IMG/VR virus record: IMGVR_UViG_3300017716_001697
Coordinates: 1 to 64,000 of that record
Source: a virus
Lineage: Duplodnaviria > Caudoviricetes
DNA length: 64,000 nt
Direction: 5' to 3' (one strand)
Shown: positions 1 through 64,000 of the stretch, in pieces
Layout of the letters: every line of letters starts with the position of its first letter
Position numbering within the stretch: position 1 is the first letter of the stretch
Made by a program: the position numbers and the translations under genes
Notes under the pieces: generated by a model
Seen by the model: only the letters and a program-made list of their open reading frames with translations
Database searches by the model: none
What the model was told of the DNA's origin: nothing

Positions 1-1353
1 AACGGGGTTTCTCCGTGGATTTTAACTCGCGCTTCAGATTTTGATGGCACTCCTACTACAGAAATTCAAGCAGGCGACTCGACATATATACAAGAAGGTA
101 CACTTGTAGGTACGCAATGGGTGAAGATTGCAATAGGTACGGGCGCCCCCGATGATCATATTGTTATAGGTACCGACCCGATTGTATTCAGTCAATTTGC
201 AGGCGCCGGAACATACACTGCTGGTACAGGCATTGATATTTCGAGTAATGTTATTTCTAATACAGGTGTTCTAAGCTTGATCGCCGGTGCAAATATTTCT
301 ATATCCGGAACAACAGGTAATGTGACAATTAGTACAACAGGCACAGTACCGTCATCAACTACTTCGTCTAATCTTGCCGGTGGTGCACCTGGATCAGTTC
401 CATATCAGTCTGCGGCCAGCACCACATCGATGCTAGCAGCAGGTACAACATCAGAAGTGTTGATTAGCGGAACGACACCTAGTTGGACAAATACACCTAC
501 ATTAACTGGTACAAATTTTACTGGCATACCAAACGGTGCATTATTGAATAGTTCTGTCACTATAGGTTCGACATCCGTATCATTAGGTGCCACAACAACA
601 ACGTTGACAGGACTCACTTCTGTATCGGCTACTACGTTTATTGGCGCAATATCCGGCAATTCTACGACAGCCACCACAGCGGTTAATTTAGATGGTGGCG
701 CAGCAGGTTCAGTTCCGTATCAAAGTGCACCTGGCACCACTAGCATGTTAGCAGCTGGTACATCAACACAAGTTCTTGTCGGTGGACTTACACCACTTTG
801 GACAAATAGTCCTACGTTGACTGGTACAAATTTCACAGGCATTACAAATTTTGGATTAGTGAATAGTTCATTAAGTGTCAACGGTGTTACAATTAGCCTA
901 GGTGGTAGCGGTACAGTCGCAGCGGCAGCTGGCACATTAACTGGCACAACACTTGCGGCTAATGTTGTTTCGTCTAGTTTAACAAGCGTTGGTACGTTGG
1001 CAAGTTTAACAGTTTCGGGCACCGCAACAGCTTCGTCGTTTAATGCTACCTCTACAAAGAGAGTTAAGAAATCAGTTAAGAATTTAGGTAAAGAATATCT
1101 AAATAAGTTTAAATATTTAAAGCCACGCGAATACGATAGAAAAGACTATAATGCACACGAATTTGGATTCATTGCTGAAGAAATGGCATTAGTGTATCCT
1201 GAGATAGTGGGTAAGGATGCTACCGGCAAACCTAGCGGCATAGATTACGGAAAACTATCTACCATTCTTACTGCTAAGTTGCAAGATCAACAGATGCTTA
1301 TTGAAACATTGCAAGCACAGATGGCTGTAATTATGACAAAATTGAAAGTTTAA
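1..1353 (+). CDS. Tail fibre protein with C-terminal intramolecular chaperone (peptidase S74-like); 5' end lies outside the window
   Basis: Frame open from base 1 (NGVSPWILTRASDFDG...); Gly/Thr/Ser-rich repeats; C-terminal S-KRVKK...GFIAEEM...GIDYGKL plus coiled coil. Confidence 0.85.
   Translation, partial: NGVSPWILTRASDFDGTPTTEIQAGDSTYIQEGTLVGTQWVKIAIGTGAPDDHIVIGTDPIVFSQFAGAGTYTAGTGIDISSNVISNTGVLSLIAGANISISGTTGNVTISTTGTVPSSTTSSNLAGGAPGSVPYQSAASTTSMLAAGTTSEVLISGTTPSWTNTPTLTGTNFTGIPNGALLNSSVTIGSTSVSLGATTTTLTGLTSVSATTFIGAISGNSTTATTAVNLDGGAAGSVPYQSAPGTTSMLAAGTSTQVLVGGLTPLWTNSPTLTGTNFTGITNFGLVNSSLSVNGVTISLGGSGTVAAAAGTLTGTTLAANVVSSSLTSVGTLASLTVSGTATASSFNATSTKRVKKSVKNLGKEYLNKFKYLKPREYDRKDYNAHEFGFIAEEMALVYPEIVGKDATGKPSGIDYGKLSTILTAKLQDQQMLIETLQAQMAVIMTKLKV
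370..900 (+). repeat. Internal ~105-aa tandem repeat in tail fibre
   Basis: NLAGGAPGSVPYQSA...WTNTPTLTGTNFTGI at 370 recurs as NLDGGAAGSVPYQSA...WTNSPTLTGTNFTGI at 685. Confidence 0.85.
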
Positions 1354-1359
1354 ATATAC

Positions 1360-2151
1360 ATGACTGCTAATATATCGTCATTGGGTGTTGATCTAGATAC
1401 ATTATTTGCGCCGCACGTAACTAATAATGCCGCCAACCTAACGGGGTATAGAGTTGCGGGTGTAGACACACAAACTCGATACGATGTGTTGGCTAATCCA
1501 GCTCAGTTTAATGTAAGTTCGAGAATTCCTGCAACATTAATAACTACCAGTGCAACTGGTTGGTCGCCTAACACTGATCTTGCATCTATTTTCTGCGGTA
1601 ATGCAGGACAGTACTCGTTAACTACACCTGTTAACGGTACTAAATCTACCACAGGCTGGACATCTCCGAAAGTTTGGACACATACTATAACCATTTCGTT
1701 TGCCAGCGCCGCAGCATTAACTAGCTATTTCTTCTACGGTGGCCGTATACAAATTTCACCAACACAGGGTGCAGGTACATTAGCAGATAACACACTATCA
1801 ACAATGTTTTCTAATATGGGTGCATTGGTTATATACGACGTCGGTCATTATCGCACCGGCACAGGTGGTACAATATTGTCACCAAGTACCGGTGGATCAA
1901 CTATAGGCACGAGCCCTGTTACTATATATAGTACAACAGACGGCAGTCCTTACACTGCTACAACATACAATGTCTCTATTGTGGCTAATGCTGCAATAGG
2001 ATCTGCCACTACGCTAACAATTACTACTTTATTACAATCTGTAACATCCGGGACTATTGCTGATACATATTCGGGTACATACACATCTAATATACAACAA
2101 CGAAATTATCCGGCACAGGCTGTACCGACATTTTCTAGTACACTATCATAA
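1360..2151 (+). CDS. Putative virion structural/tail-associated protein
   Basis: 263-aa Thr/Ser/Gly-rich ORF between tail-fibre genes. Confidence 0.6.
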   Translation: MTANISSLGVDLDTLFAPHVTNNAANLTGYRVAGVDTQTRYDVLANPAQFNVSSRIPATLITTSATGWSPNTDLASIFCGNAGQYSLTTPVNGTKSTTGWTSPKVWTHTITISFASAAALTSYFFYGGRIQISPTQGAGTLADNTLSTMFSNMGALVIYDVGHYRTGTGGTILSPSTGGSTIGTSPVTIYSTTDGSPYTATTYNVSIVANAAIGSATTLTITTLLQSVTSGTIADTYSGTYTSNIQQRNYPAQAVPTFSSTLS

Positions 2152-2159
2152 GGATATAT

Positions 2160-2621
2160 ATGACACTACCAGTATCCGGCACAATCACCCTTGCCCAAGT
2201 AAATACCGAACTAGGAAATGCATCTACAGCAAATATCAATCTCAATCAGGCTTCTGTGCGAAGCTTGTTTGGCAAAGCAAGTGGCGTAATATCACTTAAC
2301 GATGGTCATGGTAAATCAAGTTATGCAATCGGGTATGTATCAAGCTATGGATTTACTAACTATGGATCATATGGGACATTTTATCTTTATGTATCCGCAG
2401 CTCAACCATATTCGGCAATAGGCATGCAATTCTATGCAAATACATCCGGTCAGCCATTGGGCGGCATGCAATTTCTGGGCTATTGTGATGGCACTGGGAA
2501 TTTTTCCTATACACCTGTTATTTCGAATACTGATCCTTACTGGTATCCGCCACCACAAACAAATTGGTTCCAAATTTACCAAGACAGTACTAATCTTGGG
2601 GCTTTTGCTGCATCGTCGTAG
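2160..2621 (+). CDS. Short tail-fibre-like virion protein
   Basis: N-terminal MTLPVSGTITLAQVNTELG motif typical of small jumbo-phage fibre proteins. Confidence 0.6.
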   Translation: MTLPVSGTITLAQVNTELGNASTANINLNQASVRSLFGKASGVISLNDGHGKSSYAIGYVSSYGFTNYGSYGTFYLYVSAAQPYSAIGMQFYANTSGQPLGGMQFLGYCDGTGNFSYTPVISNTDPYWYPPPQTNWFQIYQDSTNLGAFAASS

Positions 2622-2626
2622 AAAGA

Positions 2627-3135
2627 TTGACACTACATATAGTTGATGTTACATTAGCTGCTTGATACATTGTTTTATGGTGATGCAGATAGACTTTAAA
2701 GGCAACCCCCTGAATACATTGAAGGTTGACACCTATCTAAAACGATGTTACATTAGTAGCTTGATACAAATTATGTAGGACACTATAACAAAACATTAGC
2801 TACCGCTAATTTGCAACAGTATATTATGGTGATGCACTAAATAGACACGGTGCGTGAGACGATAAAGAAGACGGTTGACACCTATCTAACGCACTGTTAT
2901 AATGAGATTATAGATACAGAGTTTTTATGCGGAATGTATGCTACCGTGTAGAAGTAAATGAAAAGAGAGCATATCGATCATGTCTACTCTGTATCTTACT
3001 AGTTTTGGTGTGTTTGACAACGTTTTTTAATGTTGTTACAATACAAGATGATAAATAAAAGTGTAGACAAGAATATATCTGTTTCTTAGAAGATTACTTG
3101 AATAACTTGACAGATTACTATACTACTGTTAAACT
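2627..3135 (+). promoter_or_regulatory. Array of five sigma70-type promoters
   Basis: TTGACA-N17-(TACATT/TACATT/TATAAT/TACAAT/TAAACT) at 2627, 2726, 2875, 3014, 3107. Confidence 0.8.
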
Positions 3136-3301
3136 TGCTACATAGGTTAAAAGATATTGCGTTATGCAAGTTAGTTGCTACCGGTTTTTAATTAAACAGG
3201 AAGGGCTAGCCGCTTAACTACCGCATTATTTTATGCAGATGATAAATAAACTTACACAAATAGGTTTTTGTGTATTAATTTGGAATTAATTGGAAAATAA
3301 A

Positions 3302-3472
3302 ATGGTTGACTTTACATTATCGAAACAGAATGCAATTACAGGACTCTCGTCCCGCATGCATTGTGCTGGATATTGGGTCGAGACAACTACATTGGGTAAT
3401 GCGTCAGGCTTTAATAGTATTGAACAAGATCCGATGAACACGGCTTCCTTCTATAAGGGGTCTGGAAACTAA
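3302..3472 (+). CDS. Putative attenuator leader peptide (start ambiguous: 3290, 3302 or 3356)
   Basis: Short ORF whose 3' end overlaps the antiterminator strand; contains all 20 amino acids. Confidence 0.6.
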   Translation: MVDFTLSKQNAITGLSSRMHCAGYWVETTTLGNASGFNSIEQDPMNTASFYKGSGN

Positions 3473-3529
3473 CAAAAGTAACCAGATATTTTATAAAAGG
3501 AAGCCGCTAGGAAACTAAGCGGCTTTTTT
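3441..3529 (+). terminator. Terminator/antiterminator pair upstream of the tRNA array
   Basis: Hairpin AAGCCGCT(AG-GAAA-CT-A)AGCGGCTT plus T-run; 3441-3456 complementary to 3491-3506 at 15 of 16 positions. Confidence 0.8.
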
Positions 3530-3685
3530 GTTGATCGCTGTGAAGCGTGATGGTTAGTGATAGTTAGTGTGGAATAAGAGCAGTAACCCTGCCCAGGAAA
3601 CGAGGTCCTGTCCCTGCACTTTAAACATGGGGAAAACGGGCGGTGACGAGGATGGCTTATCTTCTTGTAGATAAAAAAATTCGTC

Positions 3686-3755
3686 ATATTTAAATGCACT
3701 TAGGTTCGAATCCTACAGCGCGACGGCTGAAGTGGACAGCAGTGCATTTAAATAT
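3686..3755 (+). ncRNA. Permuted tRNA-elbow mimic
   Basis: 15-bp outer stem encloses T arm (TAGGTTCGAATCCTA) followed by D-like arm (GCTGAAGTGGACAGC). Confidence 0.55.
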
Positions 3756-3809
3756 ACACACTAGGAACCAAATGGGAGTGAAACGTCCGTGGCATAGTGT
3801 GTTGAATAT

Positions 3810-3896
3810 GGTGTAGCGATGCAGTTGGAGAGGCATGAGAGGCTGTAACCCTCTTTCCGTAAGGATGAATAGGTTCGAATCCTATATGCACCACCA
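3810..3896 (+). tRNA. tRNA-Tyr(GTA)
   Basis: Cloverleaf, loop CTGTAAC, long variable arm, CCA. Confidence 0.85.
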
Positions 3897-3902
3897 TATT
3901 TA

Positions 3903-3977
3903 GGGCTGTTAGTATAGATGGGAACACGATTGCCTTGCACGCAGTAATCCCCGGTTCGATCCCGGGACGGTCCACCA
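3903..3977 (+). tRNA. tRNA-Ala(TGC)
   Basis: Loop CTTGCAC, G3-U70, CCA. Confidence 0.9.
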
Positions 3978-4027
3978 CAACATGGCGCATTCATCTAAGC
4001 GTTTATATAAATTAGATGGCAAATTTT

Positions 4028-4102
4028 GGGCTGCTAGTATAGGGGGAATTATCACTGCCTTGCACGTAGTAGATCGGGGTTCGAGTCCCCGGCGGTCCAC
4101 CA
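4028..4102 (+). tRNA. tRNA-Ala(TGC)
   Basis: Loop CTTGCAC, G3-U70, CCA. Confidence 0.9.
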
Positions 4103-4111
4103 AGTTTCTAA

Positions 4112-4167
4112 AGAATGCGTTCTGCAAATAACAAAATTCAACTTTTAATTGAAAAATAAGCATTCTG
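4112..4167 (+). ncRNA. CAGCA-motif RNA with Lys(TTT)-like anticodon loop
   Basis: AGAATGC-G-TTCTGCA...GCATTCTG; inner TTCAA-CTTTTAA-TTGAA. Confidence 0.55.
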
Positions 4168-4176
4168 ATTTATTAC

Positions 4177-4251
4177 GCCTCGTTCATATAGTGGTTATTA
4201 TGATCGGCTGTCTACCGGTACATAGGGGTTCGATTCCCCTACGAGGCGCCA
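4177..4251 (+). tRNA. tRNA-Asp(GTC)
   Basis: Loop CTGTCTA, CCA. Confidence 0.9.
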
Positions 4252-4353
4252 GGTTCTTGCAAGAAGTAAAGAGGTACGGTGGTCCAGCGATGCGGGGACT
4301 ATAAAAGCCGATTGACACCTGGGGTAAAACTCCATACGCATCCCCAATTTTAA

Positions 4354-4408
4354 AGATTACCTACAGCAATTAAAAATTCACTGTAAATGAAACCAAATGT
4401 GTAATCTG
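4354..4408 (+). ncRNA. CAGCA-motif RNA with Tyr(GTA)-like anticodon loop
   Basis: AGATTAC-C-TACAGCA...GTAATCTG; inner TTCA-CTGTAAA-TGAA. Confidence 0.55.
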
Positions 4409-4418
4409 ATTTATTTTC

Positions 4419-4494
4419 GCTCTTTTAGTATAGTGGCTGATTATGACGGTTTTGTAGTCCGTAGACGGGAGTTCGATTCTCTCAAAGAGCACCA
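4419..4494 (+). tRNA. tRNA-Thr(TGT)
   Basis: Loop TTTGTAG, acceptor GCTCTTT/AAAGAGC, CCA. Confidence 0.85.
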
Positions 4495-4499
4495 GTTTT

Positions 4500-4690
4500 G
4501 TTAAGTATAAGGATGTTTCCACCGCCCATTGAAGGCGAAGAACTACTTAACGATGTTTTTTTAACTTAGTATACGGCACATCAGGTTAAGATGAATGCTA
4601 ACTCCAGGTATCGGGGTGTAAACTACTAAGTTAGGATTTTAATAAGAAATATATCAGTCGACTCTGAATCGAAAATCACTATTTCTTTAT
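4500..4690 (+). ncRNA. Three 'stem-TA...C-stem' tRNA-core mimics (4500-4551, 4563-4632, 4642-4690)
   Basis: Long inverted repeats enclosing TA...C; two contain Gln-like loops (CATTGAA, CTCTGAA). Confidence 0.5.
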
Positions 4691-4766
4691 CTCTCTAAAG
4701 TGTTATCTGGTTGCACTCGCCATTTGGGGTGGTGGGGTTTCGGTTCGAATCCGGATAGGGAGACCA
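4691..4766 (+). tRNA. tRNA-Pro(TGG)
   Basis: Loop TTTGGGG, CCA. Confidence 0.8.
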
Positions 4767-4773
4767 AATTTAT

Positions 4774-4847
4774 TGCCTTGTAGCTCAATGGTAGAGCATT
4801 CGACTGATAATCGAACGACGACGGTCCGATTCCGTACGAGGCAACCA
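4774..4847 (+). tRNA. tRNA-Ile(GAT)
   Basis: Loop CTGATAA, CCA; T-loop variant TCCGATT. Confidence 0.85.
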
Positions 4848-4863
4848 ATATAGAAAGTAAACT

Positions 4864-5100
4864 ATGGAATTAATAGGATGGATAGGCAGCGGCCTTTTAG
4901 CTCTATGCGCAATTCCACTAGCATGGGAGTGTTTTAAACAGAAACACGCTAATGGAATTTCAAATATGTTTATTGCAATGTGGATGCTAGGTGAATTATT
5001 AACCTTTGCTTACATACTGCCTAAACAAGATTACCCACTATTGCTTAATTACAGTTTAAACATTATATGTTTATTGGTTGTGATTAGGTACAAATTTTAA
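4864..5100 (+). CDS. PQ-loop/SemiSWEET-like small membrane protein
   Basis: Three hydrophobic helices; IGWIG...IPLAW...GIS...LLLNY pattern. Confidence 0.65.
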   Translation: MELIGWIGSGLLALCAIPLAWECFKQKHANGISNMFIAMWMLGELLTFAYILPKQDYPLLLNYSLNIICLLVVIRYKF

Positions 5101-5101
5101 T

Positions 5102-5176
5102 GCCCTGTTCCACTTCGGGTGAGGTGACCAGCCCTTCAAGCTGAGGAGACGAGTTCGACTCTCGTACAGGGTACCA
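5102..5176 (+). tRNA. tRNA-Glu(TTC)
   Basis: Loop CCTTCAA, CCA. Confidence 0.8.
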
Positions 5177-5182
5177 GTTAAT

Positions 5183-5258
5183 GTCGCATTGGACTTTTGG
5201 TAAGGTCAGTAGCCTTTCACGCTACGCAAGCTCGGTTCGAATCCGGCATGCGACTCCA
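5183..5258 (+). tRNA. tRNA-Glu(TTC)
   Basis: Loop CTTTCAC, CCA. Confidence 0.85.
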
Positions 5259-5265
5259 ATTTTAT

Positions 5266-5358
5266 GGGTGCCTAAGGCAGTATACTAAGTTGTGGAGACT
5301 TGGTGAGATGCGGTCCAAACGCATTAAAATCCGGTTCGACTCCGTGATGCGCCCGCCA
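5266..5358 (+). tRNA. tRNA-Trp(CCA) with enlarged D region
   Basis: Loop GTCCAAA in ATGCG/CGCAT stem; 93 nt; CCA. Confidence 0.6.
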
Positions 5359-5363
5359 TTTAT

Positions 5364-5454
5364 GGGTCCCTAAGGTATTATATACATGCATACAGGTGCC
5401 TTTCGCGCCAATGCTAGCATGTTTGGGGTCGTTCGAATCGACTTAGGCCCACCA
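5364..5454 (+). pseudogene. tRNA-like element, atypical core
   Basis: Acceptor stem, T arm and CCA present; D and anticodon arms non-canonical. Confidence 0.5.
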
Positions 5455-5523
5455 ATTTTTAGCAGTGTCGTAGATTTTGCATTAGTAGTTTAAGCAGAGG
5501 AATACATTGCTCTTTTATTTCAT

Positions 5524-5599
5524 GGATCCATAACTCAAATGGCTAGAGTCCGGTCTCTTAAACCGTGCGATCCCGGTTCGAAGCCGGGTGGGTCCACCA
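5524..5599 (+). tRNA. tRNA-Lys(CTT)
   Basis: Loop CTCTTAA, CCA. Confidence 0.85.
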
Positions 5600-5711
5600 A
5601 TTCTCCTGTGATCGGTCACTATAATATACTGACACGGGGACCATTTATCCCCGGTCCATATGATTCCTGCATCTGTGGTGCATATTGTGTGATATGACTG
5701 GTGACCAATTT

Positions 5712-5826
5712 ATCGCTGTAGTTTAAAGGTAAAACCACTAAAAAGTTATCCTGCAAAGGATACGTACAGCATTCAATTTCCATTCTAAGGAGTTGATCCG
5801 GTGTTCGATTCCCGGCAGCGGTACCA
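5712..5826 (+). tRNA. tRNA-Arg(TCT)-like with inserted CAGCA module
   Basis: Acceptor ATCGCTG/CAGCGGT plus ACCA; D arm; ~40-nt insert; loop ATTCTAA; T arm. Confidence 0.6.
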
Positions 5827-5890
5827 TTTGACAATACATAGTTTAGCAATTAAACTAGAGGCTTAGTAACACATTTTTTGAAAGACACAC

Positions 5891-6913
5891 ATGAAAAATT
5901 ACGTAGGTATTAGCCGAGATCACAGTGGTTCCATGGGTAATATTGCATTGGCAGCTGGCCGCGATTACAATGACAACATTGCATCGCTCAAAGAAGGCGC
6001 CACCGAACACGGTATTGACACTATTGTTAGTGTTGTTAAATGTGGCGCAGGTCGCCCAGCCAAGGTTGTACGTGAGGTAGTAAATTCCAATGTACAAGTT
6101 TTGCAACCCATCAAGGATCGCGAATATATTGCAGATGGGAATTCGACTCCGTTGTTTGACAGCGTAGGCGATTTGATTGAACAGCTTCAAGCTGTGCCGG
6201 ATGCCGATGACATTAACGTGTCGTTTGTTGTTATGGTTATCACTGACGGTGAAGAAAATTCTTCGCAAAAATGGTCAGGTGCATCCATTAGTCGCAAGAT
6301 TAAGGAACTGCAAGCAACCGATCGTTGGACATTTGTTTTCCGTGTACCACGTGGTTATGCACGTAACTTGACAAACTATGGTATCCCTGCTGGCAACATT
6401 CTTGAATGGGACCAGACAGACCGTGGCGTTCAGGCTGCTACAGCAGCAACCCGTTCAGCAGTGAAGAGCTTCTATGCTGCTCGTGCAACTGGTGTCAAGA
6501 GCACAGATAAGTTCTATGCAGATTTGTCAACCGTGTCACTTAAAGAAGTTAAGAAAGAACTTGTTGATATTTCCGGTCAGGTCGACGTGTATGTCGTTGG
6601 CACTGCTAATAGCGGTGTTCAAATCCGCGATTTCGTTGAAGCACAAGGCGTTACGTTCACTAAGGGCTGTGCATTCTATCAGTTGAGCAAAACTGAAGAA
6701 GTGCAGGACTATAAACAAATTGCAATTCGCGATAAGAAGCAAGGTGCAGTTTATAGTGGATATTCTGCCAGAGATATGCTAGGATTGCCTACAAGCGGTA
6801 CATGCAAATTGGCTCCGGGGCAACACGGCCAATATGAAATCTTTATCCAGTCAACATCGGTTAACCGTAAGTTGGTTAAGGATACAAACGTTCTGGTATG
6901 GACCGGGGCGTAA
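5891..6913 (+). CDS. von Willebrand factor A domain protein
   Basis: DHSGSM MIDAS motif, TPLFD, VITDGEEN. Confidence 0.85.
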   Translation: MKNYVGISRDHSGSMGNIALAAGRDYNDNIASLKEGATEHGIDTIVSVVKCGAGRPAKVVREVVNSNVQVLQPIKDREYIADGNSTPLFDSVGDLIEQLQAVPDADDINVSFVVMVITDGEENSSQKWSGASISRKIKELQATDRWTFVFRVPRGYARNLTNYGIPAGNILEWDQTDRGVQAATAATRSAVKSFYAARATGVKSTDKFYADLSTVSLKEVKKELVDISGQVDVYVVGTANSGVQIRDFVEAQGVTFTKGCAFYQLSKTEEVQDYKQIAIRDKKQGAVYSGYSARDMLGLPTSGTCKLAPGQHGQYEIFIQSTSVNRKLVKDTNVLVWTGA

Positions 6914-7022
6914 TAAACTGCTAGGCGATTATACCTTGATCATGTAAACCCGTGCTAGCACGGGCATCGCCCCTAGGTACCGGAGGTCGGACGCCGGTAT
7001 ATAAATGCGTGGCACTGATAAT

Positions 7023-7098
7023 GCAGGTGTGGTGTCTAGTGGTAGCATCATAGTCTTCCAAACTAAAGGTGCGGGTTCGATTCCCGCCATCTGCTCCA
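7023..7098 (+). tRNA. tRNA-Gly(TCC)
   Basis: Loop CTTCCAA, U73, CCA. Confidence 0.9.
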
Positions 7099-7104
7099 GA
7101 AAGA

Positions 7105-7434
7105 ATGTTTATGTTTAATTTTAAGAGCTGGTTCTCATTTAGACGTGAAGAACGTCTAGTTAAAACGTTCAAAGAGGTACGTAAGATATATAGCGGCGAC
7201 AACACATATTTTATACATTTGTTTGAATCAAAATCTGGAAAGCGCCGAGCAGAATATATCTGCAATGGCGAGAAATATGACATAAACATGAAAAATGGTT
7301 GGCTAATACAAACCGATCTTTATCAGCTAACTGTTTATCGTTGGTTGACAGGTCGAGTAGACCCGGATATTCCCCGATATGATCAGTGTCCGGAAGAAGA
7401 CACAGCAAACATGTTACGAGGAAAAATTCCGTGA
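7105..7434 (+). CDS. Hypothetical phage protein
   Basis: ORF after tRNA; start moved out of the tRNA; stop overlaps next start. Confidence 0.65.
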   Translation: MFMFNFKSWFSFRREERLVKTFKEVRKIYSGDNTYFIHLFESKSGKRRAEYICNGEKYDINMKNGWLIQTDLYQLTVYRWLTGRVDPDIPRYDQCPEEDTANMLRGKIP

Positions 7435-7730
7435 TTGGCTATAAACTTTTTAGACAACGTAAAGACGGTACATTAGGTCCACTGTTTATTAATCGCAAAC
7501 AACGCCTGACTATCGGTGAAACATATATTGCAGAAGAACATCCTACAAAGGGTTTTGCATTTAGGCCAGGGTGGCATATATGTTCAGAAATGAATGCTCC
7601 ACATCTTAGTAAGAAAAATCGTGTGTGGGCAAAGGTTAGTTTTTCAAAGTATACAAGTCATAAACGTCCTGATTCACAAGGCGGACTTTGGTATACTGCT
7701 GATAAGATGAAAGTCTTAGAAGTGTATTAA
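7431..7730 (+). CDS. Hypothetical phage protein
   Basis: GTG start coupled to upstream stop (GTGA). Confidence 0.65.
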   Translation: MIGYKLFRQRKDGTLGPLFINRKQRLTIGETYIAEEHPTKGFAFRPGWHICSEMNAPHLSKKNRVWAKVSFSKYTSHKRPDSQGGLWYTADKMKVLEVY

Positions 7731-7734
7731 TAAT

Positions 7735-7809
7735 GGGTCCTTAATTTAATGGTAGAATGACTGCCCGATTAGCGGTTTGTGATGAGTTCGACTCTCTCAG
7801 GACCTACCA
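7735..7809 (+). tRNA. Degenerate tRNA-Ile(GAT)
   Basis: Cloverleaf and CCA, but loop CCGATTA lacks U33/R37. Confidence 0.55.
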
Positions 7810-7832
7810 AATGTAATGATAAATAAATATAT

Positions 7833-7907
7833 TCCCTAATAGCTCAGTGGTAGAGTAGCGGACTGTTAATCCGTTGGTCCGTGGTTCGAGCCCACGTTGG
7901 GGAGCCA
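7833..7907 (+). tRNA. tRNA-Asn(GTT)
   Basis: Loop CTGTTAA, G73, CCA. Confidence 0.92.
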
Positions 7908-8001
7908 ATTTTAGAATAAACGAAAAGTCCCTGGTGAGACTAGATGCTTTCTGTGAGAGCTAGGTTTATTCCGCTGATCTTGGCCAATTAGCAAATTTTA
8001 T

Positions 8002-8077
8002 TCCACAATCGTATTCTCGGTGAGTACCCCGGACTGTTAATCCGAAGAGGTAGGTTCGAATCCTACTTGTGGAGCCA
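8002..8077 (+). tRNA. tRNA-Asn(GTT)
   Basis: Loop CTGTTAA, G73, CCA. Confidence 0.85.
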
Positions 8078-8084
8078 ACAATAT

Positions 8085-8158
8085 GTATCTCTAGTGTAAT
8101 GGCAGCATCGCGGTCTCCAAAACCGTCAGTCAAGGTTCGAGTCCTTGGAGGTACGCCA
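8085..8158 (+). tRNA. tRNA-Trp(CCA)
   Basis: Loop CTCCAAA, CCA. Confidence 0.9.
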
Positions 8159-8239
8159 GTTAAATGTGTATAACTACACATTATATCAAACAATAAACAC
8201 CGAATAAAGGTGGATTTTTAAGCAATTTAAACAGGTTAC

Positions 8240-8431
8240 GTGCATACTACATTTATACAACTTTACAAATACGGTGCTCAGGTAATTTATAATGGTCGGC
8301 AGTACACAGTGGATCACGTTACCTTAAGTGGATACGATCTTTATCTACATCTAGACGGTTTACCACAGTCAGTTAAGGCGACTGCTGTGCAATGTGAATA
8401 TACAGAAATCTCTTTAGAGAGAAAAGAATAA
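8240..8431 (+). CDS. Small hypothetical protein
   Basis: GTG start after CAGG; 63 aa between tRNAs. Confidence 0.5.
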   Translation: MHTTFIQLYKYGAQVIYNGRQYTVDHVTLSGYDLYLHLDGLPQSVKATAVQCEYTEISLERKE

Positions 8432-8450
8432 AAATAATAATAAGAAATTT

Positions 8451-8526
8451 GCAACTTTAGCTAATGTGGTCATAGCGCCGGCGTGAAGTCCCGGACAAAC
8501 AGGTTCGATCCCTGTAGGTTGCACCA
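8451..8526 (+). tRNA. tRNA-Phe(GAA)
   Basis: Loop GTGAAGT, acceptor GCAACTT/AGGTTGC, CCA. Confidence 0.75.
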
Positions 8527-8532
8527 AAATAT

Positions 8533-8603
8533 TGCGGGGATTCAGGGTATCGCTCAGTCTCATAAGCTCGGGCCAGACGTTTCGAATACGTCCTCCGCAT
8601 CCA
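8533..8603 (+). tRNA. tRNA-Met(CAT), short D arm
   Basis: Loop CTCATAA, acceptor and CCA; reduced D arm. Confidence 0.55.
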
Positions 8604-8607
8604 ATAT

Positions 8608-8749
8608 TTGGGTATACTTCGGAGGTTATACAACGGAAGTAATTTCGTATAACTGTGGATGTTGTTCCTACCCAAACTATTTTATAAAGTAAGTATATGG
8701 GGCTTTCGACAGGGCTGGTTTACCTCCCTTAGATTCATACCTACTTACT
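8608..8749 (+). ncRNA. Two 'stem-TA...C-stem' elements (8608-8675, 8688-8749)
   Basis: TTGGGTA-TA...C-TACCCAA and AGTAAGTA-TA...C-TACTTACT. Confidence 0.45.
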
Positions 8750-8753
8750 ATAT

Positions 8754-8830
8754 GCCTCCGTACGCTAATTGGTAGTGCGGCCTGTTTTAGAAACATGTGG
8801 TTGGGGGTTCGAATCCGCCCGGAGGTACCA
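8754..8830 (+). tRNA. tRNA-Leu(TAG), short variable loop
   Basis: Loop TTTAGAA; 5-nt variable region; CCA. Confidence 0.75.
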
Positions 8831-8998
8831 GTTTTGATTAGCTCGAAAGAGTTGAAGGTTAGTTGTCTGAGTACAGATACATCATACCAGGGCATGACAT
8901 ATGATTCTGGGTGGTAGTATTTGGCAAGCGGGACCTATCTACAGCACTGTCATGCTTTAGGTGAAGGACAACCTAATCAAAAATTTATGGAGAACGTA

Positions 8999-9169
8999 AT
9001 GAGCAAGAACGCTAAGAAAATTTTAGTGCTAACTGAACGCATTGCTCAGTTAGAAACAGAGATGAAAGAAGCTCTGCAGAAGAAAAAGTCCGGAACTGTT
9101 GCATTTAACGTTCCGGCAACTGTGCGCAAGATTGCTGACCTTAGGGCAGATATTCAACGCTTACAGTGA
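8999..9169 (+). CDS. Small coiled-coil protein
   Basis: GGAG RBS before ATG; heptad-like sequence. Confidence 0.6.
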   Translation: MSKNAKKILVLTERIAQLETEMKEALQKKKSGTVAFNVPATVRKIADLRADIQRLQ

Positions 9170-9189
9170 TTCGTTTTATTTTATGACTT

Positions 9190-9304
9190 AGGTTTGGTTC
9201 AGCAATAATTAAATTTTTTTCAACAAAAAAGGATCTGGGTTCGAATCCCAGCGGTAGATTTAGTCACTACTGTCGTCTAATGGTAGGATTTAAAAACAAA
9301 CCTG
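9190..9304 (+). ncRNA. CAGCA-motif RNA with YrlA-like permuted tRNA domain
   Basis: AGGTTTG-G-TTCAGCA...CAAACCTG enclosing T arm, looped acceptor hairpin and D arm. Confidence 0.65.
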
Positions 9305-9425
9305 TTTTATTTTTATTAGTTGATATAGTCGCGCAGGAGTAAATAGATTATTATACTGCCTCTTTCCTTAATTGTTATTAACAATTAAACAGCATTGACG
9401 ATATATCAACTAAACTTTTCTTTAT

Positions 9426-9499
9426 GGTGTCTCTGATGTAGTGGTAGCACTTCTGTCTGTGAAACAGAAAGCCAGGGTTCGATTCCCGGATTCACCCCA
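9426..9499 (+). tRNA. tRNA-His(GTG)
   Basis: Loop CTGTGAA, G-1/C73, CCA. Confidence 0.8.
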
Positions 9500-9712
9500 T
9501 TTTTGGTTGTTTAGCTCAGATGAGAGCACGGAAGAGACCTCTCTTATGATGTTGGTCTACGGGGTCGCAGAAGTAATGCCCTGCAACAACTAACGATTTT
9601 ATGCCGTCGTCATTATCCGGAGCAAATCCTTCCGGGTTATAAATGATACAAGGTCCCTAGATGCTGGGATATATTGCGGGTTAGATTCCCGCCGGTGGGA
9701 GCCAATTTTTAT

Positions 9713-9786
9713 GTACCGTTGTCCGAGAGGTTAGGTAGCAGATTGCAAACCTGTTCAGAGTGGTTCGATTCCACTACGGTACTCCA
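9713..9786 (+). tRNA. tRNA-Cys(GCA)
   Basis: Loop TTGCAAA, U73, CCA. Confidence 0.85.
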
Positions 9787-9805
9787 TCTTTTTAGAATAA
9801 TATTT

Positions 9806-9991
9806 ATGAATCAAATTGACATAGAAAATAAAATCAATGATGCAGTTGCTATCTTAATTGCGTATAGCGGCGATGGTAGAGATACATGGGTATCTAATTA
9901 CGACACAATTTTAGATTTATACAGAAGATTAAATACATGCCCGGAGAGTGCAGCTGGTGAAGCCATCCTCCTTACAAGTGGAAACATGTAG
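9806..9991 (+). CDS. Small hypothetical protein overlapping tRNA-Val
   Basis: ATG at 9806; last codons run through the tRNA. Confidence 0.4.
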   Translation: MNQIDIENKINDAVAILIAYSGDGRDTWVSNYDTILDLYRRLNTCPESAAGEAILLTSGNM

Positions 9992-10016
9992 AGTTCGATT
10001 CTCTATCCGGGTACCA
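9939..10016 (+). tRNA. tRNA-Val(TAC)
   Basis: Loop CTTACAA, CCA. Confidence 0.8.
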
Positions 10017-10021
10017 AATTA

Positions 10022-10176
10022 CGCGAGATAAAGACCGTTTGGGACGGGGACCGGATTGTTGACCGGCGTCGGATAAAGCAACGAGCTGCGGTGACTTATA
10101 GAAGGGCCCTTTTATTTGTTGCTTAAAATTTCAGTACGCTCCGACTTCAGTGGTTCGATTCCACATCTTGCGGCCA
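10022..10176 (+). tRNA. Giant tRNA-Asn(GTT)-like with ~90-nt variable-arm insert
   Basis: Acceptor CGCGAGA/TCTTGCG plus GCCA; loop TTGTTGA; T arm; folded insert. Confidence 0.55.
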
Positions 10177-10180
10177 AATT

Positions 10181-10277
10181 TTGTTTAGTGTAATGGTAGC
10201 ACGGGGAAGTCCGAGACACGGAAGTGGAGTAGGCAATCAAATGCCCTGAGGTGGTTCGATCCCACCAGCAAATTCAA
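10181..10277 (+). pseudogene. tRNA-like element with replaced anticodon arm
   Basis: D arm AGTGTAATGGTAGCAC and T arm GGTGGTTCGATCCCACC; no CCA. Confidence 0.45.
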
Positions 10278-10278
10278 T

Positions 10279-10621
10279 TTCAACATTCGAGCTAACGCTG
10301 GCAACAGAGGAAGTTCGGGACAAGCGCCAAGGGCGTGTGGGAGAGTGGTTATTTGATGGGGCATAGTGTCGGCCGGCTCAAATCTAATACGGAGTTGTTA
10401 GAAGCCAAGCAGAGATTTATCATCAAGCTAGATCCGCAAGGATGACAAAAGGTTCCTGAGACGGGTTCAACTCCCGGATGCTCCACCAAATAACTACTTG
10501 TTACACCACCGTGATACAGCTTGCAACACAAACAGAACCTGGGAACTCTTGGCTTATAGGTTCGGGTTGTGGCAAAGATTAATGTTAGCATAGAACAGAA
10601 TCCCGGCTACGGAATGTTGAA
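10279..10621 (+). ncRNA. rnpB: RNase P RNA (type-A catalytic domain)
   Basis: P1, P2 (GCTAAC/GTTAGC), P3, CR-I GAGGAAGTTCGGG, P5 CAAGC/GCTTG, P6 GCCAAG/CTTGGC, P15-16 with GGT, CR-IV AGATTAAT, CR-V ACAGAATCCCGGCTA. Confidence 0.85.
10358..10488 (+). ncRNA. Ala-acceptor tRNA/tmRNA-like domain nested in the RNase P RNA
   Basis: GGGGCAT/ATGCTCC with G3-U70, ACCA, GAC-GGGTTCAACTCCC T arm. Confidence 0.7.
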
Positions 10622-10629
10622 AACTTATA

Positions 10630-10707
10630 TGCTCGTCTACGCTAATTGGTAGTGCGACCTGTTTCAAACACAGATGGTTCTCGGTTCGAATCCGAGGTCG
10701 AGCACCA
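10630..10707 (+). tRNA. tRNA-Leu(CAA), short variable loop
   Basis: Loop TTCAAAC; 5-nt variable region; CCA. Confidence 0.75.
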
Positions 10708-10711
10708 CATT

Positions 10712-10804
10712 TGATTTATAGACAAACGGAATTCATGTACAGATACTTGATCAGCGGGCCCTGCAACGCTGTAAGTGACAACGCTGTATCTTCTCCCTAA
10801 ATCA
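10712..10804 (+). ncRNA. 'stem-TA...C-stem' element
   Basis: TGATTTA-TA...C-TAAATCA with inner helices. Confidence 0.4.
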
Positions 10805-10813
10805 TTTTATTAC

Positions 10814-10902
10814 GGGTTGTTAATGGGACGACTTAAGTCGTGTACTATGTATGCGCCGTCAGACCGGTCTTACAGTTGGTTCAAGTCCGACGCAACTCTC
10901 CA
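10814..10902 (+). pseudogene. tRNA-like element, atypical core
   Basis: Acceptor GGGTTGT/GCAACTC, T arm, CCA; no canonical anticodon arm. Confidence 0.45.
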
Positions 10903-10981
10903 TTTAAACTGTTAATACCAATATTGAAGACATTGGTTTACTTACAACCGTGATCGACCGGTGCAGTTTCTTTTAGTTTAC

Positions 10982-11029
10982 GGGCCGCCTTAAGTTTCTA
11001 TTTGACTATATACCCAGTCCGGTCCACCA
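10982..11029 (+). ncRNA. 48-nt Ala-type minihelix RNA
   Basis: GGGCCG/CGGTCC with G3-U70 and ACCA. Confidence 0.45.
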
Positions 11030-11059
11030 ACACGATAAATACATGTTTAAGGAATTAAC

Positions 11060-11296
11060 ATGCGAGCAGAAGAATTTATAACCGAAGCACTTGATGCTAC
11101 ACCGTTTATTGAATTAGTTCATACCGCGCAGGGTTATCTTACACAGTTATTTAAGAAAGGCATTGGCGATAGATCTGCGGTATCATCTGTTATTGATATA
11201 TTGCATACACGTGGCGTAGATCATGCCAAAGCCGCTCAAGCAGCTAAAAAAGCTTTTACTAATATTAAAGGTAGTGACGTGACTACTGAAGAATAA
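11060..11296 (+). CDS. Late hypothetical protein (MRAEEFITE N-terminus)
   Basis: ATAAATA and AAGGA upstream. Confidence 0.75.
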   Translation: MRAEEFITEALDATPFIELVHTAQGYLTQLFKKGIGDRSAVSSVIDILHTRGVDHAKAAQAAKKAFTNIKGSDVTTEE

Positions 11297-11299
11297 GAC

Positions 11300-11328
11300 T
11301 TGACATTACTGTAAATTACGTATATAAT
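11300..11328 (+). promoter_or_regulatory. sigma70-type promoter
   Basis: TTGACA-N17-TATAAT. Confidence 0.8.
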
Positions 11329-11339
11329 AAATACTACAC

Positions 11340-11413
11340 GGGCTGCTTCATGCTTTCAAGTAGAGAATACTTGGGCCGTCTAACAGTCGGGTCGCGCCCG
11401 TCGCGGTCCACCA
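11340..11413 (+). ncRNA. tRNA-sized Ala-acceptor RNA with non-canonical arms
   Basis: GGGCTGC/GCGGTCC with G3-U70 and ACCA, just after a promoter. Confidence 0.55.
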
Positions 11414-11582
11414 TATAATAGTCTGTATACGAGAGAATAATTGCGCGGAACAGACTCCCTTTTTTAGTTGCAAATAGACTGTCATGCATGATACACTTCC
11501 GTAGTGCATGATCAACGTATACGACTACTTCGGGTATAGATCCAGGGAAGTGCAGCTAATTTTAATTTAACTTAAGGATAAC

Positions 11583-11801
11583 ATGGCAAGAATTACTTCG
11601 CAGAAAGCGGCAGAAGCCGTTGGTAACAGATTTGATCTAGTGTTGATTGCATCTATTCGTGCAAGGGAATTGAAACGTAACTATGCGCCTAAAATTGTTT
11701 CTACAAACGGACCAATGGTTACGGCTATTAGAGAGATTGAGCAAGGCCTCATTGGGAGAGATTATCTAAAGAAGGTCGGCATTAGATACGAAAAAGAATA
11801 A
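11583..11801 (+). CDS. rpoZ: RNA polymerase omega subunit homologue
   Basis: MARIT...GNRFDLVLIASIRAREL...VTAIREIEQG. Confidence 0.9.
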   Translation: MARITSQKAAEAVGNRFDLVLIASIRARELKRNYAPKIVSTNGPMVTAIREIEQGLIGRDYLKKVGIRYEKE

Positions 11802-11808
11802 ATATATT

Positions 11809-12099
11809 ATGACTGAAAAACTTGATACTGAAATTTTAAAAGATAGCCTATTAATGGTTCACGCCTTTTCACCGCGTGTTGGCAAGGCGTTAGATTTGTT
11901 TTGGGGACATAAAGATTTTCAGCCATACATGAACAAACTGTTGGCAGATGATATGCCAGGTGGAGTACGTAGACAGGGGTTTCCTTTGCACGTACTTAGC
12001 GCATTGATTGAGCTGCAAAGCCTCCATGATAAGATGTTTCCACAGTATATCATAGAAGATCCAGATGAATGGATGTCGTCACAGTTTGGCATAATGTAA
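11809..12099 (+). CDS. Hypothetical protein
   Basis: LFWG...KLLADD...RQGFP pattern resembling a proteobacterial hypothetical family. Confidence 0.7.
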   Translation: MTEKLDTEILKDSLLMVHAFSPRVGKALDLFWGHKDFQPYMNKLLADDMPGGVRRQGFPLHVLSALIELQSLHDKMFPQYIIEDPDEWMSSQFGIM

Positions 12100-12103
12100 T
12101 AAT

Positions 12104-12179
12104 GCATCCTTAGCTCAGTTGGTAGAGCGTCGCATTTACATTGCGAATGTCGGCGGTTCGAACCCGTCAGGATGTACCA
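12104..12179 (+). tRNA. tRNA-Val(TAC)
   Basis: Canonical; loop TTTACAT. Confidence 0.92.
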
Positions 12180-12327
12180 TAATTTGAAGACGCCACAGCT
12201 ACCGTCGCTACAATGGCAAGACGGACTTCAAATCGAATTAGCGGGAAAGAAGCGCCGTGATTGGCAGGCATTGACTCGTTAATCGTCAGAGAGGGTAACT
12301 GACGTTAAATAACTCCCTCACTAATTT

Positions 12328-12417
12328 GGGGTGTGGAGACTATGGTAGTTAAGCGGCTTTGAATACCGTTCCACTTGTGATGAGCAGGTGATGGTTCGAT
12401 TCCATCACGCCCCGCCA
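12328..12417 (+). tRNA. tRNA-Ser(TGA)
   Basis: Loop TTTGAAT, long variable arm, G73. Confidence 0.75.
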
Positions 12418-12422
12418 ATTAT

Positions 12423-12512
12423 GTCGATTAGTAAAAAGCTGGTCTTAAATGATCTTGTTGCAAGCGTGAGATATGACACCTCACTACTACTGTTCTTGGA
12501 ACATCGACGCCA
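12423..12512 (+). pseudogene. tRNA-like element
   Basis: GTCGAT/ATCGAC plus GCCA; internal arms degenerate. Confidence 0.35.
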
Positions 12513-12611
12513 AGTTTAAGCAGCGCCTGACTGAAACGGGCATCGAGTACGTGGAGCGTGGAAGAAGGTTCAATTCCTTTATACTTAATTTCAGACTGCT
12601 TAATTAAATAC

Positions 12612-12703
12612 GGATGATTTTCTAGTCAGGGATACTAGCCTACTTTGGAAAAGTAGTGGAGCGTCATAGTGCGCCGAGAGTTCGAATCTCTAGTCATCCG
12701 CCA
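12612..12703 (+). tRNA. tRNA-Ser(GGA)
   Basis: Loop TTGGAAA, long variable arm, G73. Confidence 0.85.
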
Positions 12704-12721
12704 GAGATAAATAAAATATAT

Positions 12722-12795
12722 GCGTGGTTAGTTAAATGGTAGAACCAGACGTTGCCAACGTTTAGACAGGAGTTCGATTCTCCTACTACGCTCCA
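12722..12795 (+). tRNA. tRNA-Gly(GCC)
   Basis: Loop TTGCCAA, U73. Confidence 0.9.
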
Positions 12796-12830
12796 TAAGA
12801 TAAATATTGAATACTACAGAGACTAACTAT

Positions 12831-13469
12831 ATGTTTTCATTATTTAAGAAATTTATTGCACCTGTTAAGCCACCGTTAGACGCTGGCCCTACCTATATAG
12901 ACCAGTCTAGAATGACGTTCGAAGAACGCAAGACATGGCGTCAGGGGATGATGCACAAGTCAATTAAAGAAGTATTTTCGGATTTAGAAATCATTAGTGG
13001 AATGTATCGATATCGTGCTTTGCCGATTGACGAACGTGGTCATTATTATGTTATAGTAATAGAAACAACACGGCATTTTGCCCTTAGCAAACATATATCT
13101 ACACAGAAATTATCGCAAATTGAGGTGACATTAAAGTCACAAACATTTGAAAATTATGGTCTTATAGTAGACGGCGTCTACTGGAAAGCTAACGAGACAA
13201 TTGATGTATTTGATAAGGCGCTTACACCTAAACAGTCAATTAGATCGCAAAAAACAATAGAAGATTTACATGCAAGTTTTTGTGATACTCAACCGATGAG
13301 TTATGACACATTACTGGAAACTGATCCAGAAACAGGTAAACGTGTGTTCGATCCGTTAACTGAAGATGAAGCTCGTGCATTTAAAGCTGCATTAGCTACA
13401 GGATTAGGTACATATAATTTGAAAGTTGGTGGCAAAGTGTATGACACAGATATTGCCCCGCTAAGTTAA
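12831..13469 (+). CDS. Hypothetical protein
   Basis: ~212-aa ORF after ATAAATA. Confidence 0.7.
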   Translation: MFSLFKKFIAPVKPPLDAGPTYIDQSRMTFEERKTWRQGMMHKSIKEVFSDLEIISGMYRYRALPIDERGHYYVIVIETTRHFALSKHISTQKLSQIEVTLKSQTFENYGLIVDGVYWKANETIDVFDKALTPKQSIRSQKTIEDLHASFCDTQPMSYDTLLETDPETGKRVFDPLTEDEARAFKAALATGLGTYNLKVGGKVYDTDIAPLS

Positions 13470-13472
13470 TTT

Positions 13473-13648
13473 GGGGTGTAATGGTGAGTATAGCGGGTTC
13501 GATTCCCGTGTGGTCCACCATAAATTGTGTTGTCCTAGCGGTAATAGCTAGTTAAATGATGAAAGTCGGAAGCAATGCAATTTATAATGGGCCAGGGTTG
13601 GACCGTTCCTAGGACGCTCGACGGGTTCGATTCCCGCCCACTCCACCA
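13473..13648 (+). ncRNA. Pair of cross-pairing Ala-acceptor half-tRNAs
   Basis: Two T arm plus ACCA units whose acceptor strands pair crosswise; hairpin spacer. Confidence 0.6.
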
Positions 13649-13762
13649 ATGCGTACTCTAAATCTTCTGTAATTTTACAGACGATCAGGGCTGGTACACC
13701 GTTGTATTAAATCTACATTTATTGTATAATACACAATAGACCATGGGTACTTTAGTTTCTAA

Positions 13763-13820
13763 AGACTACTTACAGCAAATTAAAATTTTAAATTGGTTTT
13801 AAAAAACAAAAAGTAGTCTG
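13763..13820 (+). ncRNA. CAGCA-motif RNA
   Basis: AGACTAC-T-TACAGCA...GTAGTCTG. Confidence 0.6.
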
Positions 13821-13950
13821 ATTTTTTTATATTGTTTCGGCAGGTTAGTCTGCGCCTCTTACGTGAGTAATGCAGGAAGGCACTGTCAGCATTATATACC
13901 TCATGGTTAGTATATAAAGTAGCTGCGATAACAAAGATGAAACAATTTTT

Positions 13951-14026
13951 CCTGCCGTGGCAGAGCGGCTAGAGCGCGATCCTCATAAGATTGAATAGGT
14001 TGGTTCGACTCCAACCGGCAGGACCA
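13951..14026 (+). tRNA. tRNA with CAT anticodon (Met or Ile2)
   Basis: Loop CTCATAA, CCA. Confidence 0.8.
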
Positions 14027-14029
14027 AGG

Positions 14030-14058
14030 TTGACACTCAGTAGAAACACTAGTATAAT
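14030..14058 (+). promoter_or_regulatory. sigma70-type promoter
   Basis: TTGACA-N17-TATAAT. Confidence 0.8.
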
Positions 14059-14094
14059 ATGATAAATACAGTTTTAAAAATATTGAGGAATAAC

Positions 14095-14295
14095 ATGATA
14101 AAGACAATTATGGATAAGTTAAGGAAGATAGCGATGCCGTCTTACCAGGGACATAGTGGATTGGAGCAATTCATTATAGAGGGTAACCCACAAAATTCAA
14201 ATGATATTGAGCGACTAGAAAAACAATATTATGATCGTCAGTCACTATTTGTTGGGGTTTATAATTACTTCCCAAATGGTGGAACACATAGGTGA
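14095..14295 (+). CDS. Small hypothetical protein
   Basis: GAGGA RBS. Confidence 0.6.
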   Translation: MIKTIMDKLRKIAMPSYQGHSGLEQFIIEGNPQNSNDIERLEKQYYDRQSLFVGVYNYFPNGGTHR

Positions 14296-14453
14296 AAAAC
14301 TTTAACAGTCCTAATGCATGGTATCCTACAGCAAAGGATCGCGAAATAGCAGCTAATTACGATGTCAAGGCAGCGTTAGAGGAAGCTTATAAGCAACGTG
14401 AAATTAGGGATACTGTTGAAGTTATGAAAGAGATAATGAAGAATAAAAGATAA
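14292..14453 (+). CDS. Small hypothetical protein (53 aa)
   Basis: GTG start overlapping upstream stop; below the ORF-track cutoff. Confidence 0.5.
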   Translation: MKNFNSPNAWYPTAKDREIAANYDVKAALEEAYKQREIRDTVEVMKEIMKNKR

Positions 14454-14459
14454 ATTTGT

Positions 14460-14533
14460 TGCCTGTTAGTTTAATGGAAGAATGTCTGACTCTGACTCAG
14501 AATACGTAGGTTCGATTCCTACACGGGCTGCCA
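14460..14533 (+). tRNA. tRNA-Gln(CTG)
   Basis: Loop CTCTGAC, 1-72 mismatch, G73. Confidence 0.85.
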
Positions 14534-14543
14534 ACAAGAATAT

Positions 14544-14634
14544 GGGTGATTGGTAGAGTGGCTTATTTCTACTGTTTGCTAAACAGTCGGGTCTGAAAAT
14601 GGCCCCACAGGTTCGAATCCTGTATCACCCGCCA
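14544..14634 (+). tRNA. tRNA-Ser(GCT)
   Basis: Loop TTGCTAA, long variable arm. Confidence 0.88.
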
Positions 14635-14743
14635 AGTTAAATAAAAAGGTAGTATATGAAACATGCAAAACGCATGTGTCAATTGTAGATCCCATGTATG
14701 ATCTGTGATTGGCACTTAAAAGACAATTAATACAGATCATAAT

Positions 14744-14817
14744 GGGATTGTAATTCAATGGCAGAATATCCGGCTTTTACCCGGTCTACGAGAGTTCGAT
14801 TCTCTCCAGTCCTACCA
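14744..14817 (+). tRNA. tRNA-Lys(TTT)
   Basis: Loop CTTTTAC, CCA. Confidence 0.88.
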
Positions 14818-14928
14818 AACAACGAGAATAATATGGAATTAATTATAACAGTGCAATTTATTGCAACCAGCTTAATATTGTTAGCCCACTTCGGCGAAGA
14901 AATAAAATCGTCATTTTCTTAAGAATTC

Positions 14929-15213
14929 ATGAGATTGAGAAATCTATTATTGGCACTCCGGGACCAAGGACCGCTTAAACGGTTTGTTCGTAACTTTATA
15001 GTTACTGGCCATGCGTGGGGTTTGTTCCATAAAAATTCTCATATTTCACAAGGCTCTGGCAAACCTAAAGTTGCATACGGTAGTAAGGCAACAGCAGAAA
15101 AAGCTGCAAAAAAGATGTCTGAAAAGAACGGTACATATTTTTCAAATTATAAATGTGTTCACTGTGACGGATATCATATAGGTAGAAACAGAGATAACAA
15201 AGTTTTGCAGTAA
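14929..15213 (+). CDS. Hypothetical protein with CxxC/H motif
   Basis: YKCVHCDGYHIG. Confidence 0.7.
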   Translation: MRLRNLLLALRDQGPLKRFVRNFIVTGHAWGLFHKNSHISQGSGKPKVAYGSKATAEKAAKKMSEKNGTYFSNYKCVHCDGYHIGRNRDNKVLQ

Positions 15214-15365
15214 TACAAGACGGCATATACCGAGGTGTATATGAACATGCAAACCGTTGCCGCGAGTTAATTTGAGATTATGTACTTGGCATAGGGACAT
15301 AATCAAACGTTTATAGAACTACCCTCCTGCCAGGGCTATAAAAATTAACCTTGTATTACAATTTT

Positions 15366-15442
15366 GCCCCTGTACGCTAATTGGTAGTGCGGACAGATTT
15401 AAAATCTTTTGGATGTCGGTTCGAATCCGACTAGGGGTACCA
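15366..15442 (+). tRNA. tRNA-Leu(TAA), short variable loop
   Basis: Loop TTTAAAA; 5-nt variable region. Confidence 0.75.
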
Positions 15443-15451
15443 AGTTTCTAA

Positions 15452-15514
15452 AGAATGCTTCCAGCAAATTCAAAAATTTCAAAACCATTATCTTTGAAAA
15501 GAAAAAGCATTCTG
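15452..15514 (+). ncRNA. CAGCA-motif RNA
   Basis: AGAATGC-T-TCCAGCA...GCATTCTG. Confidence 0.6.
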
Positions 15515-15524
15515 TTTATTTTGT

Positions 15525-15598
15525 TGGGGTGTGGTGAAGTGGTATCACATGTGACTTTGACTCACACGTTCTAGGTTCGATTCCTAGCACCCCTGCCA
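15525..15598 (+). tRNA. tRNA-Gln(TTG)
   Basis: Loop CTTTGAC, 1-72 mismatch. Confidence 0.9.
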
Positions 15599-15603
15599 GT
15601 TAT

Positions 15604-15678
15604 ATCGCCTTCGTATAGTGGAAAATGCACTGGTCTACGAAACCGGGGACACAGGTTCGATTCCTGTAGGCGGTACCA
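15604..15678 (+). tRNA. tRNA-Arg(ACG)
   Basis: Loop CTACGAA. Confidence 0.88.
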
Positions 15679-15683
15679 ATATT

Positions 15684-15717
15684 AAGCTCACTATCGCAAG
15701 GTAGTGGGCTTTTTTTA
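15684..15717 (+). terminator. Rho-independent terminator ending the tRNA array
   Basis: AAGCTCACTATC-GCAA-GGTAGTGGGCTT plus T-run. Confidence 0.8.
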
Positions 15718-15781
15718 TGGCCAATCAAAAATGCATACCTATAGAATTTCTGTGATAAATACGTATATTATAAGAGTACAA

Positions 15782-16558
15782 ATGAAATTACATAAACATA
15801 TTCTACTAGGATTAATTCCTGCACATATATTATTTGCTATACTAGCATATTCTTTACCTATAAATTTTGCTACAATTATTGTAGCAATTTTACTATGGAT
15901 TGTAATAGGCGGAATTGGACTCGATATTGGGCTTCATCGAATCTTATCACATAAACAATTTATAGTTAGTAAGCCACTTGAGCGATTAATTTCATTCTTG
16001 GGTGTACTATCTTTAAATGGCTCACCTATATCGTGGCGAGCATTACATGTAGGATATCACCATCCTTACTCGGACACGCCTAAAGATTTTCACAGTCCTG
16101 TAAACGGCGGATTCTTTAATGCATATGTATTATACATAAACCAGTTAGACAAAATGGTGTTAAGGGGGTGCAAAGAATTACTAAATGACAAGTATCAGGT
16201 ATTCTTCCATGAATATTATTTTACTATTATTTGGTTAATTGTAGCACTCGCCGGATTAATTTCTTTGCCATTGTGCCTGGCATTATTGACTGCAATGATT
16301 ATATCGTTTCATCAGACTGCGATTGTTAATGCTATGTGTCATTATGAACAGTTTGGTTATGCGACATTTGAAACAAAGGATAGATCACGTAATATAAAAT
16401 GGTTGGGATATATTACATTTGGACTGGCATTACATAATAATCATCACATGTATCCGGCCGCTGCGAATTATGCGATGTCGCCCGGTGAATACGATGTGGG
16501 ATACAGACTAGCTAAATTTATAGGGCTTACTGAGAATAAAGATGGTAAATATACTTAA
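15782..16558 (+). CDS. Membrane fatty-acid (acyl-CoA delta-9-like) desaturase
   Basis: His boxes HRILSH, HVGYHH, HNNHH; TM helices. Confidence 0.88.
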   Translation: MKLHKHILLGLIPAHILFAILAYSLPINFATIIVAILLWIVIGGIGLDIGLHRILSHKQFIVSKPLERLISFLGVLSLNGSPISWRALHVGYHHPYSDTPKDFHSPVNGGFFNAYVLYINQLDKMVLRGCKELLNDKYQVFFHEYYFTIIWLIVALAGLISLPLCLALLTAMIISFHQTAIVNAMCHYEQFGYATFETKDRSRNIKWLGYITFGLALHNNHHMYPAAANYAMSPGEYDVGYRLAKFIGLTENKDGKYT

Positions 16559-16573
16559 ACACAAAGGAGTACT

Positions 16574-16789
16574 ATGAAAGATTATACTGAATTAATGAAC
16601 GCTGATAGATATGACCTGGTATCTAATGATGACAATTCCGAGATGGAATTCGTTGTCGGTACAGCATATCAGTGGGGCGAACTAATGGATGCGCTGATTG
16701 ATTGGAATAAACTTGTTGGTAATGAAGAGCGCGCCGCTTATCTAATGATCTGCAAAGACGACAAGGCATATTATTTTTCAGATATTTAA
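16574..16789 (+). CDS. Small acidic hypothetical protein
   Basis: AAGGAG RBS. Confidence 0.7.
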   Translation: MKDYTELMNADRYDLVSNDDNSEMEFVVGTAYQWGELMDALIDWNKLVGNEERAAYLMICKDDKAYYFSDI

Positions 16790-16799
16790 GCTGTAATTA

Positions 16800-17381
16800 G
16801 TGCGAACATTAGATAATTGCAGCCCGTATTATGTGTCATTTAGTCACGAATCTCTAGACGACATAGTTCGATTAGCAACATCTCTAGAGACACGAGAATG
16901 GCACCGAAATCGAATATTTTCTAAAGAAGTATTGCCACCACATATAACTGAGCAGATATTAAACTACGTGCCGTATGCTAGGGAATTGGGCCTAACGACT
17001 ACTCGTGCAGCGATATTCATATCACAACCTGGGTTTTATTATCGCGCACATAAGGACGGCCTGCGCTGCGGTTTTGGTATAAATTATCCGTTAGTTGTGA
17101 AAGACGCACTATGTAAAACTAATTGGTACAGCGATGATGTTGCTGATAGTTACCCTCTTGATTTATGCGATGGTCGCAGTAGAGAACTATCGGGCTTTGA
17201 TAAATCTTTGCATACGCCGGTGTACACAGCGACATTGCAACCCAACACAGGGGTATTGTTTAATACAGATATATATCATGACTGGGATAATAGTGCGTCG
17301 GGCAATGTTAGGGTAATAATGTCGTTGCGCTCATCTCTTGACATATCATATGACTCTGCAAAGTCTATACTAGGCATATAG
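16800..17381 (+). CDS. 2OG-Fe(II) oxygenase/cupin-like protein
   Basis: HKD...NTDIYHDW...R pattern. Confidence 0.6.
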   Translation: MRTLDNCSPYYVSFSHESLDDIVRLATSLETREWHRNRIFSKEVLPPHITEQILNYVPYARELGLTTTRAAIFISQPGFYYRAHKDGLRCGFGINYPLVVKDALCKTNWYSDDVADSYPLDLCDGRSRELSGFDKSLHTPVYTATLQPNTGVLFNTDIYHDWDNSASGNVRVIMSLRSSLDISYDSAKSILGI

Positions 17382-17383
17382 AT

Positions 17384-19231
17384 ATGCGTAAAAAGAATGT
17401 ATATTTGCTGTCGATTCCGTCAGCCACACCGCTCTACTTGCCACTATTTTGGGCCAGTGCAAAGACATACTACGAGACTCACGGCAAATACCCAGACGAG
17501 TATAATTGGGTATTACCATATGCTGAGTTCATGGTTGGCTTGGATGCAATTAAGAAAGCAATAACGAACAATCCACCTGATATATTTGGGATCAGTCTGT
17601 ACGTCTGGAATTATACTATGAGCATGGAATTATGCAGTTGGGTTAAAGAGACTTGGCCTCATTGCATAGTTATAGTAGGTGGCCCTCATCAATACGTTAC
17701 ATTTCAGTCAGATTTCTTTCTTAGGTGCACTTTTGTAGATGCATGTTCCCCAGATACGGCGTACGGTGAATTAGTAATGACAGATTTATTAGACAATATA
17801 CAGGACGACGGTACAGTAAATTGGGGAAATGTTGAACAAATTCTTTATCCGTCAAAGCAACGTGGTATGATATTAACGGGGACCAAGAAAACTCGTGCAA
17901 GTGAATTTGACTGGTCCTTTAGCGCATATTCAGCACAATTGGCTAGTATGCATAGATACGTTGATATTAAAAAAATATGCAGGCCTAATGCCTCGTTGGG
18001 CATCAGGATAGAAACCACCCGTGGTTGCCCATATCAGTGCACATATTGCGATTGGGGCGGTACGCTAGGTTCTAAAATGGCTAAAAAAACAGATGATGCA
18101 ATTAATGGTGATCTTAGTGTGTTATCTCTTGCTGAATTTGATATCTCCATCATTCATTTCTGTGATAGTAATACAGGCATCTTTGGTAAGAGAGATGTCG
18201 ACACATTTAGACTAATGGTGGAAAAGACTAACTGCCTTGGTGATAATCGCCCCGTAGTAAATATCTCAGGATGGGCAAAATCAACTGTGCATCTTAAATA
18301 CATCAAAGAAATATTAGAGGTGACAGCATCAACGGGATTAATTGATGCACTAAAAATCTCGATACAGACATTCGATTCGTCATCGTTGGTTAATGTAAAG
18401 AGGACTGACATAGCAGCAGATGAATATTTTATGTTAGGTGATTATGCCAGATCTCTAGGATGCACCATAATAGCTGAAATGATAATGGGGTTTCCTGGAC
18501 TAACACTAGACAAGTTCTATAAAGAATTTGATCAACCGTATGAGCGCGATATTGAAGTTAGGTTCTACGAATGGCAATTGCTTCCACAATCCGAAGCATA
18601 TTCGCCGGACTATCGAAAACAATTTAAACTTGGTACAGCAGTGAATAATAACAGGACACCGGAATCTATATTCAATATAGCCAACGAAACAGTGGTAGAA
18701 TCTTATTCATATTCGAGAAATGATTATGCAGAGATGATGACTGTATATTCATTATATATTCTTATCACCATAGGGGAAATATATTCTAAATCCATACAAC
18801 AATTGCTTGACAGAAACGGCTGGCGCATAAGCGATTTCTTAAAAGAATTTCACCATACATGCTATCCGCTTCTAGAGGCAGTTAACGGTAAGAATAATGC
18901 AGCATTCAGGGAGCGTAAGATAGCCCATACCACAGTAAAGGACTCGACAAGCTCTTCACTGAGCACAATTTACTCGCTTCTGTTATTAGAAGATTTTTGG
19001 GAAGAAACAGAAACGCAGGCACCTATAATCCGAGCATGGTTGTTAGCTGAAGGCGCAGAGTCGAGTACCGTTGATTCCGAGTATCTAGAATTAACCACTC
19101 TTACAGAAGATGTTATCGTTGCACGCCGCGCGCGATTTATTGATGCTAATAAAATTCGAACCAAGAAGAAGATTGACAAATCTTTATTCACTAACAGCCT
19201 GGCCTCGACGCACGGGCTAAATGCTAGATGA
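17384..19231 (+). CDS. B12-binding-type radical SAM protein
   Basis: PDIFGISLYVWN N-terminal domain; ETTRGCPYQCTYCDW. Confidence 0.85.
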   Translation: MRKKNVYLLSIPSATPLYLPLFWASAKTYYETHGKYPDEYNWVLPYAEFMVGLDAIKKAITNNPPDIFGISLYVWNYTMSMELCSWVKETWPHCIVIVGGPHQYVTFQSDFFLRCTFVDACSPDTAYGELVMTDLLDNIQDDGTVNWGNVEQILYPSKQRGMILTGTKKTRASEFDWSFSAYSAQLASMHRYVDIKKICRPNASLGIRIETTRGCPYQCTYCDWGGTLGSKMAKKTDDAINGDLSVLSLAEFDISIIHFCDSNTGIFGKRDVDTFRLMVEKTNCLGDNRPVVNISGWAKSTVHLKYIKEILEVTASTGLIDALKISIQTFDSSSLVNVKRTDIAADEYFMLGDYARSLGCTIIAEMIMGFPGLTLDKFYKEFDQPYERDIEVRFYEWQLLPQSEAYSPDYRKQFKLGTAVNNNRTPESIFNIANETVVESYSYSRNDYAEMMTVYSLYILITIGEIYSKSIQQLLDRNGWRISDFLKEFHHTCYPLLEAVNGKNNAAFRERKIAHTTVKDSTSSSLSTIYSLLLLEDFWEETETQAPIIRAWLLAEGAESSTVDSEYLELTTLTEDVIVARRARFIDANKIRTKKKIDKSLFTNSLASTHGLNAR

Positions 19232-19771
19232 TGTATCGAATACAAGGAATGTTAAATCTTTGGTTGAGTTGTTTTTGTATGCGTGTGGCGCCCTGGCATT
19301 GAAATCTACAATACTATACCTGAACTCGTCTACTGTTTTAAATTCATCATCCATGTATATACTTGCATCACTGGGTATATCTAAGTAAAGTTGATAACGG
19401 TGTGCCACTATGTCGAAATATGGACCGGTGGAATCGGTATGTTTATCAATTGATTCGTCCGGCTGTAGCTTGTGCCAGAACACTCTTAGTACTGTTTCAT
19501 TGCCGGCAATTCTGTTGATTATGCCATTAATGACAGGAAACATATTTAATCGGTCGACTAGTATAATATGTGCACGATCAACAATCTGCAACCAACATGT
19601 CTTGCCGTGTCTTAGTGCTCCGGTTCGGTTGTAAGTATCTGCATACTCACCCCAGTGCTCTCTAAAGACATGTTGTCCCCACCAGTCGGCATCTATTGCA
19701 GACAATTCGTTGTTAATGTTATGCACATCGGATGTGCTTAGTTTTTCTATAATAGTGGATTTTACAATCAT
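19217..19771 (-). CDS. Aspartyl/asparaginyl beta-hydroxylase-like oxygenase
   Basis: IDKHTD...PHAYKN. Confidence 0.65.
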   Translation of the reverse strand: MIVKSTIIEKLSTSDVHNINNELSAIDADWWGQHVFREHWGEYADTYNRTGALRHGKTCWLQIVDRAHIILVDRLNMFPVINGIINRIAGNETVLRVFWHKLQPDESIDKHTDSTGPYFDIVAHRYQLYLDIPSDASIYMDDEFKTVDEFRYSIVDFNARAPHAYKNNSTKDLTFLVFDTSSSI

Positions 19772-19777
19772 ACTAGC

Positions 19778-19800
19778 TATTTATCATGTGGTGATAAATA
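19778..19800. promoter_or_regulatory. Back-to-back ATAAATA late-type promoters
   Basis: TATTTAT and ATAAATA between divergent genes; same arrangement at 29323-29355. Confidence 0.65.
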
Positions 19801-19811
19801 CATGATAACTG

Positions 19812-20102
19812 ATGAGGACTAACATGTATACAGTAACTAGAGTTGACACACGCCCTGATGTCAATGTGCCATTTTTCACAATAACTGCAACTCCCGATAC
19901 AACGGCGCTAATTGCCGAAGTAACTATCGAGACAACGGTATCACCTGATGGGTTAGTACAGACAAATAACTTCACCTGGCCTACGCAGGAACTATTTGTT
20001 CTGTTTATTAACAATTCATTTATTATACAAGACGTTGTGGCACCGCGCATTAACTACAATGCAGCTAACATGATAACATCGGCGTTTACTTACCCTGTCT
20101 AG
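19812..20102 (+). CDS. Hypothetical late protein
   Basis: GAGG RBS, ATAAATA upstream. Confidence 0.7.
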   Translation: MRTNMYTVTRVDTRPDVNVPFFTITATPDTTALIAEVTIETTVSPDGLVQTNNFTWPTQELFVLFINNSFIIQDVVAPRINYNAANMITSAFTYPV

Positions 20103-20108
20103 TAACTA

Positions 20109-20801
20109 ATGAAAATAGGATTCTATGGGCATAGTATAGCTAGCTGGGCGAATAGTCCGAACAATGAAAGTTTTATCGACAAGATAAGATTGAAATATTC
20201 AGCTGACATTGTTAACCTTGGCGTACCACAGGGCAGTGAGGAACGAATTCTGTTTGACCTAAAGAAGACCAAAGAGATAGATGTGGCAATTATATTCCAC
20301 AGTCTAATAAGATATATTTTTATTCCCGGTGCAGACAGAGACCTAAGCATACGTACTGTTCCAGCCAAGAAGGCTGGCGTATTGTGGACAGAAAGTAATA
20401 TGCAGGTACCCACACAAGAGCAATTTGATAAAGAATTTTTTTCGTATTCAAATCTTAAAGATGTGTTTGGAACGCCAGAAGAATTTTGTAATGCAATGAT
20501 TACATATAAGGAATATTTTCATCACCCGGATCTTTTAACTAACAGATTTCATTCTGCTGTCTTGTTGATCGACAATTACCTGTTAAATAAGAATATAACA
20601 GTATTGCACGCTATAACACCAAATCCGGCAATATTCCCGGCGTGGCTAGAAATTAAATCAGGTACAGTAGATTCCGAATTATTACCGATGTCGGGTAAAA
20701 TGTCGATAGTGGGTGAGAAATTTCCTAATAATCTTGATGCTGCCGGCAATGATTTTGTGTTTGATAGAATAGACTCCTGGTTACAACGCAGTTCGTGGTA
20801 G
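20109..20801 (+). CDS. SGNH/GDSL-like hydrolase or acyltransferase
   Basis: IGFYGHS...NLGVPQGS... Confidence 0.5.
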   Translation: MKIGFYGHSIASWANSPNNESFIDKIRLKYSADIVNLGVPQGSEERILFDLKKTKEIDVAIIFHSLIRYIFIPGADRDLSIRTVPAKKAGVLWTESNMQVPTQEQFDKEFFSYSNLKDVFGTPEEFCNAMITYKEYFHHPDLLTNRFHSAVLLIDNYLLNKNITVLHAITPNPAIFPAWLEIKSGTVDSELLPMSGKMSIVGEKFPNNLDAAGNDFVFDRIDSWLQRSSW

Positions 20802-20861
20802 AGAGGTCATACGCCGGTGTGAAATCCCGGAGACGGAGGTTCGAATCCCCCGGCTGCTCCA
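20788..20861 (+). tRNA. tRNA, probably Phe(GAA), overlapping a CDS stop
   Basis: Anticodon arm like tRNA-Phe at 8451; T arm; CCA. Confidence 0.55.
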
Positions 20862-20870
20862 TTTATACAA

Positions 20871-21323
20871 ATGATTGAACTTATTCAAATAAATTTTGAT
20901 GATATACTATCTGTGTGGTCTACTAAATTGTGGCCTACACGGACATCGACTATAGAATCACACAGTGCGATGATTTATAATTCTGATAAATTCGATACAG
21001 GTAATTTTTTATTGCCGGCCTGGTATTATGGGTTATATGAGGATAATACGCTAATAGGAGTCAACAGCGGCCACCTGTGCACCGATGGTAGTACAAGGTC
21101 GCGTGGACTTTGGGTCGATCCCGAATACCGCGGAAAAGGTTATGGAAAATTATTGTTGTGTGCTATAATACATGTTGCAATAACGGCTGACTCTAAATTC
21201 TTGTGGAGTTTTCCACGAAAGACATCATGGCATACGTACGAATCTGCGGGATTTATCTTAACCTCAGAGTGGTCCAGCAGTGAGACAAGCGATGCCAATG
21301 CTTATTGCTATCTAACATTTTAA
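20871..21323 (+). CDS. GNAT acetyltransferase
   Basis: GLWVDPEYRGKGYGKLL acetyl-CoA motif. Confidence 0.85.
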   Translation: MIELIQINFDDILSVWSTKLWPTRTSTIESHSAMIYNSDKFDTGNFLLPAWYYGLYEDNTLIGVNSGHLCTDGSTRSRGLWVDPEYRGKGYGKLLLCAIIHVAITADSKFLWSFPRKTSWHTYESAGFILTSEWSSSETSDANAYCYLTF

Positions 21324-21333
21324 CCTGAATTTT

Positions 21334-22860
21334 ATGCCTGTAAATGCACTTATTTTTACGCAAGTTATGCAGACGCAATATGCGTATAGTCGAGCCCTGG
21401 GCGCATACCGGGTTGCTACAGAAATACGCAAGGCAGGATATACATGCCAGGTTATTGATTTATTTACGAAATTTTCTGATGAAGAAATGGACAAGATTCT
21501 TCATTCGTTTATTGGTACCGAGACACTGATGGTGGGATTTTCTGCAACATTCTACGAATATGTAGACGAGAGATTAGACACAATGCAGCAAGAGATATCG
21601 GGCAAGACAACACAGGTGCCCAATGCACATACCTTTACATTGAACTATCCGTATCATCAAGAACGCATGAAAATATGGTTTTCGAAGATGCGAGCCATAA
21701 ACCCTAATATAAAGATTGTGTTGGGCGGGTCAAAAGCAGGGAATCTTACAGGCGATTGTGATGCATACGCCGTAGGATATTGCGATCAGGCTACTGTTGA
21801 ATACATGAAATACCTTGATAAGAAGAATCCGTTTTTTCAATTTGAAACTATAAATGATAAGCAAATCGCATTCTATGGCGATAAATATACATCAAAATTT
21901 GAATTCACTACTAGCACAGTAGATTGGCACGAGAGTGATTATATTATGCATAATGAGACACTGCCTATAGAATTGGCTAGGGGGTGTATATTCAGCTGTA
22001 AGTTTTGTAGTTATCCGTTAAACGGCAAGAAAAAATTAGATTTTATAAAGACAGATAATGTGCTCAGGGATGAATTCTTGAGAAATTACAACGAATTCGG
22101 CATAACGAGGTATGTATATTGCGATGATACACATAATGATTCTGTTGAAAAATTGGAACGATTACATAAGGTTGCGACCAGTTTACCATTTGAAATTGAA
22201 TATGCAGCATACCTGAGGCACGATTTGATATATGCACATAAAGAGACTGCGGTACTATTGCGGGAATCCGGTCTACGATCTGCCATATTTGGTATCGAAA
22301 CATTAAACCACGAATCGGGTAAGGCAATTGGTAAAGGTATGCATCCTGAAAAATTAAAAGAGATGTTATATTGGCTAAGAGAGGACGTATGGAAGAACGA
22401 TGTGGCAATGGGTTCGGGATTTATTGTTGGGCTCCCGCATGATACACCGGAAACAATTAATGAATGGTCAAAATGGCTGCTTGATAAATCGTGCCCAATT
22501 GACTCATTTCACTTTGAACCATTGTACATAACAAACACGAAGATACATAACAAATTATGGAAATCTGAATTTGAAAAATCGTCAGACAAGTATGGCTATA
22601 AATTAGGAAAGAATGGATTCTGGGAAAACGAACACTATACATTTCACACAGCCGCCACGCACGCAAAACAATTGTTGAAGATTGCGTTTGATAACGACAG
22701 GTTTAGGTGCGCCGGATTTCCTATAATTATGTTCGCTAATCTAGGATTGGTTCCGAAAGATCTAATCGGTGTCAGTAGAACATCTATATTTAGGCAGGTA
22801 GAACAATTAAATAAAGCGTATATCGATCAGTATAAGGTTAGGTTACTTAACAACTTATGA
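21334..22860 (+). CDS. B12-binding-type radical SAM protein
   Basis: ELARGCIFSCKFC; DDTHND; FGIETL. Confidence 0.85.
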   Translation: MPVNALIFTQVMQTQYAYSRALGAYRVATEIRKAGYTCQVIDLFTKFSDEEMDKILHSFIGTETLMVGFSATFYEYVDERLDTMQQEISGKTTQVPNAHTFTLNYPYHQERMKIWFSKMRAINPNIKIVLGGSKAGNLTGDCDAYAVGYCDQATVEYMKYLDKKNPFFQFETINDKQIAFYGDKYTSKFEFTTSTVDWHESDYIMHNETLPIELARGCIFSCKFCSYPLNGKKKLDFIKTDNVLRDEFLRNYNEFGITRYVYCDDTHNDSVEKLERLHKVATSLPFEIEYAAYLRHDLIYAHKETAVLLRESGLRSAIFGIETLNHESGKAIGKGMHPEKLKEMLYWLREDVWKNDVAMGSGFIVGLPHDTPETINEWSKWLLDKSCPIDSFHFEPLYITNTKIHNKLWKSEFEKSSDKYGYKLGKNGFWENEHYTFHTAATHAKQLLKIAFDNDRFRCAGFPIIMFANLGLVPKDLIGVSRTSIFRQVEQLNKAYIDQYKVRLLNNL

Positions 22861-23402
22861 TAGAAGCATCCAAGACAATTTATCTATCTAACATATACAT
22901 AGACCGCATGGTACGTAATATATCTAGTATATTACATGATTGCAGGTTAATGGAGATAGAACGATATTATATGTTTTCTCGTGATGTGAATGGGTGTTCT
23001 CTAGCTCAGGCAAGAAATAACTCTATCGAGTTAGATATTCAAGTGTCAAAACTCATTGCTGCATTATCTGCTGACCCACTATTATCTGGCATGACAATTG
23101 TTGAGCAGGGTATTGCGTTTAACAATCAGAACCCTGGCAGGATAATAAATGATCGCGTAGAGGCGTATCATCTTTTAGATACTACTGCCAGACAAGTAAG
23201 GGTACAGATATCCGGAACATCAATGATAGGCAGAGATATGTTGATCACTGGTAATGCATACATTGTGGATAATGTGACACATAATCAGTTCTTCGCATCG
23301 GATCAATGCATGCAATTGGTATTTAATTATCTTAGCATCACCGAGACAAGAAAACCGTGGGAATTATGGAAATCTAGTACAGGAGAGATACATGGGAGTT
23401 AA
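22857..23402 (+). CDS. Hypothetical protein (possible degenerate oxygenase fold)
   Basis: Translationally coupled ORF in island. Confidence 0.6.
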   Translation: MIEASKTIYLSNIYIDRMVRNISSILHDCRLMEIERYYMFSRDVNGCSLAQARNNSIELDIQVSKLIAALSADPLLSGMTIVEQGIAFNNQNPGRIINDRVEAYHLLDTTARQVRVQISGTSMIGRDMLITGNAYIVDNVTHNQFFASDQCMQLVFNYLSITETRKPWELWKSSTGEIHGS

Positions 23403-24939
23403 TGCGGTAATATTTACTGATTATTCGGCTCGGGGATTTATTAGATACAGCGGTGCATACACAATTGCATCTGTATTAAGAGAACACGGGTATACAGTTC
23501 AGGTCATTGATTATTTCTTGCTAGCAGGCCCTGATCGTGTAAACGCGGCTATCGACAAATATGTCGGCAGTGAAACATTATTTGTGGGATTTTCTACAAC
23601 ATTTATGAATTTGTTTTCAGACTATATAGAGGAATCGAAAGTAAATGACTCTATGTACAATTTCCACAATATTGTTAAAGTAGGATACGGGGCATCATCG
23701 GTGCCCGGATTCGCATTCGGCGTGCCATTGTCGGACATAGACATGGATGCGCTAAAACGCCGAATACAGAATTTAAATCCTAAGACTAAATTAGTAATGG
23801 GTGGCGGCAAAGCCGAATTCCATAAACAAAAGCAGATGGATGCATTTATATTAGGGTATGCAGACAATTCTATAATACAATATGTTAGATTCCTTGAAGG
23901 CAAGAATCCATTCTTCCAATATACTGACCTAGGAAACAACCAGATATCGGTTGATAAGGATATAGATGCTACAGGGTACGATTTCGTTCATGCAGCAACA
24001 AGATATCATGAGAGTGATATGATACGCCCTGGCGAATTATTGCCAATTGAAATTAGTAGGGGATGCATATTTAAGTGCAAATTTTGTGCCTTCAGGATGA
24101 TCGGTAGAAAGAAGAATGATTACACAAAAACAACTGACACCTTGTATGCAGAGATGATGTACAATTATGAAAAATTTGGGACAACTAAATATTCATTCGC
24201 TGATGACACGTACAATGAATCTGTACAAAAGATAACAGATCTTGCTGAGATGTTTCGGCGACTGCCGTTTAAGATAGAATTTGTTGCATACTTGAGACAT
24301 GATCTTATTCATCGGTATCCTGAGATGGCGGATATACTTAAAGAGAGCGGATTGAAGACCGCGGTCTTCGGTATAGAAACACTCAATCATGAATCCGGTA
24401 AAATAATTGGAAAAGGATTGCACCCCGAGAAGACACGGGAAATGCTACAATGGTTAAGAGATGATAAAAAATGGAAAAATGATATAATAACCCATTCTGG
24501 GTTTATTATAGGTCTGCCCAAAGATTCCAGGGATTCGGCAAATAAATGGATAGAAGAATTGATGGATTTTAAATATCCATTAGACACGTTTACTATAAAT
24601 TCCCTTAATTTAAGGCCTACAGCAACACGACTATCTAAATCTGAATTCGAATTAAATTATAAGGATTATGGATATTATTTCGATCCAAGTAAGTCTGCTA
24701 GCTGGATAAATGAATACTGGCAATTCGAAGATGCTCATATGCTTGCTGAATCTATGCAATCGTACGCTGATCACATGGGCAGAACAAAATTGCGGGCATG
24801 GCAACCAATGACTATGCGTAATTATGGGTACGATTGGGAGTACATAAATCATGTATCATCATCAGCATTTAACAAAGATATCTTTTACAAAACCGTCGAG
24901 TGGGCAGACGATTATTATAAGAAAATATTATCAGCATGA
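23392..24939 (+). CDS. B12-binding-type radical SAM protein (paralogue of 21334)
   Basis: EISRGCIFKCKFC; DDTYNE; FGIETL. Confidence 0.85.
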   Translation: MGVNAVIFTDYSARGFIRYSGAYTIASVLREHGYTVQVIDYFLLAGPDRVNAAIDKYVGSETLFVGFSTTFMNLFSDYIEESKVNDSMYNFHNIVKVGYGASSVPGFAFGVPLSDIDMDALKRRIQNLNPKTKLVMGGGKAEFHKQKQMDAFILGYADNSIIQYVRFLEGKNPFFQYTDLGNNQISVDKDIDATGYDFVHAATRYHESDMIRPGELLPIEISRGCIFKCKFCAFRMIGRKKNDYTKTTDTLYAEMMYNYEKFGTTKYSFADDTYNESVQKITDLAEMFRRLPFKIEFVAYLRHDLIHRYPEMADILKESGLKTAVFGIETLNHESGKIIGKGLHPEKTREMLQWLRDDKKWKNDIITHSGFIIGLPKDSRDSANKWIEELMDFKYPLDTFTINSLNLRPTATRLSKSEFELNYKDYGYYFDPSKSASWINEYWQFEDAHMLAESMQSYADHMGRTKLRAWQPMTMRNYGYDWEYINHVSSSAFNKDIFYKTVEWADDYYKKILSA

Positions 24940-25778
24940 AAATAAATTTTGATAAATTTTCTGTAGAATACCCTGTTATAGACAGCCCTATCCTGTCATT
25001 TAAAGAAGAATGTAGATTAGCTGCACATAACGCATATAGCAAGAATATAAATAATCTTCCTGTTGTTGTTCTAATGAGTGGTGGCATCGATAGCCAATTG
25101 GTTGCAGAGTCATTATTATTAGCTGGTATACAGTTTAAATGTGTAATCGGGAGATTATGCACCGTAATTGCGAATAGCAAGAAAATAATATTTAATGAAC
25201 ACGATTATTCATATGCAATGCGATGGTGCAATGATCACAACATAGATATATTATACTGTGATATAGATATTTATAAATCAGCTGAATTACTAAGCGAATA
25301 TGTCCTTTCTGCCAACGGATTTTCACCACAGTATGCATGTCATATGTTTATTATGAAGTGGTGTAACGATAACAGTTATTTTTTCATTGCCGGCAACGGC
25401 GAAATGGATATTGTACTGAAGGATGAGGAATACTATATGTTAGATGAGCAACGAGAATTTACTCTTCTTAATTTTTGCGAATCATACAATTTACAGGGCG
25501 AATTCCAGTTCTGGAAGCAAGACTCGCGAATCATATCTGCATTTATTGAATTGCCGACTGTCGAAAGGTTGATGTCGAATAGAGTATCGCGTATACTAGA
25601 CTATAAGCATGAATGTTTTTCTGATATATTTACTTTTGAATTTCGAAATAAACATACCGGGTTCGAATTCGTACAAGAGTGGGATTCGGTTATTCGCAAT
25701 CACTTAAAACAGCTTACCGGGCAATATGATTGTAAATATTATACTCACATAAATCAATTTAAATATGCATGTCCATGA
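24936..25778 (+). CDS. PP-loop adenine-nucleotide alpha-hydrolase (Asn-synthase-like)
   Basis: LMSGGIDS. Confidence 0.65.
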   Translation: MKINFDKFSVEYPVIDSPILSFKEECRLAAHNAYSKNINNLPVVVLMSGGIDSQLVAESLLLAGIQFKCVIGRLCTVIANSKKIIFNEHDYSYAMRWCNDHNIDILYCDIDIYKSAELLSEYVLSANGFSPQYACHMFIMKWCNDNSYFFIAGNGEMDIVLKDEEYYMLDEQREFTLLNFCESYNLQGEFQFWKQDSRIISAFIELPTVERLMSNRVSRILDYKHECFSDIFTFEFRNKHTGFEFVQEWDSVIRNHLKQLTGQYDCKYYTHINQFKYACP

Positions 25779-26715
25779 CAACTATTATCAATGTTGCTAT
25801 AACAACAACCTATCACATATAATTAAGACAGATTTCTACGATAAATGGGATATATCGTTTAATCAATCTGTTATTGTACCGACTAAGGTGAGATCGTTCA
25901 GGGAAGAATTGTTGTATGCCTGTGAACTAATGTATGATAATTTTAGGAAACACACGCCCACATTGAATCTATTATTTAGTGGCGGGACAGATTCGGAATG
26001 CCTGTTAAGATGTTTTGTTAACCTGGGCATTCCCGTAAATCCTATTGTTATTATTCATCATCATGTTAAAAATTCGCCGGAAACTCTGCAGGCATTGAGT
26101 GTATGTAATGAATTAAGATTAACACCTACTGTTGTGGATATAAATCTTATAGAACTGGCAACTAATGGTGTTTTTCACGAAATTGGACTAAAATATCAGA
26201 CACCCAGAATAGGTATGCATGAATTGCTGCACACATTAGAAATAATTCGCGAACCTGCAATCTTAGGCGACGAGATAAAACTTAAATTTAGGTCAGCACC
26301 CGATAAGATTCCCACAGATGTTGAGGACGATCAACAATGGTATTTTTACATAGAGGAAGACCAAGACGGTGTATTTAATCGATATCAGCATGTTTCGGGT
26401 ATACCGATGATATCGGATTCTTTTAGATATACACCTGCCTGTTGGGCAGCAATGATTCTTACGCCCGAGATGAAGGATATAGTATTCAACGATAGAAAAA
26501 AAGCATCCGGTCTGACAACAAAGAATGCTATGATGAGTAGAGAATTTGGTGTTAGATATAGGGAAAAGACGAATGTCTTTATTGAGGGCAGTTTACATCA
26601 AAATTCGAGAAATAAATTATTTACTGAGTTGTCATCGGTTTTATTCCCATTCAGTGATGTATACATTGAGTATAATAAATTGTTATCTAAATTAGGCGTA
26701 GAATATGAAGTATAG
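25765..26715 (+). CDS. PP-loop adenine-nucleotide alpha-hydrolase (Asn-synthase-like)
   Basis: LFSGGTDSE. Confidence 0.65.
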   Translation: MHVHDNYYQCCYNNNLSHIIKTDFYDKWDISFNQSVIVPTKVRSFREELLYACELMYDNFRKHTPTLNLLFSGGTDSECLLRCFVNLGIPVNPIVIIHHHVKNSPETLQALSVCNELRLTPTVVDINLIELATNGVFHEIGLKYQTPRIGMHELLHTLEIIREPAILGDEIKLKFRSAPDKIPTDVEDDQQWYFYIEEDQDGVFNRYQHVSGIPMISDSFRYTPACWAAMILTPEMKDIVFNDRKKASGLTTKNAMMSREFGVRYREKTNVFIEGSLHQNSRNKLFTELSSVLFPFSDVYIEYNKLLSKLGVEYEV

Positions 26716-27256
26716 AGTATTAACATCTGCTGATAAAAATCCATGTGTTAAAATGTTGTCAGCGAATGAATCGTTTCGCATTACACCACCACCGCGTGTA
26801 TTGTCATTATCTAATTATTACCTAAATGATGTTACTGAATTAATGTCTGTATTTGGTGAATTTTCGGACGATGGAGAATTACAGGCATGCCTTTTTGCTA
26901 GCTTTTCAACATATAATAGGTCATGGACAATTGATTATATTGTTAAATCTGACAACAAGAAATTGACATCATTGTCCGGACTTATACAATATGTAGTTGC
27001 ATACGCAGAACACAGAGAATATCATACAATGTATGCTGTATATTTTGACAAGAATGATACAAAGTGTGAACGATTTTTAGCAAGATATTGTAATTTTATG
27101 CCGAGATATACGGCGGCAACAGAAACAGTTATTTCTAATAACAAAAAATCTTCGTTTGATGGTTATTGGGAGAGATTTCAAAAATTTACCATGCACGATA
27201 GACGCATGATAATTAAGCAGTATTCGTTAAAACAGATCCACAGAACAATTATTTAG
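26705..27256 (+). CDS. Hypothetical protein, possible GNAT fold
   Basis: Coupled ORF; weak fold impression only. Confidence 0.5.
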   Translation: MKYRVLTSADKNPCVKMLSANESFRITPPPRVLSLSNYYLNDVTELMSVFGEFSDDGELQACLFASFSTYNRSWTIDYIVKSDNKKLTSLSGLIQYVVAYAEHREYHTMYAVYFDKNDTKCERFLARYCNFMPRYTAATETVISNNKKSSFDGYWERFQKFTMHDRRMIIKQYSLKQIHRTII

Positions 27257-27263
27257 GAGCATT

Positions 27264-27845
27264 ATGCTAGCAAACTTATTTTCAATCGGTGATCGAAATT
27301 ATCTCAACAACGCTGTAGTAATTTCAGATGCACTTGAGACCATCACTTCTATATTCGGTGACGTCACTGATTTTAAAATTCAATTCAAGAAACCGTTCTT
27401 GTCACAGGGTGAATTTAAGATCAGCACTGATAAATTAATTGGCAATATCGTTGGCACATTTCAGACAATGGGTGTTAATTTTTACTTTTCATACACACCC
27501 ACTGACATAGAATTAGAAAATAAGACTGCAACCGGCACCGATGTGTCGGTTACGGTGAACCCATTCAACGTGTGTTATTATATCACTGATAAGTGTCGAG
27601 GGGTTATTGAGGCGGGCTTTGAGCGTGTATATGGCCCTATGAAGCCGGCCGACAAAGTTATTTTTGTTATCTTTGAAATTCCGGATACCGGGGTTTTTAA
27701 TGAAATAATTAGGCAACAGCATATGCCGGAAATGCGAACCACTGATGCGCAGCAAACTGGCGATCGCAGATTTATGACTTCAGTTTATGTAGGGGATAAA
27801 TTGCTAGGCCACCGCCATAGTACAGTAAAGGAATTTACTGTATGA
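27264..27845 (+). CDS. Hypothetical protein
   Basis: AGGAG RBS. Confidence 0.7.
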   Translation: MLANLFSIGDRNYLNNAVVISDALETITSIFGDVTDFKIQFKKPFLSQGEFKISTDKLIGNIVGTFQTMGVNFYFSYTPTDIELENKTATGTDVSVTVNPFNVCYYITDKCRGVIEAGFERVYGPMKPADKVIFVIFEIPDTGVFNEIIRQQHMPEMRTTDAQQTGDRRFMTSVYVGDKLLGHRHSTVKEFTV

Positions 27846-28708
27846 CATATTGGAATGAAGTTAACGACTCTCATATCCCATTATGGGATGCAGAACAATA
27901 TCAGAGCTATAGTCGCATTAAACACGAAATAAATCAGCAAGGATACCGTGGGGACACCCTTGCCCCGAGTGAAGTTGTATATTTAGGTACGTGCGATGTA
28001 ATGTCCAGTATTACAGATAGCAAACAAAGATGGTGCGAATTAATACACTCGACATTGCACAATGATCAGCCATTAATTGCGCTAGGCACAGTGGGCTCGG
28101 GTGTTGCCTCGATGGTACGACGTTTATATTCATACATACAAAATTACGGTGCACCGAAATATCTGTATATGACGTTACCGAGGTTTGACAGCTATGAGTA
28201 TGTTAATAAATCCGGGGAGTGCTACAGTGTTAGCAGTAGGGTAGGCACCGCAACGTTCTGTCATAAATCCAATTTAGTAGATCAAGAAGAACTCGACGTC
28301 TGGTTAGCGCAGCTAGCAGCAAATAAGGCACTTATGAATATTCACAATATGACGTATATCCTTGAAGAAAGATTTGCATTCATTGAGACGTTGTGCAGAG
28401 CCCACAACATAGAACTAAAATGGTCATTCAATCCGTCTGATGCATCTATCTTTATTTTGAATAATAACGTCTCTGCATTTGAAAATATAAGTGATTTTAT
28501 GAAAGCTGCCTTTGTCGGGTTGCCACTAGTGAAAGACCATTTGTTTGACCGCACGATAGGCATAGAAACTCATAAAGAACTTTATTCTAAATTTCAAAAT
28601 TCTGATAAATGGGATTATACCGAATTATGTAATACCAGTGCTTCTAATTTAGCATGGTCGTTGTCAAAATACGGCGACGAACCTATTAAGATGGAGAATA
28701 GGTACTAA
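27842..28708 (+). CDS. Hypothetical protein (SGNH-like N-terminus)
   Basis: INQQGYRGD...YLGTCD pattern. Confidence 0.55.
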   Translation: MTYWNEVNDSHIPLWDAEQYQSYSRIKHEINQQGYRGDTLAPSEVVYLGTCDVMSSITDSKQRWCELIHSTLHNDQPLIALGTVGSGVASMVRRLYSYIQNYGAPKYLYMTLPRFDSYEYVNKSGECYSVSSRVGTATFCHKSNLVDQEELDVWLAQLAANKALMNIHNMTYILEERFAFIETLCRAHNIELKWSFNPSDASIFILNNNVSAFENISDFMKAAFVGLPLVKDHLFDRTIGIETHKELYSKFQNSDKWDYTELCNTSASNLAWSLSKYGDEPIKMENRY

Positions 28709-29316
28709 TTGAACACGAAGTCGTTATTATCTGTTGCAATATCTATTAACAAATGTATGCGATCCTTAGAGGAAAGATTTTTTAATCCGTGAGTCTTAAG
28801 ATTGTCTAATTGTATTAATTGCCCAGCAGGCATGAAGTATGATTCACCGACTTTCCCACATGTCCATCTTACCATGTCGTTAGTAATTAGCGGAACATGG
28901 AATCTTTTATAATATTTAAAATAATCACCTTCATCTGTATGTTCGGGTATTACGCCACCGGCTAGCAAATTTACAAGCATTATTCTTCCCATCTTCTTGC
29001 CGTCGACACGATTATATATCCAACTGACAATCTTGTCTGTTGCCATGTAGTTATATCTAATGGGTGAGTCTACACAGTTGATAATTTTAGCAGCATTAGC
29101 CATAACTCCCGGGCGATATCCGCCATCATTGTTGGCCCCAATTGAGACACCTGATGTATTGTGTGGTATTCTTAAATGTACAGCATAACTGGTTGTGAAT
29201 ATGGGGTGCAATCGCCGGGCATCGATAAAATCAGGCTTCTCCCAGTTTATTGATTGTATTTCTTTAAGTGTATCGGACATATAATCTGTCGGGACACGAT
29301 CAATAATTTTTATCAT
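28705..29316 (-). CDS. Aspartyl/asparaginyl beta-hydroxylase-like oxygenase
   Basis: IPEHTDEG...RFHVPLITN...HGLKN...RIHL. Confidence 0.8.
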   Translation of the reverse strand: MIKIIDRVPTDYMSDTLKEIQSINWEKPDFIDARRLHPIFTTSYAVHLRIPHNTSGVSIGANNDGGYRPGVMANAAKIINCVDSPIRYNYMATDKIVSWIYNRVDGKKMGRIMLVNLLAGGVIPEHTDEGDYFKYYKRFHVPLITNDMVRWTCGKVGESYFMPAGQLIQLDNLKTHGLKNLSSKDRIHLLIDIATDNNDFVFN

Positions 29317-29378
29317 ATACTATATTTATCATAGTCCATTACAGTATGATAAATACACTTATAATAACGGAGACACAC

Positions 29379-29783
29379 ATGGGTATACTTTCTTTCGTAA
29401 TGGGTAATAAGAATTTAATTATGCTGGCAATACTTGCTGCTACTTTTCTGGGCGGATTAGTTTATATTAAAGTTCTTAAGAGCGAATTGGCCACAGCAAT
29501 TGCAGAAAAAAATGTAGTAATTGCTGAGTTGCAGGTATCGCAAGCGTCTGTCAAGAGTTTAATGAATTCGTTAGATGAGCAGAACAAAGCAATAGAGAAA
29601 TTAAAGACTGCGGCCGACGCCAGGGTAGCTGCACATGCAGTCGCATTAGCTAAGGCTAAAGAAACATCAATGTTATATTCTAAACAGGCACAGTATCTAA
29701 TGAGTTTACAGCCGCCTGTCGACCGCCCACGCTGTGACGCTGCAAATGATTTATTTAATTTGGAGATTCAAAATGCAAAGTAA
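29379..29783 (+). CDS. Inner-membrane spanin (Rz-like)
   Basis: N-terminal TM helix plus long coiled coil, overlapping a lipoprotein gene. Confidence 0.7.
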   Translation: MGILSFVMGNKNLIMLAILAATFLGGLVYIKVLKSELATAIAEKNVVIAELQVSQASVKSLMNSLDEQNKAIEKLKTAADARVAAHAVALAKAKETSMLYSKQAQYLMSLQPPVDRPRCDAANDLFNLEIQNAK

Positions 29784-30045
29784 ATTAATACTCACATTGG
29801 CTACATTAAGCTTGATTGGTTGTGCAACAACAGAGCCGGTGATCAATACTGTGATTCAGCGTGTTGAAGTACCTATTGCGGTGCCGTGCAAGGCTGTAGT
29901 GCCTACCAGACCAGAATATAACTTTGATAAGATTACTGTAGATCAGGATATCTATAAGAAGACGCAAGCAATTTTAGCTGATAGAAAATTGCGTCAAGGA
30001 TATGAGGTGGAATTAGAAGCAGCATTAAACTCGTGCATTAAGTAG
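29773..30045 (+). CDS. Outer-membrane spanin lipoprotein (Rz1-like)
   Basis: Lipobox LIGC; Pro-containing linker. Confidence 0.7.
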   Translation: MQSKLILTLATLSLIGCATTEPVINTVIQRVEVPIAVPCKAVVPTRPEYNFDKITVDQDIYKKTQAILADRKLRQGYEVELEAALNSCIK

Positions 30046-30052
30046 ATGTGGC

Positions 30053-30526
30053 ATGAACAAGATATTCGCACTATCGATTGTTATAAGTTTATTGTGCCAT
30101 ATCGGTGTTGTTATATCTGCGATTACACCGCAAGAACCGATTAGTACTAGTGTTACAGCGCCAGAGAACCGAATGGCAATTAAGCTATTACCACCAGAGC
30201 AGTTAGCAACGATACGACCAGCATTTTTAAAATCTGATGAATATTATAAGCCGACGCACCATCCGTATAGCAAAGAAGGGATTTGTGAAGGCAAGGATAA
30301 GAATTACATCGGTATTGGCATGATGATTCAGCCCGGAACACGGTTGGTAATTAATGTGCCAGAGATGTATCCTGCGTATCGAGCAGGCATTCGGGTAAAT
30401 GATGTCATTGTGGACCCGTACGGTCCTGTAATTGACCGTGCCGGTTATATTGAATTCGGGGTAGAACGGGACAATGTTATATCTCGTGTACGAATCAAGG
30501 CAGAAAAGATATGTTATACTGGATAG
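30053..30526 (+). CDS. Membrane-anchored PDZ-like protein
   Basis: N-terminal hydrophobic segment; PAYRAGIRVNDVI. Confidence 0.55.
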   Translation: MNKIFALSIVISLLCHIGVVISAITPQEPISTSVTAPENRMAIKLLPPEQLATIRPAFLKSDEYYKPTHHPYSKEGICEGKDKNYIGIGMMIQPGTRLVINVPEMYPAYRAGIRVNDVIVDPYGPVIDRAGYIEFGVERDNVISRVRIKAEKICYTG

Positions 30527-30554
30527 TTGACACCTTAACGCTAAGTAGTATAAT
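30527..30554 (+). promoter_or_regulatory. sigma70 promoter of tmRNA
   Basis: TTGACA-N16-TATAAT. Confidence 0.75.
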
Positions 30555-30560
30555 AAAGGT

Positions 30561-30848
30561 ACTGTTGTAATCCCTTCGAAGCGAAGGCAGGCAAGACGCG
30601 GGTTCGAATCCCGCCAGGTCCACCAAAATCATATTCGAAAAATAAAATCCATAACACGTTATGGTGTGAGTATGATTCTGATGGGCCTGCTCCGGAAATC
30701 GATTGCGTGAGATAGTAGAGACGGCAACACGAGAGGCGATGGACGTAATCCAAGCAAAACTAGTAAATGCAAACGCAGATACATTCGCTCTTGTAGCCTA
30801 AGAAACTCAAAGCTGAGGTAGGACTTACCTTATAACCAAAACAACCAA
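30561..30848 (+). ncRNA. ssrA: Circularly permuted two-piece tmRNA
   Basis: Acceptor piece ends GACGCGGGTTCGAATCCCGCCAGGTCCACCA (30625); hairpin spacer; coding piece starts GGGCCTG (30683); tag ANADTFALVA* at 30769-30801. Confidence 0.92.
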
Positions 30849-30849
30849 T

Positions 30850-30872
30850 GGGGGCTTCGGCCCCTATTTTTA
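30850..30872 (+). terminator. Terminator after tmRNA
   Basis: GGGGC-TTCG-GCCCC plus T-run. Confidence 0.85.
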
Positions 30873-30918
30873 TGAATATAATGGTGTTTATTATATTAAA
30901 AATATAGATAAATATAGG

Positions 30919-31311
30919 ATGATACTAAAATGGTCATCGGCAATGTTAATAGGTAATGAAATACTTGACAATCAGCACAAGCTAATATTTGAGTTGGTTA
31001 ATATCGTTGCAGCCGAAGAAAATGAAGCGCATTTCAAGACAAATTTCTTAGAGTTGTTTGAGGGTATAAGCATTCATTTTCATTATGAAGAAGAGTTGAT
31101 GAAAGAAATTGACTACCCCGATTACAGAAAACATATAGAAGATCATTTTATATTGACAAATACCTTGAATGTTATACGTACAGAAATTGACAATAACATC
31201 GTCGATATTGAGCACTTTCGTGAATTTGTTAAGACCTGGGCATATGGGCATATACCGGGTGATGATGCGGACTTAGTTAACTATCTACAAAAACACAGAT
31301 CTTTAACTTAA
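30919..31311 (+). CDS. Bacteriohemerythrin
   Basis: DNQH...HFHYEE...H...H...HI..DD iron ligands. Confidence 0.88.
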   Translation: MILKWSSAMLIGNEILDNQHKLIFELVNIVAAEENEAHFKTNFLELFEGISIHFHYEEELMKEIDYPDYRKHIEDHFILTNTLNVIRTEIDNNIVDIEHFREFVKTWAYGHIPGDDADLVNYLQKHRSLT

Positions 31312-31410
31312 CTTGTGACACATATGATGTGATAAATACTTTTGTCGCATAGTGTGACTAACAGAATTAAACAACCAAGCACTTATTCTGTGTGCTGTAA
31401 AAAGGAAAAT

Positions 31411-32307
31411 ATGATGTACCAAGACAAGCTGGCCGTAGCTATCAAACACAACGGCAAAATCCTCCGCGAAACAAAAGACCTAGTTCATTTACCATTTGGT
31501 AGTGAATTCAGTGTTCTAGTTAAAAACCTCAATTCTAGGCGTGTAAAGTTTACACTTAGCATTGACGGTGCAAATGCGTTAGATGATACAGAAATCATTG
31601 TTAATGCAAATTCTGAAACAGAAATCAAACGCTTTATTCGCAATGGTAATATGGATGAAGGTAACGCATTCAAGTTCATTGAGCGTACACAGGCAATCGA
31701 GGATGGTCCACGCGGCATTAAAGTCGATGATGGTGTAGTACGTGTTGAATTTTGGTTTGAAAAGGAAAAGCCACAGATTACAGTAAAAGACATTTATTGG
31801 GAAAAGCACCATTATCGTGACTTTTATCCGCAACAAAATATTTGGACCACAACATACGGCAGTGGTCCCACTGTGTACGGGATGTCTAACATAAGCGGAG
31901 CAAGTGGTTCTATTGCTTCTGCGACATCTGCCACATTAGATAGTGGAAAAATTACAGCACAATCATTGAATAGTGTCACACGTGGGATGACAGATGAAGT
32001 ACGTAAACAGAATACTTCGGCGCCGCATACAGGTGTGAAAGAAGTTGACACTTCTGAACTGATTAATGATGTAGGCATTACCGTACCGGGTTCTAAAGTA
32101 GATCAAAAGTTTACTACTGTATACGGATTTGATTCTGAAACTCAGTCACATGTAATTGTGTTACGCTTGGTTGGTGTAAGTGGTGATAAGGTTGTAACTC
32201 AACCAATCACTGTAGCAGCAAAACCGACATGTGTGACATGTGGTAGAGTAAATAAGGCAACATCCAAATTTTGCACCGCTTGCGGAACAAGTTTGACTCT
32301 GCTATAA
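31411..32307 (+). CDS. Hypothetical protein with C-terminal zinc ribbon
   Basis: CVTCG...FCTACG. Confidence 0.75.
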   Translation: MMYQDKLAVAIKHNGKILRETKDLVHLPFGSEFSVLVKNLNSRRVKFTLSIDGANALDDTEIIVNANSETEIKRFIRNGNMDEGNAFKFIERTQAIEDGPRGIKVDDGVVRVEFWFEKEKPQITVKDIYWEKHHYRDFYPQQNIWTTTYGSGPTVYGMSNISGASGSIASATSATLDSGKITAQSLNSVTRGMTDEVRKQNTSAPHTGVKEVDTSELINDVGITVPGSKVDQKFTTVYGFDSETQSHVIVLRLVGVSGDKVVTQPITVAAKPTCVTCGRVNKATSKFCTACGTSLTLL

Positions 32308-32323
32308 TTTAAACACTAGACAC

Positions 32324-32673
32324 TACAAATAACATATACCAAAGTAGCATAAAGAATGCGCTGCGAAAGCAGAGAGCCTGGCAAGAGCATTACCGGTAAG
32401 GCAATCTATGTTATTTGTATTGGATAGTGTGTTTAAATATTGAGTTTTATCTTGACTGCATATACATACCGAATTTACTGTTATGTCGCAAACTCAATAT
32501 TTAAACACAACCAATACACATGTCTGTAGAATAAAGGTAGTTCGGTAGCTTTCAACTTCGGGTGCTGGTTCGAGTCCAGACAGGCTGCTGTGTATTAGTA
32601 TGTTTATAAATTAAGTATAAAGGTGTTATTGCATACCCGTCTTTGAAATGGGTGGATCTACTTAATTTATAAA
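32324..32673 (+). ncRNA. Cluster of three 'stem-TA...C-stem' elements plus a degenerate tRNA-Glu-like RNA
   Basis: Inverted repeats 32324-32419, 32417-32517, 32603-32673; last holds D arm plus Gln(TTG) anticodon arm. Confidence 0.55.
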
Positions 32674-32680
32674 TAGATAG

Positions 32681-32753
32681 TACCGTGCCAAGGGTGCAAC
32701 TTTACCGCTCTTAGATGTAAGGGAGGTGGGTTCAATTCCTGCAACGGTAACCA
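32681..32753 (+). tRNA. Degenerate tRNA-Lys(CTT)-like
   Basis: TACCGT/ACGGTA, T arm, CCA, loop CTCTTAG. Confidence 0.45.
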
Positions 32754-32888
32754 ACACATTGTATCTGGGAAGAATTTACTGATCTCTTATTAGGGTATCT
32801 TTAATAATATTGTTGTAATTGTAGGTTCGATTCCTATAACAGTGTAATAGACAGGCAGATAAATATAGCTTTAACAAAGGAGAATAAA

Positions 32889-32921
32889 ATGCAATAGGTT
32901 TTAAATAACGGTCCACCATAA
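32889..32921 (+). promoter_or_regulatory. Minigene MQ*(amber)VLNNGPP*
   Basis: AAGGAG RBS then ATG CAA TAG GTT TTA AAT AAC GGT CCA CCA TAA. Confidence 0.55.
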
Positions 32922-32980
32922 AATTATTGAATGAGTCAGTAAGAAACACATTTGATTAAATTTTATAAAGGACAATAATC

Positions 32981-33352
32981 ATGGAATATATTATCAGTAA
33001 AGAAGAGTATCTAAGCGCAACAACAGCTTGGACAAAGATTGCAAACCGTACAGCTACGGATCACATTTTCTACAACGCTCTTCGCGGACACGACCTTAAA
33101 CGCGGTTTTAGTCCAATCAAAGAAAACAGCCCTAAATTAGCAAACGGTGCACAGCCATGGCAAGCATTTGATCAAGCCAAGCAGGACGCACGCTGGTCTC
33201 TACGTGCAAACGAAGGTTTACGCGGTGATACACCGGAACGTACTGCAAGGCGCGAATTAGAATACAAAGATCGTATAGAATCCCTAAGTAAAAAGTTCGG
33301 GGTAACTTTTACTCCAGAGCTAATTAATACATTAAGGGAATTATTAAAATGA
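32981..33352 (+). CDS. Hypothetical phage protein
   Basis: AAGGA RBS. Confidence 0.75.
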   Translation: MEYIISKEEYLSATTAWTKIANRTATDHIFYNALRGHDLKRGFSPIKENSPKLANGAQPWQAFDQAKQDARWSLRANEGLRGDTPERTARRELEYKDRIESLSKKFGVTFTPELINTLRELLK

Positions 33353-33669
33353 ATCCATATATCTACACATTCATCCGAGACGACATTTCGCCCGAGCAAA
33401 AGATCGTTCAACTCGGCCACGCAGCGTGGGAGGCAGGTTTGCGATTTAAGAAGCCGAATAAGATTGCAAGTCTTATCCTTTTACATGCAGATGATGAGGA
33501 TGACCTAGAGTCTATAGCACGCGAGTTAGACGAGAAAGGCATTGAATTTTACATGTTTTATGAGCCTGACAACATGATGGGCCACAGTGCTATATGTACA
33601 AGACCCATCACGACAGAATCTGAACGGCAAATATTCAGTAAGTGGGAACTATACAGCCACACCTATTGA
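33349..33669 (+). CDS. Peptidyl-tRNA hydrolase 2 (Pth2)-like protein
   Basis: IRDDIS...VQLGHAA...FYEPD...SAICTRP. Confidence 0.65.
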   Translation: MNPYIYTFIRDDISPEQKIVQLGHAAWEAGLRFKKPNKIASLILLHADDEDDLESIARELDEKGIEFYMFYEPDNMMGHSAICTRPITTESERQIFSKWELYSHTY

Positions 33670-33694
33670 CAGTAAACAAATGTGCATATACAAT
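33666..33694 (+). promoter_or_regulatory. sigma70 promoter of suppressor tRNA
   Basis: TTGACA-N17-TACAAT. Confidence 0.75.
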
Positions 33695-33704
33695 ATGCAC
33701 ACAT

Positions 33705-33780
33705 GCGCCTTTAGCTCAGTTGGTAGAGCAGCGGATTCTAAATCTGTAGGTCAGGGGTTCGAGTCCCCTATCGCGCACCA
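33705..33780 (+). tRNA. Amber-suppressor tRNA (CTA)
   Basis: GCGGA-TTCTAAA-TCTGT anticodon arm; canonical D and T arms; CCA; two acceptor mismatches. Confidence 0.8.
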
Positions 33781-33789
33781 AATTTTACT

Positions 33790-34479
33790 ATGAAGAGTAT
33801 TTTTATACAGCATTTAAGGCAGGACAGATATTACGATGTAGTTTCGTGGTGTGTCATTAATATCGGTCCTTTTAATTTTTGCGCAATGCCGTATATGCTA
33901 GACGAACCGCACGAATTTATGTTTAATAATGACGAGCATGCAACAATGTTTAAATTGAAGTTTGGTTAACATGTCAACCTTTACGTTATTAGAATCAGAC
34001 CAAGATCAGGTACTGGACTGGTGCAATGATAATCTATCGCCGCTGGATGGTGTTCATAGATTTCAATGGTTTCCATTTTATAGATTGCATAATCAGCCAG
34101 CATTTAGGGTAAGCATAAAATATCCGGAAGATGCATTGGTGTTTGCATTGAGATGGACCGGAGCAGTAAAGGTATAATGTCGCACATGTATTATACACCT
34201 GAATTGAAGCAGAGCCCTGAGCACTTCCGCAATTATCCGGCAAATGTTGATGCACTTAGGGAATATTATTCAGTAAGGATAGAAGTGAGGTGCCCCTATT
34301 GGGAACCGGATGTACAAGCAGAATTTCACAACAGATTGACACAATATCTCTCTGCCCATCTCGTTGAAGGTACATGGAAAGTTCAAATTGTACAATTTAA
34401 AGCATTTAATTATTTCTGGTTTATACACAACGAAGACGCAGTAGCATTTATGTTAAAATATGATGGAAAAAGAGTATGA
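33790..34479 (+). CDS. Three small paralogous hypothetical proteins (33790-33969, 33971-34177, 34177-34479)
   Basis: Shared C-terminal F-x-F...A-x-x-F-x-L-[KR]-[FWY] pattern. Confidence 0.6.
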
Positions 34480-34658
34480 ATATAGAACAAGATTTTGCAA
34501 CAGAAGTAAATAAGTTAAATAAGATTGCATATAATCTAATTGCACCTATGCCTGACAGAATTATCTCTCTATGCAGACTGTACGAATTGTACAAGGGTGA
34601 CGTGAAACAGCAAAATACAATTGTGAAACGTATCGAATCAGTAGTAAGAGAAGTATGA
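34476..34658 (+). CDS. Small hypothetical protein
   Basis: Coupled ATGA overlaps. Confidence 0.6.
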   Translation: MNIEQDFATEVNKLNKIAYNLIAPMPDRIISLCRLYELYKGDVKQQNTIVKRIESVVREV

Positions 34659-35104
34659 CACGCATTAATTTAGTACCAGTTGATACGCTGGCAGATCAGC
34701 ATTTATTTGCAGAATGGCGCGAAATTAAAATGGTACCTGCAGCCTTGCGAAGATCGTTAAGAACTCGTGCAGTGAAAAGTATTCTAAACGGTATTCCGGA
34801 AAGATATACTCTAAATAAGGGTCACGTTACGTTCTTCTTTAACAAGATGAAGTTTTTAACTGAGAGATATGAATTACTCACAGCGGAATTACTGAAACGA
34901 GACTACAATATTGTAAGTAATCATTTTAGTTTCTTTACGTTCGATATTCCTGGCGAATTTAAGGTTGTAGAATGGTTACCGAGCAATAGTGAAATTAATG
35001 TCAATATTGCTCGTATTGTTTTGCGATTAAATGAACGGCCTACATGGTACAGACATTACGGTAAAGTAACTAATCCATCATTCTTTGAAGAGATATATTC
35101 ATGA
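34655..35104 (+). CDS. denV: Pyrimidine-dimer DNA glycosylase/endonuclease V
   Basis: MTRINL...DQHLFAEWREI...YTLNKGHVTFFFNK. Confidence 0.92.
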   Translation: MTRINLVPVDTLADQHLFAEWREIKMVPAALRRSLRTRAVKSILNGIPERYTLNKGHVTFFFNKMKFLTERYELLTAELLKRDYNIVSNHFSFFTFDIPGEFKVVEWLPSNSEINVNIARIVLRLNERPTWYRHYGKVTNPSFFEEIYS

Positions 35105-35493
35105 AAGTAGGGGTCACTGGTACACGCGAGGGCATGAGCCAACATCAAAAAGAGCAGTTTGTTGTAAAATTCTTTGAACTTAATGTTACTGAATTTCATC
35201 ACGGTGATTGTTTAGGTGCAGATGCCGAAGCACATGATATTGTTAGAGAATTTTTTCCTGCTGTGAGAATCATTGTTCACCCGCCACGTTCCTCATATAT
35301 GCGAGCATATAGGCAAGGCGATGAAACACGGCCCCCGGCTGATTATATTCCGCGTGACAAAAATATTGTTAATGAAACAGAATACTTAATTGCTGCACCA
35401 TTAACTGATGCAGAAGTCATAAGAAGCGGAACATGGACAACAATTCGTCATGCTCGCAAAACAAAGAAACCAAACACAATATTGGAGCGATGA
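35101..35493 (+). CDS. SLOG-superfamily nucleotide-binding protein
   Basis: GVTGTR...HHGDCLGAD...SGTWTT. Confidence 0.7.
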   Translation: MKVGVTGTREGMSQHQKEQFVVKFFELNVTEFHHGDCLGADAEAHDIVREFFPAVRIIVHPPRSSYMRAYRQGDETRPPADYIPRDKNIVNETEYLIAAPLTDAEVIRSGTWTTIRHARKTKKPNTILER

Positions 35494-36538
35494 TGAGAGA
35501 ACACGAAATAGAACAAATATTGAAGTGGGTAGGATTTTATCCAGGTGCATTGATAACAGAACAAATGCTCCGCGATGCGATTGACTATGCACACAGAATG
35601 GGATATACAGATGGCTCGCAGTAAGAAACCTACACGAATTGATAAACTTATTGAAAAATGCACGACAACGCATGTCGAATATTTTGATGGTCGCGGCAAT
35701 GTATCTACAACATCATTTGATAAAGAGAAATTTGCTAAGTTAATAATCAAAGAAACTTTAGAGCAAGTATCTGAGCGAACATACGGGCGCGGCGAAAATC
35801 AATGGTATTATAAAGACGACGAAAGATGGATTAAATTACATTTTGGATATGGAGAGTTGGCAAAATGAAACTTGATAAAGAATTTGTACACGAATGCGAA
35901 CGTGGCCAACTTTGGTACAAAGATGATGCGGGCAACCACAGTCTACAATATTTGTTTAGAAAACACGGAATGATGGATCTCTATATGGCAGTTATCGAGC
36001 CGTACAACATGTATAGGTGGTATCCGTCTGAAATTTTTAGAGCCATTGAACTCCACACCGGCCGCGCAACAGAATTGTTAGATGCATTCAAAGATTCGCC
36101 TGTTGATTGTTCCGGTTGCGTTACTGTAGCCAAAGTCGATGATACAGACATTGTCTACCGTTTAGAAAAACGTGCAGAAATACGCAGACAGATAGCAACA
36201 CGTAAAAGTGTTCAAGAAGGGAAACCAGATCGTATTGCAGATTTATTAGAGGATGCGGCAAAAGAAATTAAAGAATTGCGTGAAAAGATAACCGGGTTAT
36301 ACGAAGATGCGGCAGGAGCAGATTTATGAAATATCATTCGTGGGATATAGATGAGCCGATGTATGTTAGTATTAAACACACGGGTGTTGAAGTTATGAGA
36401 ATATCTATATGTGAAATCATCGAAAATTGTAAACGACAAGATGTAATGCGCCACGTAAAAGAATGTGATAGAACACCTTGGTTGACACACTGGGGTGCTG
36501 ATGATGAAATAGTGGATATATTGAAGGGCATAAAATGA
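35490..36538 (+). CDS. Four coupled hypothetical ORFs (35490-35624, 35611-35868, 35865-36329, 36326-36538)
   Basis: Overlapping start/stop codons. Confidence 0.6.
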
Positions 36539-36729
36539 ACAACACATGGACAACGACAACAGAAGAAGACGCTGATGGCAATGTAATATTGACATTACCA
36601 GAAGAAATGCTAAAACAAGCTGACTGGCGCGAAGGCGATGACTTAGATTTTCAAGTCAATGCAGATGACACATGTACCATTACCAATCTGACATGGCAAA
36701 AGAGACAAGATGAAGGTAAGGTTGCATAA
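36535..36729 (+). CDS. AbrB/MazE/SpoVT-like DNA-binding protein
   Basis: DGNVILTLPEEML...WREGDDL. Confidence 0.7.
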   Translation: MNNTWTTTTEEDADGNVILTLPEEMLKQADWREGDDLDFQVNADDTCTITNLTWQKRQDEGKVA

Positions 36730-36770
36730 ATAGTAGTCTTGCATTATAATTAATGCTTAGTAAGTAATTA

Positions 36771-36855
36771 GCCCCTTTGGCGGAATTGGTAGACGCGACG
36801 GATTTAGGTTCCGTTATCGAAAGGTGTGAGGGTTCGAGTCCCTTGGGGGGCACCA
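36771..36855 (+). tRNA. tRNA-Leu(TAG), canonical long arm
   Basis: Loop TTTAGGT, variable arm. Confidence 0.92.
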
Positions 36856-36860
36856 AGTTT

Positions 36861-37112
36861 AAGAATGGCCGGTAGGGCCCGATCGATACAGTGAATTATG
36901 TAATGTGTAAGTATCCATAAGGCATATCGGATATCCTCCGAGGGCTTGCATATTATATCAGCCATGGGGCCAAGTGGACTCTGCAAACGGTTTGCTTGGT
37001 GAGGTGGACAGTGGGAATAATTGGCCCACACTAGCATTATGCGTTCGGCCACGCATGCGCGGACATCGATGCTATAGTGTCACAACGTGAAAAAGCGATT
37101 TTAGCCATTCTT
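36861..37112 (+). ncRNA. Unassigned structured RNA
   Basis: AAGAATGGC/GCCATTCTT closing stem around several hairpins; no ORF. Confidence 0.35.
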
Positions 37113-37272
37113 ATTTTAGTTTGTTATCTGGGATCAGTATACCGCTATATTTAATTTAATGATATATGTGGAAGCGGTGAGAGTTCGCTTTGTTGTAGGG
37201 TTTTCCCTTACAGAGTTTTGCCGAAGAACACACAAGGGATCCGGAGTTCGGCCGTTTTATTAGAAAGTTTAT

Positions 37273-37714
37273 ATGGAATTTTATAGTAGCAACCTATTAA
37301 CTGCGTTATCCATTGCGATGCGTAAGGCTCGCGAAGAGGAAGCTAAGAGCGGTTATACACGCGATTCTGGATTCGTTGGTGGATTACAGGAATTGTATGA
37401 CGCCATTGAAGCAGGTGACGATATTATTATGTTGAAGAAATAGCATGGCCTGGCCTGATAATTTAAATCATGTATATTGCTCGGGGTTTGATAAGAAGCA
37501 TTTGCCTATTATTAAACAAGCAATAGAGGATAAGAATATAACATGGGGCGAAGTCAGTTTATTTGCATCAGCATGCTCGGCTAAATTTGTGTGGTCTGGC
37601 CGTACATGGCAGTTAGAAGAAAGTTTCGAAACAGTAACGAGTATAATACTTATTAGCACAAAACCAAAAATGACAGATGAAGATTTTACAGCAGCAGTGC
37701 TGAAGGGTAGATAA
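37273..37714 (+). CDS. Two small hypothetical ORFs (37273-37443, 37445-37714)
   Basis: Adjacent ORFs with protein-like composition. Confidence 0.55.
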
Positions 37715-37734
37715 ATAAGTTTTTAAGAATAATT

Positions 37735-37813
37735 CGGAGCGTAGCTTAGTTTGGCTTAAAGCGCCTGCTTTGGGAGCAGGAGATCGTGAGTTCGAATCCC
37801 ACTGTTCCGACCA
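37735..37813 (+). tRNA. tRNA-Pro(TGG)
   Basis: Loop TTTGGGA, C1-G72. Confidence 0.92.
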
Positions 37814-37974
37814 ATCTTCGTCTAGCATGTAACGTTAACATATGCCGGTGGCTATAGCACTGTTAATAATGGATAGCGCAGCTAATATCTGTGAGGAAAA
37901 CTGTTCGGCAGATGGAGCCGTCAGGCTGTATCTTAAGAAATTACAGTTATATACTAACATGAAAGAAAATAATA

Positions 37975-38247
37975 ATGAAAATTAATGTAGCACATATTTT
38001 GGTACCGACACTTAAAGAAGCATCGGATTTGTTAGTAAAATTGCAGGCAGGTGAGGATTTTGGTAACTTAGCTAGGCAATATAGTAAGTGCCCAAGCGGC
38101 GCCACCGATGCAGGTAATTTGGGATTCTTTGGCCCTGGTCAAATGGTGAAGCAGTTTGAAGATGCTGCATATGCAACATCGGTGGGTAACATTAGTTTGC
38201 CAGTGCAAACACAGTTCGGTTATCATTTGATTAAACGACTGTATTGA
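37975..38247 (+). CDS. ppiC: Parvulin-type peptidyl-prolyl isomerase
   Basis: HILV...FGNLARQYSKCPS...GNLG...MVKQFE...QTQFGYHLI. Confidence 0.92.
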   Translation: MKINVAHILVPTLKEASDLLVKLQAGEDFGNLARQYSKCPSGATDAGNLGFFGPGQMVKQFEDAAYATSVGNISLPVQTQFGYHLIKRLY

Positions 38248-38476
38248 ACTTAGGGACGGTTAGTCGAAAGACGCCCTAATCTTTATCTCTGGGGGTCAGA
38301 GACGTAGTTTGCTAACGAGAATGGCATACGAATGATAGGTCGTGAGACTATCTTGATCTCGCTTAAGATCCGAATCTTAGAGACCTGTTATAATTGGTCA
38401 TATGAACAGCTGACACGCAAGTGACGTAAGCAGTCTAAGCAATAAGGTTAACCACCTATAGCCTAATTTAAATAAT

Positions 38477-39085
38477 ATGTTTGATAAAATAATTACTGAA
38501 ATAGATAACTTATTGCTGAATTATAAGACAATAGGTATATTTGTGTCTGGTGGATTTGACAGTGCAATGCTATTATATCTCATGCACGAAGAAAGAGTAC
38601 GACTAAAGACACAAAACGTCTTTGAATTTTTTACTGTTCCACGATATGATGATTCTCGGATACATGCAGAAAGAATTATAAATTTCATTGATAAGAAATT
38701 TAATAAAGGCCATACAGCATGGTATGTATTAGGAAACCCCGATGCGCATCACACACAGCAGGTTAGCAGCGGTGTTAGAGCTGTATTAGCACGATATCCG
38801 TATATAGAGATTATAGTAACTGCTGGAAACAACACACCGGATGAAGTGCCTAATGGGCCAATTCGCCCACACCCGTCTATACATCCGAAGATGCGTAAAC
38901 CATTCTTTGACTATACTAAGGATGTTATAGTACAATTATGTATAGACAAGGGGTTGACCGAAATAATGGAATTATCTCATACTTGTACTGAGTCAACAAC
39001 ATTACGATGCAATGTGTGTTGGCAATGTAGAGAGCGAGCATGGGCATTTGAGAAATGTAAATATGTTGACCCCGGAACAATGTAA
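38477..39085 (+). CDS. QueC-like PP-loop ATPase
   Basis: VSGGFDS; SHTC...RCNVCWQCRER. Confidence 0.7.
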   Translation: MFDKIITEIDNLLLNYKTIGIFVSGGFDSAMLLYLMHEERVRLKTQNVFEFFTVPRYDDSRIHAERIINFIDKKFNKGHTAWYVLGNPDAHHTQQVSSGVRAVLARYPYIEIIVTAGNNTPDEVPNGPIRPHPSIHPKMRKPFFDYTKDVIVQLCIDKGLTEIMELSHTCTESTTLRCNVCWQCRERAWAFEKCKYVDPGTM

Positions 39086-39354
39086 AGGATTTTAGGTAAC
39101 AGGCAGCGAAGAAAGAGATACGCCGGTGAACATGTGGGCAGAAAGATAAATCTAAACCCACCCTATGTTGTCTTTCTTAGAGTATCTCCTCCTGAATGTC
39201 GGGAAAATGCGCAAAAAAGTCACACCGTGAGGATGTGGCGGGAGCGTGGCAAGGTTTGGCTAAGTAACGTAGGGATGAACTCCTACCGAAAACCGTTTGA
39301 GCCACGCCGGTAACTAGATGACCGGTTAGCAAGACATTCACCTAAATTTTTATT

Positions 39355-41175
39355 ATGCACTTCTACATAGACGAACAATATCTTACCAGTATATATGTAC
39401 GTACAGATCATCCTATACAGAAACGTAAGAACGAATCTAAAGCAAGCTTTCTTGTGCGAAAGCTAAAGGAATCTGGCCCACCTGCGTATTCTATCGGGAC
39501 AGCAGATCATCCTGAATTTGCTAAATTGAGAGAAGAGCTCGGGGCACAAGGGTATATACACATACAACGTGGTTGGTGGAATGGTGACAGCGTATTAAAA
39601 CCATTCTGGTTAAATGGCCGTTACTTTAAATTGCATGAACAATTTAGTTGTGGTGCCGCAATGCACTTCACAATAACACATCCATATGATGAAGCTACAT
39701 AGTCATTCATACCCCGGTACACCATTTAGTATCGAAGCAGAGTCGGTGGAAAATGCGCCAGGTACCTGGGCTTCCACAAAAATTTCTATATTCCGCAATG
39801 ATGTATTAATTGGTGAATATCTTAGAAATTACAGTAGTCACGGAGTCCTGACATTTCATCCGTTCGTCATTGACAATCAATGGTATGCATTATATAGTGC
39901 GAACTATACGACAACTCGTGTAATGAAATTGCACGATGATTGCATCGAGGACTGGTGTGGCCAGGATGCATTACCTAACGGGTTCTGTCCTATTGAGCTA
40001 TATGTGCCACGCTATAAACGTATTCACGACAGCATTTCTAGAGATGATGGCACTACCTATGAATACAATTATTCTTATGTAGACTGCGATTTTAAGACTG
40101 AGGCAGAATTTGAACAATCTGTTAAAGACGATGGCGAAGCAGCTGAAACACAGTATTGTAATTTTGGATTCATGTGCGGATGTATCTGGGGCGATGATTC
40201 TAGTTGGAAAATTAGATATATCGATCTATCAAGAATACCAAACAAAGAATTAATTATAACTGAAAAATTCGGTCATTGGGAAATGCCCAACAATTTAACA
40301 TTGAAAGAATGCATAGACATGTCGAACTGGGATTTAGATGAGCCCATAATCAGATTGGCAAAAGCTGAATACTTCGACCTCTCCAGATAAGTATGTTAAC
40401 AGTAATATGTGGTAATGGCGGCGATTACGAATGGGAGCGTGATAAATTTCTGTGGAGAACTTGGATCGAACAGAATGTAACATTAACGGGATTCGACATA
40501 GGAACAGATATGCTATGCGCAGCCGACCAAGCCAGTATTATATTTGACGATCCAGCGTTTGAGATAATATTTAAATTAAAAGCACCTATGTGGATAAGTT
40601 TTAGAGATGTAGATTTAACTGAGGTATCAGAGACAAAATGAATATAATTTATGAAGATGACTACGGTACAGAAATATACAGTAGAGAATTAACAGTAGCA
40701 ATAGCGCCGCAGCCCGGCGATACCGTAGTAATTGATGACGAAGATTATAGGGTAAAATCTAGAGCCTTCTATCCTTCAAACGATACACTTGTTGTCACTG
40801 TTACTCAAAATATGGTTAGGTCTGGTGTAACTGAAAATGCTGATAGCGGTAGACACAATGAGATGAAGCATGCTATACTTGCGTTAAGTAAAAGGCAAGA
40901 TGCATCTGAAAAGAAGAATCGTGCATTAAACGAACAAATTGTTACAGTCAGAAAACATGTAAACCAACAAATACGTAAGGATACCAAAGATGGCAACACC
41001 TGATAAGAATTATAGAATGTCTCGTTCCGCAAAAACAAAGATTGCATTGATGTGCAAGAATTCGCAAGAACGAAATCATTTGAAACGTATGTTGATTGAT
41101 GCAGAACTTTCTGCAGAAGCAGCACGTAGAGCTTCGTTGAAGTCTAAGGGAAATAAAACCAAAGACGGTGAGTGA
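39355..41175 (+). CDS. Five coupled hypothetical ORFs (39355-39702, 39686-40390, 40393-40641, 40638-41003, 40990-41175)
   Basis: Tightly packed same-strand ORFs. Confidence 0.65.
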
Positions 41176-41463
41176 AGATTAATGGAATAAGTATGCTAAA
41201 TGGTCTAGAACATTTAACCGCCGAATCTAAACAAATAAACACAGATTCTTACTTAATTCTATTACTTAATAACAAATGAGAACGTATACTAGATGCTGTA
41301 TATGCATGTAGTCTTATAATAATACTAAGCTGGTATATTATTCTACTAAAATTTGTTATGTGATAAATAAACTTACAGTATGCGCTACAATAACCGCCAA
41401 AGTATAATATGCAGACGGACGTAAGCCAGAGTATAAATGATATATCCTACTGTAAAAATTAAT

Positions 41464-41539
41464 GCTGATATGGCGCAGTTGGTAGCGCACATCTTTGGTA
41501 AAGATGAGGTCATCGGTTCGACTCCGATTATCAGCACCA
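41464..41539 (+). tRNA. tRNA-Thr(GGT)
   Basis: Canonical; loop TTGGTAA. Confidence 0.93.
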
Positions 41540-41697
41540 TAAATGCAATCAACAAATCAGCATTCAAAGATTTGTTTCTATGACGGTTTGTAAGTGTGTT
41601 AACGATCAGAGTTCACCGTCCTTGCTCTGATGTTGGATGAAGAGGGTGTGCTGGTACCACACGTATAAGACCTTAACACGTAACCAACAGGATTTAT

Positions 41698-41775
<78 letters not shown>

Positions 41776-41796
41776 ATAACAAAGTTAAGTAATAAT

Positions 41797-41880
41797 GCGA
41801 GCGTGGTGGAATGGGATACACGATGGTCTAAGAAGCCATTGCCGCAAGGATTGAGAGTTCGAGTCTCTCCGCTCGCACCA
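41797..41880 (+). tRNA. tRNA-Leu(AAG)
   Basis: ATGGT-CTAAGAA-GCCAT; long variable arm. Confidence 0.85.
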
Positions 41881-41885
41881 TCGAT

Positions 41886-43125
41886 ATGTCACATACAATT
41901 CAGTCAAGTCTAGATTGGTCACGAGTAGAAGCTGATCTAATGCATCAAACATACGGATTAAGATATAGAGACGATGTATGTTCCATGATACACAATATTC
42001 AGTATTCGATCACCGAATTATCTAAGGCAGAAGTGGAAGCACGCCACGGTCGCCCTCACAAAGCACGAGAATTATTAGTTAAGGTCAACCAAGACATAGA
42101 GATGGTTGAGAGTTATATTCTCGTCGCAGCCCTAATTGGCAAGGCTTGACAAAAGTATAGCGTCCGCTTATACTGAGTCACAGGCACTAACGCCTATATA
42201 TATTATGCAAAATTACAAAAGGAACGTTATGAACGCAATCAAAATGAACAGGCTTGAGCTGCTAGAAATTGTGCAAGCAAACATGCTCAAACACACAACG
42301 GAATTCACTGAATCCGTTGTTGATTACAAGGCGCTGGTGTTGCAGGTTTGCACAACTAATCTCACATTGGCCACCACAGCATCCTTGACTGAATTTGCTA
42401 AAATCAAAGCAATGCCTACTACACCAGTTTCGTATGAATCGAGCTATAAACGCGCCATTCGTATGCTGGAGTTGTCGGTAGACGAAATCATTGAAGTAGA
42501 AGAAGATGTCTTCAATCAATTGGTGTTAGACGAGTGGGATTGGAAACGTAGTTTTACCGCTAGTACAATGTCGTACAAAGTCGGTAACGCATTTTAACAT
42601 TTAAGAAAGATCATCATGGAATTTATTATTGGATTTTTGGCAGGATACATGTTGACATGGCCGGCATTTATTGTGCTATGCATTCTCGGTATCATCTTCG
42701 AAGCAAATGAGGCCCACGGCTGGGCAGTGTTTGTCGGTATGGTCACTGCCACAGTTGCATATTTCTTCTTCTCGTTATCACTTGCGGCAATTGCACTATA
42801 TGTAGCGGCATATTTTGCTGTAGGATTTATGTGGAGTTTCTGGCGATACAAACGTCATTGCGATAAGATTGTTGAAACTTACAAAGATTCTTCGAGCCAG
42901 CGCGATAAAGACGTTGCAATTGAATATATGCGCCCCACACGTATGCTGAATAAGATTACGACATGGGTTATTGTGTGGCCCTTTAGCATGATTGAAAATC
43001 TGGTTGGCGACATTATCAATGTTATTCAATCGGCAATCACTAAGTTCTTCAAGGGTGTCTATACACGTATCTTTGATAGCGCAGCAAGCAAATTGTCTGC
43101 ACCAGTTGTAACTACTGCGGAGTAA
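41886..43125 (+). CDS. Three hypothetical ORFs (41886-42149, 42229-42597, membrane protein 42616-43125)
   Basis: RBS-preceded ORFs; last has several TM helices. Confidence 0.65.
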
Positions 43126-43126
43126 T

Positions 43127-43528
43127 ATGGTAAACAGCAAACAGGTTCTTGTGATGAAGAAATTCCCTAAGGCACTAAACATGCCTGTTGGGAAGTATGT
43201 ATCCCAGGGTGCCCACGCGAGCTTGGGTGCTGTCCTTAAAATGGGTAAATTGGACGAGTACGGGGATAATCTAATTATTCCATTGTACAACGTCTTTGTA
43301 CGCGATTGGTTGTTAGGTAGTTTTACAAAGGCTACTTTGTATGTGGAAACTGATGAAGAATTAACTGCATTATACCATGCTGCAAACAGCGCAGGATTAC
43401 CTACTGCACTTATTACTGATTCGGGCCGTACCATTTTTGCCGGTGTGCCGACTATGACTGCGGTAGGCATTGGCCCAGGCAGCGTAGAAGAGATTGATAA
43501 GATTACTGGTCATCTTAAATTGTTTTAA
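43127..43528 (+). CDS. Peptidyl-tRNA hydrolase Pth2
   Basis: KQVLV...GKYVSQGAHAS...ITDSGRT...TAVGIGP. Confidence 0.88.
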   Translation: MVNSKQVLVMKKFPKALNMPVGKYVSQGAHASLGAVLKMGKLDEYGDNLIIPLYNVFVRDWLLGSFTKATLYVETDEELTALYHAANSAGLPTALITDSGRTIFAGVPTMTAVGIGPGSVEEIDKITGHLKLF

Positions 43529-43586
43529 CCATTTGCTATTTTTAGTAACACACAGTACATTTACATTGTCTCAGAAAGGACATATT

Positions 43587-44393
43587 ATGAACATTGAAGA
43601 ACTTGACGCTAAGAAGGCGAAATTGAAGAAGTGGCTAACTGTAGGCGGTATTGCGGTAGTAGGCCTAATTGTTAGTCCTATTATTTTCCTGTCAATCCAG
43701 GGACTAATCGGTCTTGCAATTGCAGGCGCAGTAGGTTTTACGGTAGTAAGTTTTGCACCTGTATTCGCAACAATGGTCACTAATGCAAAATACCGCGCAC
43801 TGGATGCAGAGAAGGTCCGTCATATCGAAAAGATTGCAGCAGCAGCTGACAAGAATCCTATCGAGACATTGCATGCATTGTTGATTGCTAAGAAGGCAGC
43901 ATTCCAAGATTTCAAGGCATCAGTTGAACAGGCAGTAACAGCTCGTGCAAACTTTAAGACCAAAGTTGCTAAGTTTAAGGAGAAGTATCCTGCTCGGGCA
44001 AACGAGTTCGAAACTCAGCTGGCACGAATGACTGATTTGGTAGAACGCAAGAAGGTGGCATTAGTAGATGCACAGAAGTCGTTAGCAGACGGCGATATGA
44101 AGCTTGAAGAAATGCAGGCATATTACGAAATGTCTAAGGACGCAATTGAGGCAAATCGTGCGGCAGGTATGGATACGGGCGACGCGTTCGAGAAGCTTAA
44201 AGCTGATACAGCATGTGATGCAGTGTTTGAATCAATGAATCTGGCATTTGCTCAACTTGAAGTAGCAGCAGCATTAGATGTAAATCCAGATGACACAGCA
44301 GTTAAACCTGCAGTACAATTAGCACATAGCGATGCAAATGTATTAGACATTAATTCGCTTACTGTTCGCAACACACAGAAAGTGAATGTATGA
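43587..44393 (+). CDS. Membrane-anchored coiled-coil protein (PspA-like architecture)
   Basis: Two N-terminal TM helices, long coiled coil. Confidence 0.65.
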   Translation: MNIEELDAKKAKLKKWLTVGGIAVVGLIVSPIIFLSIQGLIGLAIAGAVGFTVVSFAPVFATMVTNAKYRALDAEKVRHIEKIAAAADKNPIETLHALLIAKKAAFQDFKASVEQAVTARANFKTKVAKFKEKYPARANEFETQLARMTDLVERKKVALVDAQKSLADGDMKLEEMQAYYEMSKDAIEANRAAGMDTGDAFEKLKADTACDAVFESMNLAFAQLEVAAALDVNPDDTAVKPAVQLAHSDANVLDINSLTVRNTQKVNV

Positions 44394-44533
44394 AAGAACG
44401 CTTAATTGGATTTATTTTTGTAATTGCTGTATTGTCAGCATTGTTTATGTTAACCGGCGGTGACACAGACAACAAACAGACAAAACCGCTACAAACTCAA
44501 CCACAAACAAAATTTAACTTTTAAAGGACACAC

Positions 44534-45475
44534 ATGAAAAAACTTATCCTGACTTCGCTTCTTGCATTGTCGAGTCTCGCAATGGCAGCACCAGCATCAG
44601 ATGGCCCAGCCGCTGAATGTGATGGTGTTAGCGTAGCAACTGGCCCTAAAGGCAAAGGCTATTCCTTACTATTTGCAGACGTTGCTAAAGTCTGTGGCGC
44701 CAAGGTTAATCTCTGCGAAGTTAACACAGCAGGTGGCCTTGACAATTTGAACGCATTGTCTACCAAAGACGCTGATATCGGATTTGTTCAAGTTGACGCT
44801 TGGGCTGATATGAAGAACGGCGATGAAAATATCGCAGCATTGCAAGCTGTGATGCCTGTGAACAGTAATTATCTGCATGTCATTACAGCAGCTAACGGAT
44901 TCTCAGTAGTTGGCGAAAAGAAGTTTGGATTTATGAAAGGTGACTCTAAGCAGGTTGTTATTTCTAGATTTTCCGAACTGCGTGGACAGACCGTTGCATT
45001 GGTTGGATCTGCGCAATTGCTAGGCCGTAAGCTCGATAAGCAACTCGGGTATGGTATGCAATTCGTTGATGCGAAAGATGATGGCTCTGCATTTGAAATG
45101 GTGAAGCAAGGTACAGTTGCAGCGGCATTCACAGTGTCTGGATGGCCCAGCGGTACGGTGAAGGTACTTACTCAGGCAAGTGGCCTAACTATGATTCCGT
45201 TTGATGCACCAATCGGCGAACCATACAAAGTCAAACCACTGAACTACAAGAACCTGGCTGTATACAACAGCAATGCATTGGGTGCACCTAACGTATTAGT
45301 TACCCGTCCGTTTACCGGGCAACGTGCTTCTAATATTGCAACCATTCAATCATGCATTACGCAGAACCTAAGCGAGTTGAAGGAAGGTAAATTTCAGCCA
45401 GCATGGAATGAAGTATCTGCTAATAGCTCGACAGGCGGTATTACACCATTCAAAGCCCCGTCAGGTAAGAAGTAA
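44534..45475 (+). CDS. TAXI-type periplasmic solute-binding-like protein
   Basis: Signal peptide; ATGPKGKGY...GGLDNL...DIGFVQ.D. Confidence 0.7.
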   Translation: MKKLILTSLLALSSLAMAAPASDGPAAECDGVSVATGPKGKGYSLLFADVAKVCGAKVNLCEVNTAGGLDNLNALSTKDADIGFVQVDAWADMKNGDENIAALQAVMPVNSNYLHVITAANGFSVVGEKKFGFMKGDSKQVVISRFSELRGQTVALVGSAQLLGRKLDKQLGYGMQFVDAKDDGSAFEMVKQGTVAAAFTVSGWPSGTVKVLTQASGLTMIPFDAPIGEPYKVKPLNYKNLAVYNSNALGAPNVLVTRPFTGQRASNIATIQSCITQNLSELKEGKFQPAWNEVSANSSTGGITPFKAPSGKK

Positions 45476-45535
45476 TTCTTACTAACCCACAGACGCCACT
45501 TGCATGCAAGTGGCGTCGTCACGTATAATGCATGT

Positions 45536-45982
45536 ATGGGCAAATTAATTACATTTAGTGAACTTAAAGAAAACGAGGGGCATCTAGTGCCGTGGTATTT
45601 CACTGATGCATATTATTCGGGTTATTCATCTCAGGATAGAGGGTATAAATTTAAATGGCCCAGCGAAGAGTTTCCATATTGTGTAGGAATACACGAAGAT
45701 GAAATAAAAACTAATAAACCGACTATTCGTAAATGGATTGAGCAGTACATACATGGGACTGTTATATATTCGTATGTAAGTAAAAGCTATAGAGTATGGT
45801 GGAGTAGTGACAAGGATAAAAGAAGTTGGGATTACACCTCTGAGATTATCAATAATTGGGAGTTATTTAATTTCGAGGATAGTGAATCTGCATTAGCATT
45901 TTCTTTGAGATTTAGTGATCTAGTTAGGGAAGTAACTGACGATCATCCTACCAAACACTACGGAGAAAGGTATGTGCGATAA
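45536..45982 (+). CDS. Hypothetical protein (same C-terminal pattern as 33790 family)
   Basis: FNFEDSESALAFSLRF. Confidence 0.65.
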   Translation: MGKLITFSELKENEGHLVPWYFTDAYYSGYSSQDRGYKFKWPSEEFPYCVGIHEDEIKTNKPTIRKWIEQYIHGTVIYSYVSKSYRVWWSSDKDKRSWDYTSEIINNWELFNFEDSESALAFSLRFSDLVREVTDDHPTKHYGERYVR

Positions 45983-46410
45983 TGTTTATTTTTTATAAAG
46001 AATTAACTCTGGACGAAGGCTTTGCTGTATTGGCAAAAGGTCGCGATGATAGAGAAGTAGATGGTGTGAAGATTTCTGCACCTAGCGGGGTTGCATTGTG
46101 GAAGACCTGCAATGAGGCAAATGTTAAAATGAAGTGCTGGTGTTGCGGTGTTGAGGCAGATCGGTTCATAGTTAAGCATCACAAAAACGATCGCAATAAA
46201 CCACCTGTTTTAGAACTATTTGCACACACAAAACACGCATTAGTAATGATGACACGGGATCATATTGTGCCTGTTAGCTTAGGTGGACACAACGATGTTG
46301 AAAACTTGCGCCCTGCATGCGAACCATGTAATAACAAGCGCAAGAACAAAATGGACACTGTAGATCAAGAGTTTATGGATAAGAATACACATCTTTGGAG
46401 TAAGAAATAA
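45982..46410 (+). CDS. HNH endonuclease
   Basis: DHIVPVSLGG...NLRPACEPCNNKR. Confidence 0.85.
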   Translation: MFIFYKELTLDEGFAVLAKGRDDREVDGVKISAPSGVALWKTCNEANVKMKCWCCGVEADRFIVKHHKNDRNKPPVLELFAHTKHALVMMTRDHIVPVSLGGHNDVENLRPACEPCNNKRKNKMDTVDQEFMDKNTHLWSKK

Positions 46411-46664
46411 TGGGACACTACGATAGCAGCTACGAAGCTGATGACGAAAGAATCGCTAAGAATAATTTACGGGCCGAAATGACAGCCAAGCGAAAATTGA
46501 TTAACGATATACGAATATTGCAAAATCAAATTATGAAGGCGAGCCACAGTGCACCTGTCCCTGACAGATTTGTTTGGTCGTTAGAGGATTTTGAACGCTG
46601 GGCAAATGAGGGCCTTGAGGAATTTGAAGAAGAACAAGTTGTAAAGAAATTAAAAGGTAAATGA
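46410..46664 (+). CDS. Hypothetical protein
   Basis: Coupled ORF. Confidence 0.6.
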   Translation: MGHYDSSYEADDERIAKNNLRAEMTAKRKLINDIRILQNQIMKASHSAPVPDRFVWSLEDFERWANEGLEEFEEEQVVKKLKGK

Positions 46665-46665
46665 T

Positions 46666-56557: not shown

Positions 56558-56582
56558 AAAAGGGCCCGAAGGCCCTTTTATT
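56558..56582. terminator. Bidirectional terminator
   Basis: AAAAGGGCC-CGAA-GGCCCTTTT between convergent genes. Confidence 0.8.
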
Positions 56583-56596
56583 TTGACTAAAATTTA

Positions 56597-56983
56597 TTAG
56601 GCAAGGTTTAGGTCAGCCTGACCAGCAGCATCTGCAGGTTGTGTCGACCAGCTATAACTGTTTACAGTACCATTTTCGTAGATATCTACGCGATATTGTG
56701 CAATCTTCTTGCATGGTAGTGCTGCACCACCAAACGGTGTTGCAGTAATGAAACACTGTCCTGGCAATAATCCACCCAATGCTGTTGCATTAACCATGAA
56801 CACGATTTCTGGATCATGTGTCATTGCTGTATCTTGCACAACATATGCGTCTGAACCTGTTTGCTTAACAATGTATGCATTGGTGGCTGTGAATCCATCT
56901 GCAAATACAACACCATCAACCACAATTTGATTTCCTGCTGTGGAAGCAAGACCGAACCACTTTTTCTGAATTGGTTTACCCAT
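56597..56983 (-). CDS. Putative virion structural protein
   Basis: MGKPIQKKWFG...YIVKQTGS...; GGAG RBS. Confidence 0.6.
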   Translation of the reverse strand: MGKPIQKKWFGLASTAGNQIVVDGVVFADGFTATNAYIVKQTGSDAYVVQDTAMTHDPEIVFMVNATALGGLLPGQCFITATPFGGAALPCKKIAQYRVDIYENGTVNSYSWSTQPADAAGQADLNLA

Positions 56984-57135
56984 TTTAATTCTCCTTAATG
57001 AATAGTTACTCCACTTTCGTGGGATCTACGTTATCCAATAAGGAACTTTTCCTTATTGTGTTTTATTTAGCCATTTGACTCTTTATAAGGACTATAGCAT
57101 AATAGACATATTACTTACACAGAGAAAGAGAACAC

Positions 57136-59295
57136 ATGAAATTAGATGTAGCAGTAAACGAGATTGTATTGTCAAATGTTAAATCGACGGGCGAATTTAA
57201 GATCCGCAATTCGGCTAAAGCCTTTTCGATTCTTAGTTCGGGCCTGTACAGTAACAAAATTAAAGCTATCATCCGTGAATTGTCGTGCAACGCGGTAGAT
57301 TCGCATGTAGCAGCAGGTAACACATCCAAACCGTTTGATGTGCATCTCCCGTCAATGCTTGAGCCTTGGTTTAGTGTACGCGACTACGGCACTGGCCTCA
57401 ACGATGATCAGGTAACAAACATCTACACAACATATTTTGAATCTACTAAGACAGATTCGAATGACTTTATCGGTGCACTAGGATTGGGATCTAAGTCTCC
57501 GTTTAGTTATACTGAGAATTTTACAGTTACGGCCATTAAGGATGGCATGCAACGCATCTATAGTGCATTCATTAATGAAATGGGTGTACCTAGTATTGCA
57601 GAGATGAGCACCGAACTAACCGACGAACCTAATGGTGTTGAAGTCAAGTTTAGTGTAACTGAGCGATATGATTACAACAGTTTTAGACACGAAGCAGCCG
57701 AAGTATTCAAATGGTTTAAGAGTAAGCCTAATGTTACCGGCGTAAGCTTTACACACGAAAAGCCAACATACAAAGAAGAAAATATCGTACAGGGCGTGCA
57801 TTTACAATCGGACAATGTACGTAATTCTACTGCGTTGATGGGTAATATCGCATATCCACTTAGTAATATCTCTGAACCACAAAAACATTTTGGTGACCTT
57901 GCTAGTCTTCTTGATTGCGGCCTAGTTATTGAATTTAGCATCGGGGATCTGGATTTTGCCGCATCACGTGAAGTGCTTAGTTTTGTACCAATCACAATTA
58001 ATAGCATTAAACGTAAATTGGAAGAACTTAATGCTAATCTAGTAACTCATTTTGCAGCAAAGGCTAATGTGATTACCTGTGAATGGGCTCGTGCAGATTT
58101 TCTGTACACCGAAGCACAGTCTGCATTGTATAAGTCCGCAGTGAGAAAATATGTGATTGATACAAAGTTTCCACTATTTGATGCGACAGCATATTATGGA
58201 AAGAAGACATTCGAACTGCTTGGTCCAGATCTAGACGCAGTAGGATTATCAATCCAGGGTTTTCAGACGAATAATAATTCGTTCCGTGGTAAGATTGGGC
58301 AAGGGTGGGCTAAACAAGTTAACGCCACCGGCCAACATATTCCTACAGTAAATATTCCTGTCGATACATCTGTTGTATTTGTGTTGAACGATTTGAAGAC
58401 TGGCTGTACTGCTCGAGCAAGATATCATTATGTGAATTGCAATAGACAACAGGTGAGCGTCTATTGTGTATCTCATTCTAGTGACGACCTTTCTGTACGT
58501 CAAGCCGCATATGATGTGTTAATGAAGGACCTGCACAATCCACCTACTATTGTAAAAGCAAGTACATTAGAAAAGCGTGAGGTTGTAAAGCGTACACCAT
58601 TGTCTAATGTAGGTATTGCGGTGCTTGTGCCGAAGGTGGCCAGAACATCGGGCTATAGCTATAGATATCACAACGCCTCGACTGATTATAAATGGGAACC
58701 ACATCAAGACACGCTAGATGATAAGACGCTTTATTATTATGTCTGTCTAAATGGTCATCAACCAGAGCATCTTGATGGTACACATTTTAATGTCCTGGCG
58801 TTAAGATCGTTAATGGATAATTGTGGTCTTGCAAATATCAAGGATATTCAAATCTTCGGTGTACGTAAGACTCGTATCAAAGAACTTAAGGACCGTAAGA
58901 ATTGGATCTGGATTGAGGACAAGCTCAAGGAAGAAACTGCAAAGGTGTCCGACACCGACATTATTTCGTTGGTTGCATACGATGAGCTTGACCATTATAC
59001 TTATAAAGCGTATACTAGCGAATCAGTTGCAAAACTTGCAGGTAAGACATCGGATTATGCAAAGTTTGTTAAAGAATATGGCGCTGTTGCACGCTCTACA
59101 GGTAATGTTGCAGAATTAACTACATTATGTGGAAACTATGGCAAATCTGTGCAGGTTACAGACGTTAAGAAGAAAATTACTACAGCGAGAAATTTGGTAG
59201 TTGCCAAATATCCGCTAATACAGCATTGCTCGGGCGCGGGCGAGAAACTGGTGGCAGACTACGTGAAATTAATTGACATACAGGAGACAATTTAA
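57136..59295 (+). CDS. rIIA: rIIA-like protein (GHKL ATPase N-terminus)
   Basis: LYSNKIKAIIRELSCNAVDSH; RDYGTGL; GALGLGSKSPF. Confidence 0.88.
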   Translation: MKLDVAVNEIVLSNVKSTGEFKIRNSAKAFSILSSGLYSNKIKAIIRELSCNAVDSHVAAGNTSKPFDVHLPSMLEPWFSVRDYGTGLNDDQVTNIYTTYFESTKTDSNDFIGALGLGSKSPFSYTENFTVTAIKDGMQRIYSAFINEMGVPSIAEMSTELTDEPNGVEVKFSVTERYDYNSFRHEAAEVFKWFKSKPNVTGVSFTHEKPTYKEENIVQGVHLQSDNVRNSTALMGNIAYPLSNISEPQKHFGDLASLLDCGLVIEFSIGDLDFAASREVLSFVPITINSIKRKLEELNANLVTHFAAKANVITCEWARADFLYTEAQSALYKSAVRKYVIDTKFPLFDATAYYGKKTFELLGPDLDAVGLSIQGFQTNNNSFRGKIGQGWAKQVNATGQHIPTVNIPVDTSVVFVLNDLKTGCTARARYHYVNCNRQQVSVYCVSHSSDDLSVRQAAYDVLMKDLHNPPTIVKASTLEKREVVKRTPLSNVGIAVLVPKVARTSGYSYRYHNASTDYKWEPHQDTLDDKTLYYYVCLNGHQPEHLDGTHFNVLALRSLMDNCGLANIKDIQIFGVRKTRIKELKDRKNWIWIEDKLKEETAKVSDTDIISLVAYDELDHYTYKAYTSESVAKLAGKTSDYAKFVKEYGAVARSTGNVAELTTLCGNYGKSVQVTDVKKKITTARNLVVAKYPLIQHCSGAGEKLVADYVKLIDIQETI

Positions 59296-60383
59296 TGAGT
59301 AAGAGTAAAGCAGTCCCTTTCCTACTTCAGGGAAAGAACATTATTTTGGTAATTGACAGTAAGTCGCATACCATCTCGAAAGACACCCATATGAACTATG
59401 GTAAGATTGTCGACGCGCTAAAGGCAAAAGACTGGGATGCATTGCGCGACTTAGTCGAGCCAAAGAAGGCAATTATCAATTTCGGCAAGGGATATGTTAC
59501 TATCGTTGATGGTAAGGTATATTGGAAAGGCCAGCCATTTAGTAACGGCCTGTCTGATCGTATGATTTCTATGTATCAGGATGGTTTCCCGATTGACCCA
59601 ATGATCCGTTTGATGGAAAATTTAATGCAGAATCCATCTAAGCGGTCTGTGGCACAATTCTATGGTTTTGTGGAAAAGAATAGTTTGCCAATTACCGAAG
59701 ATGGTCACATTCTTGCATTCAAGAAAGTGCGTAAAGATTATATGGATATCCATAGTGGCACTATCAGCAATCGCATCGGCGAAGTGATTGAAATGGATCG
59801 CAATCTTGTGGATGACAATCCGGATTCGCATTGCTCGTCCGGCCTGCATTTCTGTAGCGAATCGTATCTGGATAACTTCGGTAATTCCACCGATCCTGTT
59901 ATGATTATGAAAATTAATCCAGCAGACGTCGTTAGTATTCCTACTGATTACAATGGTGCAAAAGGCCGTTGCTGCAAATATGAAGTGGTAGCAGAAGTTA
60001 ATGGTGATCCAAAGGCAGCATTTGCATCCATTGTTGATGACACTTATGCCGTGCCTAAGGCAAAGATGGCACCTGCTAAGTCATGGGGTGATGCACTTGT
60101 TAAGCCAAAGGCAGTTGCAGCTAAGAAAGTTGCAACACCTGCAGCACCTAAGTTGGCACCACAGTCTGTCTGGCCTTTCCCACACGCTAAGGCATCGGCT
60201 GCAACCGCTGTCTGGCCAAGTAATAATGCTGGTGCAGATTACGATGTGTTGCGTAAGTCAACTGGTGAACTGATGTTCAGTGATCTGACATTGACCGAAG
60301 CTAATGCAAAGGTTGCAGCAGCAGTTCGTCAGAAGAAGGCAGTACTGATTGTAGTGCATACAGGAACAGACGAAGAAGTCTAA
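59295..60383 (+). CDS. rIIB: rIIB-like protein
   Basis: LPITEDG.ILAFK; CSSGLH; KINPADVVSIP.DY...GRCCKYEV. Confidence 0.88.
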   Translation: MSKSKAVPFLLQGKNIILVIDSKSHTISKDTHMNYGKIVDALKAKDWDALRDLVEPKKAIINFGKGYVTIVDGKVYWKGQPFSNGLSDRMISMYQDGFPIDPMIRLMENLMQNPSKRSVAQFYGFVEKNSLPITEDGHILAFKKVRKDYMDIHSGTISNRIGEVIEMDRNLVDDNPDSHCSSGLHFCSESYLDNFGNSTDPVMIMKINPADVVSIPTDYNGAKGRCCKYEVVAEVNGDPKAAFASIVDDTYAVPKAKMAPAKSWGDALVKPKAVAAKKVATPAAPKLAPQSVWPFPHAKASAATAVWPSNNAGADYDVLRKSTGELMFSDLTLTEANAKVAAAVRQKKAVLIVVHTGTDEEV

Positions 60384-60418
60384 TAAATAAGTGGGCATAG
60401 CGCCCACTTATTTTACAC

Positions 60419-60811
60419 ATGCGTAGAATAGTACTCTTATTATTGTTAATATCTTCTTGCAACATATCTGCTAGAACCGCAGACCACGAAATTGAATACG
60501 TAATGACATCATTACAGATTCATCGGTTATTTGTTGTGGATCAGAATATCATTACAACAGGTCTGTTTGATATAGTAGATAAAGAAGCAAAGACGGAAGT
60601 ATGTATTAACGATTATGTGAAGAAGCAATCGAAATCATATCTAAGAACGGCACAGGGCAATTTATTTGATTTAATGAATAATTTCGATACTGTTGTGTCT
60701 AAATTGTATGGTAAGAAAATATTAGCCAACGATATTCCGTATGAAGAGAAGGTAGAGGCATTGGCAAGAGTACAATGTGATGCGTATTACAAGATGGGTG
60801 TTTTGAGATAG
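60419..60811 (+). CDS. Hypothetical exported protein
   Basis: Hydrophobic N-terminus. Confidence 0.55.
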   Translation: MRRIVLLLLLISSCNISARTADHEIEYVMTSLQIHRLFVVDQNIITTGLFDIVDKEAKTEVCINDYVKKQSKSYLRTAQGNLFDLMNNFDTVVSKLYGKKILANDIPYEEKVEALARVQCDAYYKMGVLR

Positions 60812-61052
60812 TTTTAATGTGTGGCGTGGTGGCGCCGGTTGTGTACCTACAGTGAGTAAGTAGAGCCTATGTATAAACTGCCGTTAACGGCAAACATGCT
60901 TCTATGATGTGCGGAGCAGCACTTTTTCCTACCAAGAAAAATGTAACTGCGGTGGATCCTAATGTAGGACGGGGAATTTAGGTGGGGAACCTGAATACAC
61001 ATATAGCAGCGGTGCAGAAATTCACCGCTGCTTTTTTACGAACAAGGAAAAC

Positions 61053-61853
61053 ATGAGTATTGATATTGGTATAATCGGGAATGGATTTGTAGGTAAGGCA
61101 ATGCACGCAGCATTCCTGCATAATTCTATTGTTATCATTGATCCAAAATACACAGATAATACAGTGCATAATTTGGCAGAAAATACTGATGTAGTCTTTA
61201 TCTGCTTACCTGCACCTACATTAGATGACGGAAGTGTGGATTCAACCCTAATTAGTAATGTATTTAATGAATTAAAGGGTATAGAATTCTCGGGATTGGT
61301 TGTACTCAAGAGTACATTACCGCCAGATGTTGTTGATGGGCTAACTGCTTACAATTTGCGATATATCTATTCACCTGAATTTTTACGTGAACAACACTGG
61401 GAATACGATGCGTTGCACCCTGAGATGATTATGATGGCAGGTTCGGTAGACGATTGTTCGGAACTTATAGGCTATTACAAAGTTGAATCGCAGATATTGG
61501 GTAAATTGAATTTTAGATTTCTAGATTATAAAGATGCTGCTCTAATGAAATATGCTATTAACACATATCTTGCATCTAAGGTCGTGTTTATGAACCAGTT
61601 AAATCAATTATATAGAGATATGCATGATGTTCCGATGTCGCCAGCGGCATGGGAGACTTTTGCTAATTGTATGTCTTCTGATCCTCGTATAGGTGAAAGT
61701 CACATGCTTGTACCTGGATTAGATAATAAGTTTGGGTACGGCGGCACATGTTTTCCTAAAGATGTGAAGGCATTGTTAGGGTTTGATAAAAACAAACGAT
61801 TATCTGTTTTAACTGAGGTTGAATTAGCTAATACTAAATTGAGGTTATTATGA
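61053..61853 (+). CDS. UDP-glucose/GDP-mannose dehydrogenase family protein
   Basis: IGNGFVG; SPEFLRE; KYAIN; GYGGTCFPKD. Confidence 0.85.
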   Translation: MSIDIGIIGNGFVGKAMHAAFLHNSIVIIDPKYTDNTVHNLAENTDVVFICLPAPTLDDGSVDSTLISNVFNELKGIEFSGLVVLKSTLPPDVVDGLTAYNLRYIYSPEFLREQHWEYDALHPEMIMMAGSVDDCSELIGYYKVESQILGKLNFRFLDYKDAALMKYAINTYLASKVVFMNQLNQLYRDMHDVPMSPAAWETFANCMSSDPRIGESHMLVPGLDNKFGYGGTCFPKDVKALLGFDKNKRLSVLTEVELANTKLRLL

Positions 61854-62254
61854 AATATTTATTTTTAGATGATGTTAGGATGCCCGGTGATGTAACATGG
61901 ATTGCTATTGGAACCGGTAAGCCATTCCACGAATCGCGTGGTGCACCGTGGGCGATTGTTAGATCATTTGACGAAGCGGTCGCATGGGTGAAAGAACATG
62001 GCTTCCCTGAAGTGATTAGTTTTGATCACGATCTTGGCTACGAAGAATATGGTTTAGTCAACGGTATCGTCAAGATAGTGTACGAGAAGGAAGAAAAAAG
62101 TGGCTACGATTTTGCCAAATGGTTGATTGAGCACGACATGGATACAAACACAATGCCGGACAATTTCTCATTTACTGTGCATAGCATGAACCCGATTGGT
62201 ACAGTAAATATTAAAACGATACTAAATAATTATATACAACACAAGAGAGGATAA
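61850..62254 (+). CDS. Cyclic-phosphate-processing receiver-like domain protein
   Basis: LFLDDVR...ISFDHDLG...SGYDFAKWL...HSMNPIG. Confidence 0.75.
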   Translation: MKYLFLDDVRMPGDVTWIAIGTGKPFHESRGAPWAIVRSFDEAVAWVKEHGFPEVISFDHDLGYEEYGLVNGIVKIVYEKEEKSGYDFAKWLIEHDMDTNTMPDNFSFTVHSMNPIGTVNIKTILNNYIQHKRG

Positions 62255-62508
62255 TATGAGCGCAGGAATTTTAAGGAATATGTACAAACAGAAGGTTCGT
62301 AAATCAAAGACTATAGTTGAATATCTACTCAACCTACATGAATTTGCATTATACGAATTTAACCTGTTTAATTATAATAGGAAAAATCTTTCCTAACTGA
62401 TAAATAACATTAACAACTACCATAGGACCGTTGTGACTACTGTCGAAACGCAGGCGTCTGGGGCAAACAATTCGCTACTGTTTGCCCCTTTATTTATTTG
62501 GAGTATAT

Positions 62509-62691
62509 ATGCGTCTTTTTGAATTATTTGAAGCTAAGGCTAAAACAAAAGTACCATCTGCGACTCCACGAAATTTTGTTGCTAAAAACGCCAAATCAAG
62601 CGGATCTGGTCAACACAAAGATAAAAAGCGCGAAGCTAAATTAGGCAAAGCAAAGCACAAGAATACAGATTTAGACGAAGAAATCGTCTAA
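62509..62691 (+). CDS. Small basic late protein
   Basis: GGAG RBS; MRLFELFE start; RNFVAK...GQHKDKK. Confidence 0.65.
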   Translation: MRLFELFEAKAKTKVPSATPRNFVAKNAKSSGSGQHKDKKREAKLGKAKHKNTDLDEEIV

Positions 62692-62794
62692 CTTCCTAAT
62701 CATTATATAAATATCCTCTGAGCAACTATCCAAAATAGTTGCTCTTCTGTTTTAGTCTCAGCTAAAATAGTGTTTACATAACAAGGATAACAAA

Positions 62795-63952
62795 ATGGCA
62801 GAAAAGAAATTGTCAGGTGTATACGTAAGCTGGCCACGCCCTGACTTTACACTAACCGTAAAAACAAATAAGCAGTTCAGAAGAAACTTCCACGCTGCCA
62901 TGCTTTATGCACATTATGAACTATCTGCGGTTGAATTAAAGCGTGAAGTGATTAAATATCTAAAGGCAAAAGATCCTAAGCATCCACTTCTTGATCGTAT
63001 AAAAGATATGCACGAAAATAGATTTACCACAGTGGGTAAATATATGTACATATTAAACCATGCTGCTGATATCCCGGATGATATCATGGCAGGTTTAATG
63101 CCAGCACTAGAGAAGGTGATTAATGAAGAAGAGAGCAGGATTGCGTCAAACGAGAAAGAACTCGCTCACAGTAAAGCTGACGCTAATACAACATCTCAGC
63201 CAGTTGTTAAAGCGGTTATCTCAATCCAGGATCGTCTCAAAGATAAGGCACGCGAGATTGCCAACGAAGTGGAAGGGTGGGTAGATGACTTAACAGTTAA
63301 TAAATCGTTGCCAGTTAAGACAGTCGATGACTTCGTTAACCTATTTAAATCTAATGATCTTAAGGCGCAACACATGCGTTACATTCAAGAAATTTTTGCT
63401 CGTCGTGCAGCAGAGGCAGCAGAGGCACTAGAAGGTAAGGATAAAGATCTTGTTGAAGCATATTCTAACTTTACAAAACCGGAATTAAAGAAGTACGATG
63501 CGTTACACAGAAACCTATTCAAAGCATGCGGAATGATGCAAGAAGTTGCCAAGGTAGAACGCGCACCACGCAAGAAGAAACCTATAGCACTCGATAAGGT
63601 AGTGTCTAAATTAAAATTCAAGAAAGAAGACTCGGCATTGGGCATTGTTAGTTTAAACCCTGTGCACATTATTGGATCTAAGGAAGTGTGGGTGTACAAC
63701 ACAAAAACACGCAAGTTGTCGCAATACAAAGCAGCAGACGGCAATAGCTTGTCTGTTAAAGGTGCTAGCTTGTTGAATTATTCACCTGATTCCGCTGAAA
63801 AAACCTTGCGCAAGCCCGCAGAGGCGTTAGCAGACTTTAAGAAGGCAAGCAAAGTTAAACTCCGCACTTTTTTAAAGGAATTAACTACAGTAGATATTCC
63901 GTGCAGTGGTAAGTTAAACGAGCATCATGTTATCTTAAGGATCGATAAGTGA
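62795..63952 (+). CDS. Conserved hypothetical jumbo-phage protein
   Basis: 385-aa ORF, AAGGA RBS. Confidence 0.75.
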   Translation: MAEKKLSGVYVSWPRPDFTLTVKTNKQFRRNFHAAMLYAHYELSAVELKREVIKYLKAKDPKHPLLDRIKDMHENRFTTVGKYMYILNHAADIPDDIMAGLMPALEKVINEEESRIASNEKELAHSKADANTTSQPVVKAVISIQDRLKDKAREIANEVEGWVDDLTVNKSLPVKTVDDFVNLFKSNDLKAQHMRYIQEIFARRAAEAAEALEGKDKDLVEAYSNFTKPELKKYDALHRNLFKACGMMQEVAKVERAPRKKKPIALDKVVSKLKFKKEDSALGIVSLNPVHIIGSKEVWVYNTKTRKLSQYKAADGNSLSVKGASLLNYSPDSAEKTLRKPAEALADFKKASKVKLRTFLKELTTVDIPCSGKLNEHHVILRIDK

Positions 63953-64000
63953 GATTATTCTTAGATACAGAATTCACTGATCTAGTTCCGCATAATAAAT
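63949..64000 (+). CDS. 3'-5' exonuclease (DEDD) N-terminus, truncated by window
   Basis: GTG start; RLFLDTEFTDL. Confidence 0.6.
   Translation, partial: MRLFLDTEFTDLVPHNK

What the first reader, a model, noticed from the sequence alone, without database searches (positions are those of the whole stretch)
10344..10498. Ala-type tRNA-like element nested inside the RNase P RNA: a natural ribozyme-substrate fusion?
Where the S-domain should be, a 12-bp helix (AGTGGTTATTTG/CAAATAACTACT) ends in a 131-nt element with acceptor GGGGCAT/ATGCTCC (G3-U70), ACCA, a tmRNA-style GAC plus TTCAACT T arm, and U at -1. That is a well-formed RNase P substrate covalently attached to the enzyme, and its CCA is partly sequestered in the flanking helix. 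Inference: self-cleavage or host cleavage could release an alanylatable RNA and leave a two-piece ribozyme, acting as an activity switch; alternatively the element replaces the S-domain. I do not know of a described equivalent.
Basis: partly seen in the sequence, partly recalled or inferred. Interest (0 to 1): 0.9.

Follow-up and report, generated by a model that had tools for sequence, protein, structure and literature searches.

The report
tRNA-like RNA nested in phage RNase P
A giant freshwater phage carries a stripped-down copy of the RNA enzyme that trims tRNAs, and a separate 131-base alanine-type tRNA look-alike gene sits inside one of its hairpins; related phages carry the same small gene at other positions in the enzyme or on its own, so it is a nested gene and not a replacement for the missing enzyme domain.

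Summary
Window 10279-10621 (+) is a phage-encoded RNase P RNA derived from bacterial class A, without a specificity (S) domain. A 12-bp stem (10344-10355/10487-10498) at the S-domain stub carries a 131-nt element (10358-10488). The element has a G3-U70 acceptor stem, A73, an encoded CCA, a T arm and U at -1.

New findings:
- The same 131-nt RNA (82-90% identical, with compensatory changes in three helices) occurs in six other metagenomic phage contigs.
- It is nested in the RNase P RNA at site 1 (own, L021, L123), at a second site (L130, contig cut off) and at a third site (L131, L132).
- In L121 it stands alone at the end of a tRNA array.
- Minimal family members carry only a ~10-nt hairpin at site 1. 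Other members carry unrelated inserts there.

The element is therefore a discrete, movable small-RNA gene, not an S-domain surrogate. Release by RNase P-type processing, leaving a two-piece ribozyme, is plausible but unshown. No RNA data were available, and cis self-cleavage looks sterically unlikely. A 25-nt single strand is invariant in all seven copies and unexplained.

The scan had already noted miniature phage RNase P RNAs on other DNA, but not this nested gene. I found no publication describing either.

The parts
10279..10621 (+). Phage RNase P RNA gene: class-A-type catalytic domain, no S-domain and no P18, lying between tRNA-like genes in the tRNA array
   Evidence: RNaseP_arch, full-length match, 27.8 bits, E 4.9e-6. 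Family alignment with covariation. Full-size relatives sharing the same P4 15-mer score 124-189 bits on RF00010.
10281..10288 (+). P1 5' strand CAACATTC, pairs with 10612-10619
   Evidence: Read from the sequence. P1 pairs in the family are 80-100% paired; MAFFT offsets two of the rows.
10291..10296 (+). P2 5' strand GCTAAC, pairs with GTTAGC at 10584-10589
   Evidence: P2 is 100% paired in 10 relatives, with compensatory changes at 4 of 6 pairs.
10298..10307 (+). P3 hairpin CTG-GCAA-CAG
   Evidence: P3 is 100% paired, with UA/AU/GC variants.
10311..10319 (+). P4 5' strand AAGTTCGGG with a bulged U; forms a pseudoknot with CCCGGCT at 10602-10608
   Evidence: Invariant in the family. The same motif occurs in RF00010-positive viral P RNAs.
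10321..10325 (+). P5 5' strand CAAGC, pairs with GCTTG at 10519-10523
   Evidence: P5 is 100% paired, with two covarying pairs.
10327..10333 (+). P6 pseudoknot 5' strand CCAAGGG, pairs with CTCTTGG at 10546-10552 (loop of P16/17)
   Evidence: P6 is 100% paired, with compensatory changes at 4 of 6 pairs in relatives.
10337..10340 (+). P7-like stub 5' strand GTGG, pairs with CCAC at 10506-10509. This is the base of the variable 'site 1' arm, where the S-domain would begin.
   Evidence: AU/GC covariation. One search lists the inserts found at this site.
10344..10355 (+). Carrier stem 5' strand AGTGGTTATTTG (pairs with 10487-10498)
   Evidence: Conserved together with the module at all three insertion sites, with GC/AU and GC/UA compensatory changes.
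10356..10357 (+). Linker A(-2) U(-1), immediately 5' of the predicted RNase P cleavage site (10357/10358)
   Evidence: A(-2) and a pyrimidine at -1 are kept in all 7 copies, including the free-standing one.
10358..10488 (+). 131-nt alanine-type tRNA-like (tmRNA TLD-like) small-RNA gene
   Evidence: tmRNA model ends, 16.5 bits. Seven homologs at 145-162 bits on model R1. Free-standing copy in L121.
10358..10364 (+). Acceptor 5' strand GGGGCAT, pairs with ATGCTCC at 10478-10484 (G3-U70)
   Evidence: G3-U70 is invariant; pair 4 is G-C or G-U.
10375..10406 (+). Hairpin A: outer stem GGCT/AGCC, inner stem CTAATA/TGTTAG
   Evidence: The inner stem is completely replaced by GTTTAC/GTAAAC in L131 and L132, and by CTATC/GATAG in L021 and L121.
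10408..10432 (+). Invariant single-stranded 25-mer AGCAGAGATTTATCATCAAGCTAGA
   Evidence: Identical in all 7 copies. No other copy or complement in the 364.6-kb genome or in 185,579 species genomes.
10432..10443 (+). Hairpin B: ATCC-GCAA-GGAT (GNRA loop)
   Evidence: Stem variants AUCC/GGGU, ACCC/GGGU and ACUC/GAGU; the loop is GAAA in L130.
10462..10476 (+). T arm CGGG-TTCAACT-CCCG, preceded by GAC
   Evidence: Stem covaries (UGGG/CCCA in L123). Loop variants are TTCGAAT, TTCAAAT and TTCGATT.
10485..10488 (+). A73 and encoded CCA; C75 and A76 are also the first two bases of the 3' strand of the carrier stem
   Evidence: ACCA is invariant in 7 copies.
10487..10498 (+). Carrier stem 3' strand CAAATAACTACT
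10524..10571 (+). J5/15 (CAA), P15 (CAC/GTG), L15 internal loop (AAACA / GGGTT, with GGT at 10565-10567) and P16 (GAACCT/AGGTTC)
   Evidence: P15 and P16 are 100% paired with covariation. The correspondence of GGU to the CCA-binding site of class A comes from my own knowledge of E. coli M1 RNA.
10572..10601 (+). J15/2 (equivalent of J18/2) GCAAAGATTAAT, P2 3' strand GTTAGC, and J2/4 ATAGAACAGAAT
   Evidence: Nearly invariant in the family. The ACAGAA..CCCGGCTA motif was used to find relatives.

Best explanation
Window 10358-10488 is a discrete small-RNA gene. It encodes a 131-nt alanine-type tRNA-like RNA that resembles the tRNA-like domain (TLD) of tmRNA. The gene is carried on a 12-bp stem and nested in the tip of a peripheral hairpin of a phage-encoded miniature RNase P RNA. 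That RNase P RNA has a class-A catalytic domain only.

The stem plus the RNA behaves as a movable cassette. It sits at three different peripheral positions of the ribozyme in related phages, and it stands alone in a tRNA array in another. It is not a substitute for the missing specificity domain.

Proposed life cycle; none of these steps is shown:
1. The whole ribozyme is co-transcribed with the tRNA array.
2. RNase P acting in trans (the host holoenzyme, or the phage RNA with host RnpA) cuts between U10357 and G10358.
3. A second, unidentified endonuclease cuts after CCA10488.
4. This frees an alanylatable RNA and leaves the ribozyme as two pieces. The pieces are held together by about 10 bp of the stem plus P1, P2, P4, P5 and P7.
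5. The free RNA then acts like TLD-only tmRNA fragments, binding SmpB, AlaRS or EF-Tu. Its invariant 25-nt single strand would be the specific effector part.

My odds:
- real and conserved nested gene: 0.95
- independent cassette and not an S-domain surrogate: 0.85
- cut by RNase P at 10357/10358: 0.55
- fully released, leaving a two-piece ribozyme: 0.4
For: Host gene:
- It has the full class-A catalytic core (P1-P6, P15-P16, P4 with a bulged U). Every helix is 100% paired across 10 relatives, and most show compensatory changes.
- Six full-size relatives that share the unusual P4 15-mer pass the RF00010 gathering score, all in viral tRNA arrays.

Module:
- There are seven copies on 7 contigs, 82-90% identical.
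- Hairpin A, hairpin B, the T stem and the carrier stem all show compensatory changes.

Position is not fixed:
- Site 1: own, L021, L123.
- After CCGTGATAA: L130.
- In the hairpin before the GAATGATAG junction: L131, L132.
- L121:773-905 is a free-standing copy. It has no carrier stem but keeps A(-2), a pyrimidine at -1, G3-U70, A73 and CCA.

The site is a general landing pad:
- Minimal members have a 10-11-nt hairpin here.
- Others carry unrelated inserts. These include a different Ala-type minihelix (L121), a tRNA-like element (L045), and an element in L130 that appears related, by shared end motifs read by eye and not aligned, to a free-standing element in L121.

Other support:
- No strong promoter lies directly upstream or inside, so the element is co-transcribed with the array.
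- The two ribozyme pieces cofold to the native nested helices, with about -19 kcal/mol gained on association.
- A phage 'TLD only' tmRNA-like gene is on record (mycobacteriophage DS6A). The same paper cites Mao et al. 2009 for TLD-only molecules inhibiting tmRNA, perhaps by titrating SmpB (PMC4131195).
Against: - There is no expression or end-mapping data. No RNA run holding the module was listed, and the runs laid were contigs.
- In the nested copies the leader and C75-A76 are base-paired in the carrier stem. That should make the element a poorer RNase P substrate than a free pre-tRNA.
- Release of the 3' end needs an endonuclease cut directly after CCA inside a helix, and I can name no enzyme for it. 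Exonucleolytic trimming would destroy the 3' half of the ribozyme.
- Site 2 rests on a contig that ends inside the module (L130), so nesting there is inferred from the 5' side only.
- The phage also encodes a complete two-piece tmRNA (30513-30870). A simple 'anti-tmRNA decoy' role is therefore awkward.
- The phage encodes no SmpB or RnpA.
Confidence: 0.6

Rival explanations
1. The module is never excised. It is a covalent expansion segment of the RNase P RNA. Either it is an inert, tolerated insertion of a selfish inverted-repeat-ended cassette in a peripheral loop, or it is an arm that tethers the ribozyme to tRNA-binding partners such as SmpB, the ribosome or modification enzymes.
For: - The leader and CCA are partly paired in a quasi-continuous 12 + 8 bp stack.
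- No 3' endonuclease site is evident.
- Site 1 also hosts non-tRNA-like inserts on long perfect stems, which have no obvious processing signals (L031, L063, L072, L130, L132).
- The carrier stem has the form of terminal inverted repeats and travels with the module between sites.
Against: - The free-standing ortholog needs free ends to act. The nested copies keep exactly the same end features under selection: A(-2), Y(-1), G1, G3-U70, A73 and CCA are invariant in 7 copies.
- A purely structural arm would not need an encoded ACCA.
Confidence: 0.27
2. One reading: a natural ribozyme-substrate fusion that cleaves itself in cis. Cleavage acts as a switch that activates or inactivates the ribozyme.
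For: - The catalytic core is intact, and an L15 GGU that could bind the CCA is present.
- S-domain-less ribozymes bind substrates weakly in trans.
- Engineered RNase P RNA-pre-tRNA conjugates do cleave in cis (PMC2475606, PMC3378863).
- The association of module and ribozyme recurs at three sites.
Against: - The scissile bond is 2 nt from the distal end of a rigid 12-bp helix that projects from the periphery. At site 1 it lies roughly where a substrate's elbow would sit, not its 5' end (inference; not modelled).
- The three insertion sites have different geometries, yet the module and stem are unchanged.
- The same RNA works as a free-standing gene.
- Nothing indicates a regulatory switch.
Confidence: 0.08
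3. The 131-nt RNA is a true miniature tmRNA without pseudoknots. Hairpin A stands in for PK1, the invariant strand is a tag reading frame, and hairpin B is helix 5.
For: - The order TLD, hairpin, single strand, hairpin carrying a stop codon mimics tmRNA.
- The frame CAG AGA TTT ATC ATC AAG CTA GAY ... TGA is open in all 7 copies, with the TGA at the same place.
- The frame AGC AGA GAT TTA TCA TCA AGC TAG lies wholly within the invariant 25-mer.
Against: - A 1-nt indel just upstream (AAGCAG versus AGCAG) puts the only GCN candidate resume codon (GCC) in different frames in different copies.
- The GCA frame loses its stop in L021 and L121.
- There is not a single synonymous change in 25 nt across lineages whose stems have turned over.
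- The variable 'codons' coincide with hairpin-B covariation.
- The C-termini are not hydrophobic degron-like.
- ARAGORN calls no tmRNA here, and Rfam gives 16.5 bits against a cut-off of 47.
- I found no helix 2 or pseudoknot.
Confidence: 0.08
4. The element substitutes for the S-domain. Its T-loop or elbow provides substrate recognition for the S-domain-less ribozyme.
For: In this genome it sits exactly where P7-P14 would be.
Against: - Closest relatives have only CGAAAGCG at that site, or unrelated inserts.
- The same module sits at two other sites and outside the ribozyme.
Confidence: 0.03

Closest known systems
Bacterial class A RNase P RNA (Rfam RF00010; E. coli M1 RNA) and S-domain-reduced natural forms (type T of Thermoproteaceae, PMC3579882)
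   Same: - P1-P6 and P15-P16 are present.
- P4 has a bulged U.
- The J5/15 adenosines, the L15 GGU and the ACAGAA-CCCGGCU strand are present.
- Full-size phage relatives with the same P4 variant pass RF00010.
   Different: - No S-domain and no P18.
- The core is about 190 nt.
- Below every Rfam RNase P gathering score; a minimal member gets no hit at all.
- Encoded by phages inside tRNA arrays.
- The peripheral hairpins host foreign RNA modules.
tmRNA tRNA-like domain, and the 'TLD only' tmRNA-like gene of mycobacteriophage DS6A (PMC4131195)
   Same: - Acceptor stem with G3-U70, A73 and CCA.
- GAC followed by a T arm with a TTCRANY loop.
- No anticodon arm.
- Phage-encoded and much shorter than tmRNA.
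- Expected to be a substrate of RNase P and AlaRS.
   Different: - It has a conserved ~90-nt interior (two hairpins plus an invariant 25-nt strand) unlike any tmRNA part that I could match.
- The D-loop analogue differs from that of the phage's own tmRNA.
- It is nested in another RNA gene.
- Homology to DS6A was not tested, because that sequence was not retrieved.
Engineered self-cleaving RNase P RNA-pre-tRNA conjugates (for example the M. jannaschii RPR-pre-tRNA cis constructs, PMC2475606, PMC3378863)
   Same: Enzyme and substrate-like element lie on one RNA chain.
   Different: - The engineered constructs tether the substrate through a flexible linker, so that its 5' end reaches the active site.
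- Here the element is an internal insertion at the end of a rigid 12-bp stem.
- The natural case is conserved and occurs at several sites.
- Cis cleavage is not shown here.
Two-piece (circularly permuted) tmRNA genes and tRNA-like processing signals inside longer transcripts
   Same: A stable RNA would be matured into two base-paired chains by excision of an internal segment, with tRNA-type recognition marking the cut. The same phage has such a permuted tmRNA at 30513-30870.
   Different: In permuted tmRNA the excised part is a spacer. Here the excised part would itself be the functional RNA, and the host is a ribozyme.

Membership tests
RNase P RNA, bacterial class A (RF00010) | Score at or above the family's gathering cut-off | tested here: not met
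   The best clan hit is RNaseP_arch at 27.8 bits (cut-off 84), E 4.9e-6. A minimal relative gets no RNase P hit at E<=1. Full-size relatives with the same P4 motif score 124-189 bits.
RNase P RNA, bacterial class A (RF00010) | Catalytic-domain helices P1-P6 and P15-P16, including the P4 and P6 pseudoknots, supported by covariation | tested here: met
   P2, P3, P5, P6, the P7 stub, P15 and P16 are 100% paired in 10 relatives, each with at least one covarying pair. P4 is invariant with a bulged U. The own sequence maps onto every helix.
RNase P RNA, bacterial class A (RF00010) | Specificity domain (P7-P14 with the tRNA-elbow-binding T-loop modules) | tested here: not met
   Only a 4-bp P7-like stub is present (10337-10340/10506-10509). 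The space is taken by the carrier stem and module. Minimal relatives have a 10-11-nt hairpin there.
RNase P RNA, bacterial class A (RF00010) | Catalytic activity on pre-tRNA 5' leaders | not testable with these tools
   Needs an in vitro assay. No RnpA gene is present in the phage, so host protein would be needed.
tmRNA (RF00023) | tRNA-like domain: G3-U70 acceptor, A73-CCA, T arm, no anticodon arm | tested here: met
tmRNA (RF00023) | Gathering score, or detection by ARAGORN | tested here: not met
   16.5 bits against a cut-off of 47. ARAGORN reports only the tmRNA at 30533-30892.
tmRNA (RF00023) | Conserved tag reading frame with a resume codon, and pseudoknots | tested here: inconclusive
   Two frames stay open in all 7 copies. 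However, the candidate resume codon (GCC) shifts frame, there are no synonymous changes, and no pseudoknot was found.
Canonical tRNA-Ala | Cloverleaf with D arm and anticodon arm | tested here: not met
   No tRNA call by ARAGORN or RF00005 at 10358-10488.
RNase P substrate | Coaxial acceptor/T-arm stack, pyrimidine at -1, 3' RCCA | tested here: met
   Read from the sequence. Conserved in 7 copies. The T stem has 4 Watson-Crick pairs plus one non-canonical pair.
RNase P substrate | Actual cleavage at the predicted bond | not testable with these tools
   No RNA run holds the module. Contigs cannot show RNA ends.

The most novel reading that the evidence does not exclude
Phage RNase P RNAs are built as split genes. 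The ribozyme carries its own substrate, and RNase P cleavage (in trans or in cis) both liberates an alanine-accepting effector RNA and converts the ribozyme into a non-covalent two-piece enzyme. This would couple production of the effector to ribozyme maturation. It would be the first natural RNase P RNA that hosts and processes a functional RNA gene inside itself.
Probability: 0.3. Interest if true: 0.9.

Novelty: new variant of a known kind. Interest (0 to 1): 0.78.

Why it matters
RNase P RNA is one of the few universal ribozymes, and its natural size limits and modularity are long-standing questions. This case offers three things.

1. It adds to the evidence for a phage-encoded RNase P RNA that consists of the catalytic domain only.
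2. It shows that the peripheral hairpins of this ribozyme serve as docking sites for other small-RNA genes. One of these is an alanine-type tRNA mimic with all the marks of an RNase P substrate.
3. It gives a simple experimental system, a 343-nt transcript, for two questions. Can a natural ribozyme work as two base-paired chains? What does a TLD-like RNA with an absolutely conserved 25-nt strand do during infection, for example interfere with host trans-translation?

I found no description of the nested arrangement or of the 131-nt RNA in the papers searched.

Tried and rejected
- **GenBank phages.** BLAST of the ribozyme and of 24 kb of the window gave no match. No cultured relative is available for annotation.
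- **RNA evidence.** No RNA run holds the module. The RNA-library contigs X19 and X20 carry a relative's ribozyme with a 26-nt site-1 insert. This is a related gene, not a spliced form of this one.
- **Tag-peptide reading.** Three frames were examined across 7 copies and none is convincing.
- **Target of the invariant 25-mer.** There is no second copy or complement with up to 6 mismatches in the 364.6-kb genome. There is no exact 24-mer on either strand in 185,579 species genomes. A visual resemblance to the ribozyme's own J18/2-P2 strand was judged too weak to claim.
- **Phage-encoded partners.** No RnpA or SmpB gene was found.
- **More nested Ala-type modules.** A gapped pattern for TCCACCA followed by the site-1 flank returned only L021, L121 and L123, plus 14 chance hits in coding DNA.
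- **Longer version of the L130 contig.** None found.
- **Chance hit.** L133 is a chance match.
- **Rfam on the other inserts.** Nothing at E<=0.01.
- **Helix 2 analogue.** Pairing between the 5' GUGUCGG and the 3' CCUGAGAC was considered. It is not supported, because the C-to-A change has no compensating change.
- **Antisense ORF 10349-10591 (80 aa).** Regarded as an artefact, because it lies across the variable module and relatives have unrelated inserts at that site.
- **Literature.** Seven full-text searches found no paper on phage-encoded RNase P RNA or on an RNA nested in it.

Full report
**1. Observation**

- AGTGGTTATTTG (10344-10355) pairs with CAAATAACTACT (10487-10498).
- After a two-base linker, A10356 and U10357, comes GGGGCAT (10358-10364). 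It pairs with ATGCTCC (10478-10484), giving G3-U70.
- A73 and CCA occupy 10485-10488. C75 and A76 are at the same time the first two bases of the 3' strand of the stem.
- A T arm, CGGG-TTCAACT-CCCG (10462-10476), is preceded by GAC.

Rfam at relaxed threshold aligns 10279-10621 end to end to an RNase P model, with a 197-nt unaligned block in place of the specificity domain (27.8 bits, E 4.9e-6). It aligns 10358-10488 to the two ends of the tmRNA model (16.5 bits, E 1.8e-4). Both scores are far below the gathering cut-offs, so they are leads, not classifications. MFE folds reproduce the stem, acceptor and T arm (z about -3). ARAGORN and the tRNA model call nothing at this place.

**2. Context**

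The window is the first 64 kb of a complete 364,576-bp IMG/VR phage genome with direct terminal repeats. It comes from a freshwater sample. It holds 43 tRNA genes and one permuted tmRNA gene. The element lies inside the tRNA array, and a tRNA-Leu gene starts 10 nt after it. Strong consensus promoters lie at 3014, 11300 and 14030, and none lies just upstream or inside. Co-transcription with tRNAs is therefore the simplest reading.

**3. The host gene is an RNase P RNA**

The P4 15-mer GAGGAAGTTCGGGAC, searched in IMG/VR, returned many contigs in which it is followed 140-300 nt later by ACAGAA..CCCGGCTA.
- Six of these are full-size genes that pass the class A model RF00010 at 124-189 bits. All are in viral tRNA arrays.
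- The others are progressively reduced.

In an alignment of ten short members, P2, P3, P5, the P6 pseudoknot, a 4-bp P7-like stub, P15 and P16 are 100% paired, and each has at least one covarying pair. P4 is invariant with its bulged U. The window's gene maps onto every one of these helices (coordinates are in the parts list). It also keeps the J5/15 adenosines, an L15 loop with GGU, and the J18/2-J2/4 strand. The identification of these last features with E. coli M1 RNA rests on my own knowledge of that molecule.

There is no S-domain and no P18. A minimal member gets no RNase P hit in Rfam at all. The family is therefore outside current models. Earlier agents of this scan had noted such miniature phage RNase P RNAs on other genomes. 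My full-text searches found no paper on them.

**4. The insert is a separate gene**

At the S-domain stub ('site 1') the family is hypervariable:
- Three members have just CGAAAGCG.
- A group has a 45-nt direct-repeat insert.
- Others have unrelated 100-150-nt inserts on long perfect stems.
- L045 has a tRNA-like element without CCA.
- L121 has a different Ala-type minihelix with the same design: a 12-bp stem, a 2-nt linker, G3-U70 and ACCA.

The window's module recurs, 82-90% identical, in six other contigs:

| Position | Contigs |
|---|---|
| Site 1 | L021, L123 (plus own) |
| After CCGTGATAA, between the P7 stub and P5 | L130 (this contig ends inside the module, so nesting is seen from one side only) |
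| Capping the hairpin that precedes the GAATGATAG junction, in a much more divergent ribozyme (about two-thirds core identity, 58% and 73% in its two halves) | L131, L132 |
| Free-standing, last gene of the tRNA array, no carrier stem | L121:773-905 |

A covariance model built from the seven copies finds no further copy in 38 related loci.

The carrier stem travels with the module. Its sequence is AGTRRYTATTTG at all three sites, with compensatory changes.

Across the copies:
- The inner stem of hairpin A is replaced wholesale (CUAAUA/UGUUAG, CUAUC/GAUAG, GUUUAC/GUAAAC).
- Hairpin B covaries (AUCC/GGAU, ACCC/GGGU, ACUC/GAGU) and keeps a GNRA loop.
- The T stem covaries (CGGG/CCCG, UGGG/CCCA).
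- G3-U70, A73, CCA, A(-2) and a pyrimidine at -1 are invariant, also in the free copy.
- A 25-nt single strand, AGCAGAGATTTATCATCAAGCTAGA (10408-10432), is identical in all seven.

**5. What this excludes and what it suggests**

A role as S-domain substitute is excluded, because the site is empty in close relatives and the module's position varies.

Assembly chimerism is excluded by the independent contigs and by a contiguous Logan contig over 10100-10800.

The end features are kept identically in nested and free copies. This argues that the nested copies are matured to the same ends, that is, cut by RNase P at 10357/10358 and ended at CCA10488. This is inference. No RNA run holding the module was listed, and the runs that could be laid were contigs.

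If the module is cut out, the two ribozyme pieces (79 and 133 nt) still form all native nested helices. The computed gain on association is about 19 kcal/mol, before counting the P4 and P6 pseudoknots.

Two difficulties remain.
- The leader and C75-A76 are paired in the stem.
- A precise endonucleolytic cut after CCA is needed, and I cannot assign an enzyme to it.

Cis self-cleavage seems unlikely on geometric grounds. The scissile bond is two bases from the far end of a rigid 12-bp helix that leaves the periphery of the core. The same stem and module also work from three differently oriented sites. This geometric argument was not modelled.

**6. Function of the 131-nt RNA**

It is TLD-like at its ends, but its interior matches nothing in Rfam.

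A tag reading frame was examined. Two frames are open in all copies. Several points speak against coding and for an RNA-level role of the strand:
- The only GCN candidate resume codon (GCC) changes frame through a 1-nt indel.
- A third frame loses its stop in two copies.
- The 25-mer shows no synonymous variation at all.
- The 'variable codons' are the covarying pairs of hairpin B.

No complement or second copy of the 25-mer exists in the phage genome. No exact 24-mer exists in 185,579 species genomes.

The nearest published thing is the 'TLD only' tmRNA-like gene of mycobacteriophage DS6A. The authors note that TLD-only molecules strongly inhibit tmRNA, perhaps by titrating SmpB (PMC4131195). 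The phage has no SmpB or RnpA of its own and also encodes a full two-piece tmRNA. A decoy role is therefore possible but not compelling.

**7. Verdict**

The S-domain-replacement alternative is refuted, and the self-cleaving-switch idea is unsupported.

The best description is a stem-framed small-RNA gene cassette nested in a peripheral hairpin of a miniature phage ribozyme. That hairpin serves as a landing pad for several kinds of small RNA. This is a new variant of known kinds (RNase P RNA, TLD-like RNA). As far as my searches reach, the arrangement has not been described.

Noticed in passing
window 30513-30892 (+): Circularly permuted (two-piece) tmRNA gene of betaproteobacterial type (RF01850, 145 bits). 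ARAGORN gives the tag ANADTFALVA*. This hints at a betaproteobacterial host.
   Followed up: no
window 33705-33780 (+): tRNA with a CTA anticodon (ARAGORN labels it 'Pyl'), i.e. an amber-suppressor tRNA. This is a possible sign of TAG recoding in late genes.
   Followed up: no
L079:11461-12108 (-): A full-size phage RNase P RNA on a 360-kb contig is interrupted in its S-domain by about 350 nt holding an ORF that ends ...CANCHRKEHYVDG. By eye this looks like an HNH-type motif, suggesting a homing-endonuclease insertion inside a ribozyme gene.
   Followed up: no
L130:745-850 (+) and L121:1070-1160 (-): The two elements share GCAGAGCCTGACTGAAACGGGCAT near the 5' end and TTTCAGTCTGC at the 3' end. 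One is nested at site 1 of the ribozyme in L130, and the other is free-standing between tRNA-Ser genes in L121. This would be a second case of a small RNA found both nested and free. The match was read by eye and not aligned.
   Followed up: partly
L005, L034, L048, L057, L064, L069, L080, L095, L125 (site 1 of their RNase P RNAs): A 45-nt insert made of two direct repeats (AAATTTACTTTGGTATT...), not a hairpin. This is unexpected in a position that is a helix in all other members.
   Followed up: no
L123:286-333 (+); L121:~925-978 (-); L131:5839-5928 (+); window 10982-11029 and 11340-11413: Several short CCA-ended minihelix RNAs consisting of an acceptor stem plus a T arm or another hairpin. 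Many have G3-U70. They stand free in the tRNA arrays, one of them directly upstream of the ribozyme. These phages have a whole repertoire of anticodon-less alanine-type acceptors.
   Followed up: partly
runs X19 and X20 laid on window 10276-10626: A 437-nt contig from two metatranscriptome libraries carries a related miniature RNase P RNA, with a 26-nt site-1 insert, directly after a tRNA 3' end. This is a hint, not proof, that the family is transcribed.
   Followed up: partly
window 11300-11328 and 14030-14058 (+): Two perfect 12/12 sigma-70 consensus promoters (TTGACA-17-TATAAT) inside the tRNA/small-RNA region. They suggest host-RNA-polymerase-driven sub-operons.
   Followed up: no

Follow-up and report, generated by a model that had tools for sequence, protein, structure and literature searches.

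Several described RNAs share parts of the organization considered here. The type T RNase P RNA of Pyrobaculum is a natural minimal form that has lost most of the S-domain. Bacterial 23S rRNA intervening sequences are stem-loops that occur sporadically at helix tips and are removed by RNase III without religation, leaving a fragmented RNA that is functional, and in MALAT1-mascRNA cleavage by RNase P releases a tRNA-like structure from a longer noncoding RNA. The mitochondrial RNase P RNAs of yeast and Smittium are reduced to P1/P4, and for the yeast RNA a pair of end fragments is sufficient in vitro (PMC3790967). GOLLD is described as a large structured phage and prophage RNA of tRNA clusters, with a predicted tRNA gene inside and a function given as unknown (PMC6582537). 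RNase P substrate-ribozyme conjugates have been described only as engineered constructs (PMC11143913); those of Frank, Harris and Pace (1994), as cited there, were designed with the tether beside the substrate-binding region, forcing cleavage in cis.

The locus described here comes from a 364,576-bp (364.6-kb) viral genome with direct terminal repeats that is rated complete, and the stretch we analyzed (the window) is its first 64 kb. The window contains ~43 tRNA genes, and the densest part of this array includes a 343-nt gene at positions 10279-10621 (+ strand, like every feature of this region given below). We conclude that this gene very probably encodes an authentic RNase P RNA of the phage, within which an autonomous gene for an alanine-type tRNA-like RNA is nested.

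The RNase P RNA gene and its phage relatives

With matches reported by E-value, the Rfam model RNaseP_arch aligned end to end, from its first to its last position, with 10279-10621 (27.8 bits, E = 4e-6), which is below its gathering score of 84; 137 S-domain model positions were unaligned, with 197 nt in their place. At gathering thresholds, Rfam reported neither the RNase P RNA nor the region of the nested 131-nt element. The phage genome (G000) contains a single CR-I/CR-V pair, indicating that this is its only RNase P RNA gene. Folding of the full RNA with RNAfold predicted both the helix that closes the insertion and the acceptor stem of the element (z = -3.2).

The catalytic domain is intact. 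The strands of P1 (10279-10288 and 10612-10621) form 10 bp and covary, with up to four pair types per position in the family. CR-I and the 5' strand of P4, including the bulged U, lie at 10307-10320 (GAGGAAGTTCGGGA, in agreement with the Rfam consensus GAGGAAAGUCCGGG) and pair with 10601-10608; P4 itself, AG-U-UCGGGA paired with UCCCGGCU, is aligned to P4 of the Rfam model. CR-IV (AGATTAATG), the 3' strand of P2 and CR-V (ACAGAATCCCGGCT) follow one another at 10577-10608, where CR-IV and CR-V match the consensus sequences AGAugAAUG and ACAGAACCCGGCUUA, CR-IV is AGAUGAAUG-like and P2 covaries. J5/15 GCAA is also present, as is the P1-P2-P3 framework of type A RNase P, all three helices of which covary. 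The P15/L15 region (10525-10574) contains a CGGGTT (GGU) motif aligned to Rfam cCGGGUa, and its P15b helix covaries. In type A RNase P, the GGU of L15 is the binding motif for the 3'-CCA of tRNA. Its retention in the phage ribozyme fits the tRNA genes of this phage, 43 of 45 of which encode CCA (T precedes position 1 in 36 of 45). The window gene lacks a full specificity domain (P7-P14, CR-II/CR-III), of which it retains only a 4-bp P7-like stem, a GGAG...CGUUAAAC junction and a single variable hairpin. Its sequence and structure place it in the bacterial type A lineage of RNase P RNAs.

The gene is followed after 9 nt by tRNA-Leu(CAA) (10631-10707), and no strong promoter was found between the flanking tRNA-like genes and 10279. 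Given this position within a tRNA array, the ends of the ribozyme are probably made by tRNA processing. No RnpA gene was found in the phage, so the ribozyme would presumably pair with the host RNase P protein.

Relatives of the phage were located through the large terminase. Two of these terminase-linked relatives carry RNAs that match RNaseP_bact_a at 86 and 68.5 bits, and one relative has a 111-nt RNase P RNA remnant. A P15 motif common to the window and its relatives retrieved 56 viral loci, and a search with the CR-V motif added ~15 further distinct members, resulting in a lineage of ~60 distinct examples, found here in uncultivated phages only. All family members lie within tRNA arrays, with flanking tRNAs usually a few bases away. 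In a core alignment of 29 distinct sequences, P1, P2, P3, P4, P5, a 4-bp P7-like stem and the inner P15 helix were paired in nearly all members, and at each position of the core helices from two to five types of pair were seen. P4 was paired in 29 of 29 with the bulged U kept, and both sides had changed at two of its positions (GC-to-AU and GC-to-CG). CR-I, CR-IV, CR-V, the J5/15 GCAA and the L15 GGU agree with the Rfam consensus.

The smallest members are difficult to recover with existing models, as only one of the five mini forms tested reached E < 0.01 against any of the Rfam RNase P models. A blastn search of 50,697 GenBank phage records with the window region and one full-size relative gave no match, and the P15 motif was present in no cellular RNase P gene in a search of 185,579 species, each represented by a single genome. 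Four matches to this motif in the genome collection fell in a protein-coding gene of Bacteroidetes MAGs and were attributed to chance. One match in the same collection was a full-size RNase P of phage-like type, carried by a contig that had been binned with an archaeal MAG. A literature search, which is not proof of absence, found no description of a phage-encoded RNase P RNA, and the main huge-phage survey does not mention RNase P.

The stretch from CR-I to P15 (P4-P15) is only 53-68 nt long in most members, compared to ~140-160 nt in the minority with full forms. The short version consists of P5, a small hairpin, the P7-like stem (GUAG/CUAC, covarying with GUGG/CCAC), the junction GGAG...CGUUAAAC and one variable hairpin. 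We refer to this hairpin by the neutral label Px instead of P12; its flanks, GGAG and GUUAAAC, resemble either CR-II/CR-III or the P7/P10 strands of Escherichia coli. Px is often a mere stem with a GAAA loop. Across the family its cargo ranges from 4-nt loops and a 34-nt duplicated insert to the tRNA-like element and other modules, including unrelated 100-150-nt modules on perfect stems of 12-20 bp in five members (L117, L129, L135, L164 and L200). Cargo differs even between near-identical scaffolds (L113 versus L117 and L163 versus L164), which argues that the element does not replace the S-domain. The first-pass annotation had offered such a replacement as an alternative; it is contradicted by the relatives, most of which lack a full S-domain with or without the element, and by the location of two of the element's three insertion sites outside Px. 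As judged from these sequences, the element is one among several unrelated modules in Px, a loop that either accommodates inserts or attracts them.

The 131-nt alanine-type element and its insertion sites

The nested element occupies 10358-10488 (131 nt). A 7-bp acceptor stem (10358-10364 paired with 10478-10484; GGGGCAT/ATGCTCC, with G3:U70) is followed by ACCA at 10485-10488 (A73-CCA), and a T arm (CGGG/TTCAACT/CCCG) lies at 10462-10476. There is no anticodon arm; instead, 96 nt separate the 5' strand of the acceptor from the T arm, and these include hairpin H1 (10383-10389 paired with 10396-10402), a 23-mer that is invariant among copies (10409-10431) and hairpin H2 with a GCAA loop (10432-10443). 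The element is carried on Px by a closing helix of 12 bp with one G-U pair, formed by AGTGGTTATTTG (10344-10355) and CAAATAACTACT (10487-10498). The 3' strand of this helix overlaps the element, such that C75 and A76 form its first two pairs, and T at position -1 is 10357. Of these features, the first-pass annotation had recognized the 12-bp helix, the acceptor with G3:U70, the ACCA, the T arm, the U at -1 and the partial sequestration of the CCA, and all were recovered here. Its broader description of an RNase P RNA containing a substrate-like element of tRNA(Ala) or tmRNA style likewise agrees with the Rfam alignments and the covariation: both ends of the Rfam tmRNA model align exactly to 10358-10488, although at 16.5 bits (E = 1.4e-4) against a gathering score of 47.

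We identified ten copies of the element. A covariance model of it scored them at 98-156 bits, while all other matches in 70 related viral records reached at most 29.5 bits and were mostly ordinary tRNAs. In a model-fitted alignment of the ten copies, which is biased toward the structure of the model, 95.7% of cells were paired and 13 of 33 pairs had changed on both sides; none of 500 shuffles scored as high, slid controls were also far lower, and the acceptor, H1, H2 and T-stem pairs were found in a plain MAFFT alignment as well. The identity set for alanyl-tRNA synthetase (AlaRS) is nearly invariant, with G3:U70, G1:C72 and A73 in all ten copies and G2:C71 in nine. The exception at 2:71 is compensatory, as is a change at pair 6:67 in the same copy (L202). 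Nested copies also differ from one another by compensatory changes (T stem CGGG/CCCG versus UGGG/CCCA; H2 AUCC/GGAU versus ACCC/GGGU), which indicates that the structure of the element is under selection in the nested state. Strong conservation is seen in the acceptor stem, the T loop, a 5'-proximal GUAGGUCGGC tract and the 23-mer, the last two without any variation, and the copies otherwise differ by 10-25%. The acceptor and T-arm features thus recur in all ten copies, and non-conservation does not count against the first-pass reading. The predicted stability of the element alone is not unusual (z = -0.4).

Other readings of the element and its 23-mer were considered and set aside. It is not a canonical tRNA(Ala), as it forms no cloverleaf and neither ARAGORN nor the Rfam tRNA model gave a call at 10358-10488; applied to all insert-bearing ribozymes, ARAGORN called no tRNA or tmRNA. 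A helix proposed by RNAalifold between element positions 9-17 and the 23-mer was not adopted because the variation there produces only mismatches and no covariation. A coding role for the 23-mer region is contradicted by the lack of a common frame, and its apparently synonymous changes are the compensatory pairs of H2. A promoter (TTGTTA-17-TATCAT, 10395-10423) matches at 9 of 12 positions, but its -35 part is not conserved, and we regard this as only remotely possible; promoter-like sites show no excess in the region (9 versus 6.5 +/- 2.3 in shuffles). A search of the phage genome for an antisense target of the 23-mer returned only 11-12-mers expected by chance, with seven non-self 11-mer matches to its complement compared to a mean of 2.8 for shuffled queries.

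An exact search of viral contigs with the 3' 26-mer of the element returned nothing, and the further copies were retrieved from viral contigs and metagenomes with the invariant 23-mer. Three of the ten copies are free-standing in tRNA arrays, directly flanked by tRNAs (G003, L115 and L202); the G003 copy is 74% identical to the window element and begins 5 nt after a tRNA. The other seven are nested in RNase P RNAs, confirming that homologous phage genes share the insertion, and they occupy three hairpin sites. In the window, L113 and L122, the element is at the tip of Px. In L163, L164 and L201, it caps a small hairpin (ACAG...ACUGU) located between P18 and CR-IV, which in G002 is short. The L200 copy lies in an additional hairpin immediately upstream of the P5 3' strand, a site that is half seen because the contig ends 4 nt past the CCA. 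L113 and L122 come from other metagenomes and have the same junctions as the window, with compensatory changes in the closing helix, which excludes assembly chimerism, a concern raised in the first-pass annotation.

All seven nested copies, at all three sites, share a leader (UAUUUGAY) and a trailer (AAAUA) that form 6-7 A/U-rich pairs, followed by a 2x2 internal loop at -1/-2 and 73/74. This loop falls exactly at the expected cleavage site in every nested copy, and the leader-trailer stem is absent from the free-standing copies. On a scaffold tree of the ribozymes, the carriers of the element form no cluster, a pattern that does not tell single from multiple gains, so movement of the element is better supported by the three insertion sites. 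Together, the covarying helices, the invariant G3:U70 and the occurrence of both free and nested copies point to an autonomous RNA gene residing in tolerant loops.

A second acceptor-type module is present in Px of L115. This 87-nt insert, GGGGUUUG...CAAACUCC-ACCA with G3:U70, is unrelated to the 131-nt element. A closing helix of 12 bp, with a 2x2 loop where it joins the insert, carries its ends (GGGG...CUCCACCA), and a 5-bp stem with a 7-nt loop occupies the T-arm position. A search for relatives of this module with 30-mers recovered L115 itself only, and one with 14-mers gave at least 120 random matches. On sequence grounds, an enzyme carrying an acceptor module is an architecture that has arisen twice.

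Proposed processing and alternative explanations

The best explanation of these observations, to which we give slightly better than even weight, is that the element is excised in the manner of a tRNA, yielding an RNA chargeable with alanine and a two-piece ribozyme. The tRNA array, including the ribozyme, would be transcribed as a single precursor. RNase P, either the host or the phage enzyme acting in trans, would cut at 10357/10358, an endonuclease resembling RNase III or RNase E would cut in or beside the 12-bp closing helix, and exonucleases would trim the 3' end back to CCA. The products would be a free RNA that AlaRS could charge and an RNase P RNA in two pieces, which the closing helix and the tertiary fold would keep together. 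The gene identities, their conservation and covariation, the three contexts of the element and the processing signals are observed, and the cleavages, the charging, the activity of the two-piece enzyme and any later role of the 131-nt RNA are predictions. Whether the element follows this exact route is, in our estimate, close to an even bet. The first-pass annotation had proposed that an alanine-accepting RNA is released and a two-piece ribozyme left behind; the free-standing copies in tRNA arrays make this plausible, and the cleavage itself stays a prediction.

Several observations favor excision. The T at -1 and the encoded CCA are as in the pre-tRNAs of this phage, and with the stand-alone copies they make release by the tRNA-processing machinery the economical reading. 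The composite helix (12 bp, a 2x2 loop and 7 bp) resembles rRNA processing stems and 23S rRNA intervening sequences. The peripheral location of the three attachment points, and their wide separation in the secondary structure, favor cleavage in trans over self-cleavage. The activity of the fragmented yeast mitochondrial RNA supports the feasibility of a two-piece phage enzyme (PMC3790967).

Other observations count against excision. No 3' endonuclease site could be identified from sequence, the element alone has an unexceptional predicted stability, and the excision model does not account for the GUAGGUCGGC tract or for the invariant 23-mer, the latter weighing against it. RNase P generally acts poorly on substrates whose leader and trailer pair beside the cleavage site, and here C75 and A76 are paired. 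Nor does loop tolerance alone explain why seven of ten copies lie inside RNase P RNAs, and the excision model lacks a functional or mechanistic tie between the two RNAs. The nesting may reflect co-regulation, a protective effect of the stem on the element or a mobile module that prefers these hairpins.

We advance one extension of the excision model tentatively, as a possibility with the balance against it. The RNase P gene may serve as both landing and launch pad for an alanine-accepting module that needs RNase P for its release. The locus would then be a natural ribozyme-substrate fusion whose processing produces a two-piece enzyme and couples the amounts of the two RNAs, and the module, stem included, would have moved between at least three hairpins.

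Alternatively, the element might never be removed and might be an integral domain of the ribozyme, acting as a built-in arm, for example as a handle for a host protein (AlaRS, EF-Tu or RnpA) or as a structural substitute for the S-domain. The nesting of seven of ten copies in RNase P RNAs, the partial pairing of the CCA in the closing helix and the compensatory changes that preserve structure in nested copies are all consistent with a permanent domain. We nonetheless consider this unlikely, since the free-standing copies show that the RNA works on its own, a single structural role is incompatible with three attachment points, most family members lack any such arm, and an exact ACCA and an internal loop at -1/-2 would have no purpose in a permanent helix.

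We give rather little credence to the view that the element and the other Px modules are selfish or neutral, that is, mobile or intervening-sequence-like insertions of no use to the phage. This would fit their sporadic occurrence among near-identical scaffolds (L113 versus L117; L163 versus L164), the perfect closing stems of 15-20 bp beneath other inserts, the leader and trailer that travel with the element to three sites, and the scatter of carriers in the scaffold tree, which is also compatible with a single origin. It does not fit the strong conservation of the acceptor stem, T loop, GUAGGUCGGC tract and 23-mer, or the maintenance of free-standing copies in tRNA arrays. Conservation and free-standing copies together point to a function of the element RNA itself, with which mobility is compatible.

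In a fusion of ribozyme and substrate, the element might also be cleaved by the RNA that carries it, with cleavage acting as an activity switch, as the first-pass annotation had suggested. A substrate-like acceptor, T arm and ACCA are joined covalently to an apparently competent catalytic core, and engineered conjugates of pre-tRNA and RNase P RNA are described as self-cleaving (Frank, Harris and Pace 1994, as cited in PMC11143913). Hairpin tips in three regions, however, fit tolerance of insertions better than a docking geometry, and no point was found in favor of a switch. In type A RNase P, moreover, the arms of the S-domain point away from the active site. Self-cleavage in cis therefore seems to us quite improbable, and excision in trans remains our preferred reading.

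A miniature tmRNA that tags the products of stalled ribosomes is very unlikely. The match of the tmRNA model to both ends, the G3:U70 pair, the GAC that precedes the T arm and the missing anticodon arm would suit such a molecule, but the score is far below gathering (16.5 versus 47 bits), no pseudoknots are present, and no tag frame is shared by the ten copies, in which variable positions follow the pairs of H2 instead of codons. The phage also already has a complete, permuted two-piece tmRNA (30513-30870), and no SmpB gene was found in it. Finally, a decaying pseudogene or assembly artifact, as might be suspected from the Rfam score below gathering and the 111-nt remnant in a relative, can be dismissed with near certainty given that the junctions recur in independent contigs, the core helices of element-bearing genes show compensatory changes and this is the sole RNase P RNA gene of a complete genome.

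Significance and comparison with known systems

If confirmed at the bench, these results would mean that phages encode their own RNase P RNAs, in a diverse lineage missed by standard Rfam annotation, and that most phage forms are natural ribozymes reduced nearly to the catalytic domain, as predicted here. The mini forms would provide a series for asking how much RNase P suffices and how substrates are chosen without an S-domain. Confirmation would also mean that RNase P RNA repeatedly carries, at different sites, an RNA of alanine identity that resembles its own substrate. The release of nested RNA genes and the existence of natural two-piece RNase P in bacterial systems become testable questions, and a further question is the role of non-canonical alanine-type acceptor RNAs in jumbo phages, for example as decoys, in ribosome rescue or in defense evasion.

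The components of the locus are individually recognizable, and their arrangement is undescribed: the first-pass annotation knew of no equivalent, and our literature search found no published one. The phage RNA shares with bacterial type A RNase P RNA the P1-P2-P3-P4 core, the bulged U, CR-I, CR-IV and CR-V, the GCAA of J5/15 and the GGU of P15. It differs in being encoded by a phage, within tRNA arrays, in having hypervariable insertion sites that hold foreign modules and in failing to reach the gathering score of any Rfam RNase P model. Loss of most of the S-domain is a trait it has in common with the minimal forms of mitochondria and of Pyrobaculum type T.

The element resembles the tRNA-like domain of tmRNA in its acceptor (GGGG.../...CUCCACCA), G3:U70, T arm and lack of an anticodon arm, but it is 131 nt long and has no conserved tag frame, pseudoknots or tmRNA-type analog of the D loop. 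Compared to GOLLD, the carrier here is RNase P, which matures the 5' ends of tRNAs, and the guest lacks a canonical tRNA structure. Like the intervening sequences of 23S rRNA, the element forms a long stem-loop that caps a conserved helix, and it occurs sporadically among close relatives; relative to these sequences and to MALAT1-mascRNA, excision is here a prediction, and the carrier is RNase P RNA itself. The engineered conjugates, finally, unite substrate and ribozyme in one chain as the phage RNA does, whereas the phage element is placed at the tips of peripheral hairpins.

Acceptor-type RNAs near the ribozyme gene

Two tRNA-like elements lie immediately 5' of the phage RNase P RNA gene, and neither was called by ARAGORN or Rfam. 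The first (window 10013-10176), which spans ~164 nt, combines a T arm and GCCA with an acceptor of 8 bp (CGCGAGAU/AUCUUGCG). The second (window 10181-10272) includes both D and T arms and contains a long internal insert. Another uncalled tRNA-like stretch, between tRNA-Leu and the next ORF (window 10815-10895), combines GGGUUGU...GCAACUC-UCCA with the T arm GGTTCAAGTCC.

At window 11300-11413, a sigma-70 promoter is perfect at all 12 positions (TTGACA-17-TATAAT); 11 bases beyond it begins a 74-nt element, GGGCUGC...GCGGUCC-ACCA, which carries G3:U70 and received no tRNA call. This element adds another acceptor RNA of the alanine type, one that has a promoter to itself. G3:U70 is also present in a 48-nt minihelix of acceptor plus T arm (GGGGUG...CACUCC-ACCA) at positions 286-333 of the viral locus L122. 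This minihelix ends 4 nt ahead of the ribozyme's P1 and looks like a bare tmRNA-style tRNA-like domain with no other part joined.

Other genes in the window and the host

The window encodes a permuted (two-piece) tmRNA at 30513-30892 (145 bits) with the tag ANADTFALVA; its betaproteobacterial type is a hint that the host belongs to the betaproteobacteria. The phage has no gene for SmpB. A tRNA with anticodon CUA, labeled 'Pyl' by ARAGORN (window 33705-33780), is an amber suppressor, and some of the phage's genes may have TAG recoded. Among the protein-coding genes, a fatty-acid-desaturase-like ORF precedes three that encode B12-binding radical SAM proteins (window 15704-24939), and a DUF2828/DUF7788 protein is encoded at window 51302-52735.

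Expansion, tandem arrangement and decay of phage RNase P RNAs

In six viral loci (L108, L119, L124, L126, L134 and L147), the hypervariable hairpin Px is built from a tandemly duplicated 17-nt unit (AAATTTACTTTGGTATT-like), an organization conserved across several contigs. The P15/L15 region may be an additional expansion site, judging from L327 (IMGVR_UViG_3300039159_000587, minus strand), where a large insert falls within this region and the RNase P RNA spans ~375 nt from CR-I to CR-V. At three further loci (L149, L153 and L154), a truncated RNase P RNA of the full-size type, covering the stretch from the S-domain through L15, adjoins a complete mini-type RNA, ~200 nt upstream of the P15 motif, an arrangement indicating that some phages hold, or once held, both types in tandem.

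Just 3' of the free-standing element in the relative G003, positions 1385-1500 of L084 (minus strand) share the blocks GATTACTT, AATC and TA-AGAGTA with the P1/P2 parts of the mini RNase P RNA of G005, a complete 369-kb relative, but do not contain GAGGAA or ACAGAA. The resemblance is weak, and this stretch may be a decayed ribozyme gene adjoining the 'free' element. G005 carries a 111-nt RNase P RNA relic (L105 1501-1611 = G005:264188-264298, minus strand) that is reduced to P1-P4, CR-I and CR-V included, and is reminiscent of the P1/P4-only RNase P RNAs of mitochondria.

Follow-up and report, generated by a model that had tools for sequence, protein, structure and literature searches.

A mobile tmRNA-like RNA gene nested in a phage RNase P RNA that lacks the specificity domain

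An RNase P RNA gene of a bacteriophage carries within it a gene for a 131-nt alanine-type tRNA-like RNA, which resembles the tRNA-like domain (TLD) of tmRNA. The TLD and the helix that clamps it make up a cassette that is mobile and has landed at three sites of RNase P RNA genes; since it recurs at three sites it is not a one-off accident. We give about even chances to the reading that this is a nested gene, from which a 5' cut by RNase P together with 3' trimming would release an Ala-accepting tmRNA-like RNA, possibly CDS-less, and leave a clamped two-piece ribozyme. The window referred to below is the whole stretch of DNA that was analysed, 64,000 nt in length.

The host gene lies within a tRNA array on the + strand and is present as a single copy in the 364.6-kb phage genome. 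The source is a huge phage from freshwater. The first-pass annotation had taken the host RNA to be RNase P RNA, and this is borne out by an Rfam match over 10279-10621 and by covariation over 21 sequences. The match, a glocal one to RNaseP_arch (27.8 bits, E 5.6e-6), is below the gathering score of 84, and its alignment has a 197-nt insert in place of all 137 S-domain model positions. The helix pair counts given below are based on an alignment (A3) of 21 RNase P-like relatives, over which the fold is 94.8% paired, against 32-42% in slid controls, with double changes in 49 of 69 pairs. The features of the host RNA are as follows.

10278-10622, + strand: phage-type RNase P RNA gene without S-domain (Rfam match, covarying helices)
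10278-10288 with 10612-10622, + strand: P1 (double changes in 11/11 pairs)
10291-10296 with 10584-10589, + strand: P2 (98-100% paired, covaries)
10298-10307, + strand: P3 hairpin (98-100% paired, covaries)
10307-10319, + strand: CR-I and P4 5' strand (GAGGAAGUUCGGG), with bulged U10314, read from sequence
10312-10319 with 10602-10608, + strand: P4 (100% paired in 21 sequences, two covarying pairs)
10321-10325 with 10519-10523, + strand: P5 (double changes in 4/5 pairs)
10326-10333 with hairpin loop 10546-10553, + strand: P6 pseudoknot (double changes in 7/8 pairs)
10337-10340 with 10506-10509, + strand: P7 (A-U to G-C covariation)
10337-10343, + strand: P7 5' strand, then GGAG preceding the variable S-site
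10499-10523, + strand: 3' flank of the S-site, made up of the P7 3' strand, conserved CCGUGAUA and the P5 3' strand
10530-10535, + strand: J5/15-like AAACAG (invariant in 21 sequences)
10535-10540 with 10558-10563, + strand: P15/16 hairpin, whose loop forms P6 (covaries)
10563-10569, + strand: CGGGUUG (invariant in 21 sequences)
10565-10567, + strand: candidate CCA-binding GGU (predicted), inside CGGGUUG
10574-10589, + strand: CR-IV (AAAGAUUAAUGUUAGC), containing the P2 3' strand
within 10574-10610, + strand: CR-V (ACAGAAUCCCGGCUAC), the P4 3' strand

The content of the core is type-A-like, with P1-P7, the P4 and P6 pseudoknots, CR-I, CR-IV and CR-V and an L15-like GGU. P1, P2, P3, P5 and the CR-IV junction are found in canonical order with 91-100% of cells paired, and most of their pairs have double changes. 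The CGGGUUG and AAACAG motifs around the P15/16 hairpin are, we assume, placed as in the L15 motif of E. coli. P4 has compensatory changes from G-C to A-U and from G-C to C-G, and is made up as expected for the RNase P clan (CL00002), of a GAGGAAAGUCC-like CR-I and a CR-V of the pattern ACAGAA..CCGGCU, with a bulged U. In the P6 pseudoknot the strand that follows P5 pairs with the P15-17 arm at its loop, as in bacterial type A. The S-domain with CR-II/CR-III (T-loop motifs, which contact the tRNA elbow) is absent at the locus and only 6-17 nt are found there in relatives. Judged from its sequence, the host gene thus encodes RNase P RNA that has a bacterial type-A-like catalytic domain and lacks a specificity domain; in one account (PMC5839562) the C-domain alone is described as catalytic.

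RNAs of this kind score poorly with the Rfam models. The best relatives reach 37-44 bits where the gathering scores (RF00373/RF00010) lie at 84 to 100, and the minimal relatives match RNaseP_arch and RNaseP_bact_a with E values of 1e-8 to 1e-10. At gathering thresholds Rfam detects neither the ribozyme nor the TLD in the 64-kb window. A search with the CR-IV and CR-V pattern matched 55 IMG/VR contigs, while among cultured phages BLAST found the ribozyme only in Stenotrophomonas phage DLP_6, whose copy lies at about 105,770-106,020 of KU682439.2, is unannotated and gets no match from Rfam. A first combined DNA pattern had given no related loci, and none were found that carry the neighbouring ORF (12807-13469). 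The region is overlapped only by ORFs of ≤80 aa, promoters and terminators at the element do not exceed shuffled expectation, and rnpA was not found in the phage genome. The phage ribozyme probably works with host RnpA on the phage's 40-odd CCA-encoding tRNAs.

Two known classes of RNase P RNA resemble the phage RNA. Type T of the Thermoproteaceae (Pyrobaculum and relatives) likewise keeps the catalytic domain and essentially lacks the specificity domain, and its minimal form of ~200 nt is missed by standard RNase P models (PMC3579882). Type T is archaeal, however, whereas the phage core is bacterial type A-like (P6 pseudoknot, L15-like AAACAG/GGGU, CR-IV/V sequence), is virus-encoded in tRNA arrays and has made of the stub hairpin a hypervariable cargo site. 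With the bacterial type A C-domain (RF00010) the phage RNA shares P1-P5, its P4 and P6 pseudoknots and CR-I/IV/V, besides a candidate GGU motif, and two relatives, L070 and L035, match the RF00010 model over the full length (E 5e-10 and 3e-8, respectively). Unlike bacterial type A it has no P8-P14 and no CR-II/III, stays at 27-44 bits, below the gathering scores (84 to 100), and has no phage rnpA.

The cassette sits at the tip of the S-site hairpin in the window, and its parts are the following.

10344-10498, + strand: cassette of 155 nt, made up of a 12-bp clamp helix, an AU linker and the TLD gene
10344-10355 with 10487-10498, + strand: AU-rich clamp helix of 12 bp (11 Watson-Crick pairs and one G.U)
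10356-10357, + strand: linker A10356, U10357 (U at -1)
10358-10488, + strand: TLD RNA, like the tRNA-like domain of tmRNA, 131 nt (model R1, 151.8 bits)
10358-10364 with 10478-10484, + strand: acceptor stem of 7 bp (G10360.U10482 is G3.U70)
10376-10378 with 10408-10410, and 10383-10388 with 10397-10402, + strand: TLD hairpin 1
10409-10431, + strand: 23-nt block (GCAGAGAUUUAUCAUCAAGCUAG), invariant in all ten TLD copies
10432-10435 with 10440-10443, + strand: TLD hairpin 2
10460-10476, + strand: T arm (stem 10462-10465 with 10473-10476, loop TTCAACT, GAC before; stem covaries)
10485 and 10486-10488, + strand: A73 and CCA, the 3' end of the TLD

The clamp helix, acceptor, G3-U70, ACCA, T arm and U at -1 named in the first-pass annotation are thus all where it had placed them. 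It had further described the insert as a well-formed Ala-type tRNA-/tmRNA-like substrate of RNase P with a partly sequestered CCA, and the anatomy and nine covarying copies agree: C10487 and A10488 (C75 and A76) form base pairs of the clamp helix. The T arm is that of a tmRNA TLD: its loop fits UUCRANY, GAC stands in front of the arm, and there is no anticodon arm. The Rfam tmRNA model (RF00023) matches only the two ends of 10358-10488 (16.5 bits, E 2e-4; gathering score 47). No tRNA was called there by ARAGORN or the Rfam tRNA model, and there is no cloverleaf with D and anticodon arms. Two simple hairpins are found in the 131 nt instead of PK1-PK4 of full tmRNA, none of which is present.

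A covariance model of the 131-nt element found nine further copies (101-160 bits), so that a chance resemblance is out of the question. The TLD helices are paired in 94.9% of cells, against 36-47% in slid controls, with double changes in 13 of 24 pairs, and the acceptor and T-arm features are retained across the copies. G3.U70 is invariant in 9 distinct TLD copies and pairs 2:71 and 6:67 covary. The TLD of L093 has compensatory changes at both pairs yet retains G3.U70, A73 and CCA, which argues that alanine identity is under selection; the nested copies, on the other hand, are recent (84-93% identical to one another), so that the conservation of charging determinants could reflect short divergence and not selection. 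In L039 a G4.U69 wobble is found instead of G4-C69. The invariant 23-nt block is predicted to pair with the invariant 5' GUGUAGGUC, neither side of which varies; at ≤4 mismatches, neither another copy of the block nor a complement to it turned up in the phage genome.

A tag reading frame with conserved start and stop was not found among the TLD copies. Frames beginning at GCA/GCC are without a stop in L004 and L093, and only one frame, closed by the invariant UAG (...RDLSSS, then stop), is open and terminated in all copies; its start is not conserved. SmpB (PF01668) was not found in the phage genome. These two negatives make any role proposed for the released RNA speculative. The TLD had no BLAST match in cultured phages and was not found with two patterns in 185,579 bacterial species representatives. 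Four bacterial matches to a looser TLD pattern are due to chance (L096, which was inspected, falls within a coding region), and the T4 RNAs rnaC and rnaD were rejected as relatives as they do not match model R1.

Three of the ten distinct TLD copies stand free in phage tRNA arrays (L004, L032 and L093); the other seven lie inside genes for RNase P RNA. The nested copies occupy three different sites of these genes, every one of them brings the same clamp helix, and the arrangement of the window recurs in two independent IMG/VR contigs (L033 and L039). The clamp helix has compensatory changes at positions 2 and 5, from which it follows that its pairing is selected. The free TLD of L032 is 90-93% identical to nested copies. 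The S-site itself is hypervariable, holding 6 to 156 nt and many unrelated cargos across relatives. Cores 91-99% identical to that of L039 have a 6-nt loop or a different cargo there, contigs from other metagenomes omit exactly 10344-10499 and have 16-18 other letters instead, and the TLD is absent from four near-complete related genomes. Homologous phage genes share the insertion only in part: seven copies are nested, at three sites, but near-identical cores are without it. L032 has, besides its free TLD gene, another acceptor-like cargo at the S-site (GGGGUUUG...CAAACUCCACCA). The S-site cargos of L030, L044, L057, L059, L091, L092 and L035 gave no Rfam match at relaxed thresholds, and other cargos were rejected as independent genes as every one is unique in the data set. 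ARAGORN found no nested canonical tRNA in any family member.

The suggestion that the element replaces the S-domain is not upheld. The whole phage family is without an S-domain, and the TLD does not stand in for one because near-identical cores have only a 6-nt loop at its place (6-17 nt over all such cores) and related contigs skip the cassette.

Assembly chimerism was also considered. A Logan contig from the probable source sample, made by an independent assembler, has 0 differences across the region at a depth of 65, a contig of another study covers the 3' junction (10474-10701) and nested copies are present in six other contigs, with L033 and L039 in agreement. Both Rfam matches are below their gathering scores, and short pieces of the tmRNA 3' end are found as attachment sites in phages (H2, H3), which would be in keeping with a tmRNA-like/RNase P chimera, a chance resemblance or an attP-type tmRNA fragment. 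The second assembler and the other study's contig nonetheless agree on the junction, the acceptor is there with both its halves, which covary, and the clamp helix is complementary across both junctions. An artefact is refuted by these contigs and by the covariation, and has practically no chance of being the explanation.

The context of the putative cleavage site resembles that of the phage's own precursors. The base at -1 is U in 34 of 43 phage pre-tRNAs and -2/-1 is AU in 25 of 43, such that the AU before the TLD is the phage's own leader consensus; CCA is encoded in 41 of the 43 tRNAs. The phage also has a permuted tmRNA gene:

30513-30892: the phage's own permuted tmRNA gene (RF01850/RF04321)

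In the precursor of this tmRNA an 11-bp leader/trailer helix comes after the CCA, with UGAU/GGG next, and two internal cuts are needed, with the same geometry as at the TLD junction. The halves of the ribozyme that excision would leave are predicted to cofold with a ddG of ~-20 kcal/mol, pseudoknots uncounted.

Release of the insert, leaving a two-piece ribozyme, had been proposed in the first-pass annotation and is the most economical reading, given the free-standing genes, the AU leader and the permuted tmRNA junction. The self-cleavage and activity switch that it had also suggested are putative. The array transcript would be processed like the other members of the tRNA array: RNase P (that of the host, the phage ribozyme or both, with the ribozyme acting in cis or in trans) would cut between U10357 and G10358, and an endonuclease and 3' exonucleases would trim back to A10488. 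The freed RNA would be charged with alanine and, maybe without a tag CDS, could compete for SmpB and the ribosome or act in untagged rescue, while the halves of the ribozyme would be held together by the clamp helix and P1, P2, P4, P5, P6 and P7. Against this reading, pairing of C75 and A76 and the double-stranded trailer should in bacterial systems slow both docking of RNase P (CCA with the L15 GGU) and 3' exonucleolytic trimming. The nested gene is favoured because the TLD is also an independent gene in L004, L032 and L093; because the ribozyme does not need the insert, as seen in the cores with a 6-nt loop, the contigs that skip the cassette and the genomes that lack the TLD; because the host RNA has an RNase P core with strong covariation; because the cleavage-site context of the TLD matches the phage's pre-tRNAs; because a permuted tmRNA precursor in the same genome needs the same two cuts; and because the halves left after excision are predicted to cofold, the C-domain is reported to be catalytic alone in PMC5839562, and the phage has no rnpA or smpB. 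It also speaks against the nested gene that RNase P RNA genes hold seven of the ten TLD copies, with three independent sites of insertion, a hint of some functional link that goes further than co-transcription. In a bolder form, which we consider doubtful, the ribozyme would cut its own cassette in cis, giving an Ala-accepting tmRNA-like RNA and a two-piece enzyme with altered activity, and the cassette would colonise RNase P RNA genes specifically, at at least three sites.

The TLD might instead never be released and be a covalently attached accessory domain of the ribozyme, which would account for its non-random association with RNase P RNA (seven of ten copies, three insertion sites, one clamp helix), for C75 and A76 being paired and the trailer locked in the 12-bp helix, and for the other acceptor-like cargo at the S-site of L032, next to a free TLD gene. 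Such a domain might be a built-in pseudo-substrate or a regulator of the active site, or might serve as a handle for SmpB, EF-Tu, AlaRS, modification enzymes or the ribosome; in a variant, a 5' cut alone would split the ribozyme and free no chargeable 3' end. We think this unlikely, as free-standing copies 90-93% identical to nested ones exist, nearly identical cores dispense with the domain for a 6-nt loop or unrelated cargo, closely related contigs miss it, and the AU at -2/-1, G1, G3.U70, A73 and CCA are retained, none of which an internal structural domain needs. Less probable still is that the cassette is a selfish or neutral mobile RNA gene, for which the hairpin tips of RNase P RNA are tolerant landing sites that guarantee transcription; nesting would then do nothing for the ribozyme, and in some of the nested copies decay may have set in. 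The hypervariable S-site with its many unrelated cargos of 6-156 nt, the sporadic occurrence of the cassette, the G4.U69 wobble that replaces G4-C69 in L039 and the conservation of the TLD above that of host cores (84% identity between the window and L029, against 62% for the 5' core) are consistent with such an element. Three independent landings in a gene of ~200-450 nt would, however, be unlikely by chance, no homing endonuclease, transposase or repeat signature is found in the flanks, the pairing of the clamp helix is selected, and the nested copies have kept all their structural and identity elements intact.

Several known RNAs are comparable to the nested TLD. The tmRNA of mycobacteriophage DS6A consists of a TLD only, CDS-less tmRNAs occur in organelles, and a TLD-only molecule of comparable kind is reported to inhibit tmRNA, perhaps through titration of SmpB (PMC4131195, PMC11915505). 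The DS6A RNA is likewise phage-encoded with little beyond an Ala-type tmRNA TLD, a likeness drawn from its description, but the TLD of the window has 131 nt, two extra hairpins and the invariant 23-nt block, and its copies are mostly nested in another RNA gene. As in two-piece (permuted) tmRNA, an internal CCA end and an internal G1 would both have to be freed from a single transcript, and an AU-rich leader/trailer helix lies next to the acceptor stem with the leader UGAU/GGG; in the tmRNA, however, a loop is excised and the tmRNA becomes two-piece, whereas here the tRNA-like part would leave and the ribozyme would become two-piece. GOLLD RNA (bioRxiv 10.1101/2024.12.08.627333) is also a large structured phage RNA near tRNA islands, sometimes with tRNAs covalently linked in its variable linker region, but it has no known function and does not process its guest, while here a substrate-like guest lies inside RNase P. 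Tethering of substrate to ribozyme is known from engineered cis-cleaving pre-tRNA-RNase P RNA conjugates (M. jannaschii RPR-pre-tRNAGln, PMC3378863). Those are laboratory constructs with a tether near the active site, whereas the phage arrangement is natural, with a 12-bp helix at peripheral hairpins, and cleavage in cis is putative. The first-pass annotation knew of no described equivalent. In line with this, the literature search turned up no publication on RNase P RNA encoded by phages, none on RNase P RNA with a tRNA-like gene inside it, and no case in nature in which the gene of a processing enzyme harbours that of an RNA resembling its substrate; on natural two-piece RNase P RNAs it gave nothing useful.

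RNase P RNA is treated as a cellular housekeeping ribozyme. The minimal form without an S-domain is virus-borne and common, being present in one cultured phage and in no fewer than 55 IMG/VR contigs, and standard annotation does not see it. The finding makes it possible to ask what part of RNase P suffices in vivo, if a two-piece RNase P of natural origin is functional, by what route small structured RNA genes pass from one RNA gene to another and how phages use tmRNA mimics. Access to the ribozyme family is offered by the cultured Stenotrophomonas phage DLP_6, and the cassette is amenable to in vitro transcription. If the bolder reading, with cleavage in cis, is true, the arrangement would amount to a ribozyme-substrate fusion of natural origin that processes itself and ties tRNA-processing capacity to the control of ribosome rescue during infection.

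The cassette (window 10344-10498) lies within the phage RNase P RNA gene (10278-10622, + strand) and contains a 131-nt RNA (10358-10488) resembling the tRNA-like domain (TLD) of an alanine-type tmRNA. The elements described for it in the first-pass annotation were all located where stated:

10344-10355 with 10487-10498 (+): 12-bp clamp helix, one G.U
10356-10357 (+): two-base linker A10356-U10357, placing U at -1
10358-10364 with 10478-10484 (+): Ala-type acceptor, G3.U70
10485-10488 (+): A73 and CCA, the last two bases pairing within the flanking helix
T arm (+): loop UUCAACU, preceded by GAC

That the surrounding gene is an RNase P RNA was borne out by the Rfam model, which matches 10279-10621 with the entire specificity domain (S-domain) swapped for a 197-nt insert (27.8 bits, E 5.6e-6), and by covariation of the core fold in 21 members. 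The tmRNA model matches 10358-10488 with its two ends (16.5 bits, E 2e-4); both matches were obtained at relaxed thresholds and fall under the Rfam gathering scores. At default thresholds there was no Rfam match in this region, and ARAGORN made no call there.

Contigs of four public runs were compared with window 9300-11500, and the results argue against assembly chimerism, which had been raised as a concern. A 33.6-kb contig from the probable source sample showed no differences across the compared region, and a contig from a third study spans the 3' junction (10474-10701). In related contigs of two further studies, 10343/10344 and 10500-10523 are separated by only 16-18 unrelated letters, so that exactly the helix and the TLD are missing.

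Relatives of the ribozyme were collected via a neighbouring ORF and with a DNA pattern derived from CR-IV and CR-V; this pattern matched on 55 IMG/VR contigs. Judged by sequence and covariation, the gene at 10278-10622 encodes an RNase P RNA of a previously unrecognised phage family, with members of about 200 nt to more than 450 nt. Nearly all inspected copies lie in tRNA arrays, immediately 3' of a tRNA. In an alignment of 21 members, with the structure written from the window sequence, P1, P2, P3, P4, P5, P7, the P15/16 hairpin and the P6 pseudoknot (10326-10333 with hairpin loop 10546-10553) have 94.8% of cells paired, against 32-42% when partners are slid by 1-3 columns, and in 49 of the 69 pairs both partners change. 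P4 contains the bulged U, and CR-I, CR-IV and CR-V are near the bacterial consensus. The internal loop around P15/16 reads AAACAG and CGGGUU, candidate counterparts of the A248 region and the CCA-binding GGU of E. coli. Minimal members align over their full length to RNaseP_bact_a or RNaseP_arch (E 1e-8 to 1e-10) with just 37-44 bits; every member is under the Rfam gathering thresholds. Members of this S-domain-less family were found on no fewer than 55 viral contigs and in one cultured phage, Stenotrophomonas phage DLP_6, where the member lies beside a tRNA-Arg:

L085:1405-1655 (KU682439.2, about 105,770-106,020): DLP_6 member, unannotated
L034-L084, e.g. L058:6521-6722, L063:147-336, L070:211-412: IMG/VR family loci

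The variable hairpin tip where the S-domain would be (S-site) is bounded by conserved GGAG and YGUUA, and in minimal members it holds a 6-nt CGAAAG or an 8-nt hairpin. The suggestion that the element replaces the S-domain is not supported, as the whole family lacks one. Archaeal type T RNA likewise essentially lacks the S-domain (PMC3579882), but the phage core differs in being of bacterial type A. No RnpA is encoded by the window's phage, so the protein partner would be supplied by the host.

Searches with a covariance model of the TLD RNA (131 nt), together with scans for the invariant block within it, yielded ten distinct TLD copies:

Window, L033, L039: nested at the S-site
L029, L030, L092: nested at another hairpin tip, P18-like, in a larger, divergent ribozyme
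L091: nested at a third place, after conserved CCGUGAUAA, beside the P5 3' strand
L004, L032, L093: free-standing in tRNA arrays

Some homologous genes share the insertion, at the S-site in L033 and L039, and minimal members lack it. In L091 the S-site is occupied by another cargo. All nested copies share one type of clamp helix (AGURRYUAUUUG with CAAAUARYYACU), with compensatory changes at positions 2 and 5, and a 2-nt linker, AU or AC; the helix is absent from free copies. Over the TLD, the S-site copies, the third-site copy and the free copy of L032 are 90-93% identical to one another and 84-89% identical to the P18-site copies. The ribozyme 5' cores are far more divergent (62%, window versus L029). 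The L039 core shares 99% identity with the core of L059, whose cargo is unrelated. The cassette therefore moves between contexts faster than the ribozyme diverges and, on these comparisons, is discrete and mobile. No TLD was found in four related near-complete genomes or among 185,579 bacterial and archaeal species representatives.

The TLD folds into an acceptor, hairpin 1, hairpin 2 and a T arm. Across nine distinct copies the acceptor and T-arm features are kept, with 94.9% of cells paired (36-47% in slid controls) and double changes in 13 of 24 pairs. The most divergent copy, L093, has pairs 2:71 and 6:67 changed by compensation and retains G3.U70, A73 and CCA, as would be expected under selection for recognition by alanyl-tRNA synthetase. 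Over the whole set of copies, the 5' stretch GUGUAGGUCGGC has three variable positions only, and a 23-nt block (10409-10431) is invariant, with no other match or complement in the phage genome. Frames starting at GCA/GCC are stopless in two copies; the sole frame common to the copies is short and ends at the UAG of the block. The nearest described RNAs are the tmRNA of mycobacteriophage DS6A, which is TLD-only, and the organellar tmRNAs that have no CDS. The tmRNA database papers (PMC4131195, PMC11915505) report inhibition of tmRNA by a comparable TLD-only molecule, perhaps via SmpB titration. The window's phage encodes no SmpB. Directly upstream of the L033 ribozyme is a 48-nt minihelix (L033:286-333) with a GGGGUG...CACUCCACCA acceptor, G3.U70 and a T arm, a TLD-only tmRNA-like match of 21.7 bits.

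The full IMG/VR record (364,576 bp, direct terminal repeats), whose first 64 kb make up the window, indicates a huge phage. Its 43 tRNA genes and its permuted tmRNA gene are all encoded on the + strand; the TLD and the ribozyme gene are present in one copy each:

9939-10016 (+): tRNA-Val, first tRNA array, preceding the cassette-bearing ribozyme
10631-10707 (+): tRNA-Leu, following it
10091-10172 and 10179-10275: a pair of unannotated elements resembling tRNAs, with good T arms, just 5' of the ribozyme, found by ARAGORN only when its stringency is lowered, or the latter as a tRNA containing a 26-nt intron
17384-24939 (+): three paralogous radical-SAM proteins (615, 508, 515 aa), two with B12-binding domains, downstream of the tRNA array
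30513-30892 (+): permuted (two-piece) tmRNA gene, betaproteobacterial type, 145 bits, predicted tag ANADTFALVA
33705-33780 (+): tRNA with anticodon CUA ('Pyl' per ARAGORN), a candidate amber suppressor that could indicate TAG recoding in this phage

The S-site is, going by its contents (6 to 156 nt across the family, mostly unrelated sequence), a general cargo site, whose other cargos showed no recurrence within the data set and no Rfam match. Contents of individual members, including one at the P18-like hairpin:

L030:2311-2434; L044:3566-3708; L057:4787-4904; L059:2135-2263; L091:741-852; L092 (- strand, about 640-490); L035:925-1040: cargos of 75-190 nt, usually in long AU-rich helices
L032:4102-4214 (- strand): 9-bp helix, UGGGGUUUG with CAAACUCCA, a G.U at the G3.U70-like position, then CCA; has neither the 23-nt block nor a normal T loop; a free TLD gene lies 3 kb downstream
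L036, L049, L054, L065, L069: 41-nt tandem direct repeat (2 x about 17 nt, AAAUUUACUUUGGUAUU), no hairpin
L040:6933-6640 (- strand): member with a non-TLD cargo of about 130 nt at the P18-like hairpin, which therefore also takes non-TLD cargos

The L032, L044 and L057 cargos have in common a hairpin whose loop is GUGAAAG or GCGUAAUC and, after it, GGCA(G/A)A; this arrangement is reminiscent of the T-loop motif in CR-II of true S-domains.

The proposal that a substrate is embedded in its ribozyme is partly supported, in that the nested substrate and a likely two-piece outcome are plausible. We favour a nested gene whose product is processed out of the array transcript, because the TLD RNA is a stand-alone gene elsewhere, because the end-defining and charging elements are all intact in nested copies, and because the ribozyme, on comparative grounds, demonstrably does not need the insert. 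The linker AU is also the consensus at -2/-1 of the phage's pre-tRNAs (AU in 25 of 43, U at -1 in 34 of 43; CCA is encoded in 41 of 43). The cassette would be matured in tRNA fashion, leaving ribozyme halves of 80 and 134 nt that would be kept together by what is left of the clamp (10 bp) and by P1, P2, P4, P5, P6 and P7. The cut might be made in cis by the host ribozyme, the released RNA might be charged, and splitting might alter activity, as in the proposed switch. The halves are computed to cofold at about -20 kcal/mol relative to separate halves, pseudoknots excluded, and M1 RNA can be reconstituted from fragments. A further reason to favour the nested gene is that the phage's permuted tmRNA precursor has the same kind of junction: an 11-bp AU-rich leader/trailer helix (intervening segment) begins one base after CCA, and the leader reads UGAU then GGG. 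In two-piece tmRNAs both internal ends of such junctions are matured in vivo.

Against excision, C75, A76 and the trailer all lie in base pairs, and this should impede docking of RNase P as well as trimming of the 3' end. The cassette strongly prefers RNase P RNA genes, where it occupies three independent sites; this suggests a tie beyond co-transcription and keeps alive the readings of the TLD as an accessory domain, a pseudo-substrate or a selfish cassette.

Each part of the nested gene is of a known kind, namely an RNase P C-domain, a tmRNA tRNA-like domain and the leader/trailer helices of permuted tmRNAs. Some phage GOLLD RNAs carry tRNAs in a variable linker (bioRxiv 10.1101/2024.12.08.627333), and the described pre-tRNA-ribozyme conjugates (PMC3378863) are engineered; literature searches found no paper describing a phage RNase P RNA. 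What appears to be new is a virus-encoded RNase P RNA family without an S-domain, a substrate-like RNA gene nested within the gene of its own putative processing ribozyme, and a guest that, with its clamp helix, acts as a cassette at three positions of the host RNA.

Follow-up and report, generated by a model that had tools for sequence, protein, structure and literature searches.

Bacterial rRNA contains intervening sequences that are excised by RNase III, and tRNAs occur in rRNA spacers; the tRNA cluster of phage T4 encodes species I and II, stable tRNA-like RNAs of 120-140 nt whose function is unknown. In bacterial RNase P RNA (RPR), catalysis and RCCA binding fall to P4 with its bulged U, J5/15, the L15 GGU and J18/2, and pairing of a precursor's leader with its RCCA is an anti-determinant that slows RNase P cleavage by orders of magnitude (PMC10731613). 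Deletion of the S-domain cuts RPR activity ~500-fold in E. coli and up to thousands-fold in B. subtilis (PMC5839562); natural RPRs of archaeal type T do without most of it (PMC3579882). The idealised substrate of E. coli RNase III is a helix of 22 bp; A-U pairs are favoured close to the cleavage site, with AU/UA at positions 2 and 4 of the proximal box (PMC3867540, PMC1540722). Among tmRNA-like RNAs, the one of mycobacteriophage DS6A consists of the tRNA-like domain (TLD) only, and RNAs of this type reportedly act as tmRNA inhibitors, perhaps through titration of SmpB (PMC4131195, PMC11915505).

Here we describe a phage locus whose parts are each of a known kind (a minimal RPR, a TLD-only RNA and a stem-excised insert); the carrier arrangement that joins them would be a new kind of gene arrangement if release and activity hold true. 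A preliminary description had called the fusion without known equivalent, and the searchable literature, with most subscription journals outside its coverage, likewise yielded no phage RNase P RNA family and no RNA gene nested in an RPR.

A minimal RNase P RNA-like gene in a phage tRNA array

The window (the whole stretch analysed here, 64,000 nt) comes from a phage record that is complete at 364.6 kb and has direct terminal repeats; it spans the first 64 kb of that record and holds ~43 tRNA genes. The RPR gene lies inside the tRNA array, flanked by unannotated tRNA-like RNAs and a tRNA-Leu, and is built as follows.

10279-10621, +: minimal RNase P RNA-like gene, limited to the catalytic domain and split by the cargo hairpin (RF00373, covariation)
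10279-10342, +: RPR 5' part (sequence, landmarks, covariation)
10279-10288, +: P1, 5' strand
10291-10296, +: P2, 5' strand, followed by P3
10312-10320, +: P4, 5' strand, with bulged U10314
10321-10325, +: P5, 5' strand
10326-10333, +: P6, 5' strand
10337-10340, +: P7, 5' strand
10500-10621, +: RPR 3' part, including P15 and P16 (sequence, landmarks, covariation)
10506-10509, +: P7, 3' strand
10519-10523, +: P5, 3' strand
10524-10526, +: J5/15, CAA
10546-10553, +: P6, 3' strand
10565-10567, +: L15, GGU
10576-10583, +: J18/2
10584-10589, +: P2, 3' strand
10601-10608, +: P4, 3' strand
10612-10621, +: P1, 3' strand
30513-30870, +: permuted two-piece tmRNA, betaproteobacterial type, tag ANADTFALVA

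Rfam at gathering scores gave no match at the RPR locus. The region aligned end to end with archaeal RNase P RF00373 at 27.8 bits (E 7.4e-6; gathering score 84), leaving 197 nt unaligned mid-way, and scored below the gathering score of RF00010. It was more stable than all shuffles (fold z = -3.1 to -3.2). The window RPR has P1, P2, P3, P4, P5, P6, P7, P15 and P16, so that the P1, P2, P3, P5, P7, P15 scaffold is present together with J5/15 and J18/2 (CR-IV); the S-domain (P8-P14, two T-loops) and P18 are absent from it and from most of its relatives.

Pattern scans for conserved RPR motifs in viral and metagenome contigs recovered a viral family of more than 100 RPR loci, some redundant, which almost always sit in tRNA arrays. 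The shortest members measure ~190-200 nt, with P7 ending in an internal loop and a tetraloop hairpin; longer ones reach 54-60 bits with RF00010. Three longer members (L003, L264, L274; L264 at 60 bits) have an extra hairpin before P7 and are possible intermediates in S-domain loss. In an alignment of 17 short members, with a structure hand-drawn from the same sequences, which favours the fit somewhat, 94.9% of cells were paired and 33 of 50 pairs changed on both sides (shuffles as high, 0 of 500), whereas slid controls were 30-43% paired. All eight P4 pairs were 100% paired in the 17 sequences, with one G-C/C-G swap in three, and every pair of the P6 pseudoknot (7/7) varied on both sides. P4, with its bulged U and conserved flanks (CR-I, CR-V), was invariant or nearly so, as were J5/15, the L15 GGU and J18/2. 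The comparison shows an RPR fold; a catalytic function is probable.

Among 185,579 GTDB genomes, a pattern search found no minimal RPR, its sole match being one canonical RPR; the minimal form looks viral, as far as the motif pattern sees. DLP6 alone matched among the isolated phages searched: this cultured Stenotrophomonas phage has an empty minimal RPR, unannotated, at KU682439.2 ~105785-106019 (L056 2420-2654, +). Canonical-looking type A RPRs with an S-domain occur in two viral contigs of 372 and 497 kb (L318 12704-12882, +, and L372) and could be phage genes or host sequence.

A Pfam search of the phage genome found no RnpA, SmpB or RNase III, which implies host enzymes for these roles and means that the phage RPR would need a host protein; TROVE, CCA/poly(A) polymerase and reverse transcriptase were not found either. 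Scans for promoters and terminators around the RPR gene gave nothing in excess of shuffles. Three more tRNA-like RNAs lie near the RPR (10022-10176, ~10180-10275 and 10814-10902, all +), with acceptor-like stems and T loops, that ARAGORN and RF00005 do not call; those at 10022-10176 and 10814-10902 have CCA ends. The array also encodes a homologue of the RNA polymerase omega subunit (RpoZ/Rpb6; 11583-11801, +; PF01192, E 9.7e-13), and contig L051 has a similar ORF. Elsewhere in the window are a tRNA with a CUA anticodon (33705-33780, +; amber suppressor type, Pyl per ARAGORN), a fatty-acid desaturase (15704-16558, +; PF00487, E 7.8e-16) and a small PQ-loop (SemiSWEET-like) membrane protein (4864-5100, +; PF04193). 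A permuted tmRNA is also present in L008.

A nested tRNA-like element with conserved copies

The 131-nt element in the middle of the RPR, with the arms that close it, comprises the following features.

10343-10357, +: closing helix, 5' arm, doubling as the element's leader; arm core common to L010, L022, L006 and L008
10358-10488, +: tRNA-like RNA, 131 nt, shaped like a tmRNA TLD (RF00023 ends; seven aligned copies)
10358-10364/10478-10484, +: acceptor, 7 bp, with G1-C72, G2-C71 and G3-U70
10377-10380/10457-10460, +: P2-like helix, preceded by a stemless D loop
10383-10402, +: hairpin
10403-10406/10451-10454, +: second helix
10409-10431, +: 23-nt stretch identical in all seven copies (copy alignment)
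10433-10442, +: GCAA hairpin
10462-10465/10473-10476, +: T stem, 4 bp
10466-10472, +: T loop
10485-10488, +: ACCA (A73 and CCA)
10489-10499, +: 3' arm of the closing helix (trailer); pairing starts at C75 = 10487

The helix, U at -1, acceptor with G3-U70, ACCA and T loop that the preliminary description reported are all present at these positions. It had also read a 'tmRNA-style GAC' T arm here; the T loop stands, and the C proved to be a paired base of a covarying 4-bp T stem. The element aligns with both ends of the tmRNA model RF00023 (16.5 bits, versus 47; E 2.7e-4). A canonical cloverleaf (D stem, anticodon arm) is absent, and neither ARAGORN nor RF00005 calls the element.

We found at least seven distinct copies; model R1 (run on ~1 Mb) and four further pattern scans gave none beyond these seven among the matches listed. 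The element is nested at the P7-distal hairpin in the window, L010 and L022, nested at a different hairpin after P15 in L006 and L008, with the same arm core as the P7 copies, and free-standing in tRNA arrays between non-complementary flanks in L013 and L114. The acceptor, G3-U70, A73, CCA and the 23-nt core are invariant in all seven. The T stem covaries among copies (C-G/U-A/G-C), and in the P2-like helix L114 has a compensatory change and L006/L008 have an insertion that is paired; across the seven copies, RNAalifold favours another, non-covarying interior pairing over this covariation-based one. The covalent fusion of RPR and tRNA-like RNA is thus real and conserved, being nested in five phage RPRs. 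Assembly chimerism, which had been raised as an alternative, is rejected by the same nesting in four other contigs (L010, L022, L006, L008), where arm changes keep the helix. These four also bear out the expectation that homologous phage RPRs share the insertion, in part only, as most relatives have a short hairpin.

By sequence, the element carries the E. coli-type alanine identity set (G3-U70, A73, CCA), in keeping with the earlier suggestion that it could be alanylated. With UCGG in place of the UCGA of tmRNA, its D loop leaves SmpB binding uncertain. No mRNA-like domain (resume codon, tag frame, pseudoknots) was found in the element. A mini-tmRNA with a tag is unlikely, there being no conserved coding pattern and the sole invariant stop giving SSS-stop; we know of no tag-bearing tmRNA whose loop is not far longer. 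Neither an antisense role of the 23-mer (best genomic duplex -24.6, versus -21 to -25 for shuffles) nor a Y RNA (YrlA, RF02553: no model match at E up to 10, in a genome without TROVE) found support. Short RNAs that match just the ends of the tmRNA model occur in L006 (5839-5928 and 3081-3180, +) and L030 (8454-8528, -), and TLD-only RNAs may be common in these tRNA arrays.

Exchangeable cargos in the P7-distal slot

We parsed the P7-distal slot in 88 loci, some of which are the same contig from two collections, and found a hairpin of 8-53 nt in 60 and a longer insert in 28. The long inserts (>=55 nt) form ~20 families, mutually unrelated by blastn. Among the cargos scanned, Rfam put a name only to L060 (a tRNA, 42.8 bits) and to a T-arm fragment in L258. 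CCA is missing from several cargos (L014, L030, L241), and T-loop-like motifs occur in a few (L259, L236, L241). The RPR of L013, a contig that has the element free, carries another G3-U70/CCA RNA, of which an exact 20-mer search found no free copy; the RPR of L008 holds two cargos at once. A ~400-nt insert in the slot of L326 (6351-6792, +) has no Rfam match.

Cargos also occur outside RPRs. The L258 cargo has a homologue in the window (blastn 75.5% over 94 nt, E 1.8e-8):

12519-12607, +: free-standing small RNA, structured, with a T loop and a likely pseudoknot (blastn, fold)

RNAs of this family are also free in L012, L015 and L051, and an L033-family cargo occurs free in L261. The RNA at 12519-12607, free here while its homologue is nested in L258, shows the cargos to be normal members of the gene set of these tRNA arrays.

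Cargo changes faster than core: the core of L010 shares 96.5-98% identity with cores whose slot holds a short hairpin or a different cargo, and only 84-86% with those of the window and L022, which hold the same element. Exchange of cassettes through recombination within the conserved flanks would be expected to give such a pattern. The core tree has low resolution; it does not allow insertion events to be counted and does not reject a single origin of the P7 insertion. Because ~20 unrelated RNAs use the same loop and near-identical cores differ in cargo, comparison indicates that the element is an exchangeable passenger of the RPR, neither an S-domain substitute nor a purpose-built self-cutting switch.

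Outer stems measure 19-23 bp in nine of the 16 large cargos (>=90 nt), versus 7-11 bp in free copies of the same RNAs and 2-4 bp in empty RPRs. The other seven large cargos depart from this range, including L351 and L326 (6-7 bp, from the last scan), and the 19-23-bp rule is a tendency, recognized post hoc.

Several minimal RPR genes are interrupted by ORFs (L036 1009-1566, +; L340/L369 ~2800-3480, -; L321/L325/L327; L020). Homing endonuclease PHROGs match the ORF of L340 (E 1e-40), whose C-terminal part is common to L036. Such homing-endonuclease-like ORFs could drive cassette exchange.

The closed precursor and a proposed release route

A 12-bp helix (10344-10355 with 10487-10498, one G-U) closes the element, and G10343-U10499 extends it to 13 bp. 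The 5' arm mirrors ACCA and the trailer as their reverse complement, the exceptions being A at -2 and G-U wobbles, and this match suggests that the arm arose by a fold-back or template-switch event. A retro-insertion route is unsupported in this genome, where the search for a reverse transcriptase was negative.

The leader/trailer duplex is computed at -15.7 kcal/mol, versus -6.9 to +0.4 for the 21 ordinary tRNAs of the window. In the precursor, U10357, at position -1, pairs with A73, as it does in all five nested copies, where the computed probability of being unpaired is <=0.01 at C75, at A76 and from -3 to -8 of the leader; free copies of the element are partly open at the same positions. 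Arms and acceptor together form 21 pairs with one 1x1 mismatch. With leader and RCCA locked in this duplex, the folded precursor is predicted to be a poor RNase P substrate, its leader and CCA sequestered. The 'well-formed substrate' of the preliminary description accordingly applies to the released RNA only, the precursor having U-1, C75, A76 and leader -3 to -8 paired.

We consider cleavage of the precursor by host enzymes likely, probably once a double-strand nuclease has opened the stem. The specific route that we favour, in which host RNase III opens the stem and RNase P trims in trans, freeing an alanylatable RNA and leaving a two-piece ribozyme, stands in our judgement at an even chance. 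It is favoured because the 21-pair helix is near the 22-bp substrate of RNase III and the arm is AU-rich; against it, this AU content equals the intergenic background. A check for RNase III boxes found a G-C followed by three A-U pairs at 10348-10351; with this best proximal register, the matching distal box falls within the internal loop of P7, and a cut site cannot be predicted.

Under the favoured route, the hairpin beyond P7, which comparison of the loci shows to be dispensable, serves as a cassette slot in a minimal RPR, into which a small RNA gene (a tmRNA-TLD-like alanine acceptor) would have been captured along with its inverted-repeat arms. Comparison also shows that cassettes are swapped between phages, which would happen by recombination in the conserved flanks. 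The tRNA array would be transcribed as a long precursor, in which the ~21-bp helix of arms and acceptor, about as long as RNase III requires, would block direct RNase P cleavage. A double-strand nuclease of the host would cut the AU-rich part (~10349-10355 and 10487-10493); RNase P (the host holoenzyme, or the phage RPR with host RnpA) would then trim in trans to G10358, and exonucleases would trim the 3' end to A10488. One product would be the released TLD-like RNA, open to alanylation and with SmpB or ribosome rescue as its probable target; the other, a two-piece RPR held by P1, P2, P4, P5, P7 and the helix stub. The preliminary description foresaw such a two-piece RNA, and the halves do still pair, with a computed association of ~-19 kcal/mol.

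Alternative explanations

It is rather unlikely, in our estimate, that the cargo simply stays attached, as a tolerated passenger or an RNA that works while tethered, with the helix insulating two folds or hiding the cargo ends. The fully paired leader and CCA would suit an unprocessed fusion, as would the cargos without CCA (L014, L030, L241), the short stems of some, and a slot that empty RPRs show to be neutral; however, nested copies hold G3-U70, A73 and CCA invariant, which would be useless if the 3' end were never freed, they retain compensatory T-stem and P2 pairs, and insulation needs no 19-23 bp when empty RPRs manage with 2-4 bp. Release by RNase P alone, acting in trans (host holoenzyme or a second phage RPR) while the AU-rich arm breathes or opens co-transcriptionally, with RNase E and exonucleases afterwards, strikes us as unlikely. 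Leader-RCCA pairing slows RNase P by orders of magnitude (PMC10731613), the duplex at -15.7 kcal/mol far exceeds the -2.4 of RCCA-L15 pairing, and this route would not account for cargos that lack tRNA ends yet have a stem of equal length; these weigh against U-1/G+1, T loop, RCCA and an 11-12-bp acceptor plus T stem that are all optimal (PMC10731613), an A-2 that leaves C74 unpaired in all five nested copies, and C74/C75 unpaired in the independent L013 cargo.

The preliminary description had instead proposed a natural ribozyme-substrate conjugate that cleaves itself in cis and so switches RPR activity. We hold this to be very improbable. The catalytic core is intact and engineered pre-tRNA-RPR conjugates do self-cleave, even without an S-domain, but in those constructs the tRNA is joined to L15 through a spacer of 3-5 nt, and tethering at the 3' end did not work (PMC2475606), whereas here both ends of the element are clamped in a rigid helix, with the scissile bond ~18 bp (~50 A, a geometric estimate) past the P7 base and facing away from P4/J5-15, so that cis cleavage would need helix melting. 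The same cassette occurs at two loops far apart and as a free gene, which tells against any fixed cis geometry; ~20 unrelated RNAs in the slot, several without CCA and swapped between near-identical cores, and a leader-RCCA pairing that is a known anti-determinant (PMC10731613) speak against a dedicated switch. Its other proposal, that the element replaces the missing S-domain by positioning substrate or binding protein, is hardly credible: the element does sit at the S-domain position, and T-loop-like motifs in a few cargos (L259, L236, L241) might be cited for it, but 60 of 88 loci have just the 8-53-nt hairpin, the cargos are mutually unrelated, and the element also sits at a second loop (L006/L008) or outside RPRs altogether. 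Orthogonal to all of these readings, the minimal RPR might be a decoy for host RnpA or a bare cargo scaffold and no tRNA maturase, which we find doubtful. The ~500-fold to thousands-fold loss of activity on S-domain deletion (PMC5839562), the lack of an rnpA match in the phage (Pfam search) and the endonuclease ORFs that interrupt several family members favour it; against it are catalytic elements and a P6 pseudoknot that are invariant or covarying in 17 divergent copies, cargo-free ones included, and the natural S-domain-less RPRs of type T (PMC3579882).

A broader reading, to which we give somewhat less than an even chance, is that jumbo phages encode an active, S-domain-less RNase P ribozyme of ~190 nt whose dispensable loops carry swappable RNA genes on two-turn stems, to be excised post-transcriptionally, the working ribozyme being two-piece. 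If true, a ribozyme would act as a polycistronic carrier of exchangeable RNA genes, a new kind of gene arrangement, and the cargos would make up a catalogue of ~20 undescribed RNAs. The nesting of RNA genes in a ribozyme as exchangeable cassettes is itself shown here, and the literature searched held no account of it. The loci point to a widespread viral RPR family, catalytic domain only, that Rfam cut-offs miss and that is unannotated even in the isolated phage DLP6, and they make an old question testable, namely whether a bacterial-type catalytic domain works in vivo without a specificity domain. The element adds a second natural TLD-only, tmRNA-like phage RNA; it may modulate ribosome rescue in the host of a phage whose genome encodes a tmRNA as well.

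Comparison with known systems

T4 species I and II are alike in size and tRNA-array setting, but are not nested, and the comparison yielded no sequence match in the phage collection. The archaeal type T RPR (PMC3579882) resembles the phage RPR in keeping the catalytic domain and P6 while losing most of the S-domain and P18, in its size of ~200 nt and in being missed by standard Rfam cut-offs. The phage RPR differs in a P2 of 6 bp rather than 3, the absence of P8/P9 in most members, a bacterial-type L15 GGU, variable cargo, the lack of archaeal proteins at hand and its carrier, a phage with a betaproteobacterial-type tmRNA and not a Thermoproteaceae host; the likeness is most likely convergent reduction. 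With bacterial type A (RF00010) it shares P1-P7, P15, P16, the P6 pseudoknot, the bulged U in P4, J5/15, L15 GGU and J18/2, and it lacks the S-domain and P18 and has a J3/4-P4 one A-U pair shorter.

The element comes closest to the TLD-only tmRNA of mycobacteriophage DS6A and to CDS-less organellar tmRNAs (PMC4131195, PMC11915505). By described features, not sequence, it shares with the DS6A type an alanine acceptor, a T arm, a stemless D loop, a P2-like helix, the lack of a tag frame and a normal tmRNA system alongside; it differs in its 131 nt, extra hairpin, invariant 23-nt core, D loop of UCGG rather than UCGA, 4-bp T stem and nesting in an RNA gene. Engineered pre-tRNA-RPR cis conjugates (PMC2475606) likewise join a substrate-like RNA covalently to an S-domain-less RPR, through one short single-stranded tether at L15, whereas here both ends lie in a duplex far from the active site. 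In rRNA intervening sequences, rRNA-spacer tRNAs and permuted tmRNA (PMC11915505), as here, an insert sits on a long stem at a dispensable helix and processing leaves, or here would leave, a base-paired fragmented RNA. Unlike in those systems, the host of the insert at this locus is a ribozyme, the insert is a conserved RNA gene that also exists free, and many unrelated inserts alternate at one site.

Follow-up and report, generated by a model that had tools for sequence, protein, structure and literature searches.

Transcripts of permuted tmRNA genes are cut in two by tRNA-processing enzymes (PMC11915505). Mycobacteriophage DS6A bears a tmRNA relative that consists of the tRNA-like domain only, and tests in E. 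coli with a similar molecule showed inhibition of tmRNA, perhaps through SmpB titration (PMC4131195, PMC11915505). In YrlA RNAs, which are tRNA-like Y RNAs of bacteria and phages (RF02553; PMC4201824), a T arm, an acceptor-like helix and a D-like segment follow one another, nested between other strands. The modules of the RNA described here, namely the tmRNA tRNA-like domain, the permuted gene order and the YrlA-like order of T arm, acceptor and D segment, are thus already known; their combination into the present architecture was not found described in Rfam 15 or in the literature searched.

We analyzed a window of 64,000 nucleotides from the start of an IMG/VR phage genome that measures 364,576 bp and has direct terminal repeats; a freshwater metagenome is the top DNA match for this stretch among public sequencing runs, and a look for RNA runs matching it found none listed. 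The window contains 43 tRNA genes and a permuted tmRNA at 30513–30870 (plus strand). The element under study, located at 13473–13648 on the plus strand, receives no call from ARAGORN or from Rfam at gathering score, its Rfam matches remaining below threshold at 15.1–17.2 bits against 47 and at 15.5 bits against 84. Our own structure descriptor finds a single copy in the 364-kb genome. The flanking ORFs have no match in Pfam or PHROGS, and a search anchored on the upstream 220-aa ORF returned no relatives. Genes for SmpB, AlaRS, a CCA-adding enzyme and Ro60 were looked for in the phage and none was found; the phage encodes RtcB.

The features of a tmRNA tRNA-like domain (a G3:U70 acceptor, A73-CCA, a TTCGA-type T arm and no anticodon arm) are present twice. 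Like permuted tmRNA (RF04321 and RF01850, the Caulobacter type, and the phage's own), the inner of the two acceptor/T-arm heads, in members with a long insert (type I), follows the order T arm, 3′ acceptor strand, ACCA, hairpin, YRAU and 5′ acceptor strand, with the intervening segment between CCA and the 5′ acceptor strand. Both RNAs also have G3:U70, A73, a GG-containing D-loop-like linker and a freely drifting intervening segment. Unlike permuted tmRNA, the element has no pseudoknots and no mRNA-like domain (resume codon, tag frame, stop): only 13-nt and 25-nt linkers lie between its helices, and ARAGORN makes no tmRNA call. The far ends of the pieces, which are ordinary helices in tmRNA, here build another complete acceptor/T-arm head, which ends in a CCA of its own.

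DS6A and the mitochondrial and plastid tmRNAs that lack a CDS resemble the element in having an alanine-type tRNA-like domain without a coding part. However, DS6A-type RNAs have a single head, a domain built in cis or from one piece pair with one 5′ and one 3′ strand, whereas the element has two heads formed by strand exchange. The inner module repeats the YrlA order, with the acceptor-like helix closed by a loop in short-loop members (type II), but it lacks a Ro-binding stem and its enclosing strands are a true CCA-ended acceptor stem. Beyond this module order the likeness ends: there is no YrlA match in Rfam at E ≤ 10 and no TROVE domain in the 364-kb phage genome. The cloverleaf of tRNA (RF00005), with D and anticodon arms, is absent, in line with the lack of an ARAGORN or Rfam tRNA call.

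Parts of the element

Two units, 13473–13520 and 13589–13648, were re-read from the window and match their earlier description. Unit 1 begins with the 5′ strand of the outer acceptor stem, GGGGTG (13473–13478, plus strand, as are all parts below), preceded by UUU, the expected RNase P site. This strand is partnered by 13639–13644, includes G3:U70 and covaries at positions 4–6 across 12 members. An unpaired U at position 7 and a D-loop-like linker 1 follow (13479–13492); the linker, 13 nt long with UGGU, carries a conserved AUGGUG, of which UGG is present in all members. T arm 1 (GCGGG/TTCGATT/CCCGT, 13493–13509), with a covarying stem and an invariant loop, is continuous with the inner acceptor 3′ strand. 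The unit closes with an unpaired G at position 66, the strand TGGTCC, A73 and CCA (13510–13520).

The 68-nt intervening hairpin (13521–13588), a presumed discarded spacer, is closed by TAAATTG(T)/(G)CAATTTA, as the original prediction described; its helix begins directly after ACCA, and UAAU precedes G+1. Unit 2 opens with the inner acceptor 5′ strand GGGCCA (13589–13594), which is partnered by 13511–13516 with G3:U70 and shows compensatory changes at positions 5 and 6 in L153, L137 and type II. Position 7 and the 25-nt linker 2 (13595–13620) comprise a D-loop-like GGUUGGA and a small hairpin (13604–13616) that covaries between type I and type II. T arm 2 (13621–13637) has a 4-bp stem, CGGG/CCCG, and a TTCGATT loop, with an extra G-C pair possible if an A is bulged. 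An unpaired C at position 66, the outer acceptor 3′ strand CACTCC, A73 and CCA complete the element (13638–13648); in relatives, a tRNA gene starts 8–10 nt further on. Neither unit contains an anticodon stem-loop, as originally noted, and this absence is conserved in homologues.

Relatives and the crosswise fold

Pattern scans of viral and metagenome contigs, together with our own structure descriptor script, identified 11 further members, 12 with that of the window. The first loose pattern returned mostly adjacent ordinary tRNAs, which were filtered with ARAGORN; the descriptor yielded one new type II member (L050) along with ~25 chance matches in tRNA-rich loci and is therefore not specific. 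Eight members besides the window's are of type I, with a long insert (L092 (= L139), L124, L130, L131, L137, L148, L149 and L153). The remaining three are of type II (L068 (= L138), L125 and L050), in which the inner stem is closed by a 5-, 7- or 13-nt loop, so that the RNA as encoded is one chain; their inner head has no CCA, and the loops retain only AC. All members are located on the tRNA strand of phage tRNA arrays, often 5–10 nt from adjacent tRNAs, and the halves are ~90% conserved among contigs whose gene neighbors differ.

A search of 185,579 prokaryote genomes with one pattern gave no members and matched only bacterial tmRNAs. BLAST against cultured phages gave no full-length relative, only T-arm/acceptor matches of 27–33 nt; these turned out to belong to phage tmRNAs (Marzo) or to a cis-folded alanine mini gene in Roseobacter phage DSS3P8. 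T4 rnaC and rnaD were set aside as relatives, having one T arm each and not being alike. The DSS3P8 gene (L173:570–631; KT870145, about 11362–11423) belongs to a cultured phage and is missing from its annotation, in which a tRNA-Ala follows directly downstream. Of the alanine type and 62 nt long, this mini tRNA-like gene combines an acceptor paired in cis (GGGCCGG/CCGGTCC, with G3:U70) with a T arm and ACCA and lacks an anticodon arm. Comparable mini units folded in cis are present in the L119/L121/L123/L126–L128 group and in L120.

Further unusual sequences accompany some members. Two additional T-arm-like hairpins that other members lack, GGAG-TTCGATT-CTCC and GGG-TTCGA-CCC, lie in the type I insert of L130 (834–925) and give the impression of one more mini tRNA-like unit nested there. 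On the reverse strand of L125, just downstream of the type II element, lies an odd CCA-ended tRNA-like sequence that starts with GGGGGAAAG and ends with GGAACCC-ACCA. The gene just upstream of the type II element in L050 (865–950) and in L068 (5650–5748) ends GCGGG-TTCGAGT-CCCGC-TTTCCCC-ACCA. In L050 a matching start, GGGGAAA, gives an unusual tRNA-like RNA of ~86 nt with no ARAGORN call; in L068 the 5′ part is missing.

The prediction that the two half-tRNAs can only complete each other is correct as to pairing. The ends of each unit pair poorly in cis, as claimed, with G4×G followed by three wobbles in unit 1 and three mismatches at positions 4–6 in unit 2. Crosswise, each stem forms six standard pairs, G3:U70 among them, followed by A73 and CCA. 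The chance of six Watson–Crick pairs at the six informative positions, taking the window alone, is ~(1/4)^6 = 2e-4. Covariation of positions 4–6 in homologues had been set beforehand as a test, and the crosswise pairing proved to be kept by compensatory changes. Across the 12 members, positions 1–6 of the crosswise stems form standard pairs in 143 of 144 cells, the single exception being a U-U in L148, and positions 4–6 are paired in 71 of 72. Cis pairing reaches only 71% and 56%, and no member is cis-complementary. In the outer stem, position 4 varies between G-C and C-G, position 5 between U-A and A-U, and position 6 among G-C, A-U and U-A; in the inner stem, position 5 is C-G, U-A or U-G and position 6 is A-U or G-C. 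None of 20000 partner shuffles matches the observed pairing at positions 4–7. G1-C72, G2-C71, G3:U70 and A73 are invariant in both heads of all 12 members, and position 7:66 is usually mismatched in both stems of type I, limiting them to 6 bp.

On one chain, the crosswise pairing is a nested fold in which everything else lies within the outer stem: T arm 1, an inner stem with ACCA and the hairpin at its tip, the small hairpin and T arm 2. Given a plain MAFFT alignment but not the model, RNAalifold returns the same nested fold, comprising the outer stem, T arm 1, the inner stem, the insert-closing helix, the small hairpin and T arm 2, with compensatory changes at 16 of 33 pairs. Single-sequence MFE folding of the window RNA does not return it, because in silico the T arms, being identical, pair together. 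We conclude that the crosswise fold is real and beyond chance.

Intervening hairpin and alternative readings

Type I inserts range from 32 to 141 nt and show an identity of 0.46 between members versus 0.44 for shuffles, while the halves average 88–90%. In L131 and L092, the halves are 97–100% identical and the inserts are unrelated. The conserved feature of the insert is its closing helix alone, maintained by compensatory changes, such as an A-U pair replaced by G-C when the near-identical L131 and L149 are compared. All 9 type I members have ACCA after the inner 3′ strand, and the order is inner-head ACCA, hairpin and then YRAU before GGG. An ATGAAA-18-TATAAT promoter-like motif inside the insert was judged incidental, since a transcript from it would start within the mature 5′ strand and relatives do not retain the hexamer.

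The resemblance of this spacer to the intervening hairpin of the phage's permuted tmRNA holds better than originally stated. That tmRNA carries its intervening segment at 30626–30682, where it had been placed, with ACCA and a helix at one end and a helix, UGAU and then GGGCC at the other. The element shares ACCA, a closing helix that abuts it and YRAU ahead of G+1 with four true permuted tmRNA genes, those of the window phage, the L153 phage, Stenotrophomonas phage Marzo and a Luteimonas MAG. The last two (L174:470–600 for Marzo and L170:6380–6620 for the MAG) have the same design, running from ACCA and helix to helix, YRAU and GGGG, which suggests that Xanthomonadales-type hosts use two-piece tmRNA and hints at a host range of this type for the window phage.

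Subtype tracks tmRNA form in 3/3 phages in which both are known (n = 3): the window phage and the 353-kb L153 phage combine type I with a permuted tmRNA, and in the L125 phage the type II element lies 5 nt downstream of a one-piece tmRNA. RNAcofold places the 48+60-nt dimer 7–12 kcal/mol below the two monomers and returns both crosswise acceptor stems in 5 of 9 members. Together, the retained ACCA, the drifting insert, the permuted-tmRNA design, the match between subtype and tmRNA form and the dimer energy incline us to the view that the type I hairpin is excised, leaving 48-nt and 60-nt pieces.

An RNA of ~176 nt that stays in one piece would have the same nested fold, with ACCA and the hairpin retained as an extension of the inner helix, a single free outer CCA end of the alanine type and an inner head that serves as a closed acceptor-helix mimic, as in YrlA. 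Type II (L068, L050 and L125), with loops of 5–13 nt, is encoded in this way, and pairing of A73 with U-1 and of A76 with U-4 could make the inner stem, a CC/AA internal loop and the insert helix into a nearly continuous rod. Yet ACCA is invariant in type I and missing from the type II loops; random-level drift of the insert beside halves that are 88–90% identical fits a spacer rather than a mature domain; and the design is identical to that of tmRNA intervening segments, whose removal is required for function. We regard this uncut RNA as a serious possibility that nonetheless falls short of being probable.

The remaining two readings dispense with the crosswise fold. That two independent cis-folded alanine minihelices, or decaying tRNA or tmRNA fragments, lie side by side and fit crosswise by coincidence of shared GGG/UCC ends is very improbable. 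Part of the crosswise fit is indeed automatic because positions 1–3 are identical in both units, and other phages (the L119 group, L120 and DSS3P8) do have single mini tRNA-like genes folded in cis. However, the informative positions 4–6 covary crosswise and are mostly mismatched in cis, and the conserved halves persist beside different gene neighbors without cis complementarity in any member; we reject the cis and pseudogene readings because covariation and RNAalifold support the crosswise nested fold. Barely credible, in our judgment, is an ordinary second permuted tmRNA, in which CCACTCC-ACCA would pair with GGGCTGG at 13688 past a 39-nt spacer, with the coding piece downstream. The cmscan alignments of 13621–13697 (beta_tmRNA, 15.5 bits, E 0.006; tmRNA_permuted, 17.2 bits) do use GGGCTGG, but their scores are far under gathering (84 and 47 bits, respectively) and the proposed pairing contains C4×C69. 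The tRNA gene that begins 8–10 nt past the outer ACCA in relatives means that there is no conserved third strand. Downstream of the element, the window sequence looks promoter-like by eye, although a promoter scan did not call a promoter there.

Possible processing, charging and role

We marginally favor, as the best overall explanation, a conserved phage RNA gene that encodes two domain-swapped heads and is processed, charged and put to use as follows. The gene would be transcribed within the tRNA array. In the fold that covariation shows, the unit 1 5′ strand, paired with the unit 2 3′ strand, stacks on T arm 2 as the outer head, and the unit 2 5′ strand, paired with the unit 1 3′ strand, stacks on T arm 1 as the inner head. 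The RNA thereby gains two tRNA-like domains of the tmRNA type. Each consists of an acceptor stem of 6 bp with G3:U70, A73, a T arm and a D-like linker that contains GG, and there is neither an anticodon arm nor a coding part. RNase P would cut before G13473 and G13589, and the 68-nt hairpin would be trimmed back to the CCA at 13520. The predicted product comprises the two RNAs of 48 and 60 nt, joined by two acceptor stems and bearing an alanine-type CCA end on each. Because a short, CCA-less loop closes the inner head of type II, a second free end is dispensable for the fold and perhaps also for function.

Host AlaRS may charge one or both ends, a possibility that follows from the fact that G3:U70 minihelices suffice for AlaRS. 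The alanine identity set is present on both heads, and the tRNA-Ala genes and the tmRNA of the phage share with the inner head the acceptor type GGGC.../...GGTCC-ACCA. That the type I RNA is actually cut in two in infected cells, with the pieces staying paired and both CCA ends alanylated, seems to us conceivable but doubtful. Were it so, this would be a natural bimolecular RNA with two activated amino acids on two tRNA-like heads, which could engage two SmpB, EF-Tu or ribosome partners simultaneously or donate alanine outside decoding.

As to role, our tentative suggestion is that the RNA acts as a bivalent stand-in for the tRNA-like domain of tmRNA, engaging SmpB, EF-Tu or AlaRS, by analogy with DS6A, the only experimental phage precedent for an alanine tRNA-like domain that has neither anticodon nor CDS. 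A role as alanine donor dedicated to a tRNA-dependent transferase is unlikely, and we give an equally low probability to a decoy for a host factor that reads acceptor/T-arm helices. An element that titrates SmpB would compete with the phage's own, seemingly functional tmRNA, which argues against plain SmpB depletion.

Other RNAs of related kinds lie in the same window. About 3 kb upstream of the element, 10279–10621 matches archaeal-type RNase P RNA weakly and at full length (27.8 bits, E 3e-6, below gathering), and within this stretch a tmRNA-like alanine element, GGGGCAT.../...ATGCTCC-ACCA, is nested at 10358–10488. Two more CCA-ended alanine-type acceptor RNAs of the form GGGC.../...GGTCC-ACCA, without normal arms, are found at 10982–11029 and 11340–11413, the latter preceded by a TTGACA/TATAAT-type promoter. 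Together with the element studied here, these two give the phage several anticodon-less alanine acceptors. At 33705–33780, ARAGORN calls a tRNA with a CUA anticodon (amber suppressor type), labeled tRNA-Pyl.

In tRNA, tmRNA, viral 3′ tRNA-like structures, YrlA and mascRNA, the known tRNA-like domains have one head each. Two alanine-type heads formed by acceptor-strand exchange, one of them encoded like a permuted tmRNA, represent a new wiring of these modules and a conserved phage RNA gene class that has escaped the standard finders of tRNA and tmRNA. With its predicted 48 + 60 nt, the element offers a compact system for the action of RNase P, 3′-end trimming and AlaRS on permuted or bimolecular substrates. 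It bears on whether one RNA can carry two aminoacyl groups and on how giant phages use several anticodon-less alanine acceptors beside their own tmRNA and RNase P-like RNA.
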